From: Takakia lepidozioides
Lineage: Eukaryota > Plantae > Bryophyta
NCBI GenBank assembly: GCA_030704615.1
Contig: CM060733.1
Location: 1,860,001-1,924,000, forward strand
Length of the DNA stretch: 64,000 nt
Direction of reading: 5' to 3'
The translations under genes were made by a program, and so were the position numbers. Each line of letters opens with the position of its first letter. Position 1 is the stretch's first letter. The notes beneath the pieces were generated by a model. That model was given only the letters and a program-made list of their open reading frames with translations. It was not told the DNA's origin and did not search any database. Positions 1 to 64,000 of this stretch are shown here, piece by piece.

Positions 1-2815
1 TGGGTGTTTGGATGGGCCCAGGTAACCTGCCTGTCTACCCCAGTGCCCCCTCTGCCTATCTTCCCTATCTTTCTGTAACTCGCCCTCCATAATCTTGTCA
101 GTGGGTCAGTCTTTATTCTGTTAACTACAGATGCGTCCTGGCTATACTGCACCTACTGTAGCCCAGGTAGTTGGATTTCCCTTCGACTCCTGTTTGAAGA
201 TTGGCTAGGACCTACCCTGAGGGTATAGTATAGTCACACCGAGATACTTACCTGTGGAGCCAGTTGTGGGATTTCAATCCAAACTCCAAACTCATGCCAA
301 AATTGCAACAGACCTTGACACAGCCAATGACTATCTAGTGACACAGGGGTCAGTGAGTAGCACAGACATCACAATAGGCAGCATATTGTTGGTTCCTTAC
401 AATGACCCATGTGAGACATGTTTGCACTGCTTTGCCACACCATGGATGGTATTGACAGAAAGAAAGGCATCAATAACGTTCTTCCAAGGCCTAAATGGCC
501 AGAAGAGCTCACAAAGTTGTTGAATTGGTTGATGGGATGGCAGTCGAGGCATACGCTGCCAGCGTGGTATGGGGTCGGCAGCGGTATGCTGGGCTACACA
601 AACAACCAGCCCGAGCGGATAAAAGAGCTGCAGCGCATGTATATAGAGTGGCCCTTCTTCCGCACCTTCCTCTCCAGTGTGCAGGTACTTGCCTCCTTTA
701 ATGGAGGATAAGGCTACCCTAGCATTGTAAGATTTTAGAGGTGCATTGCAAAATGATGGACTTGGGTTTGAAGTAAACCAGCTTAGCTTCAGCACCTAAC
801 ACACCATAACTGGATGAGTTGGGTGACATGAACAGATGTCACTATTCAAAGCATCAATGGAGATCGCTCAAGAATATGCGCGGCTTTGCGGGTACTGTGT
901 CAGATCCCTTTTGGCCTGTATTTAGCTACTCTGAGCTGTGTAGCTGCCGCTCAAATCTCTTTAGCCCTGTAAACTGGGAAGGCATGTAATTGTCATCCAT
1001 TACCTATATTCTTAGAATGACATTGTCTGTAGAAAGAGCAGATGGCAAGGTGGCGTCTTGGTTCTTGTCATCTTCCCCCTCCCGTGTATGGTCATGTTTC
1101 TTAGTTTATATTTTAGGTGTTTACTCTGGTTATAAAAAAAGTTGGGTGCATCATGTCAATGGTTTTCCAATGTTCTGAAAATGTAATGCATTGGCTGGTC
1201 GAGGTTAGAATGTAGCAAACCCTATCTGTCAATGGTCCTCAAAGCTGCATTTTGGCTGCTGTAGATAGTGGTACACCTGCTTTCTCATTTTGCTTGTGCA
1301 CCTTACTCACTGCTTCTACTCTCGTTTCTCCCACTTGGTCAGAAATCGCATAACAGAGAAGCTGGTGTATGATTTGGTGGCTCAAGAGTATTTTTTGACT
1401 AAGGCACAGGTATGTGTTTACCTCCTACTCTACATTCCATGGGCCCTTATGCTTCTACTTTCATTTCTCCCACTTGGGCCGAAATTGCATAACAGAGAAG
1501 CTTGTGTATCTTTGTCTTCTTTTCATGGATGTTTCTGACGACCAGCATGATTGAAACCCTGTTGTCGAAGAGTTTGTCTGTCTGGCGCCGTGTCTGAAGA
1601 CTGAATTTGTGTGTATTTGAACATGGGGATCTCTTTACCTCTTCCTCTCCCGGTGGATGTTATAAAGTTCTTTCTTTCCTCCCCCTTTAGTTGACCGTTG
1701 TGCATGAGCAGTGGTGGGGTAACTTGCATGACCAGCTCTGGGGGATTGGTGTTCCATGGGCACCATGCCTTGATCATTGCCAATGTTCTTTGTACCTGGC
1801 TGTTGCTACATTGGTCACCAGCTCAAACTCTTGCATACCACCAAGATCACCTCAACAGCTTAAAGATATTACTGAGGTGAACCTGGCTTTGGGTACTTGG
1901 TCCAATTGTGGATTGGATGTACAGTTTCTGATGGTGTCTCAACAAAATGCACTGCTGGAAGATAACCCAAGCTTGGAAAGATCCTTTGACACACGGCGCA
2001 AATATTTGGACCCTCTCAATTATCTCCAGGTCTCTGATTTCTGGCCTGGAAGTCACCATAGGATAGAACGATCCTGCACATGCATTATCTTGTACAAAGT
2101 TGAGTGATTTCCACCTGTTCTTGCATTTAGGGCTTTGACATATTTGACATGTGGCAGTCAAATCATGGCGATGAAAGAAATGATTCCATCTGAACTGTAA
2201 TCAGAATCTCTTATATTATGTTATAAGGATGATACCATAGGGGTCTGCGCGAATTCGCAAATGTTTTTCCCTTTTGAGGTCCTTAGGAAAATGTTTTTCC
2301 TCAATATACGTAGACATCATAGAATAGTGTACTGACAACATTTTAGAAATCTGGAAAGAATGCCCTGATTGATTGTTTGGCAGGATTAAGGTATGTACCT
2401 ACACCAGTGTGTGCACTTAGAATAGTGTACTGACAACATTTTAGAAATCTGGAAAGAATTCCCTGATTGATTGTTTAGCAGGATTAAGGTATGTACCTAC
2501 ACCAGTGTGTGCACTTGATAGAAATATAGCAGGTAACTATCTTGTACTTGCTTTCAGAGTAAATGCTAGTTTTGCAGCTTTATTCACTCTCTCAGTTTCA
2601 ACAGAGTTGAGCAAAATTGAGTGGGGTAGAGCAACAAGCTCACCACTGCCAAATTGGAACTTGGACAGTTTTAAACCCTGTGGGGTTACCTGCAGGTAAT
2701 CTTGCTGGGCCGAAGAAGAGATCCCACAGCATCAGAGGCCCAGAAGTCGTTGTGGGAGAAGCCACTGCTGCGAAGCATCAAAGCCATAGCCAGCAACATG
2801 CGCAACACTGGATGA
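1..2815 (+). CDS. PPC: Phosphoenolpyruvate carboxylase, 3' part (5'-truncated by window); bacterial-like sequence with spliceosomal introns
   Basis: Exons 1-21, 544-684, 836-891, 1343-1409, 1925-2029, 2696-2815, all GT-AG and phase-compatible. They splice to WVFGWAQ/SRHTLPAWYGVGSGMLGYTNNQPERIKELQRMYIEWPFFRTFLSSVQ/MSLFKASMEIAQEYARLCG/NRITEKLVYDLVAQEYFLTKAQ/FLMVSQQNALLEDNPSLERSFDTRRKYLDPLNYLQ/VILLGRRRDPTASEAQKSLWEKPLLRSIKAIASNMRNTG*. PEPC motifs WPFF, YxDPLN and C-terminal RNTG are present. Confidence 0.95.
1451..1509 (+). repeat. Degenerate duplicate of the PEPC acceptor plus start of exon 1343-1409
   Basis: gcttctactttcatttctcccacttgggccgaaattgcataacagagaagcttgtgtat matches 1312-1370 (gcttctactctcgtttctcccacttggtcagaaatcgcataacagagaagctggtgtat); acceptor AG is changed to CG. 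Confidence 0.85.
2320..2516. repeat. 98-bp tandem duplication in the last PEPC intron
   Basis: tagaatagtgtactgacaacattttagaaatctgg...acaccagtgtgtgcactt at 2320 and again at 2418, nearly identical. Confidence 0.95.
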
Positions 2816-3899
2816 TCTATGGAAGTGACGTAGAATTTTGTGGTTGCTTTTATCCATTGGAGCAAAAGCAGATTCAGTGTGCCCCAAATTCCAGGAAAAG
2901 TAACAGGAGATACTACATTATCTTGCACTGTCCAGGTAATCAGCACTGTTGGGTTGGGTTGAGTCAATCTCAATGGCCACCAAGAGGACAGGCGGGTCTA
3001 TATCTGTAAAGGAGGATCATCTGTACCAATATGTGTTTGATGACTGAGAGTAATGGGAATGGTACATCGACCCTTTTCACTGTAGTACAGGGGCTTCTCA
3101 GCACTTAGTTTAGGCTCTATGGAGCTCTTCATGACTTCACTGTGATCCTGCGTTCCCCTCGGCCAGGTGTCATCTCAAGAATTGTACATGGTCCGAGCTG
3201 AGCTGATACATGGATATTTTTGGTTTGAAAATTCGAAGTACCAGATCTAGTAGTTGTGAATTGTTAAAGAAATCTTGGATCCACTTCACTTAGATTACTA
3301 TTTAAACTGTTTGGTTCATCCTCTTCACTATCAAAGGATCCACACACAAATACAACTGTGTCTGATGAAACAGAGGAGGTGGATTCAACGTCAGGAGCTA
3401 TGAACTTATTTTGGGCTATTTCGTTTGAGCTGGGTTGGGATCTAACCTGCCATGTAGTTGCTTACAGGAAAGCTCTAGCTTATATGTTATGTATTCTAGA
3501 CACAAACTCGTGTTCAACCAGTTGCTTGGAGTAACTCGTTAGGACTTCAACGCATTTTGGCCCTCATTGGTACTGGGGGGCTTTAGGGCTTGAGGAGGCA
3601 CAGCCAAAGCCAAGCAGTCTATCAAATGAATAAAGGATTTCCAGCAAGTAGACGGATTAGGACGAATCTATGCAGATGCAATGGCGTCCTATGATACAAC
3701 ATGCATCTCATCATTCAACAAGTGATGCCATTCATCCTTACATTGATTTTGTGCCAAGCCTAACTTGTTAACTAATTGTGGCTCAATGTTGTTGTTTCCG
3801 TGGCCAGAGTCTACTCTATCTCAAAGTTGAAATGAGACAGTGGACCAAGCAACCACTAGTGTGAGGTCGAAAAGGCCCTTCCTACGGGAAATGCCTCCA

Positions 3900-4720
3900 C
3901 AATCTCATGGCATTAGGTGTCTCTCCAAGTCGAACAGTTGAGCTGAATTTCTTTTGAGACAACTGAAATCAAAAGGTTTCCAATGCAACACCTCCCTTGA
4001 GACAACGTCCTTTGTTGGTCTCCTAGACATTGTTAGATCAATTCATAAGACGTGGTTTTGGGTATCTCAGAATGGCTGTGGTATTGGTAGATACGTGTTA
4101 CCCTAGAACAGGATTGGGCCAAGTATCATGTATAATAGGAGCAATCAAAATCCAGTGAATTAGCTTCCAGGTGGCCACAGGAAATTTCTGTCAATGTTCA
4201 GGTTAAATGTTACTTAGAGGTTTCAGAGGGGGGGTCAGTTTACCCTGCTTAGGGCACCAACCTGGGGACTGGAAAAATGTGGTATAACTTGAAACAGTTG
4301 TAGGGCCTCTGGTTCAAAGGTTGGTGTCCCCAGCCCCACAGTTCTTCCTAGACGCTCGGACATGTTCAAAACCAATGGAAGGAGTAAATACTCTAGCAGC
4401 ATGAGCCAACAGTGGGAGCATATCTCCAAATAAATTTCTGACGAGCTGGGTATCAGCCAGGAAGGAGATCTCAAATGGACTTGGCTAGGCTATTCTCAGC
4501 CAGTTGAGGTTGCCATGTTGCCTTCCCTATAGTGCTGAAGTGTTCAAACCATAACTCTGCATGTTTCAGGGGTAGGTTGGTTAGTAATCCAAAAGCATGC
4601 TGGGTACAAGAAGGGTTGAAGCTCTGCTTCCACAGGGTTGATGATCTGGTGCTAATCAGAACTTCATGCCTTGGTTTGAAATTTAAACAAACCTGTGAGC
4701 TGCCAATTTCCAAAGTTGAC
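3900..4720 (-). mobile_element. Decayed Ty3/Gypsy gag-like relic
   Basis: Minus-strand fragments LLTNLPLKHAELWFEHF, TTVSSYTTFFQ and KGRCLK resemble retrotransposon gag motifs (A..W, SV..Y...F, knuckle start). Many stops; no LTR or PBS identified. Confidence 0.35.
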
Positions 4721-7700
4721 TGAGAAGTTAGTTAACAATATTGTGGGTGATGGGCCTGGTGGGTCCCCTGTGGAGCACGGAATTGAAGACCCAAAATAGA
4801 AGTGGTGGGCACATGGAGTCACATGGGCAGCAGACGGGGCATGGGCACCGCGGTTACGTCACTAGGTGATGAGCCTAAGAGTTTCCCTAACAATACCTTC
4901 CCGCTTGCATACTCCGGGGGTGGGCAGCGATGTATGCGCTGGGCACCCACCCATGCGCGTTTGTCAGATCACAAGGGGCTTTGTTTATAAGGAAATATGT
5001 TGCGGAGATGTCAGCGGAATAGATTTGGTGCTCGTCCTTGTTCGACAATTTGAAGGCTGTTGCTGTGCACGTGGTTTGGGAGTAAGGGATTGAAGATTTA
5101 CGGTTTGGGTCTCGTCGGCTGATAAATTGAAAGTTCAGATGCTCTCCTCTTCGCTTGTACAAATTCAGGTATAGTGAAGGTGAACACTAGCCAGGTTGGC
5201 TGATTCTATTCGGTTTTCTTTGCAACTGCAATATTTTCAACCCACAATGGGAGGGCACCACCAATTGAGCGCGTCTGCGAAAAATCTTAATTTTGATCTT
5301 CCAGAAAGTATTTTTGCGGAAGAGATTATCTAAAGCGCACTGTACCGTCCAACAGCATTCGTGAAAGCGGTGTGGGTGCTGATTGAAAGCTGACTACTTA
5401 CTCCAAAGGACGATTGAGAAATGCATGGCGGAAACTGTGGCCGTGTGATAGGGGCCCAAGAACGAAGCAGGCTCGCAGTTTTGTCAACAGTCGCAGCTGC
5501 TTCTTGGGGAAACTTTGCAGCGGGAAAGTGGGAAGGGAGAAAAATATAGGTACAGTGGATGCGACAAATGTGGAGGCCCTCTTCGGGAGTCGGCACCCAC
5601 CGATCATGGCCCCACGCATTCGGGAAGAAGCGGCGGCAGCCTGGGCCCGGCCGGGAATGAGGGTCGCGCTGGCGTGGGCCAGACGGCGGTGGCTTCATAA
5701 CGGCCTGCTTCATTCCCGGCCTGCAGCTCTTGCGCACGCTACCTTGCCATGCCTCCCTCAGGCCCGAATTTGCGGCCGAAAAACCCATAACAAATTCTTG
5801 GACTCATCATCTGCTGATATCAGGTACGTTGAACGTCTCCAGTTGGCATCAAGTCTGCAAGTTATCAGAGTCAAGGGTGTTTGCGTAGTAACACTAATCT
5901 ATCGGCGAAATAGGCTTCGGCATGACTCCCATATGACTGGATTGAAGAGGTTGATCAGCAGACCAGTAGAAGTTTGAAGGAGACGGAGGTTGCTGTAGAG
6001 ACCCCAGGAATCAGAGCGACTTGTCTGCATATTCGTAACAGTGTCCGATCGGATTAAGCACTTAAGTTCACCGAAACCCATGTCAAGCTCCCTTGCAACA
6101 CTACATGTAGCTAGCGCGAAAATTGAAGAAGCAGCGCACCTGTAAGGTTGAGAGGCACTCTATCAAGGTGAATGACGCAGACTGTAACCGGACTGACTGT
6201 TGGCACCATTAGTATATGATATTCAGATCGTGCAACATATATCTTAGCAATAGATGAATCACAGCTGCCTGACGACCTCACTGGGCCCGCATCAGAAGAA
6301 AACAATAATATCTTGCAACACAGTACGAAAGGTGACGACGATCTGACACAGCTACCACCATGCGTGGAGTGTTGTGTAAGCTCTCCAGCCCCTTCAACCA
6401 CACGTGGCTGGTGTTGAAGGTCGTTAAAAAGAGGTCCGAGGGAGCCCACCAATCATTTGCAGCATGACTAACACTGAGCTCATCACCTTGGAATGAATCT
6501 GCATCCATGGGGTCCCGGATAATCATCCACGAACTGAAAACCCTGTTGTCCAGTGAGCACAGTTAGAGATGTCTTTGGATTGGCCTGATGAGTTGTATCG
6601 ATTCGTGTGCCAAGCTTTTGATTTTGGTAGCTTCTTTGGTGGAATAACTTTGTGCATACAAAAGGAGAACTATCTTTCCGCAAAAGAGTTCGGAAGTACG
6701 ATACTCTTGACCGGCCGTGTAATATTATTCTATCAACACCAGCCAACTTATTCAAAACGAATCGAATACCACTCATATTTTGCTCCACCAGACTAGGGGA
6801 GAATATCAATCAAGAACACCTAAGTAGATCTTCCGAGTTTCTAATTCAAACCAACATTCCTGCCATCACACATGTGAATGAGACGAGTGGCAACATTCTC
6901 TGTGTTCTGGAAATGTCGATGATAACCACAGCTCTGTACCTCTGGCAAGATTATTGTAACCAGATCTCTACAACTTTATTACAGTGACTACACTATTCCC
7001 TTAAAAAATAAATCTTGAAACCGAGTACATCATTCTATCACTCATCTCCCTCCACCTCCCCTCCTTCACACCTTTCCGCTTTCCTTAGATTTGTCGTCGT
7101 GCAAATTCGATCTCAAAAGTTTGTGAAATGCGTCAACTTTCCAACGTACTCAAGTACGATATATATACAACCCCAGTACGAGTATATTTTTTTCTACGCT
7201 GCATGTACCTACCTACGCATTGAGAACAAGTCAAAGAGTGGACAGATACTGTACCGTATTCGTACTGTGGGCCTAAGACGTAACTGAGGGGCTAGCTACG
7301 GTCGGTAGGGCCATAAGGATCTGGACACGTGTCCCGATAGTCCCAAACTATACGGTTCAGCTGTACAACTGTGGCAGTTGCTGAGCATTATTGTTCTGAC
7401 CGATACAACGTCTACCGAGCCGAGATGGAAGAATCCAAGTTAAGAGCATCTCTCCTTTTTTGACCCTCAAAATTTCCCTCAACTGAGGTTCAGTACTTAT
7501 TTTACAACTTGCGTCCTTGAATCGAAAACTGCATCCAGGAGATGTAGGATTCGTTTCAAGTACTATGAGGTGAAGTAGCCCAGTAATGGTCAATCAGTAA
7601 CAACTACAAAGTTTGCACGACACTGATTGTGTGAAGTTTTCTGGCCCGGACGCTGGCTTCCAGTGCAATCTTGGGCTACTGCTTGCCTTAATTACGAGTT

Positions 7701-10700
7701 TGTCTAAACTAGACACATTCGCTTCGGAGATACGAAAAATGAGCCATTGGAGCTCCCATGGTGCCGCTGGATCTCCTTGTTTCCGCTGCACAGTTGTGCT
7801 AGGTAGTGGGTTCAATCGCCTATCGACCATTGTGACTGCTAATCTTCACTGCTTTTGCTTCGCAGCTGATAAGTGGTGTTTTAAGTTTCATACTCCACGA
7901 TACCGTACATCATGGGCACACTGTCCCCATGAATGCTTCCACATCTCGACACATATTTGACATGAGCTCGGGCGGTGTTTGTATCATGGGTAACAGTAAG
8001 ATCGAGATGGTGTAAAACTTGGAGGAAAGGTAGAGACTAGAGACCTTACAAATCTGCCACCGAAAGTGATGGCAGCTAGAGGAGGGGGTTGGAAGCGATC
8101 GTGAGGCGATCTAGCACTGCATATTTTTGGGCGGACAACAAGCACGGGTCATGGAGAAAGGTGCCGAGGAACATTAGACACACGCCCATGCCCTCTTCTG
8201 ACTTTGGGCCAGGCAGGGCCATGGGCATGAGCTTGTAGTGACTTGCTCAAAAGCAGAGACACACACGCACCTCTCGAGGGAGAGCCGCCATCGCCCTGCC
8301 TGCCGAAGTCATCGCCGCTCCTTCTGGATGGCGGACCCCATAGTAGAGTGTTGGCGTCAGCTGCAATGCTTCCTTTTCAGTTACCAACTTATACCTACGG
8401 GCCGTATGCCATGACGTCCACTCCCCCGCTGCGCCCCTGAAACGAGGGAGGTGATGACCTCACTTCTCGATGTTTGCTCGCAAACACCTTCTAGAAACTC
8501 CCCCGAAAACATGAAAATGGGCTTGGAATCCCAACATATGTTTTCTCGACATTCACCTTACCAACTAGACTGTGCATGAGGTACTGGAAACCCACAAAAT
8601 CTATATCTTCACCCTCAGCCCTCCTCCATCCCAGAAAAAATGACCAATTGATTCTCTGAATCTCCAACTTTCAAAAGTTTTACATGATAAGAGCTCTGCC
8701 CGCATTTTTCCCACCTCTTTACAATTTTTCGGTCACAGCTGTGTCTACCACCTAACTAGCCTGAGCACCCTACAGCTAGCTTTACATAATGGTATTTCAA
8801 CATCATTCGAAGACTTTCCAATGAAATAGAACATTCCAACCGATCCTCGGAAGCTATTGATAAACTGGTTAAGAAGAGGATTAGTGACCTTATCAACCAG
8901 TAACCCACCTCTCCGACACTGCTAAGTCCGCAGCTAATGCAGTTTAGGCATCATGTTGTTCAATGTTGCGAATCAAAGTGTCGGAGGCATTCCTTAAAAA
9001 GTAGTTACTGATGACAATAATGAGCCCTCTGACTTCTCTAAAACTGGGGTTTAGTGGAAAGAATGGGAGGGTAGTGGAGCATTGAGTGGCTTAATTATTT
9101 CAGAGGGGACAGCAATATTTTGTCAGATAAGCTGGTCGTGGCCTAATTCTCTTAATTAGTGGTCCCTCTTTAGCTGATGGTTCCGAGTTGAAGTTAAGTG
9201 TGATGCTTGAGTTCAGAAGGAACTTGGAAGATCCAAAACCCCCACCCCACCTGCTTATAAATGAGTACAACGGAAAGATGAAAACTATTCTGAGTAAACG
9301 CGTTCGCTGGTGTTGGTGAATGAATGAATGATATTAAACATCCACAGCTTGCTGGGGACCCACTTACACCCAATGAAAGTCTAGTTTGAAGGAGGAGGGT
9401 TATTCTGTCTAAGTTGGGATGAAGATCATGTAATCATATAAAATGCACTGAAATAAAGAGAGACCAGTGAGTATGTATAGGTATATCCCTCATTAAACAC
9501 TAAGAGGAGAGACATTAACTGGATTATTGTTGGGAGTTGGAGTGCCTCCATAATATGGTGATGCAGTGCCAGGTGGGTAGAGCTTTTTTGGAAACATTTC
9601 TATGGAGGGGGTACAGATGGATAAGTTTTGTTTTAGAAGCTGCAGGGTTAGAGCATTTATCTGCCAGATAAGGGGACGCACTAAAAGCAGCATTGTCTTT
9701 AGACTACCTACTACCTACCTCGTAGTAGACTTGGAGGTTTTAGCCAACAAAGCTCAATAGGGGACACATACCATACCTCAACTGTTCCCAGACGAAGGAC
9801 ATTGATACCACCAACTTTTGGATTTAATTAGTGTGGAGATTTAATGATCCTGTTTTGAGTAGTTATTGGGTGGAGGGTCAGGAAACTCTGATAAGTAGTA
9901 AGAAGCACATGATCAAGCCACAAGTGGGTTGGGGAGTATGAATTCCCTGGATGTGTTCTAGGAAATGTCGTGCTGGAGGTAAGTTAGGTACTGACGTCCT
10001 CCTGCAGTGGTGGCTAATTGGGGTTGTAGCACTCCATAGCTACAAATCTTTCCTACAAGTGCTCTGGCCGTCGGTCGCTCACACACTCCACCCCCCACAT
10101 TTGCACGAACATCACTGCAACCTGTGTGCACATAAATAAGAGCTTGCAACCATGGCAAGCGTCGCAAATAGCCCCCTGAAAGTTTGGGCCTTTGTCATGG
10201 AATCTCACAACGAGAATGCCGATCCGACAGGAGTAAGTTGATGCATTCTACTTCAAGTCAATGCATTGGCTAACGGATTGGAGGAACCTAAATTGTCGTC
10301 AACCCTCGGCAACAAAATGCAGGGAGACAGGGCTCAGTTGTTAACAGATTTGCGTGCAAATGACTTGCACGTCTCTGAAAGTGCATTCAGTGACGTAGCC
10401 ACATTTCAACAGGGGTGACGTATACTTGATGACCTCGAATATCTCAAAGTCTAAACCCTGGACACTGGGCGGCAGAGTCCAGACTCACACAGGAATATGT
10501 ACCCAAACCCGGGCAGGGTCGATGATACAGTTGAAAAGTTGGCCTGATAAGCTGCAGAGTACAGAATACAACGAGATTGAGGCTGAGAGACGGCTTCAAT
10601 CAGAGTAAAGGCAGCAGTCGTGCCGTGCTGTGGGCACCTACACAGAAGCAACAACGTAACGGTGCACGGGACCCGTCAGCGCTTCAGCACCACGTGCCTT

Positions 10701-13496
10701 GCAGATGCGATGGCCGTTTTAGTTCCACAGTCCGTGCATGGCACTGCCGCACCTCCTGTAAAGCTTATCCGCTCTTCCCTTGTACTTGTCATTGCTCTTA
10801 TTGCTCTGCAGTTTGACACACTACAACCTCATCTCGCGGATTTATAGAGCCTAGGTACTCCACAACGCACGGTCCATCGAGGGGTCAGTCGACTGTTGAA
10901 GGCACATGTTGAAGGGTTGAACCCGGATCACCCTGGTTATGCACAGGCAAGGCACAAACACCCAACCACAGAGTCCTGGCTGTTGCTGCAGGCGTGATAA
11001 GTGGTGTGCTAATCAACAGTCGTTATTGACCGCAAGTTCTCCCTCCACTTGAGGCTCTTCAAGTTCCCGTAGATCAGAAGTACTTTTACTCATGAGACTA
11101 CCGTAATTCCTGTTTGCGTTGTACTTCGACTGCCTTATGTTGCAGAATGTACCGTCTCTCTGCCCGCCCTTTAGCAGTTACCCTTGAGAGTGGCCCTTTT
11201 GGTTTTTTGTTTCTTGCCACCTGCTTGCTGTTGTTGTTCTATATAATGTTAAGGTCAGTTGCTCAGATGTTATGTACTGTATAGAAAAAACCAAAGTACC
11301 GATGTCTTTCTGTTTGGGAAAGCAACTAGTGCAAGAGTCCATTCCTTTCACTACAAAATGCAGTGAAAAATAAAATCTGCAGGACGTGACTAGGGGAAGA
11401 TAGGGAAACACAAAAACGTTCTTCCTCCTCGATCTCGGTGGAGAGCGTAACGTGCAACCTGTGCACACGAGAGCTGTAACATGCAAGGATTGTGGCTCAA
11501 AAACCAAGGCTTACCAACTTTGGATTAGGTAGACAGAATTTTCAGGAATTTGTTTCCAATGGAACTTTAGCCGCCAGCTTGGTCCCACATGCACGCACAC
11601 CATGGAGATCTCATTGTAATATGATTCCTCCAGGAGAATGAAGACACCCCAATAATATTATATCAGTCAGAGAGAAAGTATTCTCCAACAGATTGAAAGA
11701 AACAACACGGAAATTCCAATGATGGATACGGTTCGCGAAGAAGAGAAGCCCAATAAAGGCAGGGTTGAGTGATGATGATGTATTTTCCCACTAAAGTATA
11801 CTGGGTCCAACGATATGATGATGATAGGCAGCCATGGCCAAAGTCCTCTGCTTGGTCAATACCTTCTGTTGACTGCCACCAACTCTCCATCCCTCTCACA
11901 CTCATGGGTCCCTATGGGTGGCAGGTTTAACGGCTCACCATCTTAAATGCCCTTCCCATCATGAGCCTCAAGGCATCACATCTGGTCAGAAACTAGTAGT
12001 CACCCCACTTATCTCTCTCCTCACTGTTGACTGCAACTGTCTTGACTCGATACACTTCCTTCATCATTTCGCGGTGAGGGCCCACGGGAGGGAGGAAGAA
12101 GGGATGCCTTCAGAGAGAAGGTTAATGAAAAGATGTGGAGATGCGATCAAGTTCATTCAATTAATTAGAGCCTGACTTACACACATCATGGAGTAAACGC
12201 TTCATCAGGACAGGCTTTCAGATCCTTGGCAGCCTGAAGAGACCAGGAAAATAAAAACCCCTAGCAAACGTTAATCATAGCACTTGCAACTTTAAATAGG
12301 CTCTCTTAAAACCTATTTGGACCCAGTTATGGCCCTCAAGCGTTACGTGCAAAACAGACATTGAACATTTGTCGCATGTCTCTTCTATTTAAGTACCTGT
12401 TTTGGAGGAACCCAAAACACCATTACTCAACATTCAATGCTACTGTACATAACTAAACTGAGTAATGTTAGCTGGATTACTACATCATCATTACATCCTC
12501 ACCTCTCCCAAGCAAATTCATAGCCATCCAGAAAGTTACACAAGGATCAAGGAATAGTAATGACTTGGTCTTCCCCAGGAACCCAGCCAACTAATAAGAA
12601 CAACATACTACCTAGTTTGTAAAAGTGTCGGAGCTCAGGATTAGTTCCTCACGTCTGCTGCTGACTGCTCTGCATAATTTTGAGCGGCGTCACAAAACTT
12701 GAAGGATGTAAGTAACATAAACTAACTTAGGAAGAAATTGATGAGTCTGGAGTCTGGACAGCCCAACACCCAAGTTTAGATTTAAAAATGTACTGGTTTT
12801 GGAAGTCTGTGTTTGAGGACATAATACCTCTGTTAAGCTGCCAGGAACCAACTAATGCCGAGGAGGAAGTGGAGCACTACGTGGGCAAGAGGAGGCAAAA
12901 GACCAGTGTCAGATTAGTGACAGCCTTAGTGTGTCTCTAATTTAAGCTTGAATGACTAAATGAAAAGTCAACCCCAAGGTTGTGTACCCCAAGAATTTTG
13001 AATGAATGAATAAAGAATTCACTCATTCCATTGTATTGATGCATGGGCTTGAATTCATGAACACGGAGATCACAGTAAGCTCTGCTGCATAGATCCTTAC
13101 ATACCCATGTCCCCATGATGCGCATCAAAATTGGGGTTCCTTTTGGAGTTGTTGTGTCGCCAGTCTGTTAGTAGTTGCACAGTCTTCAACACTCTTGATT
13201 TCAAGAAGAACAACAACAAAGAAAACTGTTTTATTTCAATCATACAAAAACTTGATTGCTGGATTTTACTGCCACAGTATTTTACCCGGGAATCTGGATT
13301 TATCCTGTAGAATGACGGCGCCGTCCAATCATCACTTACTTAGATTCACCTTCACTTTCATCCCTGCTGTAACTCACTCTACTTGAGTGGTCTTCTAGTG
13401 CATTTTGACTGCCATTAAGTGTTTGTTGATGCATTATTGTGAGGCGTTACAACTGCCATACTTGATATCCTTGTTGTATCAATGACTACCTAATAA

Positions 13497-13927
13497 GGGC
13501 CGCCTTACATTAGGGGCCAAGGCCGAGATTTCACTGGGGCCAATATGGGTCTGTCTCGGCCCCTCCCTTGGCCTCTTAACTTTAAAGTTATACTGTTTAG
13601 TTAGGCCTCTAATTGCAAACCAACCACGGACCAAACTACCGTACTTGGCCAGAACCTATTTTTTTTCCTGGCATTGCCCTTGTAGAAGAGAAGAGATGCC
13701 AAAAAGTACATACCTCCAAGAGCAAGCCTACCAACTTGGGGCAGAAGAGAAGCTTCTGCTAAATAAAACGTCCCCATAAGGAGTGTTGTGGTGTGGGTTT
13801 TCATTAGCAGAAGTCAATCAGCGCCAAGTAGAATTGCATTGTATTGGCCCTTCGACCAAGGGATATAAAACTGACCAACAAAGACACTTTGGTCCCTGCA
13901 CTGCTTAGCCCTAATGTAAAGCGGCCC
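13497..13927. mobile_element. Tourist-like (PIF/Harbinger) MITE
   Basis: TIRs gggccgccttacattaggg (13497) and ccctaatgtaaagcggccc (ends 13927), flanked on both sides by TAA (13494-96, 13928-30); no coding capacity. Confidence 0.9.
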
Positions 13928-16664
13928 TAAGCATGAGTGATGATGCCAAGTTTGGATGAAACAAGTCACTGGAGGATTCTAGGTATCCTTTTAGAAGATT
14001 CTAGGATCCTTTCTCTTTGAAATTGGACAACCCAAATTTCATCATTCAATCATAGCGCAACAATTGCATTAGAAAAGGGAATATCACAGCCACGGAGGCT
14101 AATGTCAGTATCACATCATCACAAGCATGTTACCATGATCTTTTCCTCAAGAAACTTGATAAAGTGACGGTCAGGCGCAACTGAATGAGGGAGAGTCATG
14201 GGTTTTGGTTTTTAATGCAGACTAGTCAGACTGGCAATGTTACTTTGATGAAGAAACAACCAAGTTTAGAGTCAGACTGGCAAAAATATGATTAGATAAA
14301 GGGCACCTGGTGGTCGCCAGATGGGCAACAGGAGGCGAGTTGGTTACTGTGAGTGTGTCCTAATTTGTTAAATTGGAAACCATTTCCAGTGCATTATGAA
14401 GTTTTGGTGATCACAGGCCTTAATTTGAACACATTCATTTTGAGTGGAATGGAGTGGGTGACAGGGCTCTTGGATAAATAAAATGGGATTGAATACAGGG
14501 AGGAGGAGGTATTGAAGGTCTGACACTAGCCATAGCTCTGCAGCTTCCATGGCGTTAGTACTTGACTATTATGAGGTGATGCCAGCCACTCATGGAACAT
14601 ACATGGAGGTGATTGCTGCAGGGAATCATAGTCCTTACTGTCTTCATCATTTGCAAGGGCGACGTCCACAGCCTCTGCTAGTTTTTCTTCTCTTAGTTTT
14701 TCTGGTTTTCTCTTGTTTGATTGCACGATAATCAAGTCATTCACCAAGTGGTCTTCCTGTAAAACTATCATCATCGTCCTCAGTCTTCTCAACAAGATTT
14801 GCTCACTCGCACAGAACATGACGGAAAAGGCTGCAGAAACAGTTACATGTAAGAAGACTAACTTACTGCCAAGCCAGTTCTCTGCAAGTGGTGGGCAAGT
14901 GTGACACAGAATCATCCATTCAATCATTGGATGGATGACTTTCATGGGCCCAGAGGATGGATGGAAATCAAGGAATCAGTAAGATCAGCCAAAATATCCT
15001 CCTTGACCTCCAACTGACATTGGATGAAAGTTGAGGTGCAAAGAAGTAGGCGCTTCAAAACAGAGTCATAAAGTGTGATGATACAGGGAAACTTTCCCTG
15101 AACTTCTGAGGTGCTATCATCAATACTAGCTTACCGGCATAGCTAGTTATGGAAAAGCCAGAACTGCATAAATAGAGAAGGTACCGTATCTAACAACGGC
15201 TAGTAAAAGTGAGCAAATTGGTAACGGTTAAGTGCTGGAGTGGGGGCCAGCACTAGAAAATTTGTCATTGGCAAGGAGAACGGAGAAGTCAAATTGAGAA
15301 CAATATTCTGGCACAAATATGGGGCACTGGGCCGTAACAGTAGGGCGGCTTTGTTATGTAGTGCAAGTGCACCGCTCTTTTTGCAGACATGGGTCTGGGT
15401 AGCGTAGAATGGTGTGGTGGGAGCTACTGTACATTCGTGCGTTACATAGCAATGTTCAACAGTGTTGTAAGAAACAACAAAAGGTGAGCTAGTTACCCAT
15501 CATATCATTCCATGGGGACCACCTTGTCCTGGAGAAGAAAGAGTCTAAAAGGGTGGGTGAGATACCTGCTAAACATAGTGGGGGGTGTGTGGGAGGAAGA
15601 AAGGAAGGATGGGTGTGGAGTTTTGGCGAGCGTGTCTCGGAACCGTTGGAAAGCTGCAGCGGAGGTGGCTGAAAGCAGAGTTGAGTGCTTTGTGTCAGAG
15701 CCCAATAATGGCTTCCCTTGCTGTTCCTCGTGGTCCCATTGCTTTGTGCATGCCCACTGGATCACCTGGCCACTCCCCTCCACCGTTCGTGCTCGCCCAT
15801 CCCTTTGCCCATCACCCATCATGCTTACCTCAGTCCCTTGCATATTATAAGCTGATAAGCATAACTGTGCATCTCAATTGCTGACGATGCGTCGGTACAA
15901 GGCAACAGCAAAGCATGGTCCTGAGAGAATAGTTCCTCGTCGAAAACAAAAAAATATCATCTGGTTCGAGACTCCGTAGTTTAAAAGTAGGAGTATAACT
16001 CCTTGGGAACATGGAATTGGGTCCATCACAAGCACGGCGCAAGGTGAAGAGGGAATTTGTTTACCCAGCGTCATTCTTAAACGCACTTGCACTATTCTAA
16101 TGCGTCTCTCGGCCATGTGTGTAAGTTCTGGTGCTCGCTCCATGACAAAATGTTGCCCAATTGGTGGCTGCCCGTATGCATGATTCGGACACGAGTGGTG
16201 TGGTTACTGCTGAACCAGATATGGACTCACCTACCATTGCTTTGAGAGCTTGGCATGCATATAAGAACAACACTGAATTCGAGGAGCTGCGGCAGTTTGC
16301 TGCCGTCGAATGAAGAAGAAGATGACGTGCATTGAGTATATCTAAGCAGATTTGGTTATCTCTTGTAAGAGGCACAACTCAGCATAATACCCGGCAACCC
16401 ACACGCTCACTTGAGCTTCTCTCTTTCTTTTTGTTTGCTCCGTGTCTCTAAAGCAGAGCACGTGTGCATGGGAATGTGCAGGCATGGCCTGGCCCTACAA
16501 GCCTTGCGCTGTGCACTTGGAGGCCTTCAATGCGGGGCTTGCCCCACCATCCACCTGCTCCACACCAAGCCCACCCCCACTCCCTAATCCAGCACTCTAA
16601 ACATCGCCATTAACTTAGTTCCTTGCTTAGCCATAACCTTGCTCCTAACCAAAGAAGTAAAGTA

Positions 16665-16832
16665 CGACGCCTCCCAAAGGAAGCGTAACTTATGGAGTCA
16701 CTTCACCCCCAAGGGCTCCTGCCTTCCGCTAGGAAGGTGGACAGCTTTATGACACACCAGACCGTGGTTTGAACCCCAACCACATCCAACGTGGTATTTG
16801 CCCATTACCACTGGGCTACATGCTGGTTGTCC
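16665..16832 (-). mobile_element. tRNA-derived SINE-like element (second family)
   Basis: Minus strand reads tgTAGCCCAGTGGtaatgggcaaataccacgttggatgtggttggGGTTCAAACCacgg: Pol III A and B boxes at tRNA spacing, but no intact cloverleaf. 3' boundary approximate. Confidence 0.5.
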
Positions 16833-17022
16833 CTGCTAACTAATGCCTCTTTCCCAGAGTGACCCAAGCTTCCTTTTTCCTCTGTTTTTTTTTCTCTCCG
16901 TCCACCTAGAGTGCTCAGTGGAGGACTCCTCCTTGAATTTAAGTTAGTAATTGTGGAGGTGAATCAAAAGTCCTTTTTAACTTAACAAGTTAATTTATTC
17001 GGCTGCACTGTCCAATATGAAA

Positions 17023-17573
17023 TCTATACACATATATATGATGTCAACCAAAGCTAGCGTAAATAAGAGCCTCTTCCATTTTGCCGGTGGCTCTATTTGT
17101 GAAATATATTTATGTTGGTGGGACATCAACAAAATTTGTTTGCATGGCTTAGAAAGTGTGGGTGTCGTTTTCCGGCGCGCGGTCAACGCATGTTCTCACA
17201 TTGGACGGTGCCGAATAAACTCAATAACAACTTGTTAGATGCAACATTTATTTACTGATACTTTAAGAATAAGAACAAGCGGCTAGTCGCGTATGGCTCC
17301 TCTTTTGTGAATAACAAAATCTACTTTCATCCACAATAAACTTGAATTTTATTCATTTATTTTTCATAAATTGTTCAATAAAAGAGATGTTACCTGAGGG
17401 AGGGGTTACCTGGATGCACTTAATGAAGTAGTTTTCAACAAAGAAGGCACAAGAGGGGCTTAGCGATTTTTGACACTGATGTGTAGTCTCCTCTTTAGAA
17501 TGAAGAGAAGCCAATAAACTAAATGAGAATAATTATATCCCTACGGCAAACCGCAGGAATATACAACTACTGG
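17023..17573 (+). mobile_element. Putative non-autonomous Helitron
   Basis: 5' A|TCTATACACATATAT at 17023; 3' hairpin cctacgg-caaa-ccgcagg (17540-17557) about 12 nt before CTGG|T (17570-17573). Insertion between A and T with no TSD; AT-rich interior. Confidence 0.55.
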
Positions 17574-19471
17574 TGATGACAACACACGGTGAATGTCGAA
17601 CAAGAGCAAACAATTAGTTTTATAGGATTGCTACTGCACATTTTTCACATGAATGCATTTTGCATTAACATCACGTCAACAGACACACATACAATTTTTT
17701 TTTTCTGGTCCCCTCCCTCTCCCACCCTGCCCGGCCCGATAAAAGAAAACCCATTAAATAGTTTTAACAAGCCTCGAATGGCAATGGGCTCTTGTGAACA
17801 TGATAGGGGCGGTGGGACTAAGGGCCAGGACTCAGCACAAACAGACGAACAGACTAACCCGAGCCTTGATGCGGCGTAAGGTCCTTTGACCACATTTTCT
17901 CTGTTGACTTCAACATGATTCGAACTCTCTCTTTTGCCAATCTACATAAGAGAGCCAATAAACTCTCTCAATGTATGTGACAAATAAACTTAAACATACT
18001 TGAGCCCGCAATATTGAACTTGAATTGAAGGAAGGAATGAAAGATACCCATTGGCCATCCATTGGGAGACAACGAAATGCAACACTGAAAAAAACAGTCA
18101 TCTTGCTTACATCCATCCATCTTTTCCCCAACAAAGCTAACATTTGATATACCATAGTATTGCAACTCATAATTAGGTCATCTTAAGGTACGTTAACACA
18201 TATTGGTACGTTCGTCGATATGTGCACTTATACATACCTCTATTCATACATACGCGCCTCGAGTTGGTAAGTAGCCTATGTAGCATCTCTTATATATCAG
18301 GGGACCTATCATTCAGCGGTAAGTGGGAAGATAGTTTACTTTCATGTCAATAAAATCATTTTAGTTGATATTATTGGTGGTAACTTATCAGTTTGAAATC
18401 CTATCTGATAAGTTACCAATTTTCCTCCATTTAACAATCCCTTCCGCCTTTGCGAAGCTCTTCGCCATCAGTACAAAGCTCCTGCTTCATCGTTGCTAAG
18501 CTCCCTCGCCATTGCTGTGTTACATAGTCCTTCGCCATAGCTGGAAAGCTTCAAACCCTTGCGCGAGCAAACGCACAATAGAGACGTAAAAATGCATTGG
18601 ATTCAATAGGAACGGAGTAAGAACACATCTACGTAGAAGAGGGAGAGGGAGCGGGAGGGGTAGGTCAGCAAGAGGTGGAAGCAATGCAAGTGCTCAACAA
18701 CGACATGAGAATTGCGAACGCAATGAAATGGTCGCACTCATCAAGGCAAACACACTAAGCATGCAGCTCAAAAAATCTTGTAGATCTGAGAGCTCATATG
18801 GTCCCCGCAGTACAGAATGGAATAAGATCTCTGAGAATGTGCAAAAGATTACCAACGCACGAGTCCTCCGAAATGGGAAAATATGCAAAGACAAGTCGAA
18901 CTGACTAAACTCCGACTTCAAGAAGCTTTTTAATTACCATAAGGGGACTGGACATCATACATCATAGTGGGATACGACTCCCAGTGAGAGGGACCAGTTT
19001 CACCTACCAAGACAATTCAATAGTAAATAGCATTGTGTTGACATGTAAATACGAGAATTTCAATGTCAATTTATCTAGTGCTAGATGCAAATTTATGTTT
19101 CAATTTCAGTTTCAATGTGTTGTCTCAATTTAGTAGCTTTTAAGGAGGTCTTTAGCTTGAAATGCTTGAGAAGGCAATAATTGCATACGACGGCTCAACC
19201 ATTCCACCTCCTAAATTCCTGCTGTGCTTTCAAGAAATTAAAACCATGTGTAGAAATGGCTGGGGACAACTTGTTCTCAAAGCTAGCTAATCAAGGCTCT
19301 AGAATTAGCTGCTGAGGGGAGATCAGAAATGGAGGGTATACGACAAGGCGATGGCGAGGCGAGGCGAGGCGAGGCGGGTATTTTGTGAGGGTTGCGGGAT
19401 GCCAGGTTCTGCAGATGCAAAATTCTGCTCCAATTGTGGTTTGAAAAGAGTCATAGAGGCTCAAACAGTGC

Positions 19472-20560
19472 ATGTCACATAGCTTCCTCAAAAAATACAG
19501 GTATGATCTTTTTGCTAGAATCTATGAACTCAAAGGCTCTATATTAATTACGTGTATTGTTTGTTTTCAGGGACAACAAAATTTGCCTCCTGTCACTCCT
19601 TTTTTGCAAGCTGAAACGTCGCAGTCTTTGGGAATTCCACTCTTGGAATCTCCTTCCTACAGTGATATATTCAGCCCTCCCAAAGGGAAATCAAGGAATC
19701 TTGGTAAAAAATTCGGGAAGGATTTACTAAGAGTTCGCTGGCATAAACTGACCTACATGTCCAACCGAAGGTCAATCGAGTGGCTTGCGGAAGGTGGTTT
19801 CTTGGCTGATTCCCCAAACTTACGTGTGGATAAAGATGCCCGATTGAAACTGAGAAGCCTTATTGAGAGGAGGTACCCGCAATTGGCTACACTCAATTTT
19901 GGCCCTTGCACCTATCGATGGCAGCCTAAGGAAATCTATGAGACTATGAAAGAAATTCTATACTACATGAAGAAGAAAAAGGATTATTCATGAGGCAAAT
20001 GAAGCTGTCTAGTGTGAGTGTATAATTAACATTCCAATCCATGTAAAAGACTTGAAGTCTAACGAAAATGAAAATTATACTACAAGAGGTCCCGAGGCTT
20101 GCATGGAAGAAGTTGAGAACTATGATGCAACACTCTATTGATGATTGTGTGCTAGAGACACAGTGAATTCATCTGTATTCCTAGTGCTCAAGGTGGTACT
20201 CAAAATGTACGTTAGCTTGGATGATCTTCTGGGCAACAACACTCCAGTACGCTCACATAATGTCGTCAACCTTTCATACGTTAGTGCACCGGCACAATCT
20301 ACAACACTAAACAGGCCAATTGCTCTAGGGAGCACCGGAGTTAAATGTAAACGTACTAATGGCTTTTCTTCAATAAATGAGGCAAACCACAAGAACTCTA
20401 AGTGATTGTCAACACTATGGATTGCATCAATACTACGCAAATGGTGTTTGAGGAGCGTCACGCAAAGATGCAAGATTGCATGCAGCTACACAAGGAGAAT
20501 TTGAATTACTTCAAGCACAGAGACAAAAAAAATTCAACCACGAGCAAAACTATAGTACAT
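19472..20560 (+). pseudogene. Plus-strand accessory ORF region of the Harbinger element (probable Myb/SANT-like partner, degraded)
   Basis: ORF 19472-19993 (173 aa, containing a possible in-frame GT-AG intron 19501-19570) and fragments 20145-20560 ending in a coiled-coil-like stretch. The convergent arrangement with the transposase is typical of Harbinger; the SANT domain itself is not clearly readable. Confidence 0.4.
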
Positions 20561-21099
20561 GTTTTGAGTAACTTGAGAACAATGTTATGCCATGCTTTCA
20601 TTTGTGATAAGGCGGCTATTCCTACCTCTGTGCAATTTCTTTCAAACTCATCATATGATGAACGCCCAATCGAGGGACAAACAACTGTAAACTTTAGCAA
20701 CAACAAATGATTGAGCAGTTGTGACAGAAAGATTTGGGATCTAGCAACAACTAAATGAGCAGTAAGAAAGAAGTTCGCATGCCACACAACACAACTTGTT
20801 GAGGACTTGTAGAAAATTTTGTAGAATAGGATTCAAAACATTGAATTGTCTAGCCAGTTTCAATAGGCTTAGCATAGAGGGTAGTTGTGATTTCTTGAAG
20901 AATTTGTAGAAACGTTTTTGTTTGGTCATTTTCAATAGCTCTTTGTCATTGAAACTCTCATTATAAATCGAACTATCAATTTAAAGCGGTTAGTTTTGTC
21001 TATTTCTGCGAGGCTTGTTTTCCAGATAATTTCTAGGATCATTCTTTGTGTGACTCCGGAAAGTTGTTTGCCTTGTAGTTCAGGTTCATGTTCATTCTC

Positions 21100-22150
21100 A
21101 GCTAGAACTTCAGCCGGATCCATTCATCACGATTCTCTCATCGTCTTGGTAGACCATAGTTGTTCATGTAGTTCGCATCATATTCTTATTCGAGTTGACG
21201 TATTAGAGCCTAAATACCAAGGTCTTTTCCGCCAAGTATTATGTTGTATAATGTACAACAGCAGACAACTACGTGTGACCTAGTGAAAACAGTACATGCA
21301 AGATAGTTTTCAGGGGCAAATCTTTGAAAAGTTTTTTCAAAGGTAGGGCTTTACGTCGTCTTCACCACATTCTCTCTTAAATAAATCTCTAGCCAACGTT
21401 TTATGATAGAAGGATGAAAATGCGTAGAATTCTTGCATCGTTCGTGCTTTCAAGCATGCCGACAAAGACATCGAAAAATATTTTCTGATTATCAATTATT
21501 CATTGCAATTGCAAACTATATCTTTTTTATTTGAATGGAAAATAGTCCGCTGCGAACTGCCTCCTAGGAGTATGTGTATTTCAGTGACGTCGATAGCGCC
21601 ATGAATCAATGGTAAGCCACATAAGTCCTTAAACCTGGCCATTATCTATGTCAGAGAGTCGTCTTCCGGCGATTTGATTTGACTTCAAAAAAACAACATT
21701 CATTGTAGCAACAATCTCTCTCAAATCTCTCTCGATTTGCCGATGGCAGATAATTCTCTGCAATTAAGAAATTCCGCCTAATACGCAAGTTTGTAAAGGC
21801 GACCCGAATCTCTACAGATACTGCGCATCTGTAACGAATATCTTTCTTTTCCATCAAATGCTTTAAGAGCTTGCGGTCAATTAGGATCACAACATCTTGA
21901 GGAAATGGGAGTACCATATAGTACACCTAGCCTTAACCCAATCTCCAAGCTCCCTGTTGTAGAGCGAATCGTATATGCACTCAAGTCTATATTGATCTAG
22001 AACTAGAGAGTTCATCATTATGTAGAAGGCAGCTTTGCTGTCCAGGTATTTCGAGGTATGGGACGAGAATTGTAATTCATTTGACTCAACTTGATAGCAC
22101 AACATTAGAAATTATTGTGCTTGCAAAAAGGCTTCCAAAAAATGCACCAA
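21100..22150 (-). pseudogene. Harbinger (HARBI1/DDE_Tnp_4-like) transposase, frameshifted
   Basis: Minus-strand translation gives FKDLCGLPLIHGAIDVTEIHI, LQLQ*IIDNQKIFFDVFVGMLESTNDARILR and VVVCCCTLYNII. These match the Harbinger motifs GAIDGTHI, F.DV.VG.PGS..DAR.L and ACC.LHN. Boundaries approximate. Confidence 0.85.
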
Positions 22151-23490
22151 AAGAATAATTTTCAGTGATCTCATACTCCAATTAACAGGAGATAAACGAG
22201 ATGACCAAATAAAGTAGAGAGATCACACGAATTCTGAGATAAACGGAGTGAGCAATGTGGTAGAATAGTAGCTCAAAACAAAACAAACAGGACCACCACA
22301 AACGTACAAATGAACAGTGAAACGGTGAACAGCTCAAGTGATCGGTCTGATTAAGTGAAATCATTTTCGCAATCAATTGGCGTTATCAACATAGATGTCA
22401 CTAGACCATTCATCAACAACGACACGGATATTGATACAATAGGCCCGTTGCTAACAGGGTAAGTAAGATGTGGTGTATGAACAACGATAACGTGGTATTG
22501 ATAATTACGTATTGATACCCTGACCCGTCAATATGAAACCCTAATTTGAGGTGATAAAATGTCAATTTTGCTATCATTTCCAATAGCGAAGCACCAAGTA
22601 TGAACGTACCTTTAGTTGCGTCGTTTTCTATCACTAACAAGAGAAGTGGGTGCAAGTAGCTGAAATAATCTTGCCTCAACATTCCTGGGCCATGTTTTAT
22701 TGTTTCGTACTTGTGGCTCTAACACCATAGAAGCTTCTAGATGACACGACACCATAATTTACGCTTGCTTCAGTGGGAGTCAAATCTTTTGTAATGAAAT
22801 TGTTACAATATTATTTCATTTAAAAACATGAAGGAATAGCCATTACAATTAAACTGATTACGTGCAATAACATTCCCCGCGGATAATATTGGTGTACAAC
22901 TGGCCAAGCAAAAAATTGCAAAAAAATAAAAAGCAAAAAGAATATCAGCGGGAGCCAGCATAAATAAATGCATGGAATTCATGCAAGCCCTGCCGTACAG
23001 TAATTATGAATAGGTAGTAAAAATCTGGAAGATCATATAATTAGTCTAAATATCAAGGTAACAGGATTTGAGCCCTGAATCACCCAGTGGCACGCATGGT
23101 AATATCCAATGGACTTTCATTTATGGCATGCACAAGAAGTTGAACGGATGTCATTTATTAAAAGACAGAATATTCTCTTGACAACTGTCTCGATCGAATT
23201 GGAAGTCTAATCGAAAGCATTGGTGCTAAAGCAGCTGAAACCCACTGCGTAGTCCTGCCTTAGGAAGGCAGGGCCAATAAAAGCCTCTTCCCCTTGCAGG
23301 TACTGCCCACTTTCAGGCCAGGCCAACCAAAAGCCTACTTAGTTCCCCGGCTCATGTAAGCTATTAATACAAAGTATAAACGGATTTCTCTGCAAAGTCC
23401 AAAAATAAATATACCACTCGTTTTTTCTTTTAAAATAATTGTTTTTACCACTATTTTACCACTAGTTTCTTGATTGTCATGTTAAAATAT

Positions 23491-23645
23491 TGTGGGTGGT
23501 GTCCCATGCGAAAGCCTTCACTGCGAGGTTACTCTGAAAGAGGTTATTTTTTCCTCTCACTATAACTAAGGGGCCTGATTTGTGAGCTGTCACTCGCTCC
23601 CAGGTGTTTGAGACCCTATAAGATATATATATATACATATATATA
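23491..23645 (+). mobile_element. 5'-truncated copy of tRNA-derived SINE family A
   Basis: ggtgtcccatgcgaaagccttcac...gaaagaggttattttttcctctcactataactaaggggcctgatttgtgagctgtc...ctcccaggtgttt followed by an (AT)n tail; same 3' body as 40286-40525 and 47197-47486. Confidence 0.8.
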
Positions 23646-23787
23646 TTGTCCACCTTCCCAATGTAAGCTATTCACTCTTTCAACTTGGTGAAGCCAGACC
23701 CTAATTTACAGTTGCTGGGCGGCAGTCAACTATTTGTTTTTGAAAAACTAGTGCTAGTTGAAGCCTGCATGGACCAGCTAAGCTAGT

Positions 23788-23920
23788 CTACTCTTAGCTT
23801 CTCTCTCATAGAATAGGAACGTATCCCAATCTTTTTCAGTCTTGCCCTGGCAGTCAGTTCAACACTGTCTACTCTTAGTTTCTCTCTACTAGAATAGGAA
23901 TCTAGTCCAATCTCTTTATA
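23788..23920. repeat. Imperfect ~80-bp-period tandem duplication
   Basis: ctactcttagcttctctctcatagaataggaacgtatcccaatct repeated as ctactcttagtttctctctactagaataggaatctagtccaatct. Confidence 0.75.
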
Positions 23921-24419
23921 TTTTAATTGGGCTCTTATGAACACTAGACTCATTTTTAATTCTTCAGCCGGCCATCTCCATGTAGTCTTAGGCTTTCCCG
24001 TCCATGGTATCTTTGGAAGAGCAGCTGTGTACTTCCCTACCATGGATCCCTATTCATGTCTACCATGTATCCCTTTTCTTTACCGTGGATCCCTTTTCTC
24101 TCAGGTTCTTAGTTATGATTTGAACCTATTTTGAGGTGTGGTGTGCAAAAAAAAAGAGAAATAGCCTATGTATGCATTTAAAATTAATTGGTTTCTGCTT
24201 GGAGGAGTTTGCCAAAACTAGTTTTGATCCTGTTGCATCGTAGGTTCCTATGTAACAAATATACCCTTAGAGAAAAAAGGATCTTCAGAAATGGATGAAA
24301 ATATATAAGTGACATAAGTGCATAATTTTATTGGTTTTTAAGTGATCACTATTTACCAACCAGTGGTTTTTTTATTCGTTGAAAGTAAAGCATATGGCCT
24401 CCATCCTTGGTTATTTTTT

Positions 24420-24700
24420 CGAAGGCACCTCCTCTTGCACCACTTGGAGAGCTTGCCTGAGTCCATTGGAGCATTGATTCATCTCCAAATGTTGTTTCTC
24501 AGGAATTATCTTCCTTTAGAGAAATGGATTAGACAGTGGTGAGTGGATTAGAGTTGGGGGGGAACTCCTCCCAGTTGGTTAGGCACTGATGGAAGTAAAC
24601 CAATGGTCCTGTATTAGTGGTTTGTCTGCACTGTCAGACTGCCCACACTTTAGGTCCTAAAGAGCTTCCTCTGTCGCCAGATTGGCAACAGAGAGGTTGG
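24420..24700 (+). pseudogene. Degenerate plant LRR fragment
   Basis: LESLPESIGALIHLQMLFLR fits the plant LRR consensus LxxLPxSIGxLxxLxxLxL; further broken LP..IG-like pieces downstream; no intact ORF. Confidence 0.55.
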
Positions 24701-27700
24701 CTACCGGTATATGCAATATAATGATCACCAGCTCTTGAGCTTTGAATGCCTGTGCAAACCAGGGCTTTGAACATTTTTCTTATTTTGCAGGATGATGCTT
24801 ATATTTTTAGCAGCACGGAGGGAGTCTGGAGTGTGGAGTCGGGAGCCATGATCACACTTGAGTAGCTGCTGACAGGCTCCTTTGGAAAAAGCCCATGTAG
24901 GACAAAAACTGAGTAAAACATGTCAACAGAAAGGCAGAAGCTCATTCAAGGCCTGACATGGGCCCCGAGCTGCTCAGCTTTTGAGTCTCCATGGCACCGT
25001 ACTCATCAGTTACTCTCATCTAATGCCCATCAGGGGGTCAGATGGAGAAATCATTAACCCCCCCTTTGGATGGGCCCAGACAGGGATTCCATTTATTAAT
25101 GCTTCCATAACTAAAAGTTATTGGGGTTCACGTAAAGCTAATTTTTAATCATTGTAATGTTTGGGGTCATGTGCTCTGATGGCTGATCTGGGGACGGTCC
25201 TATCGCCCAGTTTGCTTTGAGAGAATTGGGAATTCCACAAGCCCAGTTTTTAAACATGATGAACAACTGGACAAGCCTTAAAAATACATTATAGAGTTCT
25301 GTGCATCATGACAGTTGGTGGGTTGGTTTTTCTGGAATTCACTGTATACTTTGGGAAACTCAGTTTTCAGTCCTCTTTGGTAATCGGTCTTGCAAAGGAT
25401 GCTTGCGGGAGAGCACAAGGTCGTCAGGATAGGAATCATCTTCTTCCTTTTTCAAGATTGAGCGTGGAAGTGGGCTCATCCTGTGATCTAATGCCCACCT
25501 GCAATTGGGTGTGGGGTTGGGGAGGGAAGAGATGCAGGAAGAAAAAAATGATGGAGTGTGAGTGTGTGCGGAGCCTCGACGCTGCTGGCTATGGCGAACA
25601 AAGCGATTGGGGTCCAGACAAAAGCAGAGAGCAAAAAAGTTAGTTAGAAGAGGGTAGGGGAGAGTCACAGGCATGGATCCTATTCATAAGAGCTGTAACG
25701 GTCCAGCATGAGACAACCCATCTGCCAGGTTTGGCCATACCATTTTCCTGAAAGTGAAACTGACAAGGATTCAAATATTCACAGTACTACACAGTTTTCT
25801 GTTTCCTGTTAAATAAATATTTTTCTTTTACCAATTGAGTCTGTGAAGGCGCGAAGATCGAAAATGTTCTCAACCCATTTATCATTTTTCGGATTGTGGC
25901 CGCTGCTGTAATGATTAATTAATCATCCCTGAGGATAACAATTTTGGAAAAAAGAGAAAAGCGAAATTTCTCAGCAACTGTGGTAACGGCTTCAGTCAGG
26001 GAGAAAAACTTGATGAATGAGGCCTAGATGATCACAAGCATTCATCCTTGTTTCCTAACAAGGGTTTAAAGTAAAATAGAAACTGAAAGTGGGTTTAATA
26101 GTATTTGACTTTGAGTTAATCATTGTAACTATAATGCCATCTTCTGGGTTAACAAGTTGGGTGCAGCTTATCTCGAGATCCAGGTCCCCTCTGAGAGATA
26201 ACCCGCATGCAAATTGTAATTAAGGGGACCCGAGTAGCGCGAGTTTGTATACTACAGAAAGCAACACGGTGGTCCCCACTGCGAACTGCAAATTTAATAT
26301 TCAAATCTGAGAATCTGTGTCTCGATCACAGCGCTGGAATCCCACGTGCTGTTGGCTTGCTTACTTTCATTTTATTCTTGCCAGTTACCGATCATTCATT
26401 ATCATTCTCTTGCCACCGCTGCAACTTACCTATACATAGTCAATTGCAATCCGCAACTTAAATCATTGTTTTTCCCTGGAAGAACATACTGTAGTTGACT
26501 CTAACTTGTCTTTTCGATCTTCCCATCTTTCCAGCGTTTCTGGGTTTTGTTAGGGTTTTCCAAAGCCTCCTTTTTGGACGAAGCCTATGTCATCCCAAAG
26601 TGATGTGGAGAATTGTAGACGAATCTTGTCCAAGGGAGTCACCTTGCTTCTGAGTGATGCGGTGGAGGTGGGCATCATTGGGTACTACGTGATGTTTTTT
26701 CTTAATAATAAAATGGACAGAGGCCCTGTTAGTACTCAAATGAAACTCGATGTTGGGTTTGTAGAGAAGAAAGTGAGACCCACTCTACGCTATCCGCTTA
26801 AATCCCGCAAGAGCAAACATATGGGTATGTAGTGCTGTAATCATTGCTGGACTTCTGGTCATTCCGATCGCCCTGATATCTCGAATGCTTGATTCTCTTT
26901 GAAAGTATCAATTTGAGAAGAGTCCAATTCTCCCAGAGAAAAAGTTGGAAAAAGCCTGGTGGGGAGAGCCAGGGATGTAGGCGTGACATTTCACCCTTCC
27001 CAAAATTGGGAGTGGAGAGAGGGGTGCAGCTTGCGTGTAGGGGATGGGAGGTGCACAGGCAAGTGGAGGCGGCGATGGGCGTCGGCGAAGAAGATGGGGG
27101 GTTGTTTAATGCAGTCAACAGTGTTGAGTGCCTGCAGGCTTGCTTGCCAGTCAACCAACTTGATCACCCTGCCCACCATTATATTCTCTGCTCCCCCGAC
27201 TCTTCATGCTCTCTCCTCCATCTCCATCTCCAACTCTGGCGGCCAACACTGTTGCTGCTCCACGGCGAGACAGCATGAAGAAGCAGGGAGGCAGGAAGAC
27301 ATGAATCAAAGCTCCAGCCCCCAAACTAGTCCCTGCCATTTCTGCCGCCTGCTATTGAGGCGAATCTGTGTCTCACTCCCCCCTCTCTCACGTGGCCTAC
27401 TGATCACCTTCTTCCTCGAATATCTGGCCATGAGGGGGAACCAAGTCTCCGCCCGGCATTGTAGCGCCCGGTTTCCCGCAACGTGCCGCCCCTTTCTCCC
27501 ACCCGGCGCAGCTCCCCCTGCGGCCCTTTCCAAATTAGTGGGCTTGACTAGTGGCTTGACTGGTTTGGACAGCCCGTGCCAACTGGGGTGTTGCTAGTCG
27601 GTTCTGTTAGGAGGTATGTAGTGAGTTTGTTAGGTGACAGGAGGGTAACTGAGTTTGTTAGGGAGAATACACGGCAGTAAGACGACAAAAGGTGGGGGTA

Positions 27701-29887
27701 AAAGGGTGGCAACGTGAAGGATTTGGACGGTTGTGTAGCGGGAGGGCTACCCATAAAGGGTGGTAAAAGGGTGCATCAACATTGACAGGAGGGATTTCTT
27801 TCTATGTCTGTTGACAACATGAAAGAGAGAGTTCTGTCCACTATTTCCATAGAAAAAGACTTGGGCTTTGATGGTTGCATCGATGAGTTAAGAATAAGGT
27901 CGAATGAGGAGAGGGCTGGCGGGGTTGAAATAAGGAGAGAAGAGTGGAAGGGGGGCAGGTGCTAAATAGAGGGAGCAACTCGATCTTCTCTCCCAGTTTG
28001 TCCACCGTTGAAAAGCCTGTAGAGATGGCAGTGGTGCATTTAATGGAGGAGGGTCATGGTGTCAGAGCCTCAATAATGCCGTTCCTCACCATTCTCGTGG
28101 TCCTTCCCCCCCCCCCCCATGCATGCATCCATCAAATAGTATTTTCGCATGCCAAGCCTTGGTCCCTTGATGTTTTGACTATATTGTAGCCTCCTTGTGC
28201 CCCCCTCCCATCTGCTCTACGGGGATAGCCAATCTCGATGTTCTTTCCACTCACCCCACAAAGTTTTAGTCACCACCATCTTGGGAGTGTGCGGGATGTG
28301 ACTTATGTCTGTTGTCATTGTTCCGTTTCTGCACCGTAGACTTGCTACACCATGGAGGATTTGTGGCAAAATCGCATGTGTGAGATGGAGAAGCATGCAA
28401 CTCTACAAAGGAACACTGATATCGAGGGACTGCGGCAAACCGTCCTACAGGATGACGTAGAATTGCAAGAACCAAAGCAGATCTGCAAACGCCGCAGGAG
28501 GCCGGCAACCCACAAACCCACCCAACCGAACCCCCACGCTTGCCCCATCTTTCGTCTCTCTCTCATCACAAAAACAGGGCTTGCAGCACGTGTGCATGGG
28601 AATTGCAGAATGGGCCTACGAGCCCTGTGAACTATGCTCTTCGCTACTCAGCGGGACTTTTTAATGGCTGTCGGCCCCACCACGGAAATGGCCTCTTAAA
28701 TGAACCGGCCTGCCACTCCTTCCGGAGCTTGTTCATTAACACACCTTAAGCTGTTTTCTAGGGAGGCTCTTAATTAGACCTCCATCCGGCAGACAGGCAA
28801 ATCCATCCCTGGCGATCTCGGGTGATGCTGGGTTATGTTTAGCCTGCTGTTGGGTTTGCTTCCAGGTGTTATGTAACAAAAAATCACGCAAACCAAGGCT
28901 ATCAACACGAAAACTTGACTTCTGGATCAGATTCTGGTGTGAATGAGGGGGCAACCTGTGGTTCGGGGGTCAGTCCGGGATAAGAGGTTGTTAGCCAGTC
29001 AAAGTTTGCGGTGCTTGACAGCAATGTAGCGAAGCGCGACACGCAGGCCTTTGGGCTTTTGTTTAGTCTGAATGTCGGCCTTGTCTTTTTGATCTTCAGA
29101 GTTATGACTGCTCACCCATAGTTACACACTGATTCTCGAAGCACAATCTAGACTGGGCTTCAAATCGCTTCACCCTGCCACCAGATCAAACTTCTTACAT
29201 CCCTGTAACCTCTTGGTAATAAGCAAAAGATTGAAATCCACATTAGGCTTCTTGATCCACCATAACACGCCTAGTCTATTATAACACCCCACTGCCGCAC
29301 TGCGGAATGCCTGCGGAATCCCTCGAGTTCACCTCACCCTGCAGAAGACTTGATTACCCCCTGGGGGCTTAATGACTCTCTAATCATGCTTGGACGTGCC
29401 TTAGTGTTGCTCAAGTTTTGATAATACACCAGTCGAGGGGACAGGCCCTTCAGTTACTCATGGCGTCTGTCTACCGTACTTAAGGACCTCTAACTAAAGA
29501 TTTCCTTGAATGAGAATGCTTAATTAGGAATATGTACTAGCTGTCTGGGGCACTCACTCCAGGCCCCACAACAAAACTGCACTACAACTCTGACTAACAA
29601 AAAGGTCAAACTCTTCCCTCCAAGACAAGAGCTAAGTTTTGAGCTTAGTGACGATAAAGCACTACCTTGTTGGGGTGGGGCAGCTAACAATCGTCACTTA
29701 ACTATCGTCCGGACTCTCGTCAGCTCACCGGCCCGTTTATCGTCGCTAGCTTTCGGTTCTAGTTTTACTTGTTACCGTCATATTGTTAACTTCTGATCAG
29801 GTTAGGTTTCCGTCCTTTCCACTCAGTATTTCTTGTATGTTTACCGTCAAACTCCGTCGTCTTCACCGGCTATTTCCCGCGCACCGA

Positions 29888-29990
29888 TTTTTTTTTATAA
29901 TAAAACAGGGGGATTGTAGCCCTGTAAAACTTTATTAAGTAAAGAAAAAATAACCTTACAAGAAAGCCATGAAGGCAGAATTTCCACTCA
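29888..29990 (-). mobile_element. 3' end of an L1-like/polyadenylated retroposon
   Basis: Minus strand: ...ttaataaagttttacagggctacaatccccctgttttattataaaaaaaaa (AATAAA, short GC hairpin, A tail). A similar terminus occurs at 47558-47630. Confidence 0.4.
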
Positions 29991-30289
29991 GAGAATGAAG
30001 AGGTTCATTTTGAATCGGAAAAGGTCCATTTTTATCAAGAACAAACAGATGTATATATATGTATTCATCATTTTTGGTAAAACGATTTATTAAAGTATGA
30101 AATACATGGTCTCTTTCTTGGGTTTGTCTTGTTTTAAGAGTTTTGATGATGGGCCGGGGTGGTTTCTCCTCTGTAACTTGCCTCTACGGCCTCATGTGGT
30201 TATTTTTACCACACACCTTTAACCAAATTTTGGGCTTCTGTCCCTTTCTCCCAAAGAAAAAGAAAAAGAAAAAACTTCTCCCCATTCCC

Positions 30290-30388
30290 TCATGCGTAAG
30301 CTTTCATGGCGAGGTTGATCTGAAAGAGGTTATTTTTTCCTCGCACTATAATTAAGGGGCCTGATTCGCTCCCAGGTGTTTCCCTTTC
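30290..30388 (+). mobile_element. 5'-truncated copy of SINE family A
   Basis: gaaagaggttattttttcctcgcactataattaaggggcctgattcgctcccaggtgtttccctt matches the other copies. Confidence 0.75.
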
Positions 30389-31435
30389 GGTAGCACTGCC
30401 AAAAAAATTTGTTTGTATTTGTCGTGCCGTTAAAATGCAGAATTCACCGGGGTGCATTCCACATGGCGGAATGCACCCCATCAGCTCCCTCGAGTGCACC
30501 GGCAGGGAAATATTTTTTCAAATTTTGTGGCATTGCTTTACGCAAGGTAATGCCCCTCGTGTCGGGCATTCCCGGAATGTCGGGCCTTCACCTGGGGCTA
30601 CTGCCCTGGGGGTTAGGCCCTTAAATATGGGAATGCCCTCCACGCAAGGCATTACCATATACAAAAAAAAGAAAAAGAAAAAAGAGAGAAAAAATTGCCC
30701 CCAACTGGAAGGCAGAGGAAACACACGAACCCACATAATACTACGCACAACAATTTAAACCCCGAATTACTGTTTCAGACGTTCGAGCAAAAATTCGAAA
30801 TAAATAAGGTTACCGGTTACCTACCAGGAATGGTGGCAGTATCCAATTGTGCTATCTATTGGTGGTATGTTGTTTAGTTTTTGGCCTTTCCAATCTACAA
30901 ACTTTTTGTCCGGTATTTGTTTAAATAGTATTTACTTCTCCTTGGGCTGGGAACTAAGTGGATGGCGGATGACTGTAATAGGCTATAAGAATAACCCAAA
31001 TTAAGGTCCATACTTGATGAATCAAGTTCTCTAGCGAAGAGAAGGTTGACTCATACCGCCGCAAGCATAACTTATGGTGTCACTTCACCGCCAACCTTCC
31101 TTTTGGAAGGTGGCTGGAACCTAAATTGTCCACAAGAAGAGTTAGAGTCTTTGGAGATTTTTTTTTGGGAGAGTATATACCACACCATTTTCCGTCGGCG
31201 AAAGTGGGCGGCCATTGTCCATGACAAGGTCCCTTCGGACGGCCGTGTGGCACATGGCACAAATATGTTGAATGCGGAAGTGTGGAAAGCCTCCACGTAT
31301 TACTGCGCCGCCTCCTACACAAATTGTATACTACTAAGAAAATGATAGTATATCATTATTTGTTGACTCTATCTGAATAATTGGATAAGGTAGTGATCTT
31401 TCAATAGTTCTGGTACGTGTCCGTCCGCAAGTTGC

Positions 31436-32153
31436 GATTATTCGGTGAGAACTTCCGAGAAATGCACATTTTAATTCAGTTTAAAATTCTAAAATCTTAA
31501 ATCACGACCATTTTCTAGATACGGGGAAAATTCTACAATTTTTATTATGTGTGTCAAGAATATTTTTCGTTGCGGACGGTGGTCGTGGTATCATGACTAG
31601 GGCAGTATCCGATGTTGTTCCGGCGACGATAATAACTATAATTATCATTCATCATTATTGGATGGATGTGCAGGGCTTCATCCGATTATTCAGTGAGAAA
31701 TGCACATTTTAATTCAGTTTGAAATTCTAAAATTTCAAATTACGTTCATTTTCTGGATACGGGGAAAATTCTACAATTTTTAATGTGTGTCAAAGAATAT
31801 TTTTCGTTACGGACGGTGTCACGACGAGGGCAGTATCCAGCGACGATAATAACTATAATTGTCATTCATCATTCATCGTTGGATGGATGAAGGATGCCAG
31901 ACTTCATCCAATTATGCGGTGAGAAATGCACATTTTAATTCAGTTTAAATTTCTTAAATCTCAAATCACGTCCATTTTCTGGATATGGAAAAATTCTGCA
32001 ATGTTTATTATGTGTGTCAAAGAATATTTTTCGTTGCGGACGGTGGTCGTGGTATCATGACTAGGGCAGTATCCGATGCTGTTCCGGCGACGATAATAAC
32101 TATAATTATCATTCATCCTCTTTGGATGGATGAAGGGTGGCGGACTTCATCCG
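31436..32153. repeat. Three diverged ~230-250 bp tandem units upstream of the MYB gene
   Basis: Units start at about 31436, 31684 and 31910. Each contains gagaaatgcacattttaattcagttt, gaatatttttcgtt(g/a)cggacggtg, gggcagtatcc, cgacgataataactataatt and ggatggatg. Confidence 0.95.
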
Positions 32154-33708
32154 AGCATCACCGTAAGGTGGGTGTGAAAAGCCCAGTTAGGAAGGGGGCC
32201 GCCGCAAGCGGTGCAGGGGCAGGCGGGCAGGCGGAGAACAAAACGAAAGGGAAGGGTGCGCGCGAGCAGGGTGGGCAGCGCGGCGCTGCCCGGCGGCTGA
32301 ATGGTAACGACCAGCCCCTGCCACCCTTCCCGGGCCCTTCGCTGCTCCCTCACACTCTCCTCTTCCCTCTTCCTCTCCTTCAACTCTCGTGTGTGTCGCT
32401 GGGAGCCATTGACTGTGAGGTCTGTGCAGTAATCGGGGTGGTCCCGAGGCAAACATTACTTCACTTACTGGACATCTGGGCTCTGTTTCACACACACTCA
32501 TCTCTCAAACCTTTTTGCGGTTGGGGAGTCACCCACCTCGCAGACTAACTTAGTGTGGACGTGTCTTGGGCTTGTTAATGTACCTAGATGGGGTGACTGG
32601 TGTGGAGTAGATGGTGTCAGGGAGTGATTAGTTTAAACGTTCTGTCGTGTGCTCTCTTCGGGAGGGTTGGGAACTCTCGTGGGGGAGTGTCTGACCGAGC
32701 TTTGGTTTTGGACAGGGGGGCACGGCCTAGTAGGTAGTAGGTAATGATGGAGAGGAGGGATAGGCAGTCCTTGCTGACAGACCTGGAGCAGGGCAGCAGG
32801 CCAGAGAGTAGCCTTACAGTGGTGCACGTTGGGCCCTTGGATTTTCCATAGATTGCTGGAAGCAGGCCCACCCCAGCGGCCTCCCACCGCCCTTCCAAAC
32901 CGTTAGATTTTCAGAGGCTAGACCGTTTAGAGAGAGACAGATGTAGGCGCCTCTAGGGAGGCTTCACTGTTCATTCATAGTAGGGGCACCCTGGGCAGTC
33001 TGGCGTAAGGAAGAAGAGAGAGAGACATAGACAGGTCAAGGTGCATTGAAAGCTCTTGTTTTGGGAGAGGACCCAGTTTCGCTTGGAAGGGCCAAGGGAG
33101 GAAGTATAGTACAGTGCTCAAGAGAGCGTTAAGTGGTGGTTGATCACTGTGTGTGTATGTAATTTGGGGATAGCAAGGCACGTAGACCTGTGTATCTTCT
33201 AGCGAGGTTGCTGTGTTGTGGGGTTCTGTCTCTCTGTGTCTCTCAGGGTTGGATTATGCAGCCAGACTCTTCCTGCCCAGAAGTATACTTAGTGAGAAGG
33301 GAGGGTATAGAAGCAGTGACACATGTATGTATAATTTCAATTCAGGACCTTGTGTGGTCTCATTTGACTCGGGGTACTGCGTAAGTGAGACAGTGGGGTG
33401 CCTGAGCACTCTGAAGCGAATTGACATGTCCAAAACTATAGACTCGGGGAATGCTTGTAGAGACAGATACAACCTTCATAGCTGACACAAACTTCTTTCT
33501 TCTCCCATCTTATCGCCTGGGTCTCTTTCTCTTCCTCGCATTTTATTAGAAGGTCCGAGGCTGCATCTTTCTATCCTTTGTCCTCTACCACTAGATTCCC
33601 TGGGCAGGAGACTATCTGTTACATTACTCACACTGACATTGAGATCAATCTACGCGCACTAAATACAACTTAGAGAGGGAGAGTGTGTGCGGGGTAACCA
33701 GTATCTGC

Positions 33709-36700
33709 ATGTGCCGCCACTTTACTGAAGGAGGCAAAAGAATGCGGACGTCTTATGACATTCACACTCAAACCCTTTCCTTGAACCAAGCTCCGCCCAA
33801 CCTGGAAAGCATCTACAACTCTCTCAAATTCGACAAGGAAAACCGGCAGAGCAGCTTCCTTCCAGCAAGCTACTCTTCTCTTGAGACAACCACAGACGGC
33901 GAGCGAACGTCAAATAGTGGATCAGACACTCATGCGGGTGAGCCCATTGCTTTCCAGGCGCTTAGTATGTCTACGGGTCAGAGTATGTGGCGCATGCGCT
34001 CCGTTGAAAGCTGTACAGGCTACACAGAGATGAAGCTTTCGAGCGATGAGGAGATGGAACATGCCAGCATGGATGACATGAAGGACTCAACAAACGAGGA
34101 CTTGGAGAATTCTTTGGGCAAAGATATCGACAGTGTGCAATCCAAGCTGTGTCCACGAGGGCACTGGCGGCCTGCTGAGGATGAGAAGCTCCGGGAACTA
34201 GTGTCGCAGTATGGCCCACAGAACTGGAACCTCATTGCTGAGAAACTGCAAGGCCGATCAGGTACTGTTATTCATCAGTCCTATCTGGAATCAGTGGTTT
34301 CAACTTGCTTCAGAGAGGTGTGACTTTCACTGCATATGCATGTTTTGCATGAAGGGCGAGCAGCGGATTTGGAGAACCACAGCCTTTGTAAAGTGGATGA
34401 TGTGAAAGTAAGAAAGAACTTTTACTGTTACAAGCCTGTCTTTCTTGCGTCGTTTAGCTGGTTAACCTCTCTGGACACAAGGTTGGGGGCCACATTCTTC
34501 ATGCGAGTACCCCCAACATCTACTCTATGTATTTCGTTTATCTAGAAGGATCTGAACTCACTGGATTCAGTGAAGGACCTTATCATTCATTAGAGACTAT
34601 CTTAATCGCATCACTGTAATCCACAATATACAGAATACTCAGCTAGTGTCGAGACAGCATCGGGCCTATATTCCAAATCCTGTGTGACCGACCTCCTGTC
34701 GCGTGTCCAGCGAGTCTTTATATTGAACTCATACTCTTATGAAATCATGAAAACGCTCAAGTAGTCTCTAATATTCTCAACAAAATGTTGGACAGATTTG
34801 CCTTACACCTCTTAGGTTCTGCAGGGGTTATGGAGGTTATAATATACTTTATGTACGATCCACAGGCATCTCCCACACTCGGACGTCTTGAAGAAAAATA
34901 GAACATTTCCTTTACAGTCTACAAGTTTACTTGATCAATTTCAATGCTAGATTATAGGTCGCAGATCTCCTCATTCCGCAGAGAAAACACGATTTGGTCA
35001 GTGAAGGATAGAGCCACACATACTCAAATAGGATTCAAACAGATAATGTATACATGTACAGAGATTACCGAAGTTCCTGGGCTGAAGCTTCCATCGAGGA
35101 TGGCCAACCGGTAGGGTACTGTGTGGCCACTGCCAGTAGAACTACGGTAGTGCTTGAGGAGCAATGAGGGAAACATTCAGTTGAGCATGACGGTAGGGTA
35201 TATAATCACCCTTCAATTCGAGTCATCAGGATGTCCAGCTTTTTTCAGCCGCTCAGACTCTGAACTCATGATGACTGCATATCTACACTTGATGTTAGTT
35301 GTGCGGTTGACATCTTCCAGATTTATGCTTGGTGTACATAGTTGCAGTGGGTTAGCTGATGACCACTCTGAAGCATGTTAAGAAGTGTTCAGGACCTATT
35401 ATGATCATTTCAAGAGTGATTAGTGTTTAGAGGAACTTTGTTCAGGATTCGCTTCACCCCATACACCCTCTTTCAAACTTTCTTAGGTTCCTCGAGATTC
35501 TGAGTGCACACGAAGAGTTTGTAGGGATTCCAAGACAAAACATTTAACTGCAAAAACCTCCTTGTGAGGGGTACAAAGCTGGATCGTGTCTGATCGTGGT
35601 GTTGAAACGGGTCTTCGAATGCAGGGAAAAGTTGCAGGCTTAGATGGTTCAATCAACTCGACCCCCGCATCAACCGTCGTCCCTTCACCGAAGAAGAAGA
35701 GGAGCGGCTACTGGCGGCCCACCGATTCCATGGAAACAAGTGGGCTATGATCGCTCGTCTCTTTCCAGGGCGCACAGACAATGCTGTGAAGAATCACTGG
35801 CATGTGGTGATGGCCCGCAAGTTTAGAGAGCGATCACGTGCTTATGGACGTCGCAAGGCTCAGGTATCTCGGAGAGGCAAACGGACGGGCTCAGCAACTG
35901 GCACTCATCACACTGCGGCAGATTCCATCACTGCCTGGATCGAGAAATACTCCCTTGGTGGCGACTCTTTTGAAGCTTGTGCATCTGGACCTACTGTGGG
36001 GAGCCCTTCTGTCAATCATGTGAGCGGGCCTGGCAGTTCTTCTCCCCCAACCTTCCCGGGTAACTTTCCCCGCGCGAGGAGCTTAGGGGCAACACAGCTT
36101 GGAGGCGAATTGGGCCCTAGCGATGTCTCAATTCTCCCCCCTCTCACTAAGATGCCGCGCCTCTCCTTCTGCACGCCAGATTCTAAAGAGGAGCAGCTCG
36201 GTTTCAGCAACTACAGTGACAGCCCTTCTGGGGCACCCTTGCTGTCTTCAAAGTCAGCTGAAGGGCTCATCCCAGGTAGTTGCAGTTTGTCCCAAGTGGG
36301 TTTGTTATTCTGAATGTCTATGAAGTCGAAATTTGGTTCTCTGTCATCCTCACATGTGAGCTACTCAGTACTTTCATTGATCATATTCAGCTCTCAGATT
36401 CAACAAGTGAAGGTTGTGGGTATTTCGGTCCACTGTTTATTAAGTCTCTGGACTGTAACTTACACTTTCTTACCTCCAAGACTGTGTGGCTTCTTTATCA
36501 GGATCCAGGACGTTCATACCAAGCATACCTCCAACGATGCGTGGGGATAAACAACAACCAATACTGACATGTAACATAGACAGCTCCGTGAGCTCAGGGC
36601 TTCTGACCAGAGCTGCAGAAGCTCGTGCAGAGAAAGGCTCATTACGCACTCAACCAGCGACAGACTCCTTCGTCGGTCTGAAGACGCTGCAAGGGGGTCT

Positions 36701-37175
36701 CTATGCAGGCAATCTTGCACCCCACTGGTTTCCATCTCTTCTCAATCCATTTGGTAATGGCCAAGCAACTGGGGCGGAGAAAGAGGAAGGCAGAAGTAGT
36801 AGCAACAGCAATGGTGGTGCTACTTGCCGTTCCGAGTTCCAAAGGCAGAACCAAACTCTACGACCCTCCTTGAGCGATGTGCATGCTCCGTTTAATGGTG
36901 TCTGGCAATTTGAACCACGGGCCAATGGGACGAGCAATAGCCCAAGCAGCTACTTACTGAATGGCATGCAGAGAGACCTTGGATGTCTGACCCCCTCCGC
37001 ACTCTCTGGCCGTGTGCAGCAGCTGCACGAAAGACTTTGCAAGGACACTTCCCTCAAAGTGGGCGCCTCCTCATGGGCTTCGGTCGACCAACTGCAAGAC
37101 ACAAACGAGGGTGTAGCCTCACAGAAGGAGTCAGGAATCCCATTTATCGATTTTCTGGGAGTGGGGGCGGCTTAA
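33709..37175 (+). CDS. R2R3-MYB transcription factor, subgroup 21-like (MYB52/54/105/117 type)
   Basis: Exons 33709-34261, 35625-36275, 36502-37175 (GT-AG, phase 1/1). R2R3 domain [101 protein letters not shown] and C-terminal FIDFLGVG motif. Start ATG uncertain (33709, 33742 or later). Confidence 0.93.
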
Positions 37176-40167
37176 AGGCGGTCACCCTTTATGTTTTGAA
37201 ATCTTCTTTTTCCAGGAGTCACTGAGCAAACTTTTTGAATCTGCTGCGGCCTTCTTTCGATCGTCCTGCATGAGGAGATTCCTTACATCACCCTCTACCG
37301 CAGGCTTTTCCCCAGTCTCCTACAGTTATCCTCGTTGGGCTCTCCCATCTTGGAGTTCAGAGGCAAAGAGGAAGCATCTCTTAGTTCAATCTGAAGTGGG
37401 TGCACCATACATGATATAAGATCCAGTACAAGCCAAGAGTTGCAGCGAAGGGGTCGGTGATGGGAAGCATCAAACCAGCTCCCATTCAGTAGTAGCTACT
37501 TGGGACTTCACCAGAGCACCAGATCTGCCAGAATCCTTGTAAACGTATAAATAGACTGTACATTGGAGAATCTTAGGAGAAATGTAGGATTACAATATGG
37601 CGTCCAAGCATGCTTGACTTGAAACTCTAGTGCAGGTTGGGCATGCTCACTTGAGCAATGTGAGACTCTTCGGGAGCTTTGACGAAATCATGACAGAGAT
37701 TAGAGTACTAGTGTCGAGCAACGTGGTAGATTGTTGCTGTCCTTTAATAAGCTCACGGAACATGGAGATGGATGGAGCACCCATCTGAGTTTCGTAAATT
37801 GGTGAGGTTGTAATCTGGTTACCACCTCAGCCAGACAGTCACCATTCTTTAGTGCAGGCTGAATGAAATATTGTCAGCCCCGAATTCAGAGAACATGCAA
37901 TAAACCCGACCGTGTTCTTGTTCTTTCGTACCAATTTTGCTTTGTAAAGTTGTGACGCATGAGGCTTGCTGATTACAAGCATTAGACTCTTCCACATTGA
38001 CCTGGTGTTGAACATTTGTCGAGTCCGGAAGGTCAGTGAGTCTACTCACAGTCCGGCAGCTTTGAGTCAATGAGTTGGTTTGTTTTAACGCTTTGTTGTC
38101 ACCGGCAGGTTTGCCTCAAGTAAACAATTGATATCAACATGATTTTCTCACTGTGTCTGATGCGAGAACTCAATGGAAAATGATCGTCAAGTCACCCCTA
38201 CTCACAAGCAACCTCAATCCTATATAAAAGTGTCCGAGCTGCTCCAGGCTTCTTGCAGAGCACAGAAGCACTGCTCGATGCAATGCAATACTGTCTTTGA
38301 ATAGTCAAATTAACAGAAAAACAACAACCACCAGATGGATTCTTAGCTTTTGGAAGAACTGTTGTGGGTCAGTACACGCGTTCATAACTGTAAAGCTCCT
38401 CATGATCAGCCAAGTTTCAGATGGGCAGTTAGCTACCTTTCATGCGCTCCTGGCGTCAGTCAGCAATTGGTGTACCGCTTTGAGTTGTGGGACTTGCAAG
38501 CATTGGAAGTTACACAGAATCCGTTAAACCCTGGCAGTTGCAAAATTTCAGCGGAGGAGAATGATCAAGACTGCTAGCGAGCTCCCCATATTAGTAGGGG
38601 AATAGGTAACACCCAATGTCTAGCCATGGGCATGAAGAGGCATTTTTCATTCATTACACGGCCACCAGTCCACACCCAGTGAACCTATTGACTCAGATTG
38701 AATGCAGTAGGGGAGGACTTTGCTGATTTGAAGCTTGGAAGTATCCCACTGAGTTGAGGTTATGAATCCGCTTCAAGGCGTCTGACCAATTCATTTCTAA
38801 AGGAACACAAACGACAGCCATTTTTAGCAATAATAGTGTCCATCCGCTGGTCGGACCCTGGAGAACAATCGCGCAAACCTTTTAGACTTTAGACCAGCAG
38901 ACGGTGCGTTTGTGTGCCAAATTTATTGTGCCGCTAATACCTATTTCATTGCATCCCAACATCTTCATTCTCTTCATTCATGAAGTCACACCTTCGAGAT
39001 GCCTACATATTCACTGTTGTAGCGTTATCAAGAAGGAACTTCCATGACATGAGAGAGAGGACCTAGTGCACGCCACCCCAAATCGAAGAGAAGATGTAAT
39101 TGTGTCGTGGATCCAGCTCGGACTGTGCATGCAGCCTGCAGGTTTGCCTTCCTACAACTAGGTGTGTCAAACAGTAGATATAATTGACTTCAACTGATAC
39201 AAAGACAATGCCCATCACAACAAACTAGCCCTTTCACCAAGCTAGCAATCTGGGCCCACAAATGGGCACGACAGAAACCGCGCTTCAAGCTAAGCCACCT
39301 CTCTCTGGCTTCCACCAACAAGAATCCCAAGCTCGGGCAACTTGAGGGCCCACAGACCTTGATCGATCCAACAGAAAGTAAAGCCATTCCTGCAGCAAAT
39401 CCGGTAAGCAGATGCAGATTAGCATTGATGAAGTGGTAAAATGGAGTCAAAGGCAGAGCATCGTGCAGGCTACGCCCCAATAAAAGCCATGATAAGGGGC
39501 TCTACCCACTTATTACACTCACCCACTCTGCGCGCAGCTACATGGACGGGGGTGATCTGGGCCAAGGTTAGGTGGCGGCTGCGCAATGATGCCTGCTTCA
39601 GCGGCTGCCGCCATTGCCACTCTGCCCGAGTAATTCCCTGGACCCAGTCTTGGGCTCTGGTACTCTTCACTTTATTAGCCTTCACTCGGCCATTGTACGA
39701 TCTGGGAACTTTGTACAGCAAAATATGAGCGGAGCCGAGTACTTTTATAGAGGAAGGTTTATAGTACTTTTGTAAAGCAAAACTTGGGCAAACAAGACTT
39801 GGAGCCTGGCCGCCATTGGTCCCCCAGTCAATAACTACGTAATGGGAGCCAGTCAAATGAGTATTCATTCAGTCAGGTTTTCTGGTATTTTTGAAGCAAG
39901 AGTGATGACTCGGAGGAGGAGTATGTTTGTGTGTACTTTGTACCAGAGCCAATTCTGGTAAGTTTTGAGCCCTATTCTCGTGCACTTCAGTAATAAACAT
40001 GACTCCCAGCATGTCAGATCCTTGAGTTTTTTAGTTTTCTTTGTTTTTCGTTCAAAGCAAGCCTAACTGTTTGGGCCACATTCTCCCTATAATTTATAGC
40101 GCAAGTGGACTTCCACTAGAGCCCACAATCCTCCAAACTGTTTGTCAGTGTTGACTGCAGAGGATCA

Positions 40168-40285
40168 GCAAAACACATTTGTGGGTTTTGCCTGAAAGAT
40201 CATAGTCTAGCAAAAAACAATTTGTGGGTTTTGCTTAAAAGATCACGGTCTAGCAAAACACATTTGTGGGCTTTGCTTTAAAGGT
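40168..40285. repeat. ~42-bp tandem array of palindromic units, interrupted by a SINE
   Basis: gcaaaacacatttgtgggttttgc-type unit x3 (40168, 40210, 40253); a partial fourth unit (tcatagcctagcaaaaaaaacatttgt) resumes at about 40532, after the SINE. Confidence 0.8.
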
Positions 40286-40525
40286 TAACCAACAGTTGGT
40301 AGGTCAGTTGGATAGTGCACTCAGAGCCACCCAGATGATTCTGGGGTCAACTCTTGCTACCTTGATGGCTGTTGGTATGTTCTTCTCCGTTCTCTCCCTT
40401 CCCTTGGGCGGTGTCCCATGTGAAAGCCTTCACGGAAAGAGGTTATTTTTTCCTCTAGCTATAATTAGGGGGCCCCATTTGTGAGCTGTCGCTCCCAGGT
40501 GTTTTCCTTTTTATCTTAAAAAAAA
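40286..40525 (+). mobile_element. Full-length tRNA-derived SINE (family A)
   Basis: Head taaccaacagttggTAGGTCAGTTGGatagtgcactcagagccacccagatgattctgGGGTCAACTCttgc (A box and B-like box), shared body and A-rich tail. Confidence 0.85.
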
Positions 40526-42783
40526 GATGGGTCATAGCCTAGCAAAAAAAACATTTGTAAGTAGTGGAGTGACATCCCCCAAATGTGGAGGGAACTCAGG
40601 GGAAGAAGAAACGACACAAAAACCAAGAAAGGGTCCGGGCAGCGGGCATTGATGGAAGGAACACGCCCAGAAATAACCGGACTTGGCGTAGGACCTGTGG
40701 TGTGAAAGCGAACAGAATGCTGCGGCAGGCGCCAGTTGCACCGTACCCTTGCAAGCCCGTTCCTAACGCCTCGCCAGTTATCGCTCGTCCATTTACCTGC
40801 ATCCGTCTGTTCGCCCTACTACTCGACAGTTGGACCTACGACTAGACCGCTACCTCTTTACATCCACGAAGTCTTACATTTCATTCGTCGACCATCCCAA
40901 GCCGATTAGTTAATTAATCAATGACTAGTTACACATTTAACTCCCATGTACCCCTAATCCAATATTAGTTCGCGAATTACGACAGAATGAGGGCGCCACG
41001 CGTTGCCGCTTCCGTCCGGACATACAACCTGCGCTGTCCCCCGTTTTCACTACACCCCCGCACGCCCGTCCCATCCGGCGCTGCCCGAGAGTTCCGGGCA
41101 GATAACAGAGAAACATATCTAGAGAACGGGAGACCGGTCATAAGCGGTCAACAGAGCTACTCCTAACTCGCCGCTCTGACAGGCCCACCGACCAAAGGAC
41201 AGCAACGGATGGAACGGCGCATCCATCCAGGGATGAAAGAAAGGGAATGATCGCGCCTAACTTCACCCCGCACATAATTGTTCGCAAGGTAACGGCCGCC
41301 CGGCCCCACCCTCCGCCGCCCGCGTCAGTAACGCCTCGCCTCGTCGCCCAATCGCCGGGTCGGGATCCGGGCCGGGGTGTGGGGGGCGCGGTGGGACGCG
41401 AAGCGGGGCCGTGGTAATGATTGCCGCCGGGCAGCGCTGGAAACGGGCAGCGGGCAGGCCAGCGCATCCGGAGTCGGAAGAGGCGGGCGATCAGCCGGCC
41501 GTTCTGCGGGCCGACTGTCGCGGGCTGAGATATAACCGCTGCGGGCTTCGGCCGACGGCCAATCAGTGGGCGCCGCGTGAAGCTGCCGCTTAACGCCCCC
41601 TACTCTTCTTCTTCCCGGTCCGCTGTAACGGCCCCGTCCCATTCATCCACATCCATCCTCAGTCAACCGCGCTAGATACCGGGTCCGGTCAAAGCGACAT
41701 GGAATGTGTCCGTCCCTGGATGTGATGTGATGCGATGTGATGCGTGGTACATGTTTCCAGATGCTGCGTGGTGTTGTATCCATCATCATGCCTTGTACAT
41801 GTGCCTTGTTACGCTGCTGCAATGATCGAGTGAGAACTACTTGGACTCTGGAGGGGTCGGGTCATCTTGTTGGGGATAGCCTTGAGAGCGCCCAAGGGCT
41901 TGCACTCAACTTAAGTATACCACAAAGCATGAGCTTGACTTCGACAGTCTTATGTGCTCTTCCCTACTAGCACACTTTTGCGCTGGTGCTAGTCCAACGT
42001 GGGTATTGTTTCCATCAGGCAGTGGCAGATGCAAACAATGATGCGAAGTGCTTTGCTGATCGAATTGTAGAAATGGCATAATTTCATACAAATTGGAGTT
42101 CATTTCAGACATAGTGATGTGGAAAGTTAAGGAAAGGGAAGAAAAGGAAAGAAAGTGTAGATTTTTGAGATGTGCAGTGAGATACTTGAGCTACAGCTGG
42201 TCACCCAGAGGTAATCAATGGAACATAAGGCACAATTCTGTCAAATCTAAACTAGAATTACGCGCAAACTACTTGTCATTTCAGTCTAAAAAGAGATGAA
42301 GCCCCCCATATGCAATGTTTCATGATGATACTGCTGGCTACACGGAGTCCAAGCTTTGCAATTTTGTCATCTATATTCACACTAACTGTCACATAATGTA
42401 GAGTGAAAACACCAAAGAGCCACCTTCTCTGCTTTATCTCCAGAACAGACTCCAACTCCAGTGCCTCACAAACCACCAACACCCCAGCTTTATTCATCAG
42501 GACTCTGCATTATGCCACTCCAGCAGCATGACAGCCCTTTTATCCCAGATTTTGACCATTCTCCTGCTTTAGAACCAATTTTGGTTCTAAAATCAGAACC
42601 AAAAATGCTGGTGTCAAAACAAAATGCTCAGCATGGCTTCAAACCTTTCAGCATTGACTGCCAATTAGAAAGGAAAGCGTGTGGGACAGAGCTTCTAGTT
42701 TAATGAGTCTGGAAAGACTTCGATTCATGTGACTCTAGAGTTTCACTTCAATGTTCATTGATGATTTATTTTGTCATTTGCAG

Positions 42784-45700
42784 TTAACATTCAAGAATCG
42801 CTTCCCCGAATTTGACATGTAGAGCATGGCTTGCCTGCATCAATCCATGTCATTGTGATTAGAAACTGAGAGTGAGTGATGACAGATGTATCTATTGACT
42901 GTTCCTTGTAGCTATCGGTGATGCCCTCAAGTCAGCATCCACATGAGATACTGACACCCTGACACCAGCAATGTGGTGAGCGGGGAGACAGCCAGCTCCC
43001 CTTCAAATGGAAAATCCCTGCATTCCACTGTTGCCACGCCAGAGTTTGCATCCCAAAGTATTGACAACTGAACTTTACTTAGGGAGGGGGTGAGATGTTG
43101 CAGAAACCAGGTAGTACCTTGAAGGCTATAATATGGGCAAGAGGAAGGCCAGGGTGACCAGGAGAAGCACAAAGTGCCAGGTCTCCCATCAAATCAAGCA
43201 GCTTGTGCCTGCATGGCTCATCAGCGAACCGCAGTGGGGGATTTAGCCACCCCTTCTCCTGACTGCCAAAAGGGCAACCACAAGTAGATGGATGAAGTGA
43301 TGATTATTGCCATATGTTATTCCTTGCATGTTAGAGCTTTACTTTTTTGGTCCTATCTCTCACTCTCTCCCTTCACTCTTTGGGCTGGGCACAACAAAGC
43401 CAACCGAATGCAACTTCCTCTAGGAACTGGGCGCAGGATCTATCTTTATAAGGCTTGCAAACCAAGTCTGACAAATACATCTATCTGCCTGTCACATTTG
43501 TCATCTCTGTTTCCACATAGATGGCTGGAGCAAAATGCTGGCATAAACCTCATGCTTTGAATATTTTAATATTCTTGCCAGCACATCCATCAACAAATTT
43601 TCTCCAGGTAGTTGTCAACCACTGTGCATGAGCGGTACAGTAATTTCAGGAGGTGTCTCATTTGCCTGTAATGGGTTTAAATCCATGGGAATTACCCCAC
43701 CTATCCTAGTATCCCAAAAGGGCAATTTATAGCCAAACGTTTGCAGGAAATGGTCAATCAGTAAATCATCTGCTTGTCTCTCCCACACATACATACTGCT
43801 ATGACATAAACATGTCCACTAAGCTATAGACAGACGAGTCCACTATATAATTGGCGTGAGCATCCACAGGTAAACTATATTTACTGTTAGACATGACATT
43901 ATTGATCCAAATGTGCCCAATTGGCATAGAAAGACAAAAATGTTTGGTAAAGAAAAGCAACGAAACAAGAAGGGATGTACCTGCAGACCAGCGCATTGTC
44001 CAAGGATCCACCCTTAATGAGCCCAGCTGCGCGAAGCTGCTCTATCTGCACGCACATTTGCCCCATCCATTCATCCATCCATTCATCTGCACTCATGACT
44101 GCTGCATACATCCACTCACCCACTGTTTTCTTGTGAGCACCCTCGCTTCCTCTCTCTCTGCTTCCAGAGGCCATACTGGATTGCTTGTAACCGGATAGAC
44201 ATCAAGCTGTGCACGACTCCACTGCAAGCTCACAGCACCCCTGATTTCATCTGTAGGTAATAAAAACAAGGCAAAAAGAATATGGCAAGTTCAGGTTGAA
44301 TCTCATACCCTGCTGTCCTGATGCCCCACAACTGGCTCCCAAGAGAGGTTAGCACCCAACGGAGCCTATACCCTCAAGGCTACAGCATTCAACATCTGCA
44401 TCGACATTGCCTATCTCCGCGCAGAGGTACTGTAGACTACACAGGCACCTATGTTCAGCGGTGGTCAACAAATGTGTAAGGTGTAGAGAATCCAACGGTC
44501 CCTCCCTCATTCTTTTTATTGTCAATGGATAAGCATCGATTGGACAGTGTTCTCCCAATCTGAGTAACTAGAATAAAGTTTGTGACAACAGACACTAAAA
44601 GGTGATAAAAGTTTCATGGCCTCTGTCTCCCTGAGGTCGGACATCACATCACATTCATGCTTTCACCTTTATTATGGGCTGACTAAGAACCAAGTTATGT
44701 CTATAAAGTAATATGTTATTTTTTCAACAACAGGAAGGGCTTCCACGTATTCATACATCTTCATACAGCAGATAGTGCTGTTGTATTTCCTCAACCAGGA
44801 GCAACCAAGGGCCAAAGCAGCAAACAGAGGTAGATATGACCTGCTCAAACATGCCAAACGTGCGGGCAGGGGCTACTTCACACTTGTAGGAAGCATCATC
44901 AGTGGGGCTCCAGGTGAACCATTGTCTTCCTATCACTTCTACCTGCATTGATCAGAACCAAACTGTTTAAGGCTCTTCTTTTCCACAGAATTGATGCGAG
45001 TAAGAGTCAAGCAGGAAAGCCCAAAATATGAAGAGCTCCACCTGAGGAAAATCAATGCCATATGTGAGGCGTGTGGTCGAGGATGGGAATGCAGCTACAA
45101 AAGAATCTCCATGGCAGACGGTGACTGGTTTCTCTATCACAAGCACCCTCCTCGACAATTGAGCTCCGGTCTTGTCTGCTGCAATGGTGATGCCTGCTGC
45201 TTCAATGGCCTGGACCCATTCATACGCTGAGCCGTCCAGCAATGGCACCTGTTTGCCCCCACCGATGCACAAAAGCATAACCACAGATATCCAAAATTGA
45301 TAGCTTCTGCACCCCAGAGAGAACTCACAATAGCCAAGGTGGAAGAATTCCATGACACCAAGTCCTGGATAACTACATGCATTGCCACAACATCCTACAA
45401 CCTGTAGAGGTACGATCTGAAATTCCTCCTCAAAACAACCAAGCTACAAAATCTCACCTAAGAATCTCTGGATTAGTTTGTGGTATTGCCAGATGAAGAC
45501 AATCGTTGACTACACAAAACAATAAACTCTCAACCAGAAGGAAAAACAAAACAAAAAGATGGAATCAGAGGACCGACAAATAGAAGGCTTGAGGGTTTAG
45601 TCAACTGACACACCTCATTCCCGCCCTCAATCTCTATGCGACAATTATCAACACCCAGTCCCTCCAAGGCCGATAAGAGGTGCTCCACTGTTCGCACAAC

Positions 45701-46869
45701 AACTTGACCATTGCCTATACATGTACTGAGCCTTGAGTCTCTTACATTCTTCACACATGCAGTAATCCTTGCATCCTCTTGCTCTCCCTTGCTGCCAATA
45801 TTGGCACTTCCATTGTTGTTGCAAACAAAGTACCTTCCTTCTCCTGCAGCTGCTGAAAAGAGTTTCACTGTAGCCCTCTCTCCCGTGTGTAACCCCACTC
45901 CAACACATGTGACTGGCTCTGACAGCGTGTGTTGAGGTCGGCCGGTCTGAATGAATATGAAATTCTTAAGAGTGCAAAAGTAGCACATCCAAGAAGTGTG
46001 GCGTACAAAATTTATTTCTCTCCTGCCAACATACTAAGAGAATGCAGTAGATACTGCTATCCTCGTAGCTGAGGTAGAAGTGTAGGTTTGCCTGCAAATT
46101 TAGATGAAATCACTGCAATTGGCAGAATGAGAACTAGACCTCAAACGTCCTTCATGGATGTGTTCAGGCACGCACATGCTGGTTCTTAATTGGCAACCGC
46201 CAGGGGAGGTCTACTGCATCGTCTTCCAAAGGAATTCGCTGGACTACACTGCCGGCTTTTCACACCGTGAGTTGAGTCCTCGTAACTTCATCTTTGCAGA
46301 TGAAGTTAACCCGGCTGCTGAATGAGGGATCCAAAGAAATGGCCTGATAATAGATGTCGTCCTCCACATAATCTAGGGGAGATTTCCTCCTGTTTCGCGT
46401 ATTTTTAAATTCAAAACCTAATTGTAACACACCAGGTAGAAAGAACCAAAAACTTCTCAGTACAGAACCATACACGTCGTACGCGTTAATAAAGTACATT
46501 CCAACTTAGGCAGCTGTATGCACAAGAGAGGAAGTTCAATCCACACCTCCAAAATACAGTACTCTACACGTGCAATTGAGGCGAGTGAGGCGTCCATACC
46601 TCTATCCGGTTCCCAAGATCAAACCGTTGCTCCACGGCAGGTAATCCACAACTCGCAGCAGTCACACTGGCTTCCCCCTCGCACCTTACTACAGTCAGCC
46701 TTCGTCCACCACCATCGCCAGGAGCCCGCAGAAGATTGATAGACCGAAAAATGCAAGATACTCTTTTCTCGGGGTGACGGAAACTAAGCCTCCCTCTCAT
46801 GGTCGGAAGACCTGGATTCAGATAGACATGATTTGAGCAGAAAAGCAAAGAGTTCATGGAATAGGTCAT
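42784..46869 (-). CDS. LpxC: UDP-3-O-acyl-N-acetylglucosamine deacetylase (lipid A pathway), organelle-targeted
   Basis: Exons 46869-46600, 45946-45614, 45248-45042, 44942-44841, 44045-43981, 43262-43118, 42834-42784, all GT-AG and in phase. Motifs [66 protein letters not shown] and FKASHALH. The first exon and start codon are less certain. Confidence 0.93.
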
Positions 46870-47196
46870 CGAAATCCTACAACACACCAGTCCTTCAATT
46901 TTCTGCCCACCTTCCCCGCATTTCAAACCCTAACAATCTTCAGCAGCCCCCATCTCCTTCCCCCAGCGCTCTCGCGAGGAGGGCGGGAGGCCGCACGGAG
47001 CCAACAGAGATGAATGATATATTCGGATGAACAATGGAGGGGAAACGGATGATAACTTAATGTATCCTTATCTCTAATAACGGTTAGTTTACGTTGCACT
47101 ATCACGACACTTGGCGGCCTCCCCATCAGTAGTGTCACACTTTATGTACGGAAGATATACACTATTTGTCTTGCATAAAATGGGAGATAATCTGGG

Positions 47197-47486
47197 TTTT
47201 TATTTTTATTTTTATTTAAGTTTTATTTTTAAATTTTAAATTTTAAATTTTTTAAATTTTTTTAAAGGGAAACACCTGGGATCGACAGCTCACAAATCAG
47301 GCCCCTTAGTAGTGAGAGGAGAAAATAACCTCTTTCATTTATGCGCCATGGAGACGAACAAGTGGGACACCTCCCAGGGAAGGAGGAGAAGAGAATACCA
47401 CACCCGTCAAGTAGCAAGATTTGACCCCAGAATCATCTGGGTGGCACTCAGTGCACTTAACCAACTGAGCTACTGACTGTTGGTTA
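47197..47486 (-). mobile_element. Full-length tRNA-derived SINE (family A) with A-rich tail
   Basis: Minus strand: taaccaacagtcagTAGCTCAGTTGGttaagtgcactgagtgccacccagatgattctgGGGTCAAATCttgc...gaaagaggttattttctcctctcac...ggggcctgatttgtgagctgtcgatcccaggtgtttccc, then an A-rich tail. Confidence 0.85.
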
Positions 47487-48574
47487 CTTTTTATCTTTTC
47501 GGTGTGGTCTGTTTCCTGGGGATTGATTATTCGCTTGAACTAATAAAAAGAAAATCGTTTTTTTTTTTTTTAAAAGAACAGGGGACTGAGGCCCTAGAAA
47601 TTTATTAAAGGAGAATAATCAGATACAAGAGGAAAAAATAACCTCTAGTGGCCGTGAAGGCAAGAAAATCGTCGGTGAGTCCGAAATTATCCATGTCGTT
47701 TTGCACACAATGCCTCAAATTCGTAACGTCCTGAGTGCATTCTTCAATACACGATTCCGCAACACTTTTCTTTTCTTTTCTTTTTTGGTGAAATGGAGTG
47801 GACACACTTGGGGACAAAAAGGTCCAAAAAGAACAAAGAGGAAAAATTAACATATGGTGGGTGCCATAGCCAGGAAGCCACTTAGGAAGAAATCAACAAC
47901 AATAAATCAACAATAACCAACAATAAATCAGAAGTCTGCAAAGAGGAATCCCCAAAATTGGAGAGACCCCAAGGAAGAAAGCTGACAAAACACTCGGGGC
48001 GGGGGGGGGGTGCCATGGAGGCAATTCCAGGAAGGCACAGATCTGAATGTCAAGGAAACAGGAGCCTGCCAAGGGAGAGAAACTCCAAGAGGCATAAATT
48101 ATGGTGTCTCTTCACCCCCAATGGTTACCTGCCTTATGCTAGAAAGGTGGATACCTTTGTGACGACAAGGGTGGATCGAACCCACAACCACTTCCTAGGT
48201 GGTATGTGCCCATTACCACTTGACTACAACTTGGTTGTCCTAAGAGACAAAGCTATCTCTTGCTGAAACTATCAAAGGAGAGCTGAACCTCAAACTTTCC
48301 CTTCCTAAAAGATCTCCAGTCTCTCCTCGGGCTCCTCTCCATCCAAGGGGGAGCGTTTAGCACTAAGAGAGCTGCCAGCTTGTTGGGATGTTGTTGCACC
48401 AATGTAATCCTTGACTGTATCAAGGATCCTTGTCTGGAGCAGATTACATCTGCCCATGTTATTCCCAATATTTGGTCCATGCAGTAGGTGAGCCTGGTTG
48501 GCTTTGATTGCGAAGGACTGCCGAAATACGCGCACCATTGGAGGCTTTTACAAGGAGTCCAAGTACGTCTTATG

Positions 48575-48867
48575 CAGTGTTTTTTTTTTTCATATTTTCC
48601 AAAATCGCTGGCAGGGCCACCGGTGAATTCTATCCAGTGTCCATGTGGCGACGATAACGAGGTGACAGAGCTAGACAAGTGGCTATATTCCACATGGCAT
48701 GATGTAACTGGTCCATGTCGGCAAGATTAGGCTCCTGAAATTCATATGCTGGTGTTTTTATTTTGGCAAAATCCTCATATTTTACCCCCCATAATTCCTT
48801 TGTACAAGTAGCTGACCAAATTTCCAGGTCGAAATCTGGCGATTTTTCGCCTGAAAAAAAAACACTG
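48575..48867. mobile_element. hAT-like MITE
   Basis: TIRs cagtg-T-run-ca at 48575 and tgaaaaaaaaacactg ending 48867, with subterminal aaaatcgc/gcgatttt. TSD degraded. Confidence 0.7.
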
Positions 48868-48887
48868 GACTCTTATAGAGTCTCAAC

Positions 48888-49259
48888 CAATGTTGGGCGG
48901 GTCCAGGTTTTGAAGAGTGTTGGGCAGATATGAGTGATTAGGATATCAACCCGAATATCAATGTATCCAGACCCCGGAACAGACATTTATTAGTATCCAG
49001 GTTAGATGCATAAATACGAAAAAATAAATAAAAATAAATAAATAAAATCCTTTACCCGGTGTAATACCCGGCAGATATCATGAGTCCGGCTAATACCCCT
49101 CAATACCTGGTGGATCTCAGCCCTAAACTTAATAACCGAAGTGCATACCAAGATCCGCTGTCATGGTAATACCCGGAACTGGCGGATATCTAGAACCAAA
49201 GGTTTTTAATATCCGGAACCAGCATATATGGAAAAAAGGTGTAGATCCACCCAACACTG
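48888..49259. mobile_element. hAT-like MITE
   Basis: TIRs caatgttgggcgggtc and gatccacccaacactg; flanks gtctcaac and gtttcacc (6/8 match, eroded 8-bp TSD); internal atacccgg/atatcc motifs. Confidence 0.75.
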
Positions 49260-49267
49260 GTTTCACC

Positions 49268-50760
49268 CCGGGACCTGGCGGGTTATGGTTCGGGTAATAG
49301 GACCCATACCTGTGCCATCGCCAGAAACCCGGACCCTGCTCCGAGTCATTTCAAATGGACCCGGACCCACCTGCTAGGTCCAAAACACCTTATACCTACT
49401 ACCCCTGGGTCGGGTCCAGGTTTTAGTTTTAATAAATATATGTATATATGTAGCAAACTTTAGAAAAATTAAAATGCAATATTCACCTGTATTTGCGCGT
49501 CACAAAGTTGTCCACCTTCCTACTGTGTAGCCCTTTCGGGTCACCATAATTTACGCTTATTTGGGAGTTGTCATATATTATCATTAAATCAACTCCCACA
49601 CATCCATAGTGCTCTACGAATAATATGTGAGCAGTTTCATTTGGCCTGGTTAATTCTAGAGTGGTCCAGGAATTTGCGTGGTTCAAGGAGTTAAAAGAGG
49701 GGCCAATGTATTAAGGCCACTTGTATTATTTAATGAAATGAAGGGTCCAAAAATTAAGGATTGACTTTCTAGGGTGGGCTTTCCAGATACTTCTAGTTCT
49801 AGTTGACTTTTCAGTTTCTAGATCCTTCAACTAATATGAGAAGCAACTAACTAGCAACTCTCTTGTAACTTGTGTCTTCAACATGCTGGCACATGCAGTA
49901 TGCACTAGTAGCGTGTCTCACTAGTGGTTTGAGAGCCAGAGCCAGCGTGAGTAGTTGTTTGCTATGTTGGGGGTCGGGCCAAGTATGGCATGTAGGATCA
50001 AAGTGGCTGCAAAGAGGGAAAGACAAGGTGGCGGAGGGTGCAGAGAAGTTCATAGAAGCAAGTGTTACTATCGGCATGGGTGGAGCAGATATCGACGTCA
50101 CATCAGGTCCCCTTTATTCCACTTGTTTACAGATTTAGTGACACTCACCGTGCATTTTAGTAATTGGTCCCCTTTATTCCACTTGTTTACAGATTTAGTG
50201 ACACTCACCGTGCATTTTAGTAATTGGTCCCCTTTATTCCACTTGTTTACAGATTTAGTGACACTCACCGTGCATTTTAGTAATTGGTGACTTCCTGCAT
50301 AGCAACCTCCAGTAGGTTGACTCTCGGTTCTCATTTCTGCAACTCTTGCGTTACCCACTTTTCAAACTTTCTATACTTTATTAATAAAGTTTGACGCTCG
50401 ACCATCCAACAATTAAAAGAAATCTCAATATGTACTACATGAATATTACTTTTCTTAACATGTTTAAGATTTGATATTGAAAAATGGAACTCAAATTCTA
50501 TTTTAATTCTTGTGTCATCAGTGTGTAGTTTATAAATGAGCCATACTCATGGTCTCTAATTAATTGTATTTTTAATCCATTTAATTAATTAATTAGGACC
50601 TGGATCCGAACCGTGAACCCGCTAATATTTCCCAGCAACTACCCGGACCCACTGAGTCCGTGTTTCATAACCCAGACCCGGATTTTCCAAATTTCAAAAA
50701 ACCCGGATCCGGACCTGGACTCCAAAAGAAAACCGGAGCACGGACCGGGCAGGTTCCTTA
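49268..50760. mobile_element. Probable non-autonomous hAT-like element with ACCCGG/GGACC-rich subterminal regions
   Basis: Both ends (49268-49420 and 50595-50760) are rich in acccggaccc motifs; imperfect terminal inverted similarity gggacctggcgggt versus accgggcaggttcc. Confidence 0.5.
50106..50288. repeat. Exact 60-bp tandem repeat x3
   Basis: ggtcccctttattccacttgtttacagatttagtgacactcaccgtgcattttagtaatt repeated identically three times. Confidence 0.98.
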
Positions 50761-51175
50761 AAAGGCACCACCCGCACAACACAGGTGTAAACGATGATTT
50801 GGGTTGTGACGGTAGTCCCAAAGGCATTAGCATGGACGGCAAATGAATTCCACTCATTTGTGGAGGCCTAATTTCCAGCGTGCGTAATTAAATAATTGAC
50901 GGTTGTATTTGTCCGCTGCACTGAGAGGGCTATATATTGAGCCACGTATATGGTTGGTCTACCAACAGGCCCAGCCGGTGATAGAGTCTCTCCTCATCAA
51001 CCGTCTGTGGCTAAGGCAACGAGCGTTGCAGCGAGCGTGTCCCGTGTGAAGGAGAGAGGAGATAGCTCTGGGAGACAAGCTTGAATGTGGAAGCTTGAAT
51101 GTGGAGGAGATGGGGAGGTAGAGGTCGTGGTTTGAATTGGGTGTGCTTGGGGAGGGTGAGAGCGAGGTGTACAAT

Positions 51176-53293
51176 ATGGGGGAGAGATGGACTGGTATGC
51201 TGTGGGCATGCGGCTGCGGGACCAAGAGTCATTGCCGGGTGATGGCCTCTCTCTGTTACAGTTCCTCCTCGGGAACCCTTCTGGTGATGCTTCTTCTCTC
51301 TCCACCTTTTCTATGTCTTCTTCCGCTTGTTGGGAGCCGCGTGGTTTTACATGCGTTGTTACGCTGCATCTCTTCTTTTGTTGGTTGCTCTGTGTTTTTG
51401 GTCGGTTAGTTAGCAGCTTTTATTTTGGATGCCTATATGGTTGGAGGGTATGCCCTTCAACCTGAATTCTTTCCAATGCGCACATGCCTACGGCCGTGGG
51501 CTTGCTTCGAAGTTGATTCCAATTTCTTTTCATTCGATTCGATTCGATTCGATTCTAGCGCCTTTTTTATATGTTTGGTGCATATGAAGGCTTGTGGGGG
51601 TAGAAGAGGGAGACGGAGTCCAGGGAATTTGTGTGACTATGTGTGGACATCTCGAGGAACTGATACGGGATCAGTGTGGTTGGGTGGGACGCGGTAGCAA
51701 GCAGGCGCCATCGATCAATGCGATCTTTTTTGTAGGCGACCGCGTGGATGGCACAGCAAACCCGGAGATTGAGCGGCTCTCGCAGCTGGAAACCATCGCA
51801 GCAATTCTGGTGTCCAAATTGGGACCTTCCGTGAATGCCTGGGTGGTCGAGCCATCACATTATAAGGGGTCCTTTGCATGCTACGAGAATCTGTTACCGT
51901 CTCTGACTGCATCTGGGGAGCCTCTAGGTTACAATCCAAAAGGGCTGCCGGCATCCCGGGCCTCCCTCTCTCTTCTCACCAATTGTTTGTCACAGGTATG
52001 GCATTGGCTTACAATTGAAAGAGAAACGGTAAACATTGTGCCCAAATCTGAGGGAAAATCTAGAGTCGCTCTGCCAAATGTATCTTCTTGCGACTGTACA
52101 TTGAACAGCACAGTTTGCATAAGCTAAAAGGGTTTATGGGTTTATCATTATTTTGCTTTTGAGGCACCCGCCCGCCCTTCATTTTCCCCAGCCACAATGT
52201 GGGTAGCATATCATATAAACAAATACAGCATAATGCACTTTTGAAATGTGATGTCTGTTGTGCAAAGAGGTGACAGTTATGTTTCATGTCTTTAATGATC
52301 ATGCAAAGATAAGGACAGAGTTCCAGACAAATGGACGAGACCGTGTGGGCATGGGCAAGCAGCCCATGGACAATGGAGCTTTCTTGGGTGGTGGTGGATA
52401 TACTTCAGCCCTGCCTTGTGATCCCTTCTCTCATGCAAGAAAGTTCCCACGGACAATTGTGCTGGGGTTTAGCAAGGGAGGTGTGGTGCTTAATCAGCTG
52501 CTCGCAGAGATTGTGCACTTTGAGGACTCTCTGGAAGAAGGGAATTGTAAATCAATGGAGAAGAGACAAGACCTTGTGGACAATGGCTTGGTAAGATTCC
52601 AAGATACTATTTCTGGCCAAGCTTTTTCCATCAATGTTGAACATTTTTGTTTTCTATTTCAGTGACGAGTCTCAAGAACTAGTATGTGACTTTTTCAGAC
52701 CTTATTTAACATTGTCCAGCTCCTGAGGGGCCTAATAACAATTTTCTTACAGGTGGCACCTGTTTGAAATCCGTGAAGGAGTGGAAGAAATTCAGCAGAA
52801 GAATTAAACTGGGTTTGTGTATGGTGTTGATCTCTGAGGTCTTTTTTATTGAAACTCAAATTGGGCTATGCAGGGAGCTCTAAGGGAGACTGAAGGTGCC
52901 AAACCCAGGATGAAGGAAATGGGGGATTTGATTATTCCCCTGACAGTGGAAGAATTTTTGAGGAGTGTAGAGGAGGTGCATTTTGTGGATGTTGGATTGA
53001 ACTGTCGGGGTGCCTACCAGACTGACCCATATGTGCTAGAAGGACTGGGGAGGGCGTCCAGAATGAGAGATGCTGGCCTCCTTCTTTCATTCCATGGAAC
53101 TCCACGTCAGTGGCAAGACCGTATCCGCCGTTGGGTCGCTCAAGAGAAGGACCGCTGTGTTGCTCTGCTGCGAGATGCAGCCCGCAAGCAGGGGGATGGC
53201 AAGTTGAGGGTTTCTGAAACTTTCTACTTCGGGGAAAGACGTGCTAGCCTGCAAATGCATTTTGAGATTATTGAGGCCCTCGTTCTCAGCTGA
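51176..53293 (+). CDS. UPF0565 / C2orf69-like protein (alpha/beta-hydrolase-like)
   Basis: Exons 51176-51283, 51705-51995, 52309-52590, 52874-53293 (all phase 0). Motifs NAIFFVGDRV, NAWVVE, LGFSKGGVVLNQL, VHFVDVGLN, HGTPRQW and LQMHFEII. Confidence 0.88.
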
Positions 53294-55983
53294 ATTTGTA
53301 GCTGGTGAGGGTTTCAACCACACGGGATGTAAATTATGATTTTTTGAGGTGTATTTTAAAAGGACTTTGTTATGCCTGTTTTCTTGTTTTCTCAAGCTGT
53401 CGTGATAAAAGCTAGAGACAAGCCTCTAGATTCACTGGTACCTTTGGAGGCTGTGCCTGTGCGCAGGTGGCAGGGTGTGTTCTTTGGCTCTTTGATACCT
53501 GTCCTCAAGTTGCATGTAGGTTGCTACTTCAGGTGTTGCTCAGTGAGGTTTTGCAGATGGAAAGTGAAAATGTTCGCATATCACAACAAACTGAGGAGGA
53601 GCAGGGGAGCTGCCAAAGCTACTATGGCCATGGGCCTATTTCTGGGCAGGTTGCATTCCACGCGCATACCATCCAAGTTTCACATGTAGACTTGCCAATA
53701 TCATGTCCTGTTGCAACCCCTTGTTGCACATTATAATTAAGTACTGTGGCCTCCAAGGTGTTGGAATGGAAAGGTTAAGAGCTTTCTACAATTCCTGATA
53801 CCTGTTGGAGTCACTAGTAAGAGGATGTCGAAATAAAGGAATGATTCCACAGGGGCTGTAGGCTCCATGTCCTTAGGAATAATCACTGAAAGCTCCTACA
53901 ATTTGAAGGGGTGCAATGCCTCAGAAATGTCTCATGGACAGATTGATTACAGGAGTAGAGACTAGAGACCCAATGGAAAGCTAATAATTGTCCTGTGCCC
54001 TGAAGGGACAACCCTAAAATTATGGATAAAGTTACAATTTAAACTGAACATTACTTCCCTCTTGCAAGTGCCAGTTGCCAGATTGAACCTGCTAAGATCA
54101 ACTTTCAGTTTACCTCACCTCCCTGCAAGCTTGGCACAGACTCCCCTAAGGAAAAATCCCACTCTTTCAGGGAACATTTTGCAGGACCAGTGTGCATGTT
54201 TCTAATGTAAGAAAGTGCATTCTGGTGCCACAGTAGGCTACAGATTTTGCTAGGCGAACGTGGCAAATCTACGCTTGAATCAGAGATATCCGATGCATCA
54301 TCAAAGCGAGAGCTCACATCTGCACCCCAAATTTTCTATCTGAAGGGATGTTTCAGTTGGAGATTCTCACAGACTCGAGAGGTGTGTAGGCAAAAAGATG
54401 TGAATGAGACAATTATGATGTGTGGAAGAATGGGAAATAGGAGGAAGATCCGAAGAAGTTGGAGGTCAATTGGGTAGGCCTGTCACTTGAAGTGGTCGAG
54501 ATCCAAACTCAAGGTGGACCGGCTATGGCTGCCGCCATTGTCCCGGGCCAGGCTCTTCTCTATGTAACCAACAACGCTCACGAACTTCTCCCGTGCACTT
54601 CATCTTTCAGACTAGTGCCTTCTGCTCCCCAGGAGTCTTCAAAGGCTAGAAGGAGAGCGTTGTCGTGGGGCTCTCTGTGTATGAGAGAACGAAGAGAGAA
54701 GGGTGTCAAACCTATATTTAGCGCAGGTGTTGAAGGGTACGGCAATGCAAGGCTATGTGGGCATAATAAAATGGAGGCCGGATACCGAAGGGTTGTTCAT
54801 GTTTTCAGGTTGATATACATTGCAGTAATTGTGCATGATACTTGGAATGTAAGCACAAGGGTAGTAAATTCACAGTACAAGACGTCATCCTGTGCGGAGA
54901 GCTTGCTTGCCAAAGTTCCTTGTGATTCAAAGTTGTTCTGAAAGGCTGGAGACTTCCTTTCAACGCAAGTCTTAGATTCCTCTTCAGATGTGTTGGCTTG
55001 AGTTGAAAGTTTCTATAAGAGAGCAATTCCGATATGAGCTAGCGCTTCATCAGAATTTGTAGGTAGGAGATAGGTAGGAGTGTCTTCGACAAATCAAAGT
55101 TTGTCCTTCCTCCTTCAAATTTCAAACAGCTGTATCATTGATTCCATCACGGAGAAGCATCACGCCCACATGATTGCTGTCTCTGACCAGCTCGGCACGT
55201 CTATATAGGGAGTAAGCAACAACGGGGGCAACCATTCTAATCTTCTTGCGCGATTGAAATGAGAGGATGCAACTACGTAATTTAGCACTCGTTGTGAACT
55301 TGCTGCAGTGGAAATGTGTGAAGGCCGGGCACTGTACACAAGTACTGTGTTCTTTCCTTCCTCTCTTGGGCTATCTAACATGGTTGTCCATGAATCCAAG
55401 GTGCTCTTTGACTCATATTTCTCAAGGAAATATATGATAGACTCGTATGGGTATGTTCAAGAGTGTTGATGTGATCGTGCAAATGAGTCCTACCTCGAGG
55501 CGGGATGACGCAGGCTATGCCTCCAAATCTGAGGCAGCATTCCAATACCGAAACTTTTCCCTTTGATGCTGAGCATAATAAAGACTTGTTAGTCTCGCCG
55601 CCTGATATTCAGCAAGACAGTTGACACCCACCCTACCCACCCCTCCGTGTGCTCAGTGCCACCTCAACCGCCTTTTGCTCGGGAGTCTTGACAGCGCACG
55701 CGTCTCGCTAAGACCTACTCTTTGATTGTGCCAATGATGCAATCCCTTCGATCGGAAGACTCCAGGATCCGGTTGGAAGTAAATCCATGTTTGTGCAATC
55801 AAGGTTTCTACTCACGCGATCGGTGGGGCCACATTCGTAGTGGGTGGAGTAAAGTTTGGCTTGGTCGATTGTCTACTACCGGCATGGCCAATTGGCTGCA
55901 TGCATGTTGCTATACTCCAGTTTTTGTGTCGCGCATAGGTGAAAATGAAACTCACACCCTTTGCTTGTCTGTAATCTAGGTCA

Positions 55984-58900
55984 ATGGAGAGAGACACTCA
56001 TCACTATGTGCCAATTGACTCTCTCCAGCAAGAGAATCGCTATGGAAGTGCAGAGGACAATTACAGTAGTGGTGGGATTGGCATTTCTCGCTCCAGTGCG
56101 AGTGGCGGTGTGGATTCACTATTAGAGGATTGCTTCTACTTGGAACACGTCGGACAAGTTGGGGTTGTTCTGTCAACTACTCAGTTGGTGTGGCGTCGCG
56201 CTAGAGATCAGGATCAGAAGCTGGTATGCTCCTTCATGCATATGTCCATTCTTTTAGAAATGAGAGGATCTCTTCCATCTCCACCATGGAGTACACTTCG
56301 ATTTCCTCCTCTCCCTCCTCTCAAATTGATTCTGTGATGAAAGGATTCTATGATAATCTGGAATGCCAGATTTATGAATTGAAGTCCCACTGTTGGAGCT
56401 AGCCATCCGTGATTGTAGTGCACCCATCCTGTTCTCTTCTTTTTCCCCTCTCCCTCCATATTGCTGCTCCTTCCAGATGGTGGTGGGGCCCCTCCATTGC
56501 CGCAAGGGTGTGGTAAGCTCTAGGTGACACCTTGTCATCTCTTACTTTCCAAGCAGAAAGCTCTTATCAGAGTCCACCTGCCACTAGCGATGTGGAGGGG
56601 GACACAACTGTCGATTTCGCATCTTACTCCACTTTTCATCTTATGATGCTTTTAAAGCATGAGGAGGCTTAGCTGGTTGAGCTCCAAGCCTCTTGGAGAA
56701 ATTGGGTTTCTAAATTCCCCAATAGTGAGTTAGGGGTTTGTTGCTGTGAATGTCCAAGAATATTTACTCGATCAACAATGTAGCCACAGAATTGCCATGT
56801 AGCTGTTTCAGGAGGAACGAGGTCGGGGTCTGGGTGGAGCTCTAGTAGCTGATGAAATTTTGCAAAGAATAACCATGATGAGCGAATGTCAGCTTGTGTG
56901 GAAGTCTGTTCACTCATTCTGATGCTGACATGAACTTTGTCACTCAGGATGCGAGCCTTCTGGCATGCTGGGGCCAAGCTGTATGTGGTGAGACACGATG
57001 GGAGTTGCCTGTGGCTGAAATCTATGCAGTTGAATTGGAAGGTCTGGGTCCTGTCAGCCTATTCAAATCCACCAGCATATGTGGTCTTCTGAAAGCTCCC
57101 CAGCAGGTGTGAGAATGTACTTCCAGTCACTTCCATTGAGTTTCACTGGTTAACTGAACTCTATATGAAATTACTAGAGTGATTTGGAAAGGACATGGTG
57201 AATTCTAGATAGGCAGCTCAACCATTTTTTGTGCTGATCCCCCTTCCCATCTGACCCCTCCTCGCATCTGCAATGTGGGTTGATAACTTCAACCAGGCTA
57301 AGTCTCTAGAATCCATTCAAGTGGGGGTGCTTAAGGAGTGCATGTCAGCATGCTCCAAAACAGCCAATGTGGCTGTTCGGGGTGAGTTTGGCATCCCTTC
57401 CTTAAGCTCCCAACGAGATGAATTCAATGTCAGATGGTGGGGTCAGCTGCAACATATGCCCCTAAGTTAATCGACTCTATATTGTGGAAGCAGGATTGCC
57501 CTGTCAAACAGGCTAAGTCCTGACGGAAGAGAGTAGAAGAGATTCTCAGGGATCTGAATCTTAGCCTGCAAGTCTTGACCCTGCTGGATAAATCTGACTT
57601 AGAGGCTGTAGTGTCCAAAGCCATGTCTCTTGCCAGGAAATGTCTGATGAAAATGAAGTTAGGCAGAATAAACTTCCCTGAACTTGTTTCCAGTTTGTGA
57701 CATGGGGGAGGACATCATGGATAACCTCAAGGGTCTACCCACTCTCGGCACTAGACTGAAATTTAAACTCAGGGCGGGAAGCCTACCTTTGAACAGCAAA
57801 CAGAAGCAGAGAGGAAAGGGAGAGTGCAATTGCCCATTGTGTGGGCAACCTGAAGACATTATTCATTTTCTGATTCATTGTCCGGGGTTCACTCACTAGA
57901 GACACGCTCTCTTCAAATCTATCAAGGGAATTGTGCCTGTACCTCTGTTTACCAACTTTGAAGTCTTGAGGCTGAGCCAAAATCCCAGGCCCTTTTGGGG
58001 CCTAGTTATTGGGCAAACCACACACAGCTGATTGATGCTTGTGTAAAGGGATCTCTAGAGGATATCTGGAAAACTCGGATCAACTACCGGTGTCAGCCCC
58101 TGACAAAGGTAGTTTCTGTCCCTTTGTGTTCCTTCTCAAACTGAGCACGGGGTAGGCTACGGGAAACAATGACTAATGAGTACATTCTCTCTCTCTGTCT
58201 CCCTGGTGGGTGTGAACCCCACAAAAGGCTCCGAGAGGGTTGGTTTCCCCCGGAGTCAATGGCCATAAGGCAAACCAACCTTCACAGGGAACGGCAAGAG
58301 TACATTCGCTCTCTCTCTCATACGAAAAACAATGTCATCTGAGTACTTTCTATCTGTACTTGTCTGACCTTCAGGCCAACCTGCACACTGCACTAGAGTT
58401 TTGTCCAGGTGTGCAAGTAGATCATACACATGTTGGATAACCAAAATTTTCTACGTTCTGAATGTGTATGCCCTGCTCCGACGTTGTGCAGATCTTGCAA
58501 ATGTCATGTCACGCATCATGTGGTGGCTTGTGTAGAGAGAAGTCCCTCCAATGAAGGTTTCCTTGCCTAACCCTTGGGTTTTGTGTTGGTGGAGGCAGTT
58601 GCACAGAGTTGTGGTGCATTCTTTTTGTAGGTCAGAGAACAACAGCTGCCAATGGATCCCCAAGGCCCAGGTGTTTGGACATGCAAACGCTGAGGTTGCT
58701 CAGGCATGGGTGGAGAAAATTCAGACACTTCTAGATCATGACATACAAAGACCAAAGACGCTGTTGGTACGTGTGTGGTGGCACTATCTTCCAAGGAATG
58801 AGAGCGGAAGTTGATGGGACAGGCAGGTGGTGGGTCAGCTAGATCAAGTTTAAAAAATACGATAAAAGCATATCCAGGAAGAGCAGCATCTTAGCACATT

Positions 58901-61900
58901 TGTTGTTTACGCTTTTCTTGGAAGATACTTTTACTTGTACACCAATAGGTTTGCAGCATATGGACAATGTTATCTCCTAGACATTTTGGTTTCTCAATCT
59001 CATAGCTGATTGATGGTTTGGCAGCTGTCCAAAGAATCTTGAAGACTTTCACTTTGCACTCATGTATGACAGGTCTTTGTTAACCCGTATGGAGGAAAAG
59101 GCGCTGCATGCCAAACTTGGGAACTCGTTACACCACTGTTTGATCGTGCTAGAATAAAAACAAAGGTGCAAGCATCAAGTCATCTTTGCACCATTGCAGT
59201 TCTTGTCTCATCCATGCCAGAGTGTCTTATTCTCTTGTTCATTTTGCCAACATAGCATGATCTTTGAGAAATTGCCTCAGTGTTGTCTTGCAACTCAATT
59301 GATACTTTGGGTAATTGTAAAGGTTTCCTTTGGTTGGTTCTCTTCTCCCTCCTTGCCATTAGTTCGAAGGGAACCCAATTATTCCCACTTGGGCTACTGA
59401 AGGGCTTCTAGCCCTGCTCCTCACGTTTGCATGTCTGTGCTTTTGCGCTCCACATTGAGAGCCAGTCCGTTGTTACTTGGGACACCTCATCCCCAGGATA
59501 GTAAAGATCACACTCCTGTATCTTTTCTCGTCTTATTTTCCTATCCCTGGCTCTACTTGCCAAAGACAATTCCATACATCAGCCCTGTGGATCGTGCATA
59601 GAGCAGCATACTCTGTTGGAACCTTCTTTCTTTCACTGAAGTCTTCCACTATGAGGATCAGAAATGCTTGGCAGCTTACCTGCACGAGGCCTTCACCCTT
59701 AGACAATCCCTTGAGCAGTAGTTGCTTTTGGGCTGTTTTTTGGCACAGATTTTGTTTCCTCTCTGTTGTTTTTCCCATTTTGTCCCATAAGCTCTTTGAG
59801 CTTTCCGCGGACTTTATGAAGCACCATTTCATTTCTTTTCTTTTCTTTTTGTTCATTATTTTGTCCCTTATGCTCTTTGAACTTCCCATAGATGTTACAA
59901 AGCTTCTTTCCATCTACTTTTAGACATCTTTTCCCTGTTGAAACAGCTTATACCATTCATTTGAGTTTCTAGACCTTTTTTTTTGGTATCATGTGCTCTC
60001 CTTGAACTAGGAAGCAGAACTTCAGAGAGCATGACTCTTGGAGCACCTTTTAAAGCATCATATGAAAGGATGCCATTCTTACTGATGTTTCTTCTCACAC
60101 TTCTTTCCCTATCCTCCCATTGCCTTGAACTAAAGCTCAACCCCCAGAATGTCATTGAGATCCTTAGCAATGACTTTTGCAGGACCAAAGTCATTCTTGT
60201 TGCATTGTATATCGTACAGCATGCATGATTCTGAAGATTTCTCTGTTGATTCATTCCCAGGTGATAAAGACAGAAAGGGCAGGGCATGCATATGACATCA
60301 TGAATGAGGCTACTATAGAAGAGCTCAACTCACAAGATGGGGTGGTGATTGTGGTGCGGAAATCTTGGCCATTATTCTAAGATGTTTTCGATGCTAAATG
60401 ACAGGCATTTATAAAACCTTGAATCATGACATTTCCCTTATTCCCTATCATGTGTATGCACATTCACAAGTGTAAGGTAAAACTTCTTCATGTTTCTCAA
60501 CACAAAAACTTTGGTGCAGGGTGGAGATGGTCTTTTCAATGAAGTGTTGAACGGCTTAGTAAGGCACCGCCATAGAGCCCAGCCAGCTACCATGCCCCAT
60601 GGGGTGACCAATTTTCTGACAGACGGAACAGGATACCAAGATGAGATGCAAAAGCATCAACTTAATTTGGAAATAGATCAAGGAGTTTTAGGGGGCCACA
60701 GCACTGGGAAGTCACCAGCCCAAGAAGGTGGTTTGAAACAAATGGCTTGTGTGGGTGCCAACTCAGACTCAGATTTTGATCGCTCTTCCTGCTGTCCAGA
60801 TCATCACCCTCTTCTCCAAGAAGTTCCCTTTCATTCTCTTTCCAAAGTGGCACATGCTGGCAACCTTCAAGGAGCTAGTGCCACAATGATTTCTTCAGCT
60901 GTTGGGAGGGAAGGCGAACCTGCCGGCCTGGCCTCTGGTGATACCCCTGGTTATGATTCCATCTCTGTCACTGTGCCTGTCTGGAACCAGCAAGGGGATT
61001 TCCTGTCTTCTACATCAGCAGAGCCAGAACCTATTATAGGTGAGAAGAGATAAGGCATGCACTCCCAATCACAGCCTACACATTTGTATGCCAAGTCCAT
61101 GGAATGCATACTAAGACTTGACAGCAGTAGATTTCAGCTGAGAAGCTATTGCTGCAAAATATCGGTTTTGCCATGGCATACCTAGTTATATTCCATGTCA
61201 TATAACTTCACCTTGTGTACAAAGTTTTCTGTGGACTTCCTGAGCTCCTTGGACTTTGGCTGGTAGTCACAAAAGTGAAAACTCTTGTGAGGAGATTTCT
61301 CTTTGGTCCTAAAGTTACCACTAAATGACAGGTGCACACCCAGTGTCTGTCGATGGCCTAGACATGCAGGACATTGACTTGCCAACTGCAAATTTAGTTC
61401 ACTCCCATCCAAAAGTTCGGCTTGGTATTATCCCTGCTGGATCAACCGACACTGTTGCTATCAGGTATCCTGCATCACAAATTCCTTTCTTCTTTCATCA
61501 AATCTTGTTTTTGTAGTCTGTCCAGTTTCATCTCCTCCCCCAGCCTTTCCCACCCAGCCTACTGGTCATTCTCGTTGTCTTAGCTGTATAGGAGGTGGAT
61601 GTTGTTCTCTGTGTTTGAGGCATAGAGCACTTGAATGTGAAGATGCAGCAAAATTGTTGTTCCATTCAAACTTGGTTAGTGTTCCCAAAGCTTCAGTTTA
61701 TAAGAGGTTCATTTTGTGTGCCCTGTCCCTTTCTGACTGAGCACAGTTTGGAGGCTAAGGTGTCCAGGATGATTTTGGCCCTTTGAGTGTTTTCCTTGTG
61801 TGTCACAGTATATCTGTATTTAGACATTTGCAGAGATTTTTAGCCACATGCATTTGTTCATATGGTGTGTAAACAGCACAACAGGAGTACGCGACCCTGT

Positions 61901-64000
61901 TACATCGGCATTGCATATAATACTGGGAGACAGCATGCCTCTTGACATTGTGCGCATCACCAGCTGGAAAAGAAAAGCCTTGCCTGACGAAAAGCCCCAA
62001 GTTCGCTATGCTGCCTCATTTGCAGGGTGGGTGCCCAACTTAAACCTTAAAATAATTTCTGCTAAAGCAGATGTAGGATTGATTTCACCCTTTGGTCTTT
62101 TGAAAGTTTAATACAGCTGAAATTCCTTGAGAAATCCCCAGGAAATGCCACATTAAAATAAAAGCTATCTTTGCAGTATACAAATGAATATTTTTGGTAG
62201 GTGCTCTTGTACTAGGCTTTCATGACCTTATGATGACAGTTGTCATGGGCACTTCTTTGTGCGACAAATGAAAATATGGCTCGTTCTTGCTTGAAGGTTT
62301 GAGAGATCGAATTATATTCTCCCTATGTTTGACAGGTATGGTTTCTATGGAGATGTGATGAAGGAGAGTGAAACTTTGCGATGGATGGGTCCTGCTCGCT
62401 ATGATGTTGCAGGATTTAAGGTTTTCATGAGACACAAGTATGTCTTCTCCTCACCTTTCCCCCCAACGATGATGGCAGCCTACCTGCATGAGGCACCTCA
62501 TCTTGGGGTGTCGTTTGATGTGTTTTGAAGTGGTTTCTTCTTGTTCTACTTCATCCCATGGGAGGTTATTAAAAAACTTCCTACTTTTTTCTCTCTCTTG
62601 CTCTTGGGGCACAAGATGCATGGTCATTATCTTGAGAAAACCTTCAGATTAAGCTATACTGGTACATGCCCTGCACACTGTATTGCAGGAAGTATGAGGC
62701 AGAGATATCATTTTTGGAGATTCCTCATATTTCGTCAATCCCCACAATGCCACATGGCCCTTGGACCCACGCCCCATCATTCAGCTGCAGCAAACCCATG
62801 GATCGGGAGAACAAGAAGGTTTGTTTCCATCATGTGTGCAGTACAGGATGGAGTGCTTTACAGATTCATTTGTGTAGGTTGCCCATACTAACTGCAAGAA
62901 AGGGGGAAGAAGGCAGTTGGAGAGATGGATCTGTTTCCACCATAGCTTTGAGCCAAGACAGTGAACCCAGTTGTTACTATTAGTGTGAGAGACAAACAGA
63001 ACTAGCATATGTTTGGTTCCATCCCCAAATATCGTGAGCAATATATGATCAGGCTCATGAAGCTTTTGCAGGTAAGTGGCAGGAGAGCATCCATAGAATC
63101 ATCTTTCCATGCTTTGGAACATGTATGTTTGTCGGTTTACATCACCCATGTTTCCGAGAAAACTACGTGTTTTTGACATGGATGTTGAAGATTTGATTTT
63201 TTGTAGCTTGAACGTGACATTTATTGTGAAAGTCGAGGTTCATGTTATTGTACATTGCATACTGTGCACAGGTTGTGTGCCGCGTCAACTGTGCAATCTG
63301 TGCAAAGGGGTTTGATTTTTCACATCTTGTGAACAATGAGAGTGAATCCGAGGGTAGCCCAACCAATGACCAAACAGTGGAGAGGCCCCAGGCCCCCAGA
63401 TGGCGAACTTGTCGAACACATTTCCATAGCATCGGGGCCGCCATCATGTCTTGTCGAAATGAAAAAGCACCAGATGGCGTTGCTGCCCACGCCCACCTGG
63501 CCGACGGTCTACTTCATTTGATTCTTATTCGAGAGTGTTCCCGCCCTGCCTATCTCAGGTCTGTATCTTCAGGGTATCTGTTTGTTGTGACTAGACCAAG
63601 TTATCCACATCTATTCAGGCAGAGGATTGTGGTTGCATATACACAGCAACCTACTGCACATGATATCCTGCCATCATTGCCCCTTTTAACTTTACAAAGT
63701 GAATGGATTGACTATCCAGTTGAATAACTGCATACCTGGTTGTGGCCCAGATCGGACAGAAAGAATTTACTCATAAGACGTTGTTTGCCGTAGCCTTGTG
63801 GCCATTGACCCCGCGCCCAGTTTGAGCGGAAACAAAAGGGACAGAACCTACCTCTGTCAGGGGCTGACATTGGTAGTAAGACTTACCTTCATATATAGAA
63901 TTAATCCGGGTTTTCCAGATATCCTCTAGAAATCCCTTCACACAAGCATCAATCTGCTGTGTGTGATTTGCCCAAAAACTAGGCCTCAGGAGGGCCTGGG
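55984..64000 (+). CDS. CERK: Ceramide kinase (ACD5-like), 3'-truncated by window
   Basis: Exons 55984-56223, 56948-57106, 58599-58766, 59073-59165, 60261-60353, 60520-61039, 61332-61464, 61877-62026, 62336-62437, 62689-62818, 63272-63558. Motifs VFVNPYGGKG, TERAGHA, GGDGLFNEVLNG, GIIPAGSTD, GYGFYGDV, RWMGPARY and the CERK-type CxxxCxxC (CRVNCAIC). Confidence 0.92.
57265..58320 (+). mobile_element. 5'-truncated non-LTR retrotransposon (RTEX-like) in a CERK intron
   Basis: Fragments LESIQVGVLKECMSACSKTANVAVRGEFGIPSL...RWWGQL and RLKFKLRAGSLPL...CPLCGQPEDIIHFLIHCP (C-terminal CCHC knuckle); ends in duplicated gagtacattc-(CT)n tails. Confidence 0.7.

What the first reader, a model, noticed from the sequence alone, without database searches (positions are those of the whole stretch)
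1..2815. Intron-bearing PEP carboxylase of proteobacterial type: candidate horizontally acquired third PEPC class in a plant
Seen: six in-frame exons with GT-AG introns encode an intact PEPC C-terminus ending MRNTG*. Knowledge (from memory of the families): plant-type PEPC reads WTQTRFHLPVWLG...YITTLN...QNTG, and plant 'bacterial-type' PEPC reads WTQTRFVLPAWLG...YLNPxN...(R/K)NTG. This protein instead has FGWAQSRHTLPAWYG, QMSLFKAxMxIAxEY, YLDPLN and WxxPLLRSIxAIA, a signature I associate with beta/gamma-proteobacterial PEPCs. Inference: a bacterial ppc gene was transferred into this plant lineage, gained introns and is still maintained. It could give an extra HCO3- fixation or anaplerotic route outside the usual plant PEPC regulation. 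The introns and the contiguity with plant genes argue against contamination. A divergent PEPC clade in seed-free plants may already be reported, so novelty needs checking.
Basis: partly seen in the sequence, partly recalled or inferred. Interest (0 to 1): 0.88.

Follow-up and report, generated by a model that had tools for sequence, protein, structure and literature searches.

The report
Third, ancient plant PEP carboxylase class
This is the working 3' end of an overlooked third kind of plant carbon-fixing enzyme (PEP carboxylase) that green algae took from a bacterium long before land plants arose; mosses, liverworts and clubmosses still keep it, and it carries a sensor domain that may tie it to nitrogen supply in the chloroplast.

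Summary
Observation confirmed: six in-frame exons (1-2815), five GT-AG introns, all spliced in contigs from two studies, encode an intact PEPC C-terminus. It is neither plant-type nor plant 'bacterial-type' PEPC (31-38% identity; AU tests reject both and a cyanobacterial origin) and falls among gammaproteobacterial-type Ppc (about 50%). But it is not a transfer into this lineage. Orthologues (53-88%) occur in mosses, liverworts, Diphasiastrum, Zygnematophyceae, Chlorokybus, Mesostigma and prasinophytes and form one fully supported clade; all five intron positions match Physcomitrium and Marchantia. The transfer therefore dates to about the green-plant ancestor, followed by vertical descent and apparent loss in ferns and seed plants. 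Orthologues add a transit-peptide-like leader and a GlnD/ACR-type ACT domain, as in the glutamine-activated Chlamydomonas amylase AMA2. Best reading: a plastid, amino-acid-regulated anaplerotic PEPC (location and ligand inferred, untested). The likely Physcomitrium orthologue was filed as a lone 'BTPC IV'; I found no paper describing the clade, but could not read Deng et al. 2016. This scan noted only this same locus before (s1-461962, s1-459936), not other DNA. Interest 0.68.

The parts
1..21 (+). end of a coding exon that begins before the window (conserved loop after the RAIP motif)
   Evidence: bridged to the next exon in X2 record 5
544..684 (+). coding exon, 47 aa, PEPcase model 756-802
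836..891 (+). coding exon; carries the lysine equivalent to E. coli K773 (aspartate/malate site); ends in phase 2
1343..1409 (+). coding exon
1925..2029 (+). coding exon, PEPcase model 845-878; carries the arginine equivalent to E. coli R832
2696..2815 (+). last coding exon ending RNTG-stop (N equivalent to E. coli N881)
2816..3400 (+). 3' untranslated region (at least this far)
   Evidence: contigs X1 record 4 and X2 record 5 continue unbroken past 3400
22..2695 (+). five GT-AG introns (22-543, 685-835, 892-1342, 1410-1924, 2030-2695), each at the same codon and phase as in Physcomitrium and Marchantia

Best explanation
The locus is the 3' end of an expressed nuclear gene of a third green-plant PEPC clade. 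Shown: a gammaproteobacterial-type ppc gene, unrelated within the family to PTPC, BTPC or cyanobacterial Ppc, was present in the ancestor of Chlorophyta and Streptophyta (or spread very early among them), gained an N-terminal leader and a GlnD/ACR-type ACT domain and about 30 introns, and was inherited vertically to mosses, liverworts and Lycopodiaceae; all catalytic and aspartate/malate-site residues are kept. Inferred: it came by horizontal transfer from a gammaproteobacterium or close relative (about 0.8); the Ser/Thr/Arg-rich, acid-poor, disordered leader imports it into the plastid (about 0.7); there it carboxylates PEP with bicarbonate to oxaloacetate to supply carbon skeletons for ammonium assimilation, is inhibited by aspartate/malate, and is tuned by glutamine or another amino acid binding the ACT domain in place of the phosphorylation switch of PTPC (about 0.45). 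It was apparently lost in ferns, seed plants, Selaginella and core chlorophytes.
For: Splicing and integrity. Orthologues 76-88% in land plants and Zygnematophyceae, 53-70% in other green algae, versus 47-54% gammaproteobacteria, 36-38% BTPC, 31-33% PTPC over the same 169 columns. One clade at SH-aLRT 100 under LG+G4 and LG+C20, its inner order broadly following green-plant phylogeny, inside a 45-row branch (100) whose named members are Thiohalorhabdus, Chromatiales, Thiotrichales, Methylococcales, Sulfuricellaceae. AU rejects union with BTPC, PTPC, both, or the cyanobacterial sequence (p at most 0.0004). Named orthologues. Five of five intron positions shared with Physcomitrium and Marchantia, each with 30 coding introns; pN 0.09-0.12 with synonymous sites saturated (pS 0.85). 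Sphagnum fallax holds PTPC, BTPC and this type. [quoted passage not shown] That topology and the conserved D/N..L and F positions match the glutamine-sensing ACT of Chlamydomonas AMA2, where the leucine is needed for glutamine response (PMC11190351); L172 and F203 are invariant in 20 orthologues. Leader composition.
Against: The leader and ACT domain were tested on orthologues only; in this genome they lie outside the window and rest on an unchecked scan note (s1-459936). No targeting predictor, localisation or enzyme data. A few leaders (Riccia model) are acid-rich. A tree with the sampled Gammaproteobacteria monophyletic and the green clade outside is not rejected (AU p 0.12), so the donor is not pinned; the root is only midpoint. 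One cyanobacterial sequence was sampled. Absence from ferns and seed plants is absence from a database search. One marine member (P0197/P0409) shows no ACT in the called ORF.
Confidence: 0.75

Rival explanations
1. Recent horizontal transfer of a proteobacterial ppc into this plant's own lineage, followed by intron gain.
For: Nearest non-plant proteins are gammaproteobacterial.
Against: Orthologues across mosses, liverworts, a lycophyte and green algae are far closer (53-88%) than any bacterium, form one clade and share all five introns.
Confidence: 0.01
2. A divergent plant BTPC, as the literature files the Physcomitrium gene ('BTPC IV').
For: Ends in RNTG, orthologues lack the N-terminal phosphorylation motif and pass the PRK00009 cut-off; PMC8435749 classed Pp3c12_10250 as BTPC IV.
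Against: 36-38% identity to BTPC; BTPC groups with PTPC and E. coli Ppc (100), far from this clade; AU p 6e-59; no 137-residue BTPC insertion; 31 coding exons against 18-21; Ceratodon and Sphagnum carry a canonical BTPC as well.
Confidence: 0.02
3. The gene came with an organelle (endosymbiotic transfer from the plastid or mitochondrial ancestor, which may itself have acquired it) rather than by an independent transfer to early green algae.
For: Ancient, probably plastid-targeted; donor not pinned (AU p 0.12).
Against: Union with the cyanobacterial sequence P0041 (neighbours CpeT and KaiB-like kinase) is rejected; alphaproteobacterial Ppc (Azospirillum, Sphingobium) falls in another clade; no red-algal, glaucophyte or other eukaryote member appears before the bacteria in a profile search.
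Confidence: 0.1
4. Same origin, but the enzyme serves another role: a cytosolic or mitochondrial enzyme, or part of an algal/bryophyte CO2-concentrating or C4-like route, with the ACT domain acting as a dimerisation or protein-binding module rather than a glutamine sensor.
For: ACT domains also mediate oligomerisation; in land plants the GlnD-type DRPGLL loop has drifted to DQxNLL-like; leaders of plastid and mitochondrial proteins look alike.
Against: Residues needed for glutamine response in AMA2 are invariant; other ACT fusions of this type in green algae are plastid enzymes (PMC11190351); rice uses a plastid PEPC for ammonium assimilation (cited in PMC4085970).
Confidence: 0.3

Closest known systems
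Gammaproteobacterial-type Ppc (Sulfurivermis, Chromatiales, Thiotrichales, Methylococcales, Thioalkalivibrio)
   Same: Nearest non-green relatives, 47-49% over the catalytic domain and about 50-56% over the window part; same C-terminal motifs and RNTG end.
   Different: About 930 aa, no leader, no ACT domain listed in any bacterial hit, no introns.
Plant bacterial-type PEPC (BTPC; AtPPC4 class)
   Same: RNTG end, no N-terminal phosphorylation motif, passes PRK00009.
   Different: Separate clade with E. coli Ppc and PTPC; 36-38% identity; BTPC has a ~140-residue insertion, an acidic cytosolic N-terminus and 18-21 exons; no leader or ACT.
Plant-type PEPC (PTPC), including the plastid isoform rice Osppc4
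   Same: Same reaction, fold and catalytic residues; Osppc4 is a functional analogue for plastid anaplerosis (PMC4085970).
   Different: 31% identity; QNTG end; regulated by N-terminal serine phosphorylation; Osppc4 is, from my own knowledge, a recently retargeted PTPC without ACT.
'BTPC IV', Physcomitrella Pp3c12_10250 (PMC8435749)
   Same: Very probably the Physcomitrium orthologue: sole member of its group among 135 PEPCs, 32 exons, chromosome 12; the orthologue here has 31 coding exons on record CM009327.2, which I take from memory to be chromosome 12.
   Different: The paper files it as BTPC and, in the passages found, says nothing of ACT, leader, origin or wider distribution.
Chlamydomonas AMA2 alpha-amylase (ACT-enzyme fusion), GlnD and plant ACR proteins
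   Same: Leader + GlnD/ACR-type ACT (same topology, same key residues) + catalytic domain; AMA2 is glutamine-activated through it (PMC11190351).
   Different: Different enzyme; ligand and sign of regulation untested for PEPC.

Membership tests
PEPC (PF00311) | PEPcase domain match and TIM-barrel PEPC fold | tested here: met
   three exons hit PF00311 in order; orthologue model matches solved PEPCs, TM by target 0.85-0.90
PEPC (PF00311) | catalytic and effector residues (E. coli H138, R396, E506, D543, K546, H579, R581, R587, R699, R713, K773, R832, N881) | tested here: met
   K773, R832, N881 in the window; the rest in orthologues
PEPC (PF00311) | PEP carboxylation activity | not testable with these tools
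   needs an assay
Plant-type PEPC (PTPC) | C-terminal QNTG | tested here: not met
   ends RNTG
Plant-type PEPC (PTPC) | N-terminal phosphorylation motif | tested here: not met
   absent in 15 orthologues, present in Sphagnum PTPC; this genome's N-terminus is outside the window
Plant-type PEPC (PTPC) | clade membership | tested here: not met
   AU p 0.0002; 31% identity
Plant bacterial-type PEPC (BTPC) | (R/K)NTG end and PRK00009 match | tested here: met
   not diagnostic, since PTPC and bacterial Ppc also pass PRK00009
Plant bacterial-type PEPC (BTPC) | ~140-residue disordered insertion | tested here: not met
   137-residue BTPC insertion absent from the Physcomitrium orthologue
Plant bacterial-type PEPC (BTPC) | 18-21 exon gene structure | tested here: not met
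   31 coding exons in two orthologues against 18-21 (PMC8435749)
Plant bacterial-type PEPC (BTPC) | clade membership | tested here: not met
   AU p 6e-59; separate 100-supported branches
Plant bacterial-type PEPC (BTPC) | binds PTPC to form Class-2 hetero-octamer | not testable with these tools
   needs co-purification
Gammaproteobacterial-type Ppc clade | falls in the branch with Chromatiales, Thiotrichales, Methylococcales Ppc | tested here: met
   45-row branch at SH-aLRT 100
Gammaproteobacterial-type Ppc clade | nested within named Gammaproteobacteria (identifies donor) | tested here: inconclusive
   best trees nest it above Thiohalorhabdus, but the alternative is not rejected, AU p 0.12
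Cyanobacterial Ppc (endosymbiotic origin) | sister to cyanobacterial PEPC | tested here: not met
   AU p 2e-45 with one cyanobacterial-like sequence
GlnD/ACR-type ACT fusion enzymes | [quoted passage not shown] | tested here: met
   orthologues only
GlnD/ACR-type ACT fusion enzymes | glutamine or amino-acid control of activity | not testable with these tools
   inferred from AMA2 (PMC11190351)
Plastid-targeted proteins | cleavable N-terminal transit peptide | tested here: inconclusive
   100-150 aa unconserved, disordered, Ser/Thr/Arg-rich, acid-poor leaders in most orthologues; no predictor or localisation available
Lineage-specific horizontal transfer | absent from related plants, nearest relatives bacterial | tested here: not met

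The most novel reading that the evidence does not exclude
Green plants have an undescribed third PEPC class, acquired from a gammaproteobacterium by the green-plant ancestor, imported into the plastid and switched by glutamine through a GlnD-type ACT domain: a direct carbon-nitrogen coupling at the anaplerotic step that bryophytes and clubmosses keep and crops have lost, and that has been hidden under the label 'bacterial-type PEPC'.
Probability: 0.4. Interest if true: 0.85.

Novelty: new variant of a known kind. Interest (0 to 1): 0.68.

Why it matters
Plant PEPC is described as two clades, PTPC and BTPC (PMC8784020; bioRxiv 2021.06.09.447806). A third clade of separate bacterial origin, about as old as green plants, changes that picture and means counts of 'BTPC' in seed-free plants based on RNTG or PRK00009 mix two unrelated enzymes. 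No ACT-PEPC fusion turned up in the papers searched. If plastid-located and glutamine-regulated, it is a built-in carbon-nitrogen sensor at a central metabolic step, testable at once in Physcomitrium and Marchantia, and a candidate tool for plastid anaplerosis in crops. It also raises a cheap check: whether the 'bacterial-type' PEPC reported in Isoetes CAM is canonical BTPC or this class.

Tried and rejected
Contamination: rejected by spliced contigs, shared introns and plant neighbours. Pseudogene: no stops or frameshifts, expressed, pN about 0.1 with saturated pS (dN/dS cannot be given as a number). Recent transfer, divergent BTPC/PTPC and cyanobacterial origin: rejected. A search with the ACT region alone returned only the query among 282 candidates, uninformative. 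ESM Atlas features for the ACT gave only sub-0.9 ACR/ACT leads. treekit's careful tree and built-in AU tests did not finish; I used the quick LG+C20 tree and my own fast LG+G4 constrained trees on 41 rows, so supports are SH-aLRT only. In one search three rows (L139, L160, L178) were wrong-strand ORFs; fixed. Paper searches for ACT-PEPC, Pp3c12_10250, PPC-3, Takakia and a third clade found no description; Deng et al. 2016, which from memory names three subfamilies PPC-1/2/3, is not held, so overlap with its PPC-3 is unchecked. The Physcomitrella N-terminome supplements held do not list the gene. The joined translation was built only inside scripts from the window file, for local comparison with already fetched proteins and for trees.

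Full report
1. Observation. They give 169 codons and a TGA stop with no break; the five introns are GT-AG, phases 0,0,2,0,0. Searched one by one, exons 2, 5 and 6 match Pfam PEPcase in the right order. Two public runs from two studies, labelled RNA by guess, hold the stretch. Their contigs skip introns 2-5 exactly, X2 record 5 also joins exon 1 to exon 2, there are no differing letters, and they continue 1.5-1.8 kb upstream and through a 3' UTR past 3400. Neighbouring genes are intron-split eukaryotic genes. The gene is real, nuclear and expressed.

2. What it is. Exon 2 searched against 1.84 billion representatives gave a 1,180-aa protein at 81%, a Ceratodon purpureus gene. With it as query the best hits are Physcomitrium, a second Ceratodon copy, Sphagnum, Diphasiastrum, Calypogeia, Riccia, Marchantia, Spirogloea, Mesotaenium, Chlorokybus, Mesostigma and marine prasinophyte transcripts including Pterosperma, followed by Gammaproteobacteria at 45-49%. 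A profile of 12 members returned the same 22 clusters and then dropped from 1,322 to 1,219 bits into bacteria; no fern, seed plant, Selaginella, core chlorophyte or red alga appeared. A genome scan named the bacterial relatives as Chromatiales, Ectothiorhodospiraceae, Thiotrichales, Methylococcales and Sulfuricellaceae. True PTPC and BTPC were fetched from metagenome transcripts by motif and named through their clusters (Sphagnum PTPC; Ceratodon, Sphagnum and Picea BTPC). Over the window's 169 columns identity is 81-88% to land-plant orthologues, 53-76% to algal ones, 47-54% to the gammaproteobacteria, 36-38% to BTPC, 31-33% to PTPC and E. coli.

3. Phylogeny and gene structure. Trees of 118 rows (LG+G4) and 67 rows (LG+C20) put the window with all green orthologues in one clade (SH-aLRT 100), with prasinophytes basal, then Mesostigma and Chlorokybus, Zygnematophyceae, then land plants. 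This clade lies inside a branch of gammaproteobacterial-type Ppc (100), while PTPC, BTPC and E. coli Ppc form a distant branch (100). AU tests on 41 rows reject joining it to BTPC, PTPC, both, or a cyanobacterial-like sequence (p at most 0.0004), but do not reject a tree with the sampled Gammaproteobacteria monophyletic and the green clade beside them (p 0.12). So a bacterial, gamma-type source is supported and the exact donor is open; the root is midpoint only. The Physcomitrium and Marchantia genes each have 30 coding introns at matching places, and the last five match the window in codon and phase; against them pN is 0.09-0.12 and synonymous sites are saturated. Sphagnum fallax encodes PTPC, BTPC and this type.

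4. Anatomy outside the window. Orthologues have 100-150 unconserved residues, rich in Ser, Thr, Arg and Ala and poor in acids, unlike the acidic starts of PTPC and BTPC, then an ACT domain conserved from prasinophytes to Diphasiastrum whose best family match is the second ACT of GlnD, the bacterial glutamine sensor. AlphaFold on the 20-row alignment gives disorder for 1-145, a four-strand two-helix domain at 148-238 and a PEPC body. No bacterial hit lists an ACT, so the fusion looks green-plant-made. An earlier scan note (s1-459936) reports an ACT fused to a PEPC N-terminus 11 kb upstream of this window; I could not read that DNA, but it fits. All catalytic residues are kept in orthologues, and the three aspartate/malate-site residues that fall in the window are kept there.

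5. How it most likely works. Shown: an intact, expressed, strongly conserved PEPC with catalytic and inhibitor sites. Inferred: the leader imports it into the plastid (about 0.7); it makes oxaloacetate from PEP and bicarbonate to feed ammonium assimilation, as the unrelated plastid PTPC Osppc4 does in rice (cited in PMC4085970); and the ACT domain reads glutamine or another amino acid (about 0.45 for the whole chain). The precedent is Chlamydomonas AMA2, an amylase with a putative chloroplast leader, activated by glutamine through an N-terminal ACT of the same topology, where a conserved leucine is needed for the response and a phenylalanine 31 residues on modulates it (PMC11190351); the orthologues here have an invariant leucine and an invariant phenylalanine 31 residues apart in the same motif. 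Rivals: another compartment or a CO2-concentrating role with a structural ACT (0.3); origin through an organelle (0.1); divergent BTPC (0.02); recent transfer (0.01).

6. What is known. Papers held describe two plant clades. One family survey placed Physcomitrella Pp3c12_10250 alone in 'BTPC IV' with 32 exons, and no Selaginella, seed-plant or core-chlorophyte gene with it (PMC8435749); this is very probably the orthologue, seen as an outlier but not recognised. An algal survey argues a non-cyanobacterial origin of eukaryotic PEPCs in general and classes by the C-terminal tetrapeptide (PMC4196954), which lumps this class with BTPC. Ten paper searches found no ACT-PEPC or third-clade description. 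Deng et al. 2016 (three subfamilies, from memory) could not be read, and most subscription papers are not held, so prior recognition of the clade is possible.

7. Limits and handling. The window gives only the last 14% of the protein; leader and ACT claims rest on orthologues. Losses rest on database absence. 

8. Verdict. Real feature; new variant of a known enzyme family: an ancient, bacterium-derived, leader- and ACT-bearing third PEPC clade of green plants, not a lineage-specific transfer. Interest 0.68; 0.85 if plastid location and glutamine control hold and the clade is undescribed (probability about 0.4).

Noticed in passing
window 1311-1370 and 1450-1509: A 60-nt, 90%-identical copy of the intron 3 acceptor and start of exon 4 sits inside intron 4; the copy has lost the acceptor AG and is not used in the spliced contigs.
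   Followed up: partly
window 2320-2515: Tandem duplication of 98 nt (98% identical) in the last intron; a low-depth contig of run X1 lacks one copy, either an allele without it or assembly collapse.
   Followed up: partly
window introns 1, 2, 4, 5 (22-2695): Acceptors lack a polypyrimidine tract (37-50% pyrimidine, 30-37% G in the last 30 nt) while donor-side sequence is pyrimidine-rich in several; yet they are spliced accurately. Agrees with scan note s1-461963.
   Followed up: partly
window 1-2815: The protein groups as sister to Sphagnum plus Funariales/Dicranidae mosses (SH-aLRT 87-89, 169 columns only); with about 5,000 windows for the genome this suggests an early-branching moss. Weak and unconfirmed.
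   Followed up: partly
window 33643-37172: Intron-split R2R3-Myb gene.
   Followed up: no
window 44970-46033 (minus strand): LpxC (lipid A pathway deacetylase) exons, a bacterial-type gene known in plants.
   Followed up: no
window 51588-53290 and 60481-63724: C2orf69-like exons and ceramide-kinase-like exons.
   Followed up: no
L204:716-3736 and L215:611-3739: Tara Oceans member of the green clade (68% GC, long unbroken ORF) with no ACT in the called ORF or detectable on the contig: possible loss or pre-fusion state.
   Followed up: partly
L216, L217, L218: Three more intron-rich eukaryotic members from metagenomes, closest to streptophytes; L216 and L218 share the first window intron, L217 lacks the first two but shares the last ones.
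   Followed up: partly
literature: bioRxiv 2021.06.09.447806; PMC8784020 Table 1: Isoetes CAM uses a highly expressed 'bacterial-type' PEPC and I. sinensis has five 'BTPC' by PRK00009; since this third class also passes PRK00009, those genes should be re-classified.
   Followed up: no
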